40,920 nt of DNA. It comes from Candidatus Andersenbacteria bacterium RIFCSPHIGHO2_12_FULL_45_11b (lineage in GTDB: Bacteria > Patescibacteriota > Andersenbacteria > UBA10190). Location of the stretch: assembly GCA_001817115.1 (NCBI GenBank), contig MHHS01000051.1, positions 1 to 40,920 on the forward strand. Direction: 5' to 3'. Position 1 is the stretch's first letter. Every line of letters starts with the position of its first letter. This document shows positions 1 to 40,920 of this stretch, in pieces. The position numbers were made by a program, and so were the translations under genes. The notes beneath the pieces were generated by a model. It was not told where the DNA came from. It was given only the letters and a program-made list of their open reading frames with translations, and made no database searches.

Positions 1-80
1 TTCTCTAAATTTGTTGAATTGTTGCAAATTGACTCCGTACGTTACGGAGTCTCATATGTTTCTGAACTTATGCAGAGTCA

Positions 81-989
81 CTACTTTATTTTAATACTAT
101 ATTTTTTTGCGAATGTTGGCAGAAGGCTCTCCTTGTGCTTTCGCAACCCTTCTATCCCTAAGTCTTGTTCATAATTAATGGACTCACATCCCTTATTACG
201 AAAAACTACTGCGAATGAATGCATTAAATATGCATACGCGCCAACTAAGGACACCGATGCCACTTTTTCAAAGTGCAACATCGCATAACCATTACGAAGA
301 TCCTCCCCTATTACAAACCCCTTCATTTTATCTTGAATATATAGCCCAATAATAGTGATGTTGGGAATATGCCCGCCATTTAAAAGCTTATCTATAGCGC
401 TCAGTTCTTTTAGATTTGGGTCTTCTCCCGTAGCCCCTCTTTCATCCATCCAATCTTTCGTTATAGAAAGTATCTCGAGCTTAATTTGAGAATCTTGAGT
501 ATCTAATATTTTTATTTCTGGCAGATACATTCTTTCGCACCTATTCATAAAATTTCTCTTTCCGCGTAATTTGTTTCCCTTAAAACCATCTATCTTTTCA
601 ACCGAAAGTATGTAATCAAAACCATCTCTATCCTCGTCTATCTGAAATTCTACTTGCTGATCGCTAACTTCTTTTATAACATCCTCTGGCAATAAACGAA
701 GCGTCGAATCAATACCAGCATCCTTTGCGTAATTCAAAAGAGTAGAAATTGTGCCAAGAACTTCATTTGTACCTAAAAACGAAAGAAACGGCTCTCCTGA
801 TATATAATCAATAAACATTACAACTAAATTGTCGTTCAAAAGACTTATTCTGAATCCATTGCCAATATCCCAACTCCACATACTCGTAAAATTGAAATCA
901 GAGTACGGCAGGAACTTTGACGTATATCCTATAATCTCCTTCCTATCTGTAATTTCGAGAGACTTAAATTCTGGGAATTTCGGAATCAT
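81..989 (-). CDS. DUF2156 / phosphatidylglycerol-lysyltransferase-domain protein (GNAT-like fold, putative aminoacyl-tRNA-dependent transferase)
   Basis: 302-aa ORF with SDFNFTSMWSW, DYI...GNKLRGKRNFMNR, HFEK and INYEQDLGIEGLRKHKESL motifs typical of DUF2156 proteins. Confidence 0.8.
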   Translation of the reverse strand: MIPKFPEFKSLEITDRKEIIGYTSKFLPYSDFNFTSMWSWDIGNGFRISLLNDNLVVMFIDYISGEPFLSFLGTNEVLGTISTLLNYAKDAGIDSTLRLLPEDVIKEVSDQQVEFQIDEDRDGFDYILSVEKIDGFKGNKLRGKRNFMNRCERMYLPEIKILDTQDSQIKLEILSITKDWMDERGATGEDPNLKELSAIDKLLNGGHIPNITIIGLYIQDKMKGFVIGEDLRNGYAMLHFEKVASVSLVGAYAYLMHSFAVVFRNKGCESINYEQDLGIEGLRKHKESLLPTFAKKYSIKIK

Positions 990-1088
990 CAGATTAATCT
1001 AATACAAAAGGAGTAAAAAGCGAATTTCAGCCTCGGTGAATTTAACACCTTTCCAACACAATCATTTTGGTGATTTTTGCGCCGAAAT
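863..1088. repeat. Direct repeat copy 1 (DUF2156 5' coding region plus upstream leader); partner at 17551-17776
   Basis: Same-orientation match at offset 16688. 999-1088 is identical to 17687-17776; 863-989 differs at 9 of 127 nt by manual count. Confidence 0.97.
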
Positions 1089-1140
1089 AATAGTATGGGT
1101 CATTTCCCAAAATGTTCTCTAGGCAATACAATTGCAGTAT

Positions 1141-1770
1141 ATGATATATATCAATTCTCGGACTATTGCAGAAGCTTGGCAAGATGCCTTAAAAGCTCTT
1201 TATGCACAAGGCAAGGTTGTTGAGAATAATGAAATATTCCGTGACTCCGTAATGGCTATTGAAGTTAACGATACAACCTCGGAACTTTTCGATGATCGAT
1301 TTCCAATGTCAAAGCAAGATGTAGAAACAATTAATCATTACTTAGTTACTGGCGAACGCGAAGATAAGGTTATTCATGATTGGACCAAGATTTATCGGAA
1401 GCGGCTTTTTGATAGCGCACCTAACCAAATTCAAAATATTATCGAATATCTTCGTAAAAAACCTACTGGGAAACGCGCTCAAGCATCCATATGGCAACAA
1501 GCCGTAGACTTAACAGGTACCATCGCTCCCTGCTTACAACTACTATGGTTTCAAATTGATGATGGTAAATTAGACATTCATGTTCACATGAGAGCTAGTG
1601 ATTGTTACGGAAAACTATTGATGAATATGAATGAATTCGTAGCACTGCAACAGTACATGGCTAATGAGTTGCAAGTTGAATCAGGAAAATATTACCACTT
1701 CATTGATACGTGTCATTTTAATAGCTCTGATAAGGAAAAGATTGAGAGTTTAGTAGCTGAATTGAAATAA
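1141..1770 (+). CDS. Thymidylate synthase (ThyA)-superfamily protein, short archaeal/phage-like form
   Basis: KRAQASIW, APCLQ (catalytic Cys), MRASDCYGKLLMN and HF at the substrate-binding His position. ATG 1141 lies 8 nt after TACAAT. Confidence 0.75.
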   Translation: MIYINSRTIAEAWQDALKALYAQGKVVENNEIFRDSVMAIEVNDTTSELFDDRFPMSKQDVETINHYLVTGEREDKVIHDWTKIYRKRLFDSAPNQIQNIIEYLRKKPTGKRAQASIWQQAVDLTGTIAPCLQLLWFQIDDGKLDIHVHMRASDCYGKLLMNMNEFVALQQYMANELQVESGKYYHFIDTCHFNSSDKEKIESLVAELK

Positions 1771-1824
1771 AAAAAAGCTTTGGACTTGTTCACGAGGTTT
1801 TTCTCGTTACTTAAATCCAAAGCT
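1771..1824 (-). terminator. Intrinsic terminator of the minus-strand ribA-pyrF-gmk-like operon
   Basis: AGCTTTGGA (1776-1784) / TCCAAAGCT (1816-1824) stem with an inner ACGAG/CTCGT stem; A-run on + gives a U-tract on -; between convergent genes. Confidence 0.65.
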
Positions 1825-1840
1825 GTTGAAAGTACATTTT

Positions 1841-2410
1841 CTATCCCCTTATCGCTTTCAGATAAGGAGAATAGATCGATTGAGCAATCTGCGACACCTG
1901 ATTATCGTGAGCAATAACACTCAAATCAAACAGATGATCATATGCTCCATTTTGAAAATCTGCTAGTTCTTGTAAGGCAGCTCGTAAGCGACTGCCCGTA
2001 GGATCCCGTTCATCTTGTCCGAGTCGAATCCGGAGAACTTCCTCAGACGGCGGAATGAGATAAATTACAAACAGCCGATCTGGAAAAGCCTGGGTCATAA
2101 CATCCATACGGCTAATTGGCCAGTCCAATAGCGGAAAGCTCCCGCTGTCAAACGCCTCAATAATTGGCGTAAGTGGCGTGGCGTAACGAATTCCGTACAG
2201 ATCATTAATGACCAGAAATTCACCACGACTATCCATTTCGTCCATCCGTGCTTCACTTAACGGTATTTTATCTGCCTCTCCCTCCCGCAGCTTGCGAGTT
2301 ATATACGGAGAGATATAAACAAACCGACCGTCGAGCTTTCTCAGTTCACGAATAACTGTGCTTTTCCCTGTGCCGGATGGACCCAGCAAGAGAAGAAACT
2401 TACTTGCCAC
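1841..2410 (-). CDS. Guanylate-kinase-like nucleoside monophosphate kinase (divergent)
   Basis: P-loop GPSGTGKST, ITRKLREGE, GEFL, YGIRYAT and PPSEEVLRIRL follow the Gmk layout. Confidence 0.8.
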   Translation of the reverse strand: MASKFLLLLGPSGTGKSTVIRELRKLDGRFVYISPYITRKLREGEADKIPLSEARMDEMDSRGEFLVINDLYGIRYATPLTPIIEAFDSGSFPLLDWPISRMDVMTQAFPDRLFVIYLIPPSEEVLRIRLGQDERDPTGSRLRAALQELADFQNGAYDHLFDLSVIAHDNQVSQIAQSIYSPYLKAIRG

Positions 2411-2413
2411 TCA

Positions 2414-3256
2414 TCATCTCCTTTGCTCGTTAAGTTTAGCTTTCAGTTCAATCGCGACATTCCGTATTGCCTCCCCCCAAGGAATCCCAATGGGATTATC
2501 TGGGTAAAGAACGGCACGCGAAGAATTAACAAACACTCCACTTTTCTGAGAGTTAAGTAAGGAGCGCAAATCGGCATAACTACCTCCTTGCGCTCCAACA
2601 CCAGCCAACAGAATAGGCGTGTTATCTGGAATGGTCGTCCGCACTGCTGCGAGGTCCATTCCAGCTGTCGCTGAAAGTACTACCACCATATTACCGTTAG
2701 TACTCCAGCGATTCACCACCAGGTCAAGAATGTGTTGCCACAATGCTCGACCATCGATCATGAGCGCGTCCTGCACAATCGAACTACCTGGGTTACTGGT
2801 TCGGACCAGAACTACCACAAGCTTATCGGACAGCTTCGCTACGGGCTGAAGAACATCGTCTCCCATATAGGGATTAACAACGATGCCATCCGCACCCATA
2901 GCATCCAGGATATTCTCAATGTAAGCTGCCATCGTGTTGTCGATGTCGCCGACTTTGCAGTCAACTATCACAGGTATCCCCGCATAATTTGTGTGGGTAT
3001 ACGCAATGATACTTTTCAATACATCGTGACCACCTGGCAGTAGATCAAAGAATGCCTTTTGGACTTTATACGCACAGACATGCTCTGCTGTCACATCAAC
3101 CACGCCTTGCAAAAATTGCAGGGTTTTTTCTTCGTCAGTTCCTTTCTGAGAAAAAACCTCCGCCGGAAGCCGATGGAGATCCGGGTCAAGACCGCAACAA
3201 AGTAACGTATTATGCTGAATCATTCGTTGATACAGCATTTCTTTTGCCGTAGCCAT
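2414..3256 (-). CDS. pyrF: Orotidine-5'-phosphate decarboxylase (subfamily 2)
   Basis: LCCGLDP, AYK, DCKVGDIDNT (DxKxxDIxxT), VNPYMG, RTSNP, GVGAQGG, NSSR. Start moved to ATG 3256, downstream of AAGGAGG. Confidence 0.92.
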   Translation of the reverse strand: MATAKEMLYQRMIQHNTLLCCGLDPDLHRLPAEVFSQKGTDEEKTLQFLQGVVDVTAEHVCAYKVQKAFFDLLPGGHDVLKSIIAYTHTNYAGIPVIVDCKVGDIDNTMAAYIENILDAMGADGIVVNPYMGDDVLQPVAKLSDKLVVVLVRTSNPGSSIVQDALMIDGRALWQHILDLVVNRWSTNGNMVVVLSATAGMDLAAVRTTIPDNTPILLAGVGAQGGSYADLRSLLNSQKSGVFVNSSRAVLYPDNPIGIPWGEAIRNVAIELKAKLNEQRR

Positions 3257-3260
3257 GAGA

Positions 3261-4079
3261 TTAGTCATCCTCCTTTGCTTTTTGATTAGCAACTAGATTG
3301 ATATGGCCAAGGTGCTGCTGTTTAGCCAGTAAGTGTCGCAGTGTGTCCGCTGTAGGAGCCACTATAATGGGCTCTAAATCACCAGCAACGTAGCCATTAC
3401 CCTGAAAAATTTCCGCCTTCTTGGGATTGTTAGTCGCCAGATTAATCTGGCATACCGCTGGAATCTCAAAAAACTTGAGAATACAGATTACACCAGCGTA
3501 CGTTCTAACATCAATGACACCGCCTGGGGCCAGTAAAGAAGCAGACTCAACGGTATCAAGCTTAAGTTCATCTTGTAACCACATTGTTGCCAATTTGAAA
3601 GGCAATCCCATACCACGACCATCTTGTCGTGGAATATGAACGATCATGCCCTCACCAATTTCATCCAGCTTTTTCATTGCTAGAAGAAGTTGTTCGGAGC
3701 ATTCGCAGGAGCAGTCACCGAACACTTGACCCGTCTCACAACCAGAATCCGTACGCAGAACCAACTGTTCTTTGTTTTGGAAAACAGGCATGAACTCGGC
3801 GTTAAGCTGAGCTCGTACGATCACCGAATATTTAATCCAGTGATCGTCGATAGCAAAATCGAATTGCCAAAACTTGCCGCTTTTAGTGTTAAGAACACCA
3901 ATACCGCGACGTTCAACTGCATACCAGCGACTTGATCCATTTTCATGAACTAAGATGCGCTTAGTCAGTGGTTTCATTGCTTGCTTGATGGCAGCAACGA
4001 ATTGTTCAACTTCTTCGAGAGACATGCCATTACGAACGGCAATCTCGCTTAGATCAACTAGTGATCCGAACGATGGCAT
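3261..4079 (-). CDS. GTP cyclohydrolase II (RibA)-like protein with N-terminal extension
   Basis: RTDSGCETGQVFGDCSCEC (Zn-binding Cys), RQDGRGMGL, LQD..LDTVES, DVRTY, TNNPKK. Confidence 0.88.
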   Translation of the reverse strand: MPSFGSLVDLSEIAVRNGMSLEEVEQFVAAIKQAMKPLTKRILVHENGSSRWYAVERRGIGVLNTKSGKFWQFDFAIDDHWIKYSVIVRAQLNAEFMPVFQNKEQLVLRTDSGCETGQVFGDCSCECSEQLLLAMKKLDEIGEGMIVHIPRQDGRGMGLPFKLATMWLQDELKLDTVESASLLAPGGVIDVRTYAGVICILKFFEIPAVCQINLATNNPKKAEIFQGNGYVAGDLEPIIVAPTADTLRHLLAKQQHLGHINLVANQKAKEDD

Positions 4080-4083
4080 AATA

Positions 4084-4479
4084 TTACTCCTTGTTTGTAG
4101 TGTCTGGTGGAGGTGTATACGTTCCGTCGCTTTTCTTCTTCGCGATAAGACCGTGTCGAAGGTTATAAGCTAACCGACCATCGTCATATTTCATAGGACT
4201 ACCGAGTACGACACCGCAAGAAGAGCAGACGAGATTAGTCATGTTCTTCGTCTCTACAATATCAGCCCGGTCTTGGAGCTGAGCCAATACAGGAGGTGCA
4301 AAGATGCGATTTAAGTAAAGCCGAAGGACTCTACCGGGACCATCCTTTTGATACAGCAAAATCCATGTGTTGCAGGCTGCGCAAGAGATGTCCAGAAACT
4401 TTGCAGACCCTCCACGCACCTTGCGATACCGATCGTTCTTGAGAGTAAACTGTTGAGTTGGCTGCTTTTCTTCAAGCAT
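4084..4479 (-). CDS. Hypothetical zinc-ribbon protein, first gene of the ribA-like operon
   Basis: 131 aa with two CxxC pairs (CAAC, CSSC) and a YQKDGPG segment; AAAAGGA upstream; 4-nt gap to the next gene. Confidence 0.75.
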   Translation of the reverse strand: MLEEKQPTQQFTLKNDRYRKVRGGSAKFLDISCAACNTWILLYQKDGPGRVLRLYLNRIFAPPVLAQLQDRADIVETKNMTNLVCSSCGVVLGSPMKYDDGRLAYNLRHGLIAKKKSDGTYTPPPDTTNKE

Positions 4480-4626
4480 AAGGAATCCTTTTAATTATCA
4501 AAGGGCTGCCCAGAACTTACTATGAAAATATAGTAAGACTATTATTCGTACTACATAATCGATAGGAAGTCAATAAATTCGCCACCATCAATCCTTACTG
4601 TGAATTATAGGTTATATTACTAGCAG

Positions 4627-5079
4627 ATGAACAAAGCTACTTTATACATTATCAATACCTCTCGATTCTTCGGGGACTTTACGCCAATTGTTCCGTATAT
4701 GGCGCTTTTTTTCATACAGCACAATATTTCTGTTTCGCAAATTTCTCTTTTATTCTTGCTATGGGCGTTAAGCATTCTCGTGTTTGAAATCCCGACAGGA
4801 ATGCTTGCGGATAAAGTAAATAGAAAAACAATTCTTATTGCATCTCGCGTACTCAAACTTTGCTGCTTTGCTGTTTGGCTAGCATGGCCAAGTTTTGCAG
4901 GATTCGCGGTCGGGTTTATTTTATGGGGCATTGCAACCGCATTGGATTCTGGTGCGTTTCAAGCATTTTTATATGACCACTTGCACGACCATAATGCTCG
5001 TAAACTATTCTGCCGTCCAACGAATAATTTCTGCATTAGAAACATCCACCGCACCTTTAATAAACATGTGTGGAATTAG
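4627..5079 (+). pseudogene. Truncated MFS transporter (N-terminal part only)
   Basis: FEIPTGMLADKVNRK (MFS motif A region) and SGAFQAFLYD; membrane-protein character stops near 5000, where the ORF runs into the convergent gene. Confidence 0.75.
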
Positions 5080-5550
5080 ATGAAACAAAAATGGCTTTTC
5101 GCCTTTTTGGGCAACTTCTTCGTAGTATTCAATAGTATTTGGAGGAACCTCGCTTAGCTCTTGATATTTTTCCGGATCGACCAACGCAACGTCTTGTGCA
5201 TGTATCCCAAAATCACCCTCGCTAGTTCCAGGATAAGAATACCACACCATAGGAAGATGTTTTACATCATTAATCGGAATCTTGTACCAGAGTTTTTCTG
5301 GATCTGGACTAAGCCCCGCTAAAATCATCGCTTCAAATACTTTCGAAGGCTCAATAGGCGCTACAAAAATAACATCGTTCCAAGAACAGTTTAAAACCGG
5401 AATCTTTTGTTGTGCCAACCCTTCTCGGCCAACATACTTCTCATTCTCTTGCGCAAATATCGCCGGGTACTTTCCCTTCAAGCTACTAAGGGGATATAGG
5501 ACTACCCCCTGCATTGCAGATGGTTTTTGATGGTAAAGATATTGCATCAC
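5005..5550 (-). CDS. Hypothetical protein
   Basis: 181-aa ORF with globular composition; TATACT just upstream of GTG/ATG. Confidence 0.75.
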   Translation of the reverse strand: MMQYLYHQKPSAMQGVVLYPLSSLKGKYPAIFAQENEKYVGREGLAQQKIPVLNCSWNDVIFVAPIEPSKVFEAMILAGLSPDPEKLWYKIPINDVKHLPMVWYSYPGTSEGDFGIHAQDVALVDPEKYQELSEVPPNTIEYYEEVAQKGEKPFLFHLIPHMFIKGAVDVSNAEIIRWTAE

Positions 5551-5674
5551 AATACAGTATAACCCTTGCAGTGTTGTCGCAAGTCGAGCAATTCAACCAG
5601 CAGATCAAGCAGCGGAAAAGATTTGCAATACGGTAGGCCATTAAACATGCGTTTACTACCCCACTTGCCCATCT

Positions 5675-5699
5675 ACCACGTTCTCGGACGTGGTCTTTT
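5675..5699 (+). terminator. Terminator-like hairpin with no upstream plus-strand gene
   Basis: ACCACGTT-CTCG-GACGTGGT then CTTTT; near-copy at 7620-7644. Confidence 0.5.
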
Positions 5700-5752
5700 A
5701 CTATTACACGGGACGTTAGAACTATTTTTAAGGGGTTGAATGATACAACGAT

Positions 5753-6511
5753 TTATATTCCAGACTTTTTATAAAGTTCTGAAATATTCGTAAATTCCTT
5801 TTTCTGCTCGATTTCTTCTGTAACGATGTCCCCATTTCGATTATATACTTTATATGCTTTCGCATGAGGTTTTGAAGTAATGACGCGATATGTATTGCCC
5901 ACAAATTCGATAGCGCACCCATCATCAACCCCTATACCAAATCCGCCTATTTTTCGAATCATGTCTTCAAAGTTTTTTCTTCGTTTCACTCCGAGCGTTT
6001 CACTGTCAAAGTGTGGGCAATGGATACCTTTTAAAAACCCCAAGCCAGTAACATTTGTATATATCCATTTTTCATCATCATAAAAAGACATTGAATCGCT
6101 ATGCCCAGATTCATACCAGCATATAGACCCCGCGCTTAAACCGCTTAAAATAATTCCTCGTTCCCATGCTTTTTTCAAAACCTTGTCCACTCCAAGTAAT
6201 CGCCAACGCTTCATCATCTTGAGCGTATTACCTCCGCCCACATATATAATGTCAGTATTAAGAATTTTGCTTTCTATCTCTGCCCTAGATAGCTTCCCGT
6301 TAGCAAGCAATAAAACGTCTGTCTTACAACCAAGCTGTTTGCCAAAATATTTTTGTATACCTTCCCAATATCCTTGCGCATCACCACTCGCAGTGGGAAT
6401 AAACAACAATTTCGGATGCTTTTTGCCAGAAAGTCGAATAATCTCCTTATCAATGACAAGAGTTTCTTTTTCGTCAATTTCCCCTCCGCCGATTGTTACT
6501 ATTTTCTTCAT
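5753..6511 (-). CDS. Peptidase E / S51-family (class I glutamine-amidotransferase-like) peptidase
   Basis: IVTIGGG, LFIPTAS, YVGGGNT, GLSAGSIC (nucleophile Ser), CPHFD, GVDDG. Start reassigned to ATG 6511. Confidence 0.88.
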   Translation of the reverse strand: MKKIVTIGGGEIDEKETLVIDKEIIRLSGKKHPKLLFIPTASGDAQGYWEGIQKYFGKQLGCKTDVLLLANGKLSRAEIESKILNTDIIYVGGGNTLKMMKRWRLLGVDKVLKKAWERGIILSGLSAGSICWYESGHSDSMSFYDDEKWIYTNVTGLGFLKGIHCPHFDSETLGVKRRKNFEDMIRKIGGFGIGVDDGCAIEFVGNTYRVITSKPHAKAYKVYNRNGDIVTEEIEQKKEFTNISELYKKSGI

Positions 6512-6578
6512 GCGATAATCGTAATTGAGTTTTGTAGCTTCGTCGAATATGGGTAGAACTTCAAAAATAGCAAAAGAA

Positions 6579-7031
6579 TTACATTGAGAGCACATCCCCA
6601 TGCCTCTTTCCCGGCACCACTACAAGCTTTGCGTGCAGCTTTCGTGCAATGATCTCCGCAGTCTTCTTCATAGCGGGAATTTCAAACTCCCCAACGTAAA
6701 CCGTAACCGCACAAGTAACTGTGGGGATAGGCCCTATCTCCTTGTATCGCTTCTTTCCAATGAGCCGAAGAAAGCTTTTTCCAGCCAGTTGTACTGTTTC
6801 TGTAAAAATTGGCGAAGGAGAGTATAGGTGAAGCTCTTTCGGAGGGTTCTTTTCCGCCACTATCAAAGCTATCGCTGCGCCAATAGAGTGCCCGGTTACA
6901 ATATCTTTGCTTGTAAGGTGAACCTTGTCGCACCAGTCTTGTATCGTATTATGTTTCCACGTCAAATTAACCGAAATGACTCTCTTCGGTAATTTATATT
7001 CTTTCGTATCTAATGCAATGAATAGTTTCAT
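6579..7031 (-). CDS. Minimal alpha/beta-hydrolase-fold protein
   Basis: GHSIG nucleophile elbow, LYSPSP, VYVGEFE, C-terminal VPGKRH. Confidence 0.7.
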   Translation of the reverse strand: MKLFIALDTKEYKLPKRVISVNLTWKHNTIQDWCDKVHLTSKDIVTGHSIGAAIALIVAEKNPPKELHLYSPSPIFTETVQLAGKSFLRLIGKKRYKEIGPIPTVTCAVTVYVGEFEIPAMKKTAEIIARKLHAKLVVVPGKRHGDVLSM

Positions 7032-7059
7032 AAAAAAGAGCGGTTTTGGTGAGACCGCC
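7032..7059 (-). terminator. Intrinsic terminator after the SMR-like gene
   Basis: Minus strand GGCGGT-CTCACCAAA-ACCGCT-CTTTTTT. Confidence 0.6.
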
Positions 7060-7104
7060 GAACTCCTGACGTTTATACGTCGAACTCTCCGTTCTTACAT
7101 CTGC

Positions 7105-7437
7105 TCATCCAGTGTGCATGAGCACTAGCGCAAAGACCGCAAGCGCTACCCCTGCCCATTTCTGCGTCGACATATGATCGTCAAACATAACGGGGCCAAC
7201 CACAAGAGCAACGGCGCAGTTCGCGAGCAGAAAGAGAATAACGCAATCTGCGAGCATTCCCTTCTTCAGCATTACGGTGAACAGCACAAGCGCCAGTATC
7301 CAACAAGCGTACCCTCCCAACAGATAAATCGGCTTGTGGCTGACCTTTGCCCAGTGGTTCAGGAGGATATCTCCAGTACCGCCCACCAGCCCAGAAGCCA
7401 ATGCCAATACATACAGCATGACATGCGCGCGATCCAT
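7105..7437 (-). CDS. Small multidrug resistance (SMR/DMT)-type membrane protein
   Basis: 110 aa, four hydrophobic segments, acidic residue in TM1 (GDILL), C-terminal KWAGVALAV; SD GAAGGAG before ATG 7437. Confidence 0.75.
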   Translation of the reverse strand: MDRAHVMLYVLALASGLVGGTGDILLNHWAKVSHKPIYLLGGYACWILALVLFTVMLKKGMLADCVILFLLANCAVALVVGPVMFDDHMSTQKWAGVALAVFALVLMHTG

Positions 7438-7511
7438 GAAAATCTCCTTCGTATACGGTGTTTTTGAGGCACTTCGCCTCAACCAATAGAGCTGTAAAGA
7501 ACACTTGCATT

Positions 7512-7539
7512 ATTATACATAATGTGGTGAAAAAGTCAA
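7512..7539 (-). promoter_or_regulatory. Sigma70-type promoter for the SMR-like gene
   Basis: TTGACT-16 nt-TATAAT on the minus strand. Confidence 0.6.
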
Positions 7540-7619
7540 ATATGGTAGCAGGGGCGATGCCATTTACAGTAACACGAAACGTGTTCGTATCGATTCTCCT
7601 GTTCCCTATCAACCCTACA

Positions 7620-7644
7620 CCACGTTCTCACGAACGTGGCTTTT
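7620..7644 (+). terminator. Terminator-like hairpin, related to 5675-5699
   Basis: CCACGTTC-TCAC-GAACGTGG-CTTTT. Confidence 0.55.
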
Positions 7645-7713
7645 GTCAGAAAAAGCTCCCCCCATTCTTGAATACTCGAAGTTGCCACCTATGCGGTCAT
7701 CTTGTACAGAAAT

Positions 7714-7742
7714 TTGCATTATTTTTATAGAACAGCTATACT
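7714..7742 (+). promoter_or_regulatory. Sigma70-type promoter for the PheRS-like gene
   Basis: TTGCAT-17 nt-TATACT. Confidence 0.6.
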
Positions 7743-7837
7743 AATAAGTCAAGAAAAATACCTTGGCTACGGGCAATAAAATCCGTACCTTCTGTTTCTA
7801 AAAGTACCTTCACAATCAATTAAAAGGACACCGAATC

Positions 7838-8953
7838 ATGAAAAAGGAAATTATGTCGCCAGAACGTTTGGCAGCCTCGTTGGCAATTCTAGACCTGACG
7901 GATCCCAAAAATGGGATTCACGCTATCAACATTGTCGCCAGTAATGTAGTTCGTGCATTGGAGAAAACTTATCGGGGAGTGATTGTTGAAGAGGTGCGTT
8001 CTGTCCCTGAAGTCTCCGTAAAAGAGAACTTCGACGATCTTCTCTTCCCCACAGACAACGCTGGACGATCTTCTCGTTACACGAGGTATGTTACGGAGGA
8101 CACAGTTTTGCGAACTCATACCTCAGCGGTAATTCCGAGATGGCTTGAAAAAGTATCTCGGGATAATGCTAGCGATCGGATTGTTGTCCTGCCGGGAATG
8201 TGTTATCGCCGTGATGTTGTGGATAAAACTCATTGTGGCGAGCCACACCAGATGGACGTTTGGCGAATCAAACGCGGTAATCCCCATTTTGCCAGGACAG
8301 ACATGCTTCACTTGATAGAAACTATCTTGGGATCGGTGGTTCCAGGATATAAATACCAAGCAAATGAAGTCGTACATCCTTACACTATGAACGGTCTTGA
8401 AGTGTACGTCTCGGTAAAAGGGTCATGGCTTGAGGTTCTTGAATGCGGTGAAGTTCATCCGACAGTTCTCAAGAATGCGAATCTTGATCCTAACGAATAC
8501 TCAGGGCTTGCTCTGGGAATGGGTCTTGATCGGCTAGTGATGATCACTAAAGATATTGACGATATTCGTGTTTTGAGATCAGAAGATCCTCGAATAAGGC
8601 GCCAAATGGCAGATCTTAAAAAGTTCGTCCCTGTCTCAAACCAACCGGCAACCAAAAGGGTCCTCTCATATTCGACTTCCGTCGAAAAAACGGAGGAAGA
8701 CATTTGCGAGGAAATTCGCGACGAGCTAGGTCCAGATACTATCTTCATAGAGAGAATCGAGTACTCCGAAATTTTCTATGAACAGCTTCCGGAAAAGGCC
8801 AGATCAAACCTCGGCATTAGCCCAGACCAGAAAAATGTTGTGGCAACACTGACATTCCGATCATTAGAAGGCTCAATGCCAAAAACGATGGTCAATGAGT
8901 GGATGCAGCGTCTCTACCCGAGACTAAATAAGGGAAATCGGGGATACATGTAG
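7838..8953 (+). CDS. PheRS-alpha-related class II ligase with a C-terminal FDX-ACB-like domain (single-chain, mitochondrial-type architecture)
   Basis: ENFDDLLFP, VLRTHTSA, CYRRDVVDKTH..PHQMD (motif 2), WLEVLECG, GMGLDRL (motif 3), C-terminal TFRSLEGSM...VNEW. Confidence 0.82.
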   Translation: MKKEIMSPERLAASLAILDLTDPKNGIHAINIVASNVVRALEKTYRGVIVEEVRSVPEVSVKENFDDLLFPTDNAGRSSRYTRYVTEDTVLRTHTSAVIPRWLEKVSRDNASDRIVVLPGMCYRRDVVDKTHCGEPHQMDVWRIKRGNPHFARTDMLHLIETILGSVVPGYKYQANEVVHPYTMNGLEVYVSVKGSWLEVLECGEVHPTVLKNANLDPNEYSGLALGMGLDRLVMITKDIDDIRVLRSEDPRIRRQMADLKKFVPVSNQPATKRVLSYSTSVEKTEEDICEEIRDELGPDTIFIERIEYSEIFYEQLPEKARSNLGISPDQKNVVATLTFRSLEGSMPKTMVNEWMQRLYPRLNKGNRGYM

Positions 8954-8976
8954 TCGCTTGCAAATCTGTTTCGTAG

Positions 8977-9007
8977 AGGCCACAGACATCTGTCTGTGGC
9001 CTATTTT
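8977..9007 (+). terminator. Terminator of the PheRS-like gene
   Basis: AGGCCACAGACA-TC-TGTCTGTGGCCT then ATTTT. Confidence 0.75.
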
Positions 9008-9013
9008 ATATAT

Positions 9014-9047
9014 AAAACCCCCGTTGTCAGTTTCGCTGACACGGGGG
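9014..9047 (-). terminator. Terminator of the LysRS-like gene
   Basis: CCCCCG..TGTCAG / CTGACACGGGGG stem; AAAA on + gives a U-tract on -. Confidence 0.7.
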
Positions 9048-9064
9048 CTGTAATACACCAAACC

Positions 9065-10513
9065 TTAAAAAACCGGGAACAACTCGACATCTCTCGTATC
9101 CTGTGTGTTTAACAGAAGCATTAAAAGATGCTCCATTCCTACTGCGATACCTCTGCACGGAGGCAGTCCAAACTTTAATGCATTAATGATATCCTCATTT
9201 ACGCCGTTTGACTGACCTACTCTGCGATATTCCATCTGCTCTTCCATCCTCCGTCTAAGAATCTCGGGATCACGCTCTGGATTAACAATTGTAACAGTAG
9301 GTCTACCATTGATAATCAAGAGAGTCTCATCAACAGTTGATCCACCTTCATTGATCTTGTAAAGCGGTGATTGAGCAGCCGGTAGATTTCTTAGAAAAGC
9401 AGGCCCAGTAATATGAGACATCACGTGCGTATACAAGGCTGTTGCTATTGTATACTTATTCTCCCTTATGGGACGAACAATTTCTGCTTTATCTAAAATG
9501 TGCAAAAGCTCTTGGACAGGACATGCTTCGTCATATCTTAAACCCGTACACTTTTCGATCTCTGCCATAAAATCATAAACCATCCAGTTTCCTGAACAAT
9601 CTATCTCTCCCTTTGGAGTAAGAATTGACGTTGAACCGCTTAACTGCATCAGCACGTCGCAAATCATGTCATGCGCCAAATCCTCCATTTCATCACTCGT
9701 CGCATATGCATGATACAATTCAAGAATAGTAAATTGTGGAAGTTTGCTAGCTGTGGAATCCTGGTTCCGAAATGATTTACCGATCTCAAATACCTTTGAG
9801 AACCCGGCAATCATCAACTTCCATAGGAATAGCTCGGACGTTAACCTCAGATATATGTCCCGATTACGTCCAGCTGCCCGTGTCACGAACGGATCAGCTA
9901 AACCTGCCTCAAAAGACTCTTGAAGCAAGGTCATATTTAATTCCTCATACCCTTTCTTGTAGAGAAATTGCCTGATCGCACGAAACACTGTCGAACATTT
10001 TCGGAAATGCGAGATTTTTTTCTGGTCCCGAATCAGCTGGAGATGTCTATGAGCATACAAGTTTGATCTCTTTCGAAAATCAATATTGCTATCGTATACA
10101 TCACTCGTCGCCTTTGACAGCAACGTGATCTTTTCTCCAAGAAAAACATCTTCGCTTGCGATCCTAAGCCTTATACCATCCAACATTACTATATCTCCAT
10201 ACTGCACAAGGGAATTTATCGTTTCAATGTTATCCAGCGTACGTATTAAAAACGCAGGAATAGATACCCCATTTCCCTCTATTTTTTCAAGGATAATGAC
10301 GTTTCTTCCTTCCATGGTGTCAAAGACACCAAGTCTAGATATTTTCCCAGTATTGTCAGAAAGCATAAGCCTTCCAACAAGAGTGGTCTTTTCTTCATAG
10401 GGCACGTTTTTCAAGGCGCAGACCTCGATAGCCCCCCTTGGCACCTCACGACGATTGGTAAGAGGATCGTTTTCGAGAGCAAAAACTCTCTTTCCTCCAT
10501 TTTTTTTCTGCAT
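9065..10513 (-). CDS. Degenerate class II lysyl-tRNA-synthetase paralogue (OB-fold plus catalytic domain)
   Basis: YAHRHLQLI, ADPFVT, YLRLTSELFLWKL, VFEIGKSFRNQ, PQFTILELY, GLPPCRGIAVGMEHL, RDVELFP; SD TAAGGAGG. Confidence 0.85.
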   Translation of the reverse strand: MQKKNGGKRVFALENDPLTNRREVPRGAIEVCALKNVPYEEKTTLVGRLMLSDNTGKISRLGVFDTMEGRNVIILEKIEGNGVSIPAFLIRTLDNIETINSLVQYGDIVMLDGIRLRIASEDVFLGEKITLLSKATSDVYDSNIDFRKRSNLYAHRHLQLIRDQKKISHFRKCSTVFRAIRQFLYKKGYEELNMTLLQESFEAGLADPFVTRAAGRNRDIYLRLTSELFLWKLMIAGFSKVFEIGKSFRNQDSTASKLPQFTILELYHAYATSDEMEDLAHDMICDVLMQLSGSTSILTPKGEIDCSGNWMVYDFMAEIEKCTGLRYDEACPVQELLHILDKAEIVRPIRENKYTIATALYTHVMSHITGPAFLRNLPAAQSPLYKINEGGSTVDETLLIINGRPTVTIVNPERDPEILRRRMEEQMEYRRVGQSNGVNEDIINALKFGLPPCRGIAVGMEHLLMLLLNTQDTRDVELFPVF

Positions 10514-10597
10514 AGAGAAAGACCTCCTTACTTATTTTGATTGTAAATGCACAAACAGAGAAAACTCTTTCCCCTATTTTCCATTACATATATTATA

Positions 10598-11554
10598 TTA
10601 TTTTATATGGGTTGTCAAATCAGCCGCAATGACAACATTTGAATTATTGGCTTCAATAGTAAGTTGCCCGCCAATAGGAAAAATCATATTTTCAACCGCA
10701 TGACCAAGTTCCCCTACCTCAATAACCGGAAAATTATATTTTTTCCCATATTCTAAAATGATATCGCTCACATTACGGTTATTCTCAAGAATTTCTTCCT
10801 TGCACATAAAAAAGTGACCGATAATAATTCCATTACAATATTTCTTAAAATTTGGTTGTTGAAATATTTGTGCAATATATGATTCAATGCGGGAAAAAGA
10901 CTCGCCAATAGATTCAATTATGAAGATAAACGGTTTAGAAACTGCGCGGATAGGATCACTGTCAGTGCCTAATAAGAGACAAAAGGAAGGTAAACAACCA
11001 CCCAGGCACACTCCAGTAGCTTTACCTGGCTTAATGACCTTCCACTGTAGATAATCAGGGTGATGCCGATAATTAATATAATTAGTAAAAAGAAAATCTT
11101 TTAAATGATTAACAGTGTATTCAGTTGCATTTTTACCAAGTCCCCAAATAACATCAATACCGTGATATGAAGTTTCACCCGTGTGAGCATATATAGCATT
11201 CAGCAATACGGTGATATCACTAACTCCAAATAATTTTTTAGGGTTTTGTTTAATAATGTTCCAATCTATGTCAGACAATAATTCATTTGAATTATCTCCA
11301 CCCTGTGTACAAAAAATTGCTTTAACCTTTGAATCTTTATATGCTTCTTCAATATCTGATATTCTTTCCGCAGCCGTGCCAGATTTATAGTACTCTTTTC
11401 CGCTGGCGTATTGACCATACTGCACCTTCAAGCCCATGTCATTAAGAATATCTACACCTCGGTTATAAAGTGCCATTGCTTCAGGATTATCCTTAATGGT
11501 AGCAGATGGTGAAATCACTGCTATAGTATCGCCTCTTTTCAATGTTTGATTCAT
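10598..11554 (-). CDS. S66-family serine peptidase (LD-carboxypeptidase / MccF-like)
   Basis: LKRGDTIAVISPS, CTQGG, GVSDIT (Ser), IESIGE (Glu), LGH (His); ATGA overlap with the upstream gene. Confidence 0.88.
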   Translation of the reverse strand: MNQTLKRGDTIAVISPSATIKDNPEAMALYNRGVDILNDMGLKVQYGQYASGKEYYKSGTAAERISDIEEAYKDSKVKAIFCTQGGDNSNELLSDIDWNIIKQNPKKLFGVSDITVLLNAIYAHTGETSYHGIDVIWGLGKNATEYTVNHLKDFLFTNYINYRHHPDYLQWKVIKPGKATGVCLGGCLPSFCLLLGTDSDPIRAVSKPFIFIIESIGESFSRIESYIAQIFQQPNFKKYCNGIIIGHFFMCKEEILENNRNVSDIILEYGKKYNFPVIEVGELGHAVENMIFPIGGQLTIEANNSNVVIAADLTTHIK

Positions 11555-13227
11555 AGTCTTTTTATTAAGTAATTATTCAGAACTAAATAATCAATGTTAG
11601 ATTTTATAAATATTTTTATCGCATCTTTAGGCGTTTCAACCATTGGTTCTCCTTTGATATTAAAAGACGTGTTAATTAATATTGGGGTCTCTGATATTTT
11701 AGCAAATTCCTTTAAAAGAACATATAGCCGTGAATTTTGATTCTTAGATAAAACCTGCAACCTCGATGTATTATCGACATGAACGGCTGCCGGTATTTTT
11801 TTTGTTATTCTTTTATTTAATGGAGTGTAAGCAAAAAGCATATAAGGTAACGAGTCGGCAACCACTTTCGGAGGACAATAAAAATAGTCACTTAGGTCAT
11901 CAATGGTCATCATGGGAGCAACTGGACGAAAAGATTCTCGGCTTTTTATTTTATTCAAACGAACACGAGTGCTCATTTTTAACGGACTAGCAAGGATACT
12001 ACGATGTCCAAGTGCTCTTGGGCCAAACTCTGACGCTCCTTGAAACCAAGCTACCACATTATCATCAGCTAATAACTTAGCAATTTTGGGGGGGATCTTG
12101 TTATATCTAAGTTTTTCAAAATTAATATATTTTCGGTATTTATTAATAGCTTGTGTAAGAACTTTATCATTATATTTATATCCAAGATACACAGGCGGCA
12201 CACCCGATGAAATCTTTTTTTGGTTTCCATTGATTTGGTAATGTCCATAAAGAGCCGCTCCGATTGATACTCCGTTATCTCCAGGTGCACTAGGTATGTA
12301 AACACGCTTAAAACCAGACTTCTCTAAGATTTTAGTGTTGGCAATAGCATTTAAAGCCACTCCACCTGCGTAACATAAGTTTCTATGGCCTGTGACTTCT
12401 TTTATTCTTCGGGCATAAAATAGAACGACATTATTTATTATCTTTTGTACAGAAGAAGCGACGTCTGCAATATTTTTCTGTCCTGTGTCCCTATTAACTG
12501 TTTTTGCGATACAACGATAAAGACCGATGTTATCAATTTGATAGTATGTATCTTTTTTAACGCAATACTTTGAGAATTTTTTTACATACCGAGGTTTTCC
12601 ATAAGATGCAATCCCCATTAATTTACCTTCTCCGAAAGGTCCAAAACCACACAAAGAAGCAGTATTTTGATACAAGACACCCACAGAATTACTAAGAGCA
12701 ATAATCGTATTAGTGGAATGATTTATTTGACCAGTAACTTTTTCTAATAAATGTAGACTACCTCCGTGGGCAGAATATAGTGATACTGTCTCGAAACTGT
12801 CATCAAAATAATCACCCGCCCCATCTATCACAAGCACCGCCGCTTCAGTATAGGGTGATGTGTAGAAAGCATGAGCAGCATGTGCTAGATGATGATTTAT
12901 ATTTATATAATTATCCACAGGGACATTGGTCCCAGTTAGGTTTGATCCAACTATCATGCTTACTTGTTCCTCAATATGTTTATTGCCCTGTTTAAAATAT
13001 TTATAAAATCTATTGATTTTCTTTCGGAGAGAATCGATGGAGGGGTTAAGAAAATTAGAATCAAAGTATTTTGCTTCAGATTTTAAATTATATTGGCTAT
13101 TATCGTACTTTATACAGTGGCGAACATGGCTCAACCTCTCCTCTTCTATGGCGATAGAAACCTTACCATTTTCAACGATTGCAGCCGAACTATCATGAGG
13201 AGATAAACTTAATCCTAGAATAGTCAT
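11551..13227 (-). CDS. Carbamoyltransferase, NodU/CmcH/TobZ family
   Basis: HDSSAA, EEERLS, HHLAHA, DGAGD, EGKLMG, GGVALN, GDNG, EFGPRALGHRSILA, RESFRPVAP, HVDNTSRLQ, NTSFN. Confidence 0.95.
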   Translation of the reverse strand: MTILGLSLSPHDSSAAIVENGKVSIAIEEERLSHVRHCIKYDNSQYNLKSEAKYFDSNFLNPSIDSLRKKINRFYKYFKQGNKHIEEQVSMIVGSNLTGTNVPVDNYININHHLAHAAHAFYTSPYTEAAVLVIDGAGDYFDDSFETVSLYSAHGGSLHLLEKVTGQINHSTNTIIALSNSVGVLYQNTASLCGFGPFGEGKLMGIASYGKPRYVKKFSKYCVKKDTYYQIDNIGLYRCIAKTVNRDTGQKNIADVASSVQKIINNVVLFYARRIKEVTGHRNLCYAGGVALNAIANTKILEKSGFKRVYIPSAPGDNGVSIGAALYGHYQINGNQKKISSGVPPVYLGYKYNDKVLTQAINKYRKYINFEKLRYNKIPPKIAKLLADDNVVAWFQGASEFGPRALGHRSILASPLKMSTRVRLNKIKSRESFRPVAPMMTIDDLSDYFYCPPKVVADSLPYMLFAYTPLNKRITKKIPAAVHVDNTSRLQVLSKNQNSRLYVLLKEFAKISETPILINTSFNIKGEPMVETPKDAIKIFIKSNIDYLVLNNYLIKRL

Positions 13228-13237
13228 AATAAAAAAA

Positions 13238-14101
13238 TCATTGATAAATATCAGGTCTCCTGTTTTTTATAATATTGAGGGCATTTAGATTTAATACTCT
13301 CTCTTCAATAAGAGAAGCTACTAAATCAACCTCTATGGTTAATTCTCCCAGTTTATCATCAATTTGCCCGAGTATTTTACCACTGGGTGCAATAATTTTA
13401 CTAGAACCGAGAAACTCCAAGGATTTGTTCTGGTTGACCCCGACTTGATTAGAAACAACCACTAAACACTGATTTTCCACAGCTCTAACTTGATCATAAA
13501 TATCAAAAATATTTTTACTCTGATCATTTATTTTCTGATCGTTATTTTGGTGAACATCAGTATATGCCCAGGCAGATATTATTATAATAATCTCGGCCCC
13601 TTTAAGGGCTAGAGTTTTGGCTGCCTCTGAAAAACATTTATCATAACAAATTAAAACACCAATTTTCCCCACGGGTGTCTGGAAAACCTCTAAAGAATTT
13701 CCGGGAAACAAAAAATAAGGCTCATTAGTTGCTAAATGAGTTTTTCTATAAACGTAATGAGTTTTATCTGGCAAAATAATGTAAGCACTATCAAACATTT
13801 GGCCGTAACCTAAGCTGTCGTCTCTCTCAATAGCTCCCAGAACGATAACCTGGTTATTTTTAGCCGCTATTGCTTTGATCTCCTGTAGAAATCGAATAGA
13901 TGTCGTATTAGTTAAATTAATGGCTGATTCAAGATAATATTTGATAGATTCTTGCTCTAAAAAAGGCATGTATCCCTGCACACAGGCTTCTGGAAATACT
14001 ACTAAATCGCTTTTGGCGTGCTTTAGTAGTATTTTCTTTATTGATCCGATATTATCTTCGGAGTTTAAAGTGGCTTTAAAATTGACAGTGGTAATTTTCA
14101 T
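13238..14101 (-). CDS. Nitrilase / carbon-nitrogen hydrolase family protein
   Basis: Catalytic triad motifs VFPE, YRKTHL, LICYD; RAVENQ; RRPDIY C-terminus. Confidence 0.92.
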   Translation of the reverse strand: MKITTVNFKATLNSEDNIGSIKKILLKHAKSDLVVFPEACVQGYMPFLEQESIKYYLESAINLTNTTSIRFLQEIKAIAAKNNQVIVLGAIERDDSLGYGQMFDSAYIILPDKTHYVYRKTHLATNEPYFLFPGNSLEVFQTPVGKIGVLICYDKCFSEAAKTLALKGAEIIIIISAWAYTDVHQNNDQKINDQSKNIFDIYDQVRAVENQCLVVVSNQVGVNQNKSLEFLGSSKIIAPSGKILGQIDDKLGELTIEVDLVASLIEERVLNLNALNIIKNRRPDIYQ

Positions 14102-14104
14102 ATA

Positions 14105-14911
14105 TTATTGGTCAAACAAAGAGATTTGCTCCTTGATCGGTCTTTTGCGACTAATAATAACCCCATAAGAAAGATACTTATGATTCTTATTAAATAAGGT
14201 CATAGTCTTGTTAAGTCTCCTATAGATGGCTGACTCTATTTCCGAAGAATATTTTTTTTCTTGTGCTATCGTTCGACAATATAACTTAACATCATTTTTA
14301 CTAACAAGCTTGACTTTATCCGTGAAAGTATAATACTTCTCTAAACCACAGATCTTATATAAATTCATCCAGTACTCTAAGCCCCATGGTTCAATACTAA
14401 TCTCCAAGAGATTATTTAGATTATTCAACAGAGATACTGGCGGTTTTTTATGATAAAAGAAATTAATATCAATAACAAACCCCCAGGGTTTTACCACTCT
14501 GGCGTATTCGCTTATGGCCTTTTTCTTATTTTTAATAAATGCTGTTGAGCCACCAGAAAAAGCGACATCAAAGGACTCATCCTTAAAGGGTATCTCCATA
14601 CCATCGGCCACCAAAAAATTCACAAGATGGCCTAATGGATCTTTTGACTGATAAAGCTTTGCGGCCTCAACCATATTTGGGCTGATATCTATGCCCGTGA
14701 CATCTGCCTTCGCAAGATGGGCGATTTCAAAAGTACAATAACCAGTATTACAGCCTATGTCCAAAACTTTTGATTTGTGATTTATAAAACTGTTTTGTAT
14801 AGATTGTCTGACTGAAATTTGACCACCAGGGGGCCGATTTACCTCATTCAAAAGGGCCATAAACTCAACATATGGCATATTCTCAATTTGTTGTGCGCTA
14901 AGTTTATGCAT
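14105..14911 (-). CDS. Class I SAM-dependent methyltransferase-fold protein
   Basis: RPPGG, VLDIGCNTG, GIDISPNMV, IPFKDESFD, RVVKPWG. Confidence 0.9.
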   Translation of the reverse strand: MHKLSAQQIENMPYVEFMALLNEVNRPPGGQISVRQSIQNSFINHKSKVLDIGCNTGYCTFEIAHLAKADVTGIDISPNMVEAAKLYQSKDPLGHLVNFLVADGMEIPFKDESFDVAFSGGSTAFIKNKKKAISEYARVVKPWGFVIDINFFYHKKPPVSLLNNLNNLLEISIEPWGLEYWMNLYKICGLEKYYTFTDKVKLVSKNDVKLYCRTIAQEKKYSSEIESAIYRRLNKTMTLFNKNHKYLSYGVIISRKRPIKEQISLFDQ

Positions 14912-14926
14912 AATAATATATAAGAA

Positions 14927-15298
14927 CTATCTAAAAATTTCCTTTTTATCTACTGATAAAGGTATAAAATATTCACAAATTTCAGAAAACAGTTTTCTGC
15001 AAGTTTCCTCATTATTTTGTGAATAATTACACAAAAAAACATCTAACGTTATATATTGCAATTCCGGCCAGGTATGTACTGAAATATGTGATTCCATCAA
15101 ACAAACGACACCAGTGAACCCCTCCGTCTTTCCAAATTTATGGTAATAAGATCCTAGTTCTCGGAGTTTATGTTTCTTAATGAGACTACTTAAAAAAAGT
15201 TTAAATGCCTTTTTTGACCCAGCTTTGATAAGAGACCCTGTTTGGATTTGGCCTAAAATGTGTAGACCGGTAATAACTTTTTTATTCTTGTTACTCAT
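14927..15298 (-). CDS. speD: S-adenosylmethionine decarboxylase proenzyme (pyruvoyl, class 1B)
   Basis: GFTGVVCLMESHISVHTWPE (E-S self-cleavage site), DVFLC. Confidence 0.88.
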   Translation of the reverse strand: MSNKNKKVITGLHILGQIQTGSLIKAGSKKAFKLFLSSLIKKHKLRELGSYYHKFGKTEGFTGVVCLMESHISVHTWPELQYITLDVFLCNYSQNNEETCRKLFSEICEYFIPLSVDKKEIFR

Positions 15299-15322
15299 TG
15301 CAGTTATTTTAATTTTATCTTA

Positions 15323-16375
15323 CTATGGATATGTTCTAATATTTTTTAACCGCGGATATAAGATTGCGTCACGTATATTATTTTGGCCAAGGATCCAAGT
15401 AATAAACCTCTCTATTCCTAAACCAAAACCAGACGTACCGCTATAATTTGCAAGGTCTCTAAGATGTATATACCACTCATAAGAATCGGTGGAAATATTT
15501 TGACGAAACAGCGACTCAAGTATTTCTTTTTTATTATCTTGTCTTTGACCACACCCAATAATTTCGCCACCAAAGGCTCCCTCAAATAAAGGAGGAAATA
15601 TTAGATCGGCATTAAGCACCTTTTCAGAATCCTTTGGATCTGGCTTTTGATAAAAAGGAACCCTATCACGGTCATAACCGTATATCCAAAAAGGAGTTTT
15701 ATATCTGAGCAACTGACTTAAAATAATCTCACTATTTGATTTTAGATCACGACCATGTTTAGTGTAATTTACAAGTCGCCCGAATCCATTTTCCTCCAAT
15801 AGTCCAACAGCTTCATCAAAAGTTATGCGAGGAAATTTTTGCGCCTTTAACACAGCCTCAATTGAGGTTCTAGTCGCTTTATCGTCTAAAGCTAATTTTT
15901 CAACAATATCAGGCAAATCTTTTATTGTTTTTACTAAAATTTTAATGTACTTCTCAACTAAAGGAATCAGATCATCAATTTGACCTCTTATTTCAGCTTC
16001 ACAATGGTAAAACTGATTAAGATGTTTCTCATCTGGATTCTCCCCGCGCATTGATGGTAAATAACAATAGACTTTATCGAAGCCATTCATTAGTACTGGT
16101 TCAAGACCAAATTGTGCTGAATCTACAAGAAAAGTTTTAAGATCGCCAAATTTAATCGATATAGCTTCAGAATCTGAGCTAGGTCCCATAGGAGAAGAAA
16201 TGCTAGGCGTGATCATAAATAAGTCAACATTATAGGCCCCCTGTGTTTCTGACCAATATTTATCAGTTGCAATTTTAATATAATGCCTCAATTTGGTTAA
16301 TTCTCTAAAATATTGAGAATCTGCGACTCTTAAATAATGTGTTCTTGGATTATACTTTGGAATATTAAGTTTCAT
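15323..16375 (-). CDS. Asn/Asp-tRNA-synthetase-like class II ligase, catalytic domain only (no anticodon-binding OB-fold)
   Basis: FLVDSAQFGLE, PSMRGENPDEKHLNQFYHCEAE (motif 2), PFYQK, GEIIGCGQR, YEWYIHLR, GFGLGIERF (motif 3); 350 aa. Confidence 0.88.
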   Translation of the reverse strand: MKLNIPKYNPRTHYLRVADSQYFRELTKLRHYIKIATDKYWSETQGAYNVDLFMITPSISSPMGPSSDSEAISIKFGDLKTFLVDSAQFGLEPVLMNGFDKVYCYLPSMRGENPDEKHLNQFYHCEAEIRGQIDDLIPLVEKYIKILVKTIKDLPDIVEKLALDDKATRTSIEAVLKAQKFPRITFDEAVGLLEENGFGRLVNYTKHGRDLKSNSEIILSQLLRYKTPFWIYGYDRDRVPFYQKPDPKDSEKVLNADLIFPPLFEGAFGGEIIGCGQRQDNKKEILESLFRQNISTDSYEWYIHLRDLANYSGTSGFGLGIERFITWILGQNNIRDAILYPRLKNIRTYP

Positions 16376-16468
16376 AGCAGTTATAAAGTATTTTATTTAA
16401 AGTATACTAACTAAATGATGATTTGTACTGGGAAAGGTTAATTTAATTATACTTTTGATAACAAACGC

Positions 16469-16497
16469 ATTATACAAATCTTTACATAATAAGTCAA
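16469..16497 (-). promoter_or_regulatory. Near-consensus sigma70 promoter for the six-gene operon; its -35 overlaps the IS200 right end
   Basis: TTGACT (16497-16492)-17 nt-TATAAT (16474-16469). Confidence 0.75.
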
Positions 16498-17029
16498 TCT
16501 CCACGGGCTTACGCCCGTGGCATGTATGTTAGAACGCAAGCATAGCTTGTCCTGAATCCTCTTTGCCCTGCATCTTGATATACCTTCGTATGATGTCTTC
16601 ATTCACCCCTACGGTAGAGACAAAGTACCCATCTGACCAGAAGCCTCCACCCCAGTATATCTGTTTGATGAAGGGGCATTTTTCGCGTATGGCGCGGCTG
16701 GTATTTGTTTTAATGATGCGTACGGCAGTTCCTGGTGCCATTTTTGGGGGAATGGAAATGAGGAGGTGGAGGTGATCTACGTCATGGTTAATCTCCTTAA
16801 ACTCGATTTCGGAGTAGTGCTTCCTAATCTCTTGCAACTTCAGCGCCATAAACGCAAAAATTCCTTCGTTAATGACCTTACGGCGGTACTTGGGTGTCAG
16901 GACTACGTGGTATTCACACAAATACACTGCGTGGGCTTGTTTCCGGTATCTCATGTCTCCATGATACTAGAGGATTCAGGAATCCACTCCTTCCCTCGGG
17001 CTTACGCCCGGGGCATGAAATTAGGTGGA
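16493..17029 (-). mobile_element. IS200-type insertion sequence (IS200/IS605 family, tnpA only), about 537 bp
   Basis: Subterminal hairpins sharing CGGGCTTACGCCCG at 16501-16520 and 16994-17013, each preceded on the minus strand by CATG; TTGAC at both predicted cleavage sites (17034-17030, 16497-16493). Confidence 0.9.
16529..16954 (-). CDS. tnpA: IS200/IS605 Y1 (HUH) transposase
   Basis: YHVVLTPKYRR, DHLHLL (HUH), FWSDGYFVSTVG, IRRYIKMQ (catalytic Tyr). Confidence 0.97.
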   Translation of the reverse strand: MRYRKQAHAVYLCEYHVVLTPKYRRKVINEGIFAFMALKLQEIRKHYSEIEFKEINHDVDHLHLLISIPPKMAPGTAVRIIKTNTSRAIREKCPFIKQIYWGGGFWSDGYFVSTVGVNEDIIRRYIKMQGKEDSGQAMLAF

Positions 17030-24127: not shown

Positions 24128-25885
24128 ATGCAAGCCGTAACCTCCGTATTTAAAGCATTTACACCAAGTATTAGGAAGCATTGGGTTCTTTTCGGCGCGT
24201 CGATACTGCTCATGATTGGCGCCGTTCTTTTCGGCGCAGCCTTCCCTTTTTACACAAGAATGCTTGTAAATGAGTTCGCAAAGAATACCCATGACGCATC
24301 GCGGGCATGGCTGATTTTTCAAACTCTTATCTGGATGTATGTCGGAGTCAATATTTGCTATCGGCTGTTTGACATCACTATAACTCTATTCCAGGCAAAA
24401 GTAGCGCGAGACCTCACAAAGCGCAGTTTTGCCGTACTGCAAACTCAATCGATGCATTTTTTTGAGAACTCTTTTACAGGATCCATTATAACGAGCGCGA
24501 AACGATTCAGTAATGCTTTTGATGGCATGGCTGATGTGTTTTTCTATCAGCTCCTCAAAAGCAGCATCCTGTTTATTGTTATATTTGTTGTGACCGTTAG
24601 AGAAAGGCCGTTACTGGCTGTGCTCGTAGCGGGCTGGATGCTCGTATATTGCGGGCTGATTTTGTTTGCAATACGCTTTCAACTCCCATTCTTCAATGCC
24701 AGCGCGAGCGTTGATTCTGAAGTTGGCGCCGTTCTCGCCGATTCAATAAGCAACCACATGACCGTGAAGTCATTCGGCCGAGAAGCAACTGAAGCAAAGC
24801 GCTTTCTTGCAGTTATTCAAAAAAGCTACATCATGCGCCTTAAAGCATGGTTTGCCAGCAATGCGGTCTTTGCAATACAAGGCATTCTCATGGCTATAGC
24901 AGAGCTTGGGCTAACCTGGTACCTCATAACAGGGTGGCACAAAGGAGAAGTAACAATTGGCGATTTTGTATTTTTCCAGGCCTACATACTTTGGATGATT
25001 GAACAAATTTGGAACCTTGGTCCAATGATGCATCGCTTCTTTGAACATGTATCTGATGCGAAAGAAATGGCTGACATCTATCACATAACGCCTGATGTAC
25101 AAGATACTCATGGAGCTAGCACTTTAAAAGTTACAAGTGGCAAGATTGAATTTCATAAAGTTACTTTTAGCTATAAAAATAGCAAACGCGGAACATATCA
25201 AACTATCAATAATTTAACGCTTACAATCCCGGCCGGGCAATCCATAGGCCTTGTCGGTCGAAGCGGGGCAGGCAAAAGCACAATCGTGAAGTTATTACTA
25301 CGATTTTACGATTTGCATAATGGGCGAATTCTTATTGATGGCCAAGACATCACAAAAGTTACTCAAGAAAGCTTGCGCCAACAGATTGCGGTAGTCCCTC
25401 AAGATCCGCAAATGTTTCACTCTACAATACGACACAATATTGCGTTTGCACGACCGGATACAACTGAAGCAGAAATTATTGAAGCGGCAAAGAAGGCGTA
25501 TGCATGGGACTTTATTCAAGAGCTCCCCTATGGCCTCGATGCTATCGTAGGAGAACGCGGCGTAAAGCTTTCCGGAGGACAGCGCCAGCGCATTGCAATT
25601 GCGCGCGCAATTTTAGCAGATCCTCACATTCTCATATTGGACGAGGCGACGAGCGCACTTGATAGTGCGACGGAAAAAATCATCCAACAAGCAATCGCGA
25701 ACTTGCTGCAAAGCCGCACTTCGATCGTGATCGCGCATCGCTTAAGCACCATCATGCGATTAGATCGCATTGTAGTTATTCAGAATGGTAGAATTATTGA
25801 AGATGGAACCCACCAAGAACTTCTTGGTCACAAAGGAGAATACGCCGACCTTTGGGCGCACCAAAGCGGAGGATATTTAAAATAA
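24128..25885 (+). CDS. ABC exporter, fused permease/ATPase (MsbA/Atm1-like half transporter)
   Basis: Transmembrane domain plus GRSGAGKST, LSGGQRQR, ILDEATSALD, IAHRLST. Confidence 0.95.
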   Translation: MQAVTSVFKAFTPSIRKHWVLFGASILLMIGAVLFGAAFPFYTRMLVNEFAKNTHDASRAWLIFQTLIWMYVGVNICYRLFDITITLFQAKVARDLTKRSFAVLQTQSMHFFENSFTGSIITSAKRFSNAFDGMADVFFYQLLKSSILFIVIFVVTVRERPLLAVLVAGWMLVYCGLILFAIRFQLPFFNASASVDSEVGAVLADSISNHMTVKSFGREATEAKRFLAVIQKSYIMRLKAWFASNAVFAIQGILMAIAELGLTWYLITGWHKGEVTIGDFVFFQAYILWMIEQIWNLGPMMHRFFEHVSDAKEMADIYHITPDVQDTHGASTLKVTSGKIEFHKVTFSYKNSKRGTYQTINNLTLTIPAGQSIGLVGRSGAGKSTIVKLLLRFYDLHNGRILIDGQDITKVTQESLRQQIAVVPQDPQMFHSTIRHNIAFARPDTTEAEIIEAAKKAYAWDFIQELPYGLDAIVGERGVKLSGGQRQRIAIARAILADPHILILDEATSALDSATEKIIQQAIANLLQSRTSIVIAHRLSTIMRLDRIVVIQNGRIIEDGTHQELLGHKGEYADLWAHQSGGYLK

Positions 25886-25896
25886 GAGAAACGCTC

Positions 25897-26352
25897 ATGT
25901 CTCAAAATTGCCTCGTCTGCGATAGAATTCAATCAATAAAAGACGATAACAATCCATACTTCGTTGCAGAACTTGAAACCGGATATGTTGTTCTAGGTGA
26001 TTATCAATTTTTTGAAGGCTACACCCTGTTTCTTTCAAAGATACACGCAAAAGAATTACACGAACTTGATTCAGAATTTCGAAAACAATTTGTATGGGAA
26101 ATGAGCATTACAGCAGAAGCAGTATTCAAGGCATTTCACCCTAAAAAGCTTAATTATGAACTGCTTGGCAATACGGATGAACACATACACTGGCACATTT
26201 TTCCAAGGCACGAGAATGACCCACTCCCTAATCGAACGGTGTGGAATATTGATAAAGAAATTCGAAATGCAGAATCTGCGAAACCTTCACGGGAAAAATT
26301 GCAGAAATTGAAAGAGAAATTAAAAAATATCTTCAATAACAACAAAATTTAA
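25897..26352 (+). CDS. HIT-family nucleotide hydrolase
   Basis: CLVC, KLNYELLGN, HIHWHIFPR; start at ATG 25897. Confidence 0.9.
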   Translation: MSQNCLVCDRIQSIKDDNNPYFVAELETGYVVLGDYQFFEGYTLFLSKIHAKELHELDSEFRKQFVWEMSITAEAVFKAFHPKKLNYELLGNTDEHIHWHIFPRHENDPLPNRTVWNIDKEIRNAESAKPSREKLQKLKEKLKNIFNNNKI

Positions 26353-26361
26353 TTTGGGGAT

Positions 26362-27195
26362 TCAATCAAGTTTCTTCGCCTTGAACCCAAATATAGTTTT
26401 GTAATTTATTTCTCCAAATAATACCGGATAAAAATCAGAATCAGAAAGAATTGGCGTCCTGCCTTCGGAATATCCAATAATATCTCCTTTATGGATTATC
26501 TCATAATTTTTTATTTCTACGTTCGGAGTATCGGTCTCTAATTTTGGATACGTTGCATAACATTCAAACTGCTGTGGCTTACGAGCATTAGTAACGAAAT
26601 CCGTTGGTTTTATTACGCCCAACAACGAGAGGATATTTCGAATGTCTGCGCATGTCCTATCTCTCGTTTCGGCATCATTACCGCCATATTCGAATGCAAT
26701 AACGGGAATAGTTTTATCGGGTAACCTAGCAGCAGCAGGCAGTGATGTTCCCTTTGTCGCGATCATATGTAGAATAATTTTTGCATTTTCGCACACGGAT
26801 ATCATTTTTTGCACTTCCGAGGAATCATCTTCGATAATCAAACAATCCTTCGTAGCTGAAACCGTTGAATGGATATCGATAACATAATCAAAATTAGGAA
26901 TATATTGCATCATCTGAAACGCCACCTGCTCCTCGTAACCACCAGTAACAGATCCAGGGAAAGACCTATTTAAATCAGAATCGATAAATCTCTTGCCTTC
27001 TTTGAGAGCTAGCTCGTTTGCTATATGAAAAATAACTGAGCCACTCTGTATTGAAATTTCTTTCAATTTATCCAAAACTTCAATTCCTAGCGTTTCGTTA
27101 CCGTGACTGCAAACATTTACCAACACTCTTGGATACGAAAGATTTTTTGCTTGCGATATTAATGTTGTATATTTTTCGATTATTTCTAAATTCAT
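26362..27195 (-). CDS. Succinylglutamate desuccinylase / aspartoacylase (M14) family protein
   Basis: HGNE, RFIDSDLNRSFPG, DIHST, FEYG. Confidence 0.88.
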   Translation of the reverse strand: MNLEIIEKYTTLISQAKNLSYPRVLVNVCSHGNETLGIEVLDKLKEISIQSGSVIFHIANELALKEGKRFIDSDLNRSFPGSVTGGYEEQVAFQMMQYIPNFDYVIDIHSTVSATKDCLIIEDDSSEVQKMISVCENAKIILHMIATKGTSLPAAARLPDKTIPVIAFEYGGNDAETRDRTCADIRNILSLLGVIKPTDFVTNARKPQQFECYATYPKLETDTPNVEIKNYEIIHKGDIIGYSEGRTPILSDSDFYPVLFGEINYKTIFGFKAKKLD

Positions 27196-27203
27196 GCAAA
27201 CGT

Positions 27204-27614
27204 CTAATTATGATTATTCGGATTATACAATTCCAAAAACTTCTTCACATTGGAAAACAGCGGTACTTTTTTCGCATCGTCTATCGAGAAAAATCTGATT
27301 TCAATGCATTCGTCGGACGGAACAAAATCCAAATGCTTTAGTTGTGTAATATACAAAACGTTATTAACCCATCCAAGCTTGGCGAGACAAGCAAGAAAAT
27401 ATGACGGGTGTTCGGCAACAAACAGAGTTTCTAACCCCATTTCCTCTCGGATTTCACGCACGATGCCATCTTGCGGTTCTTCACCCCAATCCAATCCCCC
27501 GCCCGGCAAATCCCATTTGCCAGATTCTGCTTTTGCAAGCAAAAAGGTACCGTCTTCCCCTAATACAAGTGCTTTTACGCTTGTTCTATAATATGCGTTT
27601 GAAATTTGTGGCAT
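27204..27614 (-). CDS. NUDIX hydrolase
   Basis: WDLPGGGLDWGEEPQDGIVREIREEMG; start at ATG 27614. Confidence 0.9.
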   Translation of the reverse strand: MPQISNAYYRTSVKALVLGEDGTFLLAKAESGKWDLPGGGLDWGEEPQDGIVREIREEMGLETLFVAEHPSYFLACLAKLGWVNNVLYITQLKHLDFVPSDECIEIRFFSIDDAKKVPLFSNVKKFLELYNPNNHN

Positions 27615-27670
27615 ATGGCAAGGGTAGCATATACAGTACACTTGTTACACTGTTATATAAAAGTCAAAAC

Positions 27671-28294
27671 ATGCCACAAAATTCTATCAAAAACATTATC
27701 TTCGACGTAAGCGACGTACTCACGACGTATGCGCATGGGCCACAATACTCTAACGAACTGCTGTCAGAAGAAACGGGTGTTTCAATGGACGTAATTAAGG
27801 ATTTTTTCAAGGAATACATAGAAACTGGTCGAAAAGTACAGGGATTATCGTTTGAAGAATTTTGGCCAACAAGAACAGTGGATACGAAACAATTAACATT
27901 GGAAGATGTGAAAAAATCGGGTAAACGGCACGGTGACAACATCGCAATTAACCAACAAATGACTGCACTCTTACAAACATTGCGACCTACCTATCGCCTA
28001 TTCGCACTCACAAACGCATGGAAGCCCGGACATCCGTTTAAATCAAAACTCGAATCGTATTTTGAAGCATTTGTGCAATCATGCGATATTCATTTATGGA
28101 AACCGAATCGAGATGTTTTTGAATACATGATCGAAACGTATAATCTTACACCCCAAGAAACATTATTCATCGACAACGACTTGAAAAACATAGAAATGGC
28201 CCAGCAAGTAGGCATGCACGCAATTCAGTTTTTTACTTTTGAAAAACTTACTGAAGAATTGCGAAATTTTCTAACACCCGGTGTTAGAATTTGA
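27671..28294 (+). CDS. HAD-family phosphatase (YihX-like)
   Basis: IIFDVSDVL, LTN, KP, LFIDND; start at ATG 27671. Confidence 0.88.
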   Translation: MPQNSIKNIIFDVSDVLTTYAHGPQYSNELLSEETGVSMDVIKDFFKEYIETGRKVQGLSFEEFWPTRTVDTKQLTLEDVKKSGKRHGDNIAINQQMTALLQTLRPTYRLFALTNAWKPGHPFKSKLESYFEAFVQSCDIHLWKPNRDVFEYMIETYNLTPQETLFIDNDLKNIEMAQQVGMHAIQFFTFEKLTEELRNFLTPGVRI

Positions 28295-29015
28295 ATTTTT
28301 TATTAAGGTACTCTAGCGAAAGCTGCTCTTCTAATTTCTTGCATTCACGTTCTGTAAGAATTTGCTCCAATTCTTTGGCAATATTTTCGGTAATTATGTT
28401 TTGTTTAGCAAGCGGCCTAATAAAAGATACCAGCTTTTGAGCAAAGTCAGGACTCATATCTATGCCTTGAGTAAGGTAATGGTGAATATTTTTTGCCAAA
28501 ATAGTCTGCAAGCGACTAGCTCGCCACTGCAAGTGCTCAAAAACGTTCTTGCTGAGCGTTACATCAGAATCGAGATTTAAAGTTTTAGGTGAATGAACTA
28601 ATTTCCACGTATGACGAATAATTCCTAAAATACCTGTTTTTTCTAACACATCTGCATCATGAACAATTTTTGCTTCCAAACTTTTTGCTTTAGCAGTTCC
28701 TTCATGAGATGCAACGCATTCGGCAATTTGATCTACATCATCTTTAGAAAGACACAGCGGCTTCAGTATGCTCTTAACAATTTTTTTATTCGTTTCATAA
28801 TTATAATCGTCCCCCGTAGGAAGAGCTGTGTCATGCAAAAAAGCACCGGCAACAGCTATCGGCAGATCGGCTTCCATTTTTTTTGCCATGAATTCTACAA
28901 TAGCAACCACGCGAAGCAAATGCTTATTGCCTTTTGACTTGCCGCCGAAAGCCGCATCGTGATCAATCGCGATGGCCAGTTTTTTTATATCCCGGAGATT
29001 CTGTTTAGTAAGCAT
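28284..29015 (-). CDS. HD-domain phosphohydrolase
   Basis: HLLRV, FLHD, SHEG, IVHDADVLE. Confidence 0.88.
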   Translation of the reverse strand: MLTKQNLRDIKKLAIAIDHDAAFGGKSKGNKHLLRVVAIVEFMAKKMEADLPIAVAGAFLHDTALPTGDDYNYETNKKIVKSILKPLCLSKDDVDQIAECVASHEGTAKAKSLEAKIVHDADVLEKTGILGIIRHTWKLVHSPKTLNLDSDVTLSKNVFEHLQWRASRLQTILAKNIHHYLTQGIDMSPDFAQKLVSFIRPLAKQNIITENIAKELEQILTERECKKLEEQLSLEYLNKKFKF

Positions 29016-29084
29016 AGATAGTAAACTAAGTTGATTTAAAAGAGCTGGCGTCGGTAAAACCTTGGCCAGCCTCGTCGTCCTTCA

Positions 29085-29621
29085 TTAGCCCCTGGATAGA
29101 ATCCAGTCTACCAGTGAATCGATATCAGCACCGCCTTCGTTATTAACAGTGATGCGATTTTCAGTGCTAGCCGGAAATGCTTCGAATATATCCTGAAAAC
29201 GAAGATACATATTGAGCGATTCTTCGGTAGTAAGGATGTGCCCCGTTCGAGCCGTAGCTTGCAATCGTTTTTTAACAACCTCGTAGGGACATTGAATCTC
29301 AATCCAAGTCACTTGAACGTGCCGATCGACGCAACAAGATTCCAGTTGAGTTCTCAGCGAATGCAGATGAAAGACTTCATCCATAATCGCCACCTCAAGG
29401 CCCTCATCAAACCGACCAAAGACGTATTCGAGCGCCTTTTGGTAGTACGACCATCGCAAATCAGGGGGATCAATTTCATGCTTGACCAGAACCGGATCAA
29501 CGTCGGTTTTCTTGAAATCATCAAGATCGACAATCATCGTGTCCGTTTTTTTGCTAACTCCTCGAGAAATAGTAGACTTGCCTACCCCCGGCAACCCGGC
29601 AAACAACAGTAATCGCTTCAT
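29085..29621 (-). CDS. P-loop small-molecule/nucleotide kinase (AAA_33-like)
   Basis: LLLFAGLPGVGKST, DLDD, IMDEVF, KKRLQATAR; SD TAAGGAG. Confidence 0.85.
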   Translation of the reverse strand: MKRLLLFAGLPGVGKSTISRGVSKKTDTMIVDLDDFKKTDVDPVLVKHEIDPPDLRWSYYQKALEYVFGRFDEGLEVAIMDEVFHLHSLRTQLESCCVDRHVQVTWIEIQCPYEVVKKRLQATARTGHILTTEESLNMYLRFQDIFEAFPASTENRITVNNEGGADIDSLVDWILSRG

Positions 29622-29658
29622 CGCCCTACTCCTTATTTGATTTTAACTTCAAAGAACT

Positions 29659-29686
29659 AAAAACTAGCCTCATCGGAGGCTAGTTT
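29659..29686 (-). terminator. Attenuator terminator in the kinase 5' leader
   Basis: Minus strand AAACTAGCCTC-CGAT-GAGGCTAG-TTTTT, about 40 nt upstream of the kinase start. Confidence 0.8.
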
Positions 29687-29710
29687 AAGAAAAAGAACCT
29701 TATTTGCTCT

Positions 29711-29782
29711 CTACCTAAAATCAGCCACCGCAGAAGGCTTAGTATAATAATATGAATATTGAGCAGTATCTTTTAACGACAT
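29711..29782 (-). CDS. Putative attenuator leader peptide MSLKDTAQYSYYYTKPSAVADFR (23 aa)
   Basis: Manual translation; four TAT codons within five positions; ATG sits at the predicted transcription start. Confidence 0.7.
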   Translation of the reverse strand: MSLKDTAQYSYYYTKPSAVADFR

Positions 29783-29789
29783 TGAGTTC

Positions 29790-29818
29790 ATGATAGAGAG
29801 CCTGATCGTTATTGTCAA
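29790..29818 (-). promoter_or_regulatory. Sigma70 promoter of the leader-peptide/kinase transcript
   Basis: TTGACA (29818-29813)-17 nt-TATCAT (29795-29790). Confidence 0.75.
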
Positions 29819-29904
29819 TAAAATGCACCCTTTTCCAGGCTTATTCATTTCCAGAAACATACTAATGCAAAACCTATATGCATAAATATTTTCGTGAATG
29901 TATT

Positions 29905-29940
29905 AAAAAACCTCGAGAAGAAATGAATCTTCTCGAGGTT
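29905..29940 (-). terminator. Terminator of the second ABC exporter
   Basis: AACCTCGAGAAGA / TCTTCTCGAGGTT stem; A-run on + gives a U-tract on -. Confidence 0.85.
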
Positions 29941-29963
29941 CAAATGATCAACTTTCGCTTGCT

Positions 29964-31709
29964 TTATACATATCCGCGGACTTGATGAGCCCAGAGATTT
30001 GCATACATGCCTTCCGCACTCAACAGGTCTTCATGCGCTCCATCTTCGGCAATCTTTCCGTTTTCCATAACGACTATGCGATCCAAACTCATAATCGTGC
30101 TCAACCGGTGCGCAATTACAACCGAAGTACGCCCTCGCAATAGATTGGCAATTGCTTTTTGGATGTACTTTTCAGTTTCGCTATCCAGCGCACTGGTTGC
30201 TTCGTCCAAAAGAAGAATCTTCGGATCTGCAAGTATCGCACGGGCAATAGCAATCCGCTGGCATTGACCTCCAGAAAGCTTCATTCCGCGTTCTCCTACC
30301 ATAGTATCCAGACCATCAGGAAGTTTTTCTATGAACTCCCATGCATACGCTTGCTTGGCTGCCTCGACTACGTCCTCCTCGCTTGCATTCGGACACGCAA
30401 ATGCAATGTTTTCCCGAATCGTACGATGGAAGAGTTGCGGCTGCTGCGGAACAACCGCCATTTGCTGACGCAAACTTTTTTGCGTCACATCGGTGATATC
30501 CTGCATATCGATCCGGATATATCCGGAATCCAGCTCATACAGTCGCATAAGGAGCTTTACGAGCGTACTTTTGCCAGCGCCGGTTCTTCCTACCAAGCCA
30601 ACAGATTGGCCGGGAGGAATCTTCATATCGATTCCGTTAATAGCAAAGCTCTTCTCTGAATATACTGTCCCGTAGTGAAAAGTAAGAGCATGAATGTCTA
30701 TCTGCCCTTCCGAAATCACTAACGGGTGAGCCTTTGGCGCATCTCGCACCTCTGACTCCAGATCAAAGACTTCTGTCATTTCCCTTGCTTCCGCAACGAG
30801 AATAAAAAGTTTTCGAACCGAGTGAACGAACGTCCATAAATGACCCAATATCCAAGCCATATATGTCTGGAAGAAAACCAGATCTCCTGTCGTAATCGTT
30901 CCTTTCGCCCAGCCGCCTATCATCCACCATACGAGGCCGACTTCTGCGACCATCATCATAATCATTTGCATCGCCATGCCTGCGTTTCCTACCATCCACG
31001 CCTTCAAGCGTTTCTGATAGTTTTCAACCACAACAGTATCGAATCGTTTCTGTTCAGATGGCTCGCAGCCGAACGACTTGACCGTGAGATGACTCCCGAT
31101 AGAATCCGCGCATGCACCTCCTACCTTGCTGTCTGCTTCCGCCGATGCTTTTTCGAGTGGATATCTATACTTAATCAGGATGGCGCCAACCGCGAGGAAA
31201 GCGACGACCCACGCACCAAATGCAAACGCGAAGCTTGGCATAGTGCTGAAAAATGCAACAAAGGCAAAGCATAGAATAAGGATACTTCGCCCCACTTCTA
31301 CAAACAGCACATCGATTATTCCTTCGAAAGAATTTCGAAACCGGCCGGCACTTTTTACGAGCGCCCCCGTAAAAGCATTTTCGAAGAAACTAATGGATTG
31401 CCGTTGGATAGCCGCGAAACTGCGCTGATCTAAATCGCGCATAATTCGCGCCTCATACAACGAAAGCGCCACATCGAAGATTCGATATGCCAAGAACGTA
31501 CCAACGCCGAGCATGAGATACTGCCAAAATATCTCCTTGGCCAAGGACACATTTTTCTCTTCCGCCGTAAACACATTTACAATGTTCCTCAACAGAAAGG
31601 GGCGAAGTGATGCAAACGCAATTGCTCCCGAAATAGAGATGCACAATATCACAAACAATAAGTGATACTTGCGCATACTGGGCCAATAGGCACGAAATAC
31701 CGCTAACAT
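29964..31709 (-). CDS. ABC exporter, fused permease/ATPase; paralogue of 24128..25885
   Basis: GRTGAGKST, LSGGQCQR, LLDEATSALD, IAHRLST; SD TAAGGAG. Confidence 0.95.
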   Translation of the reverse strand: MLAVFRAYWPSMRKYHLLFVILCISISGAIAFASLRPFLLRNIVNVFTAEEKNVSLAKEIFWQYLMLGVGTFLAYRIFDVALSLYEARIMRDLDQRSFAAIQRQSISFFENAFTGALVKSAGRFRNSFEGIIDVLFVEVGRSILILCFAFVAFFSTMPSFAFAFGAWVVAFLAVGAILIKYRYPLEKASAEADSKVGGACADSIGSHLTVKSFGCEPSEQKRFDTVVVENYQKRLKAWMVGNAGMAMQMIMMMVAEVGLVWWMIGGWAKGTITTGDLVFFQTYMAWILGHLWTFVHSVRKLFILVAEAREMTEVFDLESEVRDAPKAHPLVISEGQIDIHALTFHYGTVYSEKSFAINGIDMKIPPGQSVGLVGRTGAGKSTLVKLLMRLYELDSGYIRIDMQDITDVTQKSLRQQMAVVPQQPQLFHRTIRENIAFACPNASEEDVVEAAKQAYAWEFIEKLPDGLDTMVGERGMKLSGGQCQRIAIARAILADPKILLLDEATSALDSETEKYIQKAIANLLRGRTSVVIAHRLSTIMSLDRIVVMENGKIAEDGAHEDLLSAEGMYANLWAHQVRGYV

Positions 31710-31803
31710 GGTCTTTCTCCTTACCTAAATTGTGAAAAAACTTCCTAGTTCAGCCTAAATTGGCAATCTGGACTTTTTAATTTACACTTAATTGTTTAAT
31801 TAG

Positions 31804-32343
31804 TCAAATTTTCTCCTCCGCAAGGAGCAGCGCTAAGACCGTATCAATCACGTGCAGTTCCCCGCTCTTAGCCATAGCGAGAGCTTCTCGAAATGGCTTC
31901 TCGATTATTTCTATATCTTCAGTGTCGTCTAAATGTTGATCCGATGTTTTTTTGGCATTTTTTGCAAGATAGAGATGAATATTTCCACCGACTGTTTTAC
32001 CTGCGCTTTTTATAAAATATCCGAGCTTGCTCCAATTGTCTGATTCATACCCCGTTTCTTCTTTAAGTTCCCGCTTCGCAGCTTCCAGGGGATCTTCACC
32101 GTCTTCCATATACCCCGCCGGGAGCTCGATTATAATTTGCGAGATGCCATGCTTGTATTGGCGTACCAGAGGAACAATGCCGCTTGGCGTTATAGCAAGA
32201 ATCATAACGATATCATTCCACACGCCAAGATAGTACTCATCGAGAATTTTCCCGGGCCGCACTTCGACCATATCCTTGCGCACGCTATACCACTTATTTT
32301 GCAATACCCATTCTGATTTTATTAATTTCCACGGCTTGATCAT
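31804..32343 (-). CDS. NUDIX hydrolase, ADP-ribose pyrophosphatase-like
   Basis: LVRQYK, ELPAGYMEDGEDPLEAAKRELKEETG, LDDTEDIE; ATGA overlap with murI. Confidence 0.9.
   Translation of the reverse strand: MIKPWKLIKSEWVLQNKWYSVRKDMVEVRPGKILDEYYLGVWNDIVMILAITPSGIVPLVRQYKHGISQIIIELPAGYMEDGEDPLEAAKRELKEETGYESDNWSKLGYFIKSAGKTVGGNIHLYLAKNAKKTSDQHLDDTEDIEIIEKPFREALAMAKSGELHVIDTVLALLLAEEKI

Positions 32344-40920: not shown

What the first reader, a model, noticed from the sequence alone, without database searches (positions are those of the whole stretch)
10598..16497. Six-gene operon: anticodon-less AsnRS-like ligase, SpeD, methyltransferase, nitrilase, carbamoyltransferase and MccF-like peptidase
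Seen: six co-oriented genes with gaps of -4 to 24 nt behind one near-consensus promoter, visibly more AT-rich than the core genes, all with catalytic motifs that look intact. Known: catalytic-only class II aaRS paralogues act as tRNA-independent adenylating or amide-forming ligases. Microcin C is an aminopropylated aspartyl-adenylate; its aminopropyl group comes from SAM via a methyltransferase-fold enzyme (MccD) plus a decarboxylase (MccE), and the S66 peptidase MccF gives immunity. TobZ/NodU enzymes carbamoylate small molecules. Inference: a peptide-precursor-free pathway to a modified Asp/Asn-nucleotide or Asp/Asn-polyamine conjugate, with a self-protection hydrolase. I do not recognise this combination as a described cluster, and it is unexpected in a reduced CPR-like genome.
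Basis: partly seen in the sequence, partly recalled or inferred. Interest (0 to 1): 0.85.

Follow-up and report, generated by a model that had tools for sequence, protein, structure and literature searches.

The report
Agrocin-84-like antibiotic operon, CPR bacterium
The six genes are real and share three enzyme families with the poorly understood gene cluster that makes agrocin 84, an antibiotic that imitates an activated amino acid, and related clusters turn out to be common in tiny Patescibacteria.

Summary
In detail: six tightly packed minus-strand genes (10598-16375) sit behind a TTGACT-17-TATAAT promoter in a low-GC block (0.347 against 0.429 for the rest of the window).

The anticodon-less AsnRS-like ligase is a homologue of AgnA from the agrocin 84 plasmid (32% identity, E 3e-47). 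The methyltransferase is a full-length homologue of AgnB1 and MccD. The S66 peptidase is a homologue of AgnC5 and MccF.

This trio is conserved. S66 lies within 4 ORFs of the ligase in 45 of 50 related loci with complete flanks, mostly Patescibacteria. The trio also occurs on plasmids of Peribacillus, Xenorhabdus and Streptomyces and on pAgK84, usually with a second aaRS-derived gene and often an extra full-length aaRS.

SpeD, the CN-hydrolase and the carbamoyltransferase define a small recurring subtype. A degenerate LysRS paralogue directly downstream probably belongs to the unit.

Most likely product: a decorated aminoacyl-adenylate mimic that inhibits an aaRS, possibly LysRS. Asp/Asn specificity is not supported. 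All function is inferred from homology and synteny; no chemistry is shown. I rate it a new variant of a known kind.

The parts
16469..16497 (-). Sigma-70-like promoter TTGACT-17-TATAAT for the operon. The 93-nt leader contains no ATG, so no MccA-like ORF.
   Evidence: 11 of 12 matches
15323..16375 (-). AgnA-family ligase: an AsnRS-derived class II catalytic core without the anticodon-binding domain (350 aa)
   Evidence: Pfam and NCBIfam. 32% identity to AgnA, E 3e-47. Forms a clade with AgnA-like proteins, sister to AsnRS, with support 0.93. ATP-binding motifs are conserved.
14927..15298 (-). Pyruvoyl-type AdoMetDC-family (SpeD-like) decarboxylase (123 aa)
   Evidence: PF02675, 72 bits. TIGR03330 scores 71.6 against a cut-off of 75.65. 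The ES-H site is intact. The same gene sits in the same position in L120 and L121.
14105..14911 (-). MccD/AgnB1-family class I SAM-dependent transferase (268 aa)
   Evidence: Best PDB hit is MccD 5fcd at 105 bits; the next methyltransferase scores 56. The family profile aligns to residues 8-266 of 267 of MccD. 29% identity to the E. coli mcc-operon methyltransferase, E 2e-36. 30.5% identity to AgnB1, E 2e-37.
13238..14101 (-). CN-hydrolase with an intact E-K-C triad (287 aa). It belongs to a small family; four listed homologues share a longest-contig length with a ligase homologue and six with a carbamoyltransferase homologue.
   Evidence: L120 and L121 carry it directly after the methyltransferase.
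11551..13227 (-). TobZ/NodU/GdmN-type carbamoyltransferase with both the Kae1-like and YrdC-like domains (558 aa)
10598..11554 (-). S66 serine peptidase of the MccF/AgnC5 type (318 aa). It is the only S66 gene found in the genome.
   Evidence: 27% identity to E. coli MccF, E 1e-30. 24% identity to AgnC5, E 1e-27.
9065..10513 (-). Divergent full-length LysRS paralogue (482 aa). It is the probable seventh gene of the unit. The motif 3 arginine is replaced by histidine.
   Evidence: LysRS model 235 bits against a cut-off of 468. It occupies the same position in L040, L057 and L098 (after the S66 gene) and lies nearby in L107, L122, L124 and L160. It retains 56 of 107 columns that are invariant in true LysRS. 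Only G000 showed a second match to it among 31 same-family genomes.
8977..9002 (.). GC-rich hairpin between the convergent LysRS-like and SrmL genes; a candidate terminator for both
7838..8953 (+). SrmL, the 'PheS-related mystery ligase' (371 aa). It is a third aaRS paralogue adjacent to the unit. Its membership in the unit is uncertain.
   Evidence: NF051887 scores 401 bits against a cut-off of 300. It exceeds the cut-off in 1 of 31 same-family genomes and 1 of 401 phylum genomes. It was not found in the 80 genome loci or the 43 metagenome loci.
5753..6601 (-). S51 peptidase. It is an accessory gene and a possible second immunity hydrolase. Its membership in the unit is uncertain.
   Evidence: PF03575. 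Not found in 9 of 9 same-genus genomes. The S51 protein MccG is a published microcin C immunity enzyme (PMC9239234, abstract and Results part 1 read).
16529..16954 (-). IS200/IS605 transposase directly upstream, with a subterminal hairpin at 16501-16520. It marks the border of the low-GC block.
   Evidence: A contig from another run bridges 15274-17424.

Best explanation
The operon is a Patescibacteria member of a widespread, uncharacterised family of agrocin-84-like biosynthetic clusters. The conserved core is an AgnA-type ligase (an AsnRS catalytic core without the anticodon domain), an AgnB1/MccD-type SAM-dependent transferase and an AgnC5/MccF-type S66 peptidase.

Proposed mechanism. Only the homologies and the synteny are shown; every chemical step is inferred.
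1. The AgnA-type ligase uses ATP to activate a carboxylate and builds a stable aminoacyl-adenylate mimic, with an N-acyl phosphoramidate or a comparable amide link. This is the role proposed, but never proven, for AgnA.
2. The MccD-like enzyme alkylates the phosphate with the 3-amino-3-carboxypropyl group of SAM. The SpeD-like decarboxylase turns that group into aminopropyl, either by making decarboxylated SAM beforehand or by decarboxylating the adduct afterwards. It would replace the PLP-dependent MccE1.
3. The carbamoyltransferase and the CN-hydrolase add and trim a carbamoyl or amide decoration specific to this subtype.
4. The S66 peptidase cleaves the acyl-nucleotide amide bond and protects the producer.

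The second aaRS-derived protein of each cluster is AlaRS-like, HisRS-like, class IIa-like or, here, LysRS-like. It probably sets or reflects which aaRS is targeted. For this subclade the best guess is LysRS.
For: Homology to named cluster genes:
- Ligase against AgnA: 32% identity over 340 aa, E 3e-47, sharing the family-specific SxSSPMGxxSDS insertion and the DSxQF motif. AgnA-like and CPR ligases form one clade sister to AsnRS (0.93).
- Methyltransferase against MccD and AgnB1.
- S66 against MccF and AgnC5.

Synteny. In 50 related loci with at least 4 ORFs on each side of the ligase, S66 lies within 4 ORFs in 45. A MccD-like methyltransferase does so in 30, another class I methyltransferase in 15, and a second aaRS-like gene in 39. 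All three kinds occur together in 32. The same core sits on pAgK84 and on plasmids of Peribacillus, Xenorhabdus and Streptomyces, next to aaRS-related genes and, in several, a full-length AlaRS or LeuRS. The Exiguobacterium locus shows the ligase, the methyltransferase and an AlaRS, but no S66 was listed in the stretch fetched.

Decarboxylases of two unrelated families recur beside the MccD-like gene: SpeD-like in L055, L056, L064, L082, L120, L121, L153 and L157, and PLP-dependent LysA-like in L051, L087 and L108.

Subtype. The order ligase-SpeD-methyltransferase-CN-hydrolase recurs in L120 and L121. Homologues of the CN-hydrolase, the carbamoyltransferase and the ligase share 11 identical longest-contig lengths.

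Target. In the genomes holding L040 and L057, the true LysRS next to the cluster is a second copy above the model cut-off.

Precedent for carbamoylation. A carbamoyltransferase homologue, MccY, is reported in some mcc-like clusters (PMC8323819, section 15).

Counter to the housekeeping reading. The genome has GatB and no AsnRS. No spermidine synthase was found, and the only S66 found is the one in this operon.
Against: - AgnA's own reaction has never been shown. The review states that the agrocin 84 pathway is unknown (PMC8323819, section 18 passages).
- No exporter gene was seen among the ORFs scanned between 5 and 22 kb.
- The window's LysRS-like protein has lost the motif 3 arginine and has Gln for the motif 2 Glu. 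It is unlikely to be a working resistant LysRS, and G000 has only one true LysRS.
- The LysRS-like gene (GC 0.42) and SrmL (GC 0.46) differ in composition from the six-gene block (GC 0.35).
- The AgnC0/AgnC1 pair has no detectable counterpart.
- S66 also occurs alone in 59 of the sampled CPR genomes, so it is not diagnostic by itself.
- At 29-30% identity the methyltransferase could be an ordinary methylase.
Confidence: 0.55

Rival explanations
1. This is a resistance or detoxification island rather than a producer. The S66 and S51 peptidases destroy incoming aminoacyl-nucleotide antibiotics, and the aaRS paralogues act as decoys or spare enzymes.
For: S66 (MccF) and S51 (MccG) enzymes are both published microcin C immunity enzymes, and most are stand-alone genes (PMC8323819, section 14; PMC9239234, abstract). 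Both families lie within 11 kb in an accessory region. S66 is stand-alone in same-genus genomes. The degenerate LysRS-like protein could bind an inhibitor.
Against: An MccD/AgnB1-type transferase, a decarboxylase and a carbamoyltransferase are biosynthetic in every described case. The ligase has no anticodon domain, so it cannot substitute for an aaRS. The ligase-methyltransferase-S66 trio is co-transcribed and matches the agn producer cluster.
Confidence: 0.12
2. The cluster makes a non-toxic nucleotide-linked or amino-acid-derived metabolite, such as a signal, a cofactor-like molecule or a cell-envelope building block. The S66 protein would be a processing or recycling peptidase.
For: No exporter and no resistant aaRS are present in this genome. 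Accessory genes in related loci are general nucleotide and sugar enzymes: HD, NUDIX, RpiB, kinase-like, ATP-grasp and radical SAM. S66 enzymes also recycle murein peptides (LdcA scores 75 bits).
Against: The only characterised clusters holding these three families together make aaRS inhibitors (agn) or hold two of them (mcc). In several relatives an extra full-length aaRS copy lies next to the cluster: LeuRS, AlaRS or LysRS. That is the hallmark of self-resistance.
Confidence: 0.2
3. The genes are ordinary metabolism: an archaeal-type asparagine synthetase A plus polyamine genes (SpeD, an aminopropyl transferase, N-carbamoylputrescine amidase), clustered by chance with a murein LD-carboxypeptidase.
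For: NCBIfam gives sub-threshold hits to asparagine synthetase A (132 bits), N-carbamoylputrescine amidase (102 bits) and LdcA (77.5 bits). NCBI annotates AgnA-like proteins as 'asparagine synthetase A'.
Against: All these scores are far below the curated cut-offs of 389, 410 and 378. Solved archaeal AsnA scores only 39-41 bits, against 138 bits for AsnRS. The genome makes Asn-tRNA through GatB and has no AsnRS. No spermidine synthase was found. The ligase was not found in 0 of 7 same-genus and 0 of 20 same-family genomes. The methyltransferase is of the MccD type, not the spermidine-synthase type.
Confidence: 0.05

Closest known systems
Agrocin 84 biosynthetic (agn) cluster of pAgK84: agnA, agnB1, agnB2, agnC5
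   Same: - Anticodon-less AsnRS-derived ligase: AgnA, 32% identity.
- Adjacent MccD-family SAM enzyme: AgnB1, 30.5% identity.
- MccF-like S66: AgnC5, 24% identity.
- An aaRS-derived gene directly downstream.
- NUDIX, SDR, radical SAM and further methyltransferases also recur in related CPR loci.
   Different: - No AgnC0/AgnC1, AgnC2-C7, AgnD-F or AgnG pump in the window (no detectable match for AgnC1).
- The downstream aaRS gene is a degenerate LysRS paralogue, not a working LeuRS.
- SpeD, the CN-hydrolase and the carbamoyltransferase have no agn counterpart.
- The host is a bacterium with a genome of about 0.88 Mb.
Microcin C (mcc) operon of E. coli: mccABCDEF
   Same: MccD homologue (29% identity, full length). 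MccF homologue (27% identity). The logic of phosphate alkylation followed by decarboxylation. A carbamoyltransferase (MccY) exists in some mcc-like clusters (PMC8323819, sections 13-15).
   Different: No MccA ORF. No ThiF/MccB in the genome. No MFS pump and no GNAT MccE2 seen among the ORFs scanned. The decarboxylase is pyruvoyl-type SpeD-like, not PLP-dependent MccE1.
Unnamed plasmid clusters in Peribacillus psychrosaccharolyticus, Exiguobacterium sp. Helios, Xenorhabdus bovienii CS03 and Streptomyces sp. NBC_01707
   Same: AgnA-like ligase (34-38% identity to CPR ligases), MccD-like methyltransferase (36-40%) and S66 (30-35%; none listed in the Exiguobacterium stretch). They also hold a truncated aaRS-related protein homologous to the CPR AlaRS-like or class IIa-like families.
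   Different: They carry MFS pumps and full-length AlaRS or LeuRS copies. None shows the SpeD, CN-hydrolase and carbamoyltransferase trio. None is characterised, as far as my searches show.
Archaeal asparagine synthetase A (AS-AR, PDB 3p8t and 1nnh)
   Same: Also an AsnRS/AspRS-derived catalytic core without an anticodon domain.
   Different: Only 39-41 bits to the solved proteins, against 138 bits to P. horikoshii AsnRS. The NCBIfam AsnA cut-offs are not met. The gene context is entirely different.

Membership tests
Agrocin-84-like (agn-type) cluster | AgnA: an AsnRS-derived adenylating core without an anticodon domain | tested here: met
   BLASTP 32% identity over 340 aa, E 3e-47. Joint clade with AgnA, support 0.93. 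No OB domain.
Agrocin-84-like (agn-type) cluster | AgnB1-type SAM enzyme adjacent to the ligase | tested here: met
   tblastn 30.5% identity over 99% of the query, E 2e-37. In the window it is one gene away, with SpeD between.
Agrocin-84-like (agn-type) cluster | MccF-like S66 peptidase (AgnC5) | tested here: met
   24% identity, E 1e-27, full length
Agrocin-84-like (agn-type) cluster | Self-immunity copy of the target aaRS (AgnB2) | tested here: inconclusive
   The LysRS paralogue is in the equivalent position but has lost the motif 3 Arg. The genomes holding relatives L040 and L057 carry a second true LysRS beside the cluster. G000 has one true LysRS only.
Agrocin-84-like (agn-type) cluster | AgnC0/AgnC1 and the pentanamide and sugar tailoring genes; AgnG pump | tested here: not met
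   AgnC1 has no hit in the 81 loci and no profile match to the HisRS-like family c3. No transporter lies in the operon.
Agrocin-84-like (agn-type) cluster | The product is an N-acyl-phosphoramidate nucleotide that inhibits an aaRS | not testable with these tools
   Requires expression and mass spectrometry
Microcin C (mcc) cluster | MccA precursor peptide ending in Asn | tested here: not met
   No ATG in the 93-nt leader. Other short ORFs were not searched systematically.
Microcin C (mcc) cluster | MccB, a ThiF-type nucleotidyltransferase | tested here: not met
   PF00899 gave 0 matches in the 94%-complete genome. The control search matched 12 of 14 reference genomes.
Microcin C (mcc) cluster | MccD, the 3-amino-3-carboxypropyl transferase | tested here: met
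   Homology only: 5fcd at 105 bits for the single protein and 120.7 bits for the family profile, aligned over residues 8-266 of 267. 29% identity to the E. coli operon gene. Activity was not tested.
Microcin C (mcc) cluster | MccE1, a PLP-dependent decarboxylase | tested here: not met
   The window has a SpeD-type enzyme instead. PLP-dependent LysA-like decarboxylases occur in L051, L087 and L108.
Microcin C (mcc) cluster | MccF, an S66 immunity peptidase | tested here: met
   Homology only: 27% identity, E 1e-30. MccF-type structures score 89-126 bits against 50-75 bits for LdcA.
Asparagine synthetase A (archaeal type) | Score above the NCBIfam equivalog cut-off | tested here: not met
   Best AsnA model scores 131.9 bits against a cut-off of 389.
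Asparaginyl-tRNA synthetase | N-terminal OB-fold anticodon-binding domain and a score above the cut-off | tested here: not met
   The protein aligns only to positions 125-446 of the 451-position model and scores 176 bits against a cut-off of 414. The alignment shows no OB domain.
TobZ/NodU carbamoyltransferase | Kae1-like N-terminal domain plus YrdC-like C-terminal domain | tested here: met
   PF02543 at 128 bits and PF16861 at 206 bits. GdmN, NovN and TobZ score 180-230 bits.
S-adenosylmethionine decarboxylase (class 1, pyruvoyl) | Family score and ES self-cleavage site | tested here: inconclusive
   The Pfam cut-off is met at 72.4 bits. TIGR03330 scores 71.6, just below its cut-off of 75.65. 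The ES-H site is present. The substrate could be SAM or the carboxy-aminopropyl adduct.

The most novel reading that the evidence does not exclude
Patescibacteria widely carry minimal antibiotic factories built from aaRS paralogues. An AgnA-family enzyme would be a general synthase of stable aminoacyl-adenylate mimics. A second, interchangeable aaRS-derived protein (AlaRS-, HisRS-, class IIa- or LysRS-like) would program which synthetase is hit. An MccF-type peptidase would protect the producer. These ultrasmall episymbionts would use such molecules against hosts or competitors. The window would encode an aminopropylated, carbamoylated lysyl-adenylate mimic made without any precursor peptide or MccB.
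Probability: 0.3. Interest if true: 0.85.

Novelty: new variant of a known kind. Interest (0 to 1): 0.7.

Why it matters
[quoted passage not shown] This finding shows that its three signature enzymes form a compact, portable core present in about a hundred species-level genomes, mostly Patescibacteria, and in several cultivable bacteria.
- That gives a tractable route to AgnA chemistry, meaning how nature makes non-hydrolysable aminoacyl-adenylates without MccB.
- It suggests a modular rule for predicting the aaRS target from the accompanying aaRS paralogue.
- It would be, as far as my searches show, an undescribed kind of antibiotic gene cluster for CPR bacteria, whose means of interacting with hosts are poorly known.

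Tried and rejected
Searches that found nothing:
- tRNA and Rfam scans of the window: nothing.
- SrmL against the HisRS-like (c3) and AlaRS-like families by hhalign: no relation. SrmL has no homologue in the 80 genome loci or the 43 metagenome loci, so I do not count it as a conserved member.
- SrmL-like hits of 209-270 bits in 24 other CPR genomes. In 5 of the 6 loci inspected they sit beside a conserved 640-720 aa protein and are probably those lineages' own PheS.
- c3 profile against PDB by sequence: nothing. The fold search then gave HisRS and HisZ.
- c3 against AgnC1: no relation.
- AlaRS-like against c3 by hhalign: only a 38-column motif, probability 15%. I make no claim from it.
- The second methyltransferase family (MTb) does not hit MccD and matches AgnC3 only generically.
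- c5, which I had guessed was an exporter, is a histidine kinase.
- The 'OTCase' at 20103-21092 is PyrB.
- The flanks of the cluster on the Calothrix plasmid gave nothing decisive.

Expression and read evidence:
- No RNA holder was listed among the sequencing runs.
- Laid contigs only confirm the sequence and the IS200 junction. The joints at 16515-16520 have sides of 22-25 letters and are probably other copies of the hairpin repeat.

Literature searches. No paper links MccF or MccD with CPR, or an AsnRS paralogue with microcin C. None names SrmL, and none beyond two reviews mentions AgnA. Kim et al. 2006 could not be opened, so its content is cited only through PMC8323819 and PMC4392301. Supplements were not seen. 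Table S1 and Fig. 6/9 of PMC8323819 may list clusters that overlap those found here.

Not examined. Five short-frame matches (G152, G041, G051, G100, G259; open frames 333-354 aa, 30-35% identity).

Limits of the counts. The neighbour counts rest on my own ORF calling and single-linkage BLAST clustering. Loci L099 and L106 were dropped because their ligase gene is split or short. The window's own S66 lies 5 ORFs from the ligase and so is not counted in the +/-4 ORF tally.

Not used. Complex prediction, the search of protein representatives and the protein-atlas search.

Full report
**1.
One search lists six co-oriented minus-strand ORFs between 10598 and 16375, with gaps of 24, 15, 3, 10 and -4 nt. 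Pfam and NCBIfam identify them as follows:
- a class IIb aaRS catalytic core that aligns only to positions 125-446 of the AsnRS model (176 bits, cut-off 414);
- an AdoMetDC-family protein;
- a class I methyltransferase;
- a CN-hydrolase;
- a two-domain TobZ/NodU carbamoyltransferase;
- an S66 peptidase.

The best promoter-like site in 8.2 kb is TTGACT-17-TATAAT at 16497..16469, matching 11 of 12 positions. The 93-nt leader has no ATG. The block has GC 0.347 against 0.429 for the rest of the window. An IS200 transposase abuts it at 16529-16954. Catalytic residues are intact in the ligase, SpeD, the CN-hydrolase and S66.

**2. Genome context.**
The window lies in an 884-kb genome of 51 contigs that is 94% complete. 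Its phylum-mates carry Patescibacteria labels. The genome has one AspRS (743 bits) and one LysRS (596 bits). It has GatB but no AsnRS. No ThiF/MccB was found, and no spermidine synthase. The only S66 found is the one in this operon.

Several neighbouring genes are accessory:
- The ligase was not found in 0 of 7 same-genus and 0 of 20 same-family genomes. Clear orthologues (53-59% identity) occur in 5 of 400 other genomes sampled from the phylum.
- Among 31 same-family genomes, only G000 showed a second match to the LysRS-like gene at 9065-10513.
- SrmL at 7838-8953 exceeds its cut-off only in G000 among 31 same-family genomes.
- The S51 peptidase at 5753-6601 was not found in 9 of 9 same-genus genomes.

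An accessory region of about 11 kb therefore holds three aaRS paralogues and two peptidase families.

**3. The conserved core.**
A pattern scan of species-representative genomes found 106 relatives of the ligase, of which the best 80 loci were kept. I called ORFs and clustered them. Among the 50 loci with at least 4 ORFs on each side of the ligase, the following lie within 4 ORFs:
- an S66 peptidase in 45;
- a methyltransferase of the window's type in 30;
- another class I methyltransferase in 15;
- an AlaRS-core-like protein in 21;
- a 385-aa protein with no Pfam match (c3) in 15;
- a full-length class IIb aaRS in 4.

S66, a methyltransferase and a second aaRS-like gene occur together in 32 of the 50.

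c3 folds with mean pLDDT 86. Foldseek places it with HisRS and HisZ (E about 1e-13, TM 0.53-0.58). Another recurrent neighbour is a class IIa aaRS core with an HGTP anticodon domain.

S66 alone is more widespread, in 65 of 401 sampled CPR genomes. In three same-genus genomes it stands alone in other contexts.

**4. The link to known systems.**
- The window's methyltransferase has MccD (5fcd) as its best PDB hit at 105 bits; the next methyltransferase scores 56. The family profile aligns to MccD end to end.
- tblastn against plasmids found full-length matches in E. coli mcc plasmids, which carry ThiF, MFS, this methyltransferase, GNAT and S66.
- It also found pAgK84. There the methyltransferase (AgnB1) lies between agnA and the immunity LeuRS gene agnB2.
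- The window ligase is 32% identical to AgnA (E 3e-47). It shares the family-specific insertion and motif changes that separate both proteins from AsnRS.
- In a FastTree of 40 sequences, the AgnA-like and CPR ligases form one clade (0.93) sister to AsnRS.
- pAgK84 also encodes the MccF-like S66 AgnC5, which is 24% identical to the window's S66 (E 1e-27).
- Reviews describe AgnA as a truncated AsnRS homologue without an anticodon domain. It is proposed, but not shown, to attach the amino-acid-like moiety to AMP through the phosphoramide bond. They state that the pathway is unknown (PMC8323819, sections 18-19 passages; PMC4392301, section 31 passage).

**5. The same core in cultivated bacteria.**
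- Peribacillus: AlaRS and an AlaRS-related protein, then methyltransferase, AgnA-like ligase and S66, plus an MFS transporter.
- Exiguobacterium: AlaRS-related protein, methyltransferase and AgnA-like ligase, with an AlaRS further along.
- Xenorhabdus bovienii: AgnA-like ligase, methyltransferase and S66, followed by LeuRS, an aaRS-related protein and an MFS transporter.
- Streptomyces: aaRS-related protein and methyltransferase, followed by a class IIa-type protein and S66.

Their proteins match the CPR families at 26-40% identity.

**6. What is special in the window.**
- SpeD-like genes sit beside the methyltransferase in eight other loci. PLP-dependent LysA-like decarboxylases do so in three. 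This fits a transfer-then-decarboxylate route to an aminopropyl group, as in MccD/MccE1 (PMC8323819, section 13).
- The CN-hydrolase and the carbamoyltransferase were not found in any of the 80 genome loci.
- However, the two closest metagenomic relatives (75% and 71% identity) show the order ligase-SpeD-methyltransferase-CN-hydrolase before their contigs end.
- The CN-hydrolase has only 15 homologues at E 1e-40 or better in 5.8 billion proteins.
- Homologues of the ligase, the carbamoyltransferase and the CN-hydrolase share 11 identical longest-contig lengths, for example 12778 and 37237 for all three. This is circumstantial evidence that the six-gene subtype recurs. I could not fetch those contigs.

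**7. The seventh gene.**
A diverged LysRS paralogue follows S66 in the window and in L040, L057 and L098, and lies nearby in L107, L122, L124 and L160. These paralogues group together beside true LysRS. They keep only 55-63 of the 107 columns that are invariant in true LysRS. The window's copy has His in place of the motif 3 Arg, so it is unlikely to be a working LysRS.

In the genomes holding L040 and L057, a true LysRS next to the cluster is a second copy. That mirrors AgnB2 and points to LysRS as the target in this subclade. G000 has no such spare copy.

**8. Verdict.**
The finding is real and interesting. It is a new CPR variant of the agn-type cluster rather than a wholly unknown kind of system. 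Homology and synteny are shown. The product, the substrate of the ligase, the target and the roles of the CN-hydrolase, the carbamoyltransferase, the LysRS-like protein, SrmL and S51 are all inferred.

Noticed in passing
window 5753-6601 (-): The S51 peptidase scores only weakly against cyanophycinase and PepE models. It was not found in 9 of 9 same-genus genomes. S51 MccG enzymes are published immunity proteins against microcin C-type compounds, so this gene may be a second protective hydrolase.
   Followed up: partly
window 7838-8953 (+): SrmL, the 'PheS-related mystery ligase' (401 bits, cut-off 300), exceeds its cut-off in only 1 of 401 sampled phylum genomes. No paper names it. It lies convergent to the LysRS-like gene.
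   Followed up: partly
window 19634-20035 (-) and 20103-21092 (+): A second AdoMetDC-family gene (TIGR03330 43.7 bits) sits next to PyrB aspartate carbamoyltransferase, in a genome where no spermidine synthase was found. Its substrate is unclear.
   Followed up: no
window 16501-16520: A GC-rich hairpin lies at the IS200 end. Contig depth roughly doubles in the bin 16022-16522, and loose ends cluster at 16491 and 16523 in three runs. This suggests a repeated element.
   Followed up: partly
L111 13856-15049 and 26 other loci (family c3): A protein family of about 385 aa with no Pfam, NCBIfam or PDB sequence match folds as a HisRS/HisZ-like class II core. It accompanies the ligase in 27 of 79 loci.
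   Followed up: yes
L094 11841-13919 (-): A single 692-aa ORF fuses the AlaRS-like protein with the S66 peptidase. This hints that the two act together.
   Followed up: no
L075 (Calothrix parasitica NIES-267 plasmid2) 6937-11047: A cultivated cyanobacterium carries the type B arrangement: methyltransferase, AlaRS-like protein, S66, then ligase. A Calothrix MAG (L061) and a Desulfobacteraceae MAG (L099) also carry the ligase.
   Followed up: partly
L182, L186, L187, L188 (plasmids of Exiguobacterium, Peribacillus, Xenorhabdus, Streptomyces): These are uncharacterised agn-like clusters with extra AlaRS or LeuRS copies in cultivable bacteria. NCBI labels the AgnA-like ligase 'asparagine synthetase A', which is probably misleading.
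   Followed up: partly
G411:C3:50041-51441 and G412:C8:50252-51655: In these two CPR genomes the true LysRS next to the cluster is a second copy, in addition to another LysRS above the model cut-off elsewhere in the genome.
   Followed up: yes
L053 7827-8849, L035 11199-12101: APH/CotS-like kinase genes recur in some clusters, along with HD, NUDIX, RpiB, ATP-grasp, SDR and radical SAM genes. All are consistent with nucleotide or sugar tailoring.
   Followed up: no

Follow-up and report, generated by a model that had tools for sequence, protein, structure and literature searches.

A tyrosine-rich leader ORF, followed by a terminator and a competing antiterminator, lies directly upstream of a P-loop kinase gene of Candidatus Andersenbacteria bacterium RIFCSPHIGHO2_12_FULL_45_11b, and the arrangement probably constitutes a ribosome-mediated (leader-peptide) transcription attenuator that senses the supply of charged tRNA-Tyr and gates the kinase gene. 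The window, meaning the whole stretch of DNA that was analysed, comprises positions 1 to 40,920 of contig MHHS01000051.1. An attenuator had been proposed here from the letters of the window (the sequence-only reading), and our comparative analysis supports that interpretation. The features it described are confirmed to be present, and their arrangement is beyond chance, since it recurs upstream of kinase orthologues far above both shuffled and reverse-complement controls.

The features of the locus are collected in Table 1. The proposed promoter reads on the minus strand as described; its two boxes match 11 of 12 consensus positions, and the pair is the top promoter-like site within positions 28000-31000. 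The start codon that had been placed at the predicted +1 occupies positions 29782-29780, and the ORF that it opens ends with a TAG at 29713-29711. Since the ATG coincides with the predicted transcript start, the leader mRNA is probably leaderless. This ORF is contained within a listed ORF of 49 aa (29711..29860). Its claimed richness in tyrosine is evident, with Tyr at four of six adjacent codons, against a Tyr content of 3.2% in the long ORFs of the genome.

Table 1. Features of the leader, the kinase gene and its downstream neighbour in the window
Feature	Position	Strand	Remark
-35 box TTGACA	29813..29818	-	sequence reading
-10 box TATCAT	29790..29795	-	17-nt spacer to -35 box; leader ATG 7 nt further on
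Leader ORF, 23 codons plus stop, MSLKDTAQYSYYYTKPSAVADFR	29711..29782	-	ATG at predicted transcript start
Regulatory codons TAT TCA TAT TAT TAT (Y S Y Y Y)	29744..29758	-	sequence reading
Segment 1 (AGCCUUC)	29733..29739	-	label of the sequence-only reading; pairing with segment 2 weak
Segment 2, antiterminator 5' strand, GGUGGCUGAUUU	29718..29729	-	14 nt past last Tyr codon, 4 nt short of stop codon
Inner hairpin, 7 bp, between segments 2 and 3	29692..29712	-	nested in antiterminator; folding
Segment 3	29675..29686	-	common to antiterminator (with segment 2) and terminator (with segment 4)
Segment 4 (29671-29661) and T-rich tail, including conserved GTTCTTT motif (29657-29651)	29651..29671	-	
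Shine-Dalgarno AAGGAG of kinase gene	29629..29634	-	sequence reading
Kinase gene, 178-aa P-loop kinase, Pfam AAA_33	29085..29621	-	start ATG at 29621; closest solved relative: PSTK kinase domain
Hairpin and T run past kinase stop codon	29038..29073	-	similar terminator-like hairpin behind kinase in most orthologous loci
HD-domain phosphohydrolase (YpgQ/YedJ-like)	28284..29015	-	conserved partner downstream of kinase

We recounted and folded the alternative RNA structures of the window. Segments 2 and 3 pair at 10 of 12 positions, the number originally given, and this pairing is present in the minimum-energy fold. Segments 3 and 4 form the predicted terminator, also as described; its stem has 11 bp and its loop 4 nt, and its tail is rich in T (-15.9 kcal/mol). 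A further pairing, between segments 1 and 2, held only in part. This hairpin reaches just -5.1 kcal/mol in the window (z = -0.89 versus shuffles); it is significant in 17 of 32 leaders and weak or absent in the other 15.

To assess conservation of the leader ORF, we searched 41 nonredundant kinase orthologue loci for a small ATG ORF within at most 330 nt upstream of the kinase start. At least three Tyr in six residues were found in 28 loci and at least two in 36; eight loci have just two clustered Tyr. Some loci lack a leader: five have fewer than two clustered Tyr, and L002 carries its kinase within an operon. At the threshold of three, the reverse complement gave 4 of 41 loci, and 200 dinucleotide shuffles gave a mean of 0.58 and a maximum of 3, statistics that overstate the significance because the leader sequences are related and not independent. 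When the count was repeated for other clustered residues, Tyr was the sole one enriched (Tyr, 28 loci; Ser, 10; Asn, 7; Phe, 2; Trp, 0). Within 32 aligned leaders the Tyr codons vary as TAT (97) or TAC (11) only. A promoter-like site was seen in 25 leaders, and in 15 of these the -10 box lies 6 to 8 nt from the ATG, the leaderless look that had been claimed for the window.

The RNA structures are conserved as well. A terminator was matched by pattern in 37 of the 41 loci. On an alignment of 32 leaders (A2), 96.9% of terminator cells are paired and 8 of 10 pairs show changes on both sides, a result as high in none of 500 shuffles. Retention of the Tyr run and of the terminator upstream of kinase homologues had been named as checks on the attenuator, the run's absence counting against it; both are retained. 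The antiterminator was scored on its 7-pair core only, because MAFFT had gapped the T run of segment 2; 90.2% of core cells are paired, compared to 25 to 47% in slid controls, with changes on both sides in 5 of 7 pairs. Covariation extends over segments 2, 3 and 4 together, G-C-G being replaced by A-U-A in six leaders. Mean folding energies are -18.3 kcal/mol for the antiterminator, whose z is < -1.5 in 30 of 32 leaders, and -15.1 kcal/mol for the terminator. The spacing follows rules too: in 32 of 32 leaders, segment 2 begins 11 to 19 nt past the last Tyr codon (mode, 14) and the stop codon begins between -1 and +43 nt relative to the start of segment 2. The same logic recurs, in other sequence, in the divergent leaders L006/L102 and L123 and in the first member of the tandem leader pair of L011/L114/L116. 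A covariance model (R1) yielded 42 plus-strand matches in the fetched loci, with E values up to 1.1e-6, all directly upstream of the kinase and including two loci outside the training set (L090 and L093). We also observed that the sequence of segments 2 to 4 is unusually conserved for an attenuator.

Taken with the spacing, these elements suggest how the switch would operate. Transcription would start at the first nucleotide of the leader AUG or beside it, and a ribosome would translate the 23-codon leader of the resulting leaderless mRNA. If Tyr-tRNA is plentiful, the ribosome would reach the UAG, 4 nt past segment 2, and cover segment 2; segments 3 and 4 would then form the terminator, and transcription would end ahead of the kinase. 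If Tyr-tRNA is scarce, the ribosome would pause at the UAU codons, at least 14 nt upstream of segment 2. Segment 2, left free, would pair with segment 3 once the latter is made, no terminator would form, and RNA polymerase would enter the kinase gene. Translation of the ORF, Tyr-tRNA-dependent pausing and termination at the hairpin are thus the steps that we infer. One sequencing-run search listed no RNA sequencing runs containing the window's stretch, only DNA runs.

Folding of the alternative structures, suggested earlier as a check, agreed with this scheme in part. We performed equilibrium folding of the 32 leaders with a masked ribosome. The terminator was favored in 22 leaders when the ribosome occupied the stop codon and disfavored in 24 when the first Tyr codon occupied the A site. 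However, placing the last Tyr codon there still favored the terminator in 19 leaders, the window among them; the switch would therefore need kinetic (co-transcriptional) folding or pausing at earlier Tyr codons. Leaders of the L003 type have a long ORF whose stop codon falls about 40 nt beyond the point where segment 2 begins. A ribosome at this codon would leave segment 2 uncovered, and the mask model retains the antiterminator in that case. The antiterminator probabilities of the window itself read 0 in this analysis because its register is one column off in A2, and the window was judged from the printed structures. Without a ribosome, the default fold is mostly read-through, unlike that of trp, as follows from the weak or absent 1:2 anti-antiterminator. 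The trp/his/phe-type logic that had been invoked stands with respect to the conserved Tyr ORF, terminator and antiterminator. The spacing is conserved but agrees with the mask model in part, the 1:2 pairing is weak in the window, and the default state differs from that of trp.

The regulated gene encodes a member of Pfam AAA_33 (PF13671; 36.9 bits, cut-off 27), and its Walker A residues G9, P11, G14, K15 and S16 show little or no variation among 34 homologues. We collected 125 homologues, whose source names are Patescibacteria lineages. By profile, the best solved relative is O-phosphoseryl-tRNA(Sec) kinase (PSTK), which shares the P-loop kinase fold and aligns over all 178 residues (E = 2e-6). 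In contrast to PSTK, the window kinase lacks the C-terminal tRNA-binding domain (178 aa versus 259 to 260 aa in solved chains), and it scores 20.1 bits against the PSTK family TIGR03574, below the cut-off of 290.5, the kinase domain alone aligning. An AlphaFold model (pLDDT 87.9), compared by Foldseek with the PDB, found gluconate kinase, 6-phosphofructo-2-kinase and adenylate kinase on par with PSTK; together with the ESM Atlas, these searches returned generic P-loop kinase neighbors only and no specific function. Weak matches were to KTI12, to polynucleotide-kinase-type proteins and to chloramphenicol-phosphotransferase-like kinases, with a precomputed PF07931 assignment on several homologues. 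A shikimate kinase in a full pathway was considered and rejected, as chorismate synthase was not found in five kinase-carrying genomes; matches to the EPSP_synthase family are presumably MurA.

The earlier suggestion that the switch controls a kinase rather than a biosynthesis operon holds in that the kinase is the first gene, but the kinase is not isolated: in relatives it heads a neighborhood, or island, with a phosphatase, an extra tyrosyl-tRNA synthetase (TyrRS) and prephenate dehydratase (PDT). The phosphatase always follows the kinase and belongs to one of three unrelated types (HD, LMW-PTP-like or inositol-monophosphatase-like). Of the 34 loci examined, 16 contain TyrRS and 8 contain PDT. 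The island TyrRS is an extra copy, a second TyrRS-like gene being present, with three to four class Ib matches per genome in five genomes. In the window's genome the island is without TyrRS, a TyrRS-like gene lies elsewhere with no leader upstream, and PDT was not found. These conserved neighbors would place the kinase in tyrosine or tRNA-Tyr supply. Given the terminator-like hairpin behind the kinase and a separate promoter at the island TyrRS, control by this leader would at most hypothetically extend to the tyrosine genes. No Tyr leader was seen upstream of the genome's own TyrRS-like gene, of the island TyrRS genes or of the operon of the L002 type, in which the kinase lies inside an operon. 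A search of 151 genomes of the phylum with the leader model matched only the window's own copy and hence did not reveal other regulated genes.

What the kinase does can be sketched only tentatively. A rather unlikely proposal is that it is a stripped-down PSTK-like enzyme that, with its interchangeable phosphatase of any of the three types, cycles phosphate on tRNA-Tyr, Tyr-tRNA-Tyr, tyrosine or a tyrosine analogue. Beside an auxiliary TyrRS, the pair might form a new pathway that safeguards tyrosine decoding in Patescibacteria and is induced by Tyr-codon stalling.

Any loss of decodable tRNA-Tyr would trigger the same stalling logic, and the switch could accordingly report damage to or loss of this tRNA, through anticodon nuclease cleavage or undermodification, with the kinase and phosphatase acting as RNA end-healing enzymes in tRNA repair. 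The tRNA dependence of PSTK, the KTI12 and polynucleotide-kinase-type matches and the phosphatase invariably behind the kinase fit such a role, as does the single tRNA-Tyr gene detected in the genome. However, the kinase lacks the tRNA-binding domain of PSTK, its fold matches are generic small-molecule kinases, and the prephenate dehydratase or dehydrogenase genes among its neighbors point to amino-acid metabolism. Moreover, no RNA ligase was found in the neighborhoods examined, and phosphatases of the LMW-PTP and inositol-monophosphatase types are not known to heal RNA 3' ends. In favor of the idea, a tRNA-Cys-cleaving toxin is reported to stall ribosomes at Cys codons in mycobacteria (PMC13096801). 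On balance, we consider this reading unlikely.

An inhibitor of TyrRS would likewise stall ribosomes at Tyr codons. The leader might thus sense a translation inhibitor, a TyrRS-directed antibiotic or a tyrosine analogue, in which case the island would be a resistance module whose kinase inactivates the compound and whose extra TyrRS is tolerant. Consistent with this are the additional TyrRS copies, the chloramphenicol-phosphotransferase-like matches and a patchy distribution, the kinase being found in none of 40 relatives and the leader model in 1 of the 151 genomes. Yet no conserved transporter or other resistance-type gene occurs in the island in the neighborhoods examined, a dedicated phosphatase beside an inactivating kinase is hard to account for, and the island of the window's genome has no TyrRS. 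The Tyr-run design fits plain starvation sensing equally, and we regard a resistance module as quite improbable.

It is more improbable still that the ORF is incidental and the leader an untranslated RNA switch, whether a riboswitch or a leader bound by a protein or tRNA, with the UAU repeats serving as a motif for binding or pairing. In one subtype (L003, L008, L010, L115), pairing is possible between the UAUUAUUA run and a conserved downstream AAUAAUA, and the sequence conservation of segments 2 to 4 would suit such a switch. But this partner is missing from the window and most subtypes. Furthermore, in 36 of 41 loci the Tyr run is opened in frame by an ATG, which often coincides with the predicted transcript start; the run varies as TAT/TAC only; and the frame remains open even as the residues on either side of the run change freely. 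No T-box or other Rfam family matched, even at E up to 10, apart from a His_leader match on the opposite strand (16 bits, threshold 49). Finally, the promoter, ORF and terminator of the window do make up a complete unit, about 130 nt in length. That this unit is a small-protein or small-RNA gene in its own right, with no regulatory tie to the kinase, is nevertheless scarcely credible: the 42 model matches are always on the same strand directly upstream of the kinase, the stretch from the terminator to the kinase ATG showed no promoter-like site of its own in the window, the conserved antiterminator overlaps the terminator, and the peptide is not conserved outside the Tyr run.

The favored reading, an attenuator sensing charged tRNA-Tyr, places the leader beside several known systems. 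In classical attenuators, ribosome position selects between terminator and antiterminator. The leaders trpL, pheL, hisL and pheM (pheST) of Proteobacteria share with ours a short ORF with a codon run for the sensed residue and a terminator opposed by an exclusive antiterminator. Ours differs in having tyrosine as the sensed residue, a probably leaderless mRNA, a 1:2 anti-antiterminator that is weak or missing in the window and in 15 of the 32 leaders, and a kinase gene as the first one regulated, in Patescibacteria. There was no Rfam match at gathering level in the window and, besides tRNAs, none in 15 related loci, including none to the T-box (RF00230). The T-box riboswitch of Firmicutes tyrS is a functional analogue, a terminator/antiterminator switch sensing uncharged tRNA-Tyr; unlike our leader of about 130 nt with its ORF, it binds tRNA directly without translation. 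PMC1262725 names T-boxes as the known RNA-level control for tyrosine and also names pheM, an example of a leader peptide controlling an aminoacyl-tRNA synthetase operon. The polycysteine leaderless short ORFs reported in mycobacteria (bioRxiv 10.1101/834739) are similar in their one-residue run and in being described as amino-acid-responsive attenuators of downstream operon genes, but concern cysteine and Actinobacteria. Leaderless small-ORF transcripts are also reported in a study of Corynebacterium glutamicum (PMC4046766), along with a putative attenuator, the aroF leader peptide, that likewise contains Tyr (Phe-Tyr-Phe) and relates to aromatic amino-acid supply; its codons are mixed Phe/Tyr and its gene encodes DAHP synthase, whereas ours is a pure Tyr run before a kinase. 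Our search of full-text literature found no description of a tyrosine-specific leader-peptide attenuator; supplementary tables, which lay outside that search, could list similar leaders. Many ultra-small Patescibacteria conserve the arrangement, which is apparently undescribed in print.

To our knowledge, Patescibacteria are mostly uncultured and their gene regulation is almost uncharted by experiment. If our interpretation is true, this leader-peptide attenuator would respond specifically to tyrosine, as no Rfam leader family does, and the switch, being short and conserved in sequence, is suited to a cell-free coupled system. Such an attenuator would imply working transcription-translation coupling and leaderless initiation in these bacteria. 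It would also provide a functional handle on an uncharacterized kinase family, whose action should help when Tyr-tRNA is short and whose conserved partners narrow the search for its substrate.

The sequence-only reading had placed a tyrosine-codon leader peptide ahead of a kinase gene, and its coordinates are correct as a minus-strand reading. The promoter, the ATG and the Tyr ORF that it claimed are all seen in the window sequence, and the promoter ranks first among five promoter-like sites between 28000 and 31000. The claimed pairing of segment 2 with segment 3 was recovered at 10 of 12 positions. When the whole leader is folded, the minimum-energy structure contains this pairing and not the terminator, the two structures being about equally stable (-16.1 kcal/mol for the antiterminator versus -15.9 kcal/mol for the terminator). 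The claimed pairing of segment 1 with segment 2 stood only in part: the hairpin exists but is weak in the window (-5.1 kcal/mol; z against shuffles, -0.89).

Features of the leader unit and its surroundings in the window
Feature	Position	Strand	Remarks
ABC-transporter gene	ends 29964	minus	own terminator 3' of the gene, then the separate small leader unit
Promoter -35, TTGACA	29818-29813	minus	17-nt spacer to the -10 box
Promoter -10, TATCAT	29795-29790	minus	promoter has 11/12 consensus positions
Leader ATG	29782	minus	7 nt past the -10 box
Leader ORF, MSLKDTAQYSYYYTKPSAVADFR	stop 29713-29711	minus	23 codons
Segment 2	29729-29718	minus	5' strand of the antiterminator
Segment 3	29686-29675	minus	common to antiterminator and terminator
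Terminator	29686-29651	minus	11-bp hairpin and T-rich tail
Heptamer GTTCTTT	29651-29657	minus	
Kinase ORF	29621-29085	minus	178 aa; AAGGAG precedes its ATG
Hairpin after kinase stop	29038-29073	minus	GC-rich, with T run
HD phosphohydrolase gene	28284-29015		3' of the kinase

We then compared 52 loci (41 non-redundant) in which 250 nt or more of sequence preceded the kinase, drawn from genome contigs (L002-L011) and metagenome contigs (L079-L123). ATG-initiated ORFs of 8 to 60 codons lying within the 330 nt before the kinase start were scored by their Tyr count per six-residue window. The Tyr run, whose conservation before kinase homologues had been put forward as a check, was kept: at least three Tyr in six residues were present at 28 of the 41 non-redundant loci, against a mean of 0.58 (maximum, 3) in 200 dinucleotide shuffles and 4/41 when these regions were reverse-complemented. 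At least two Tyr were found at 36/41 loci and at least four at 11/41. When the same test was applied to all amino acids, Tyr gave 28 loci, followed by Ser (10), Asn (7), Ile and Leu (6), Phe (2), and Trp (0). Outside the Tyr cluster the leader peptides diverge widely; the Tyr codons are TAT (97) or TAC (11), with no other variation. A terminator was placed in 37/41 loci by pattern search. The upstream ORF scan found no leader at L009, L101, L104, and L108, and at L002, L085, and L086 the kinase lies without a leader inside an operon, 3' of a prephenate dehydrogenase-dehydratase fusion gene. Three loci (L011, L114, and L116) carry two Tyr leaders in tandem before a single kinase gene, each with a terminator; the pair occupies 2681-2943 in L011 and equivalent positions in the other two, and its upstream copy has its own leaderless-type promoter.

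RNA structure was assessed on an alignment of 32 leaders. RNAalifold recovered the terminator, with both-side changes in 8 of 10 pairs. By pair counting, 96.9% of the terminator's cells were paired, and none of 500 shuffles reached the observed values. The 7-pair core of the antiterminator (segments 2 and 3) was 90.2% paired, with both-side changes in 5 of 7 pairs, whereas controls slid by 1 to 3 columns were just 25 to 47% paired. In six leaders, a single position shows joint replacement of G, C, and G in segments 2, 3, and 4 by A, U, and A. Mean energies were -18.3 kcal/mol for the antiterminator fold, whose z was below -1.5 in 30/32 leaders, and -15.1 kcal/mol for the terminator. Leaders whose sequence has diverged (L006/L102, L123, and the upstream copy of the tandem pairs) also retain the four-segment logic. 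In all 32 leaders, the last Tyr codon ends 11 to 19 nt from segment 2 (mode, 14); the stop codon begins at -1 to +43 nt relative to the start of segment 2 and 16 to 40 nt upstream of segment 3. This spacing fits a model in which a ribosome paused on the Tyr codons would leave segment 2 free, while one completing the leader ORF would cover or pass it. We infer these and all other functional steps of the attenuator from sequence. Together, the comparisons across orthologue leaders support Tyr leader-peptide attenuation.

The alternative structures were also folded at equilibrium with the ribosome footprint masked, the terminator being scored as favoured at P > 0.5. It was favoured in 9/32 leaders without a ribosome, which suggests that an untranslated leader would read through by default, contrary to the trp attenuator. 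When the A site held the first Tyr codon, the terminator was favoured in 8/32 leaders; the figure was 19/32 for the last Tyr codon and 22/32 for the stop codon. The folding thus supports the model in part. The stalls at the last Tyr codon, the window's included, and the long-ORF leaders deviate from the simple prediction, and the switch must depend on kinetics during transcription or on a pause at the earlier Tyr codons.

A sigma-70-like site lies within 40 nt upstream of the leader ORF in 25/36 leaders. In 15 of these 25, the window among them, merely 6 to 8 nt separate the -10 box from the ATG (13 to 25 nt in the others). Since transcripts are expected to start at this spacing, the ORFs of those leaders are probably leaderless. 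A covariance model of the leader gave 42 plus-strand matches in the fetched loci (E up to 1.1e-6), all immediately 5' of the kinase, including two in loci outside the training set; among 151 genomes sampled from the phylum, the window's own copy was the sole match. The heptamer GTTCTTT occurs as an exact match at -80 to -8 of the kinase start in 28/41 non-redundant loci, and farther upstream three times in 14,590 nt. It sits 22 to 38 nt before the kinase start across L002-L123 and is retained about 50 nt past the terminator in L004, L097, L099, and L011, as well as in the leader-free L002. Its pairing partner might be the purine-rich ribosome-binding region.

Judged by its sequence, the protein that the leader would control is a P-loop kinase. 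It matches Pfam AAA_33 (36.9 bits; cut-off, 27) and, weakly, KTI12, CPT, SKI, and Zeta_toxin; its top NCBIfam match, PSTK, scores far under the family cut-off. With a 34-homologue profile, the best solved relative was an archaeal PSTK (E 2e-6, whole domain aligned). The AlphaFold model (pLDDT 87.9) is about as close to PSTK as to gluconate kinase, 6-phosphofructo-2-kinase, and the adenylate and APS kinases, and an ESM Atlas structure search returned nothing specific. These matches point to no single substrate. The 125 homologues (45 to 79% identity) carry source names of Patescibacteria lineages; the kinase was not found in 40 related genomes searched.

Flanking ORFs at 34 loci were clustered and representatives scanned against Pfam; many loci are incomplete, so the counts are minimums. 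The gene 3' of the kinase encodes an HD phosphohydrolase in at least 15 loci (nearest to uncharacterised YpgQ/YedJ-type hydrolases), an LMW-PTP-type protein with a CX5RS motif in at least 8, an inositol-monophosphatase-family protein in at least 3, and another product in 1; at 7 loci no same-strand gene follows within the fetched stretch. Three unrelated phosphatase families in one slot imply a functional tie between the kinase and a phosphatase activity, and the pattern looks like non-orthologous displacement. A terminator-like hairpin lies 3' of the kinase in most loci (GGGCTGG...CCAGCCC type), and several have an AT-rich promoter-like stretch between it and the phosphatase gene; the kinase may be largely monocistronic. 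Bacterial-type TyrRS is encoded in at least 16/34 loci and prephenate dehydratase in at least 8/34. The island TyrRS is preceded by its own promoter-like site which, together with the hairpin, leaves the kinase as the only gene that the leader demonstrably precedes.

Five genomes bearing this island have 3 to 4 class Ib synthetase genes each: the island TyrRS, a second TyrRS-like gene, and TrpRS. In G178, G179, G182, and G181 (the genomes of L002, L004, L007, and L009), the second gene lies elsewhere in the genome. Chorismate synthase was not found in five island-bearing genomes searched, G178, G179, and G181 among them; some of the genomes of L002, L004, L007, and L009 nevertheless carry prephenate dehydratase or dehydrogenase genes in the island, as what would be orphan terminal reactions of Phe/Tyr synthesis. 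The source genome is small (0.88 Mb, 45% GC), and a search of it found no prephenate dehydratase. Its TyrRS-like gene, outside the island and without a leader, lies in the region 8753-10650 of contig C6, about 1 kb from the one tRNA-Tyr(GTA) gene detected; directly upstream of the synthetase gene, the opposite strand carries a tRNA-like sequence.

No Rfam 15 family matches the leader in the window or related loci, and searches of article texts on Tyr-codon leaders, tyrS attenuation, and Patescibacteria leader peptides or attenuators found no description of it. PMC1262725 places tyrosine genes under T-box control, attributes attenuators to trpS, leuS, and pheST, and reports no RNA element found for tyrosine operons in Actinobacteria. 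In C. glutamicum, PMC4046766 places a Phe-Tyr-Phe leader peptide ahead of aroF and also reports leaderless small ORFs. According to bioRxiv 10.1101/834739, short polycysteine ORFs that are leaderless act in mycobacteria as attenuators responsive to cysteine. The mechanism proposed for the Tyr leader is the same as that of classical leader-peptide attenuators. Our comparison supports an attenuator that would be tyrosine specific and probably leaderless, and that heads a P-loop kinase gene in Patescibacteria.
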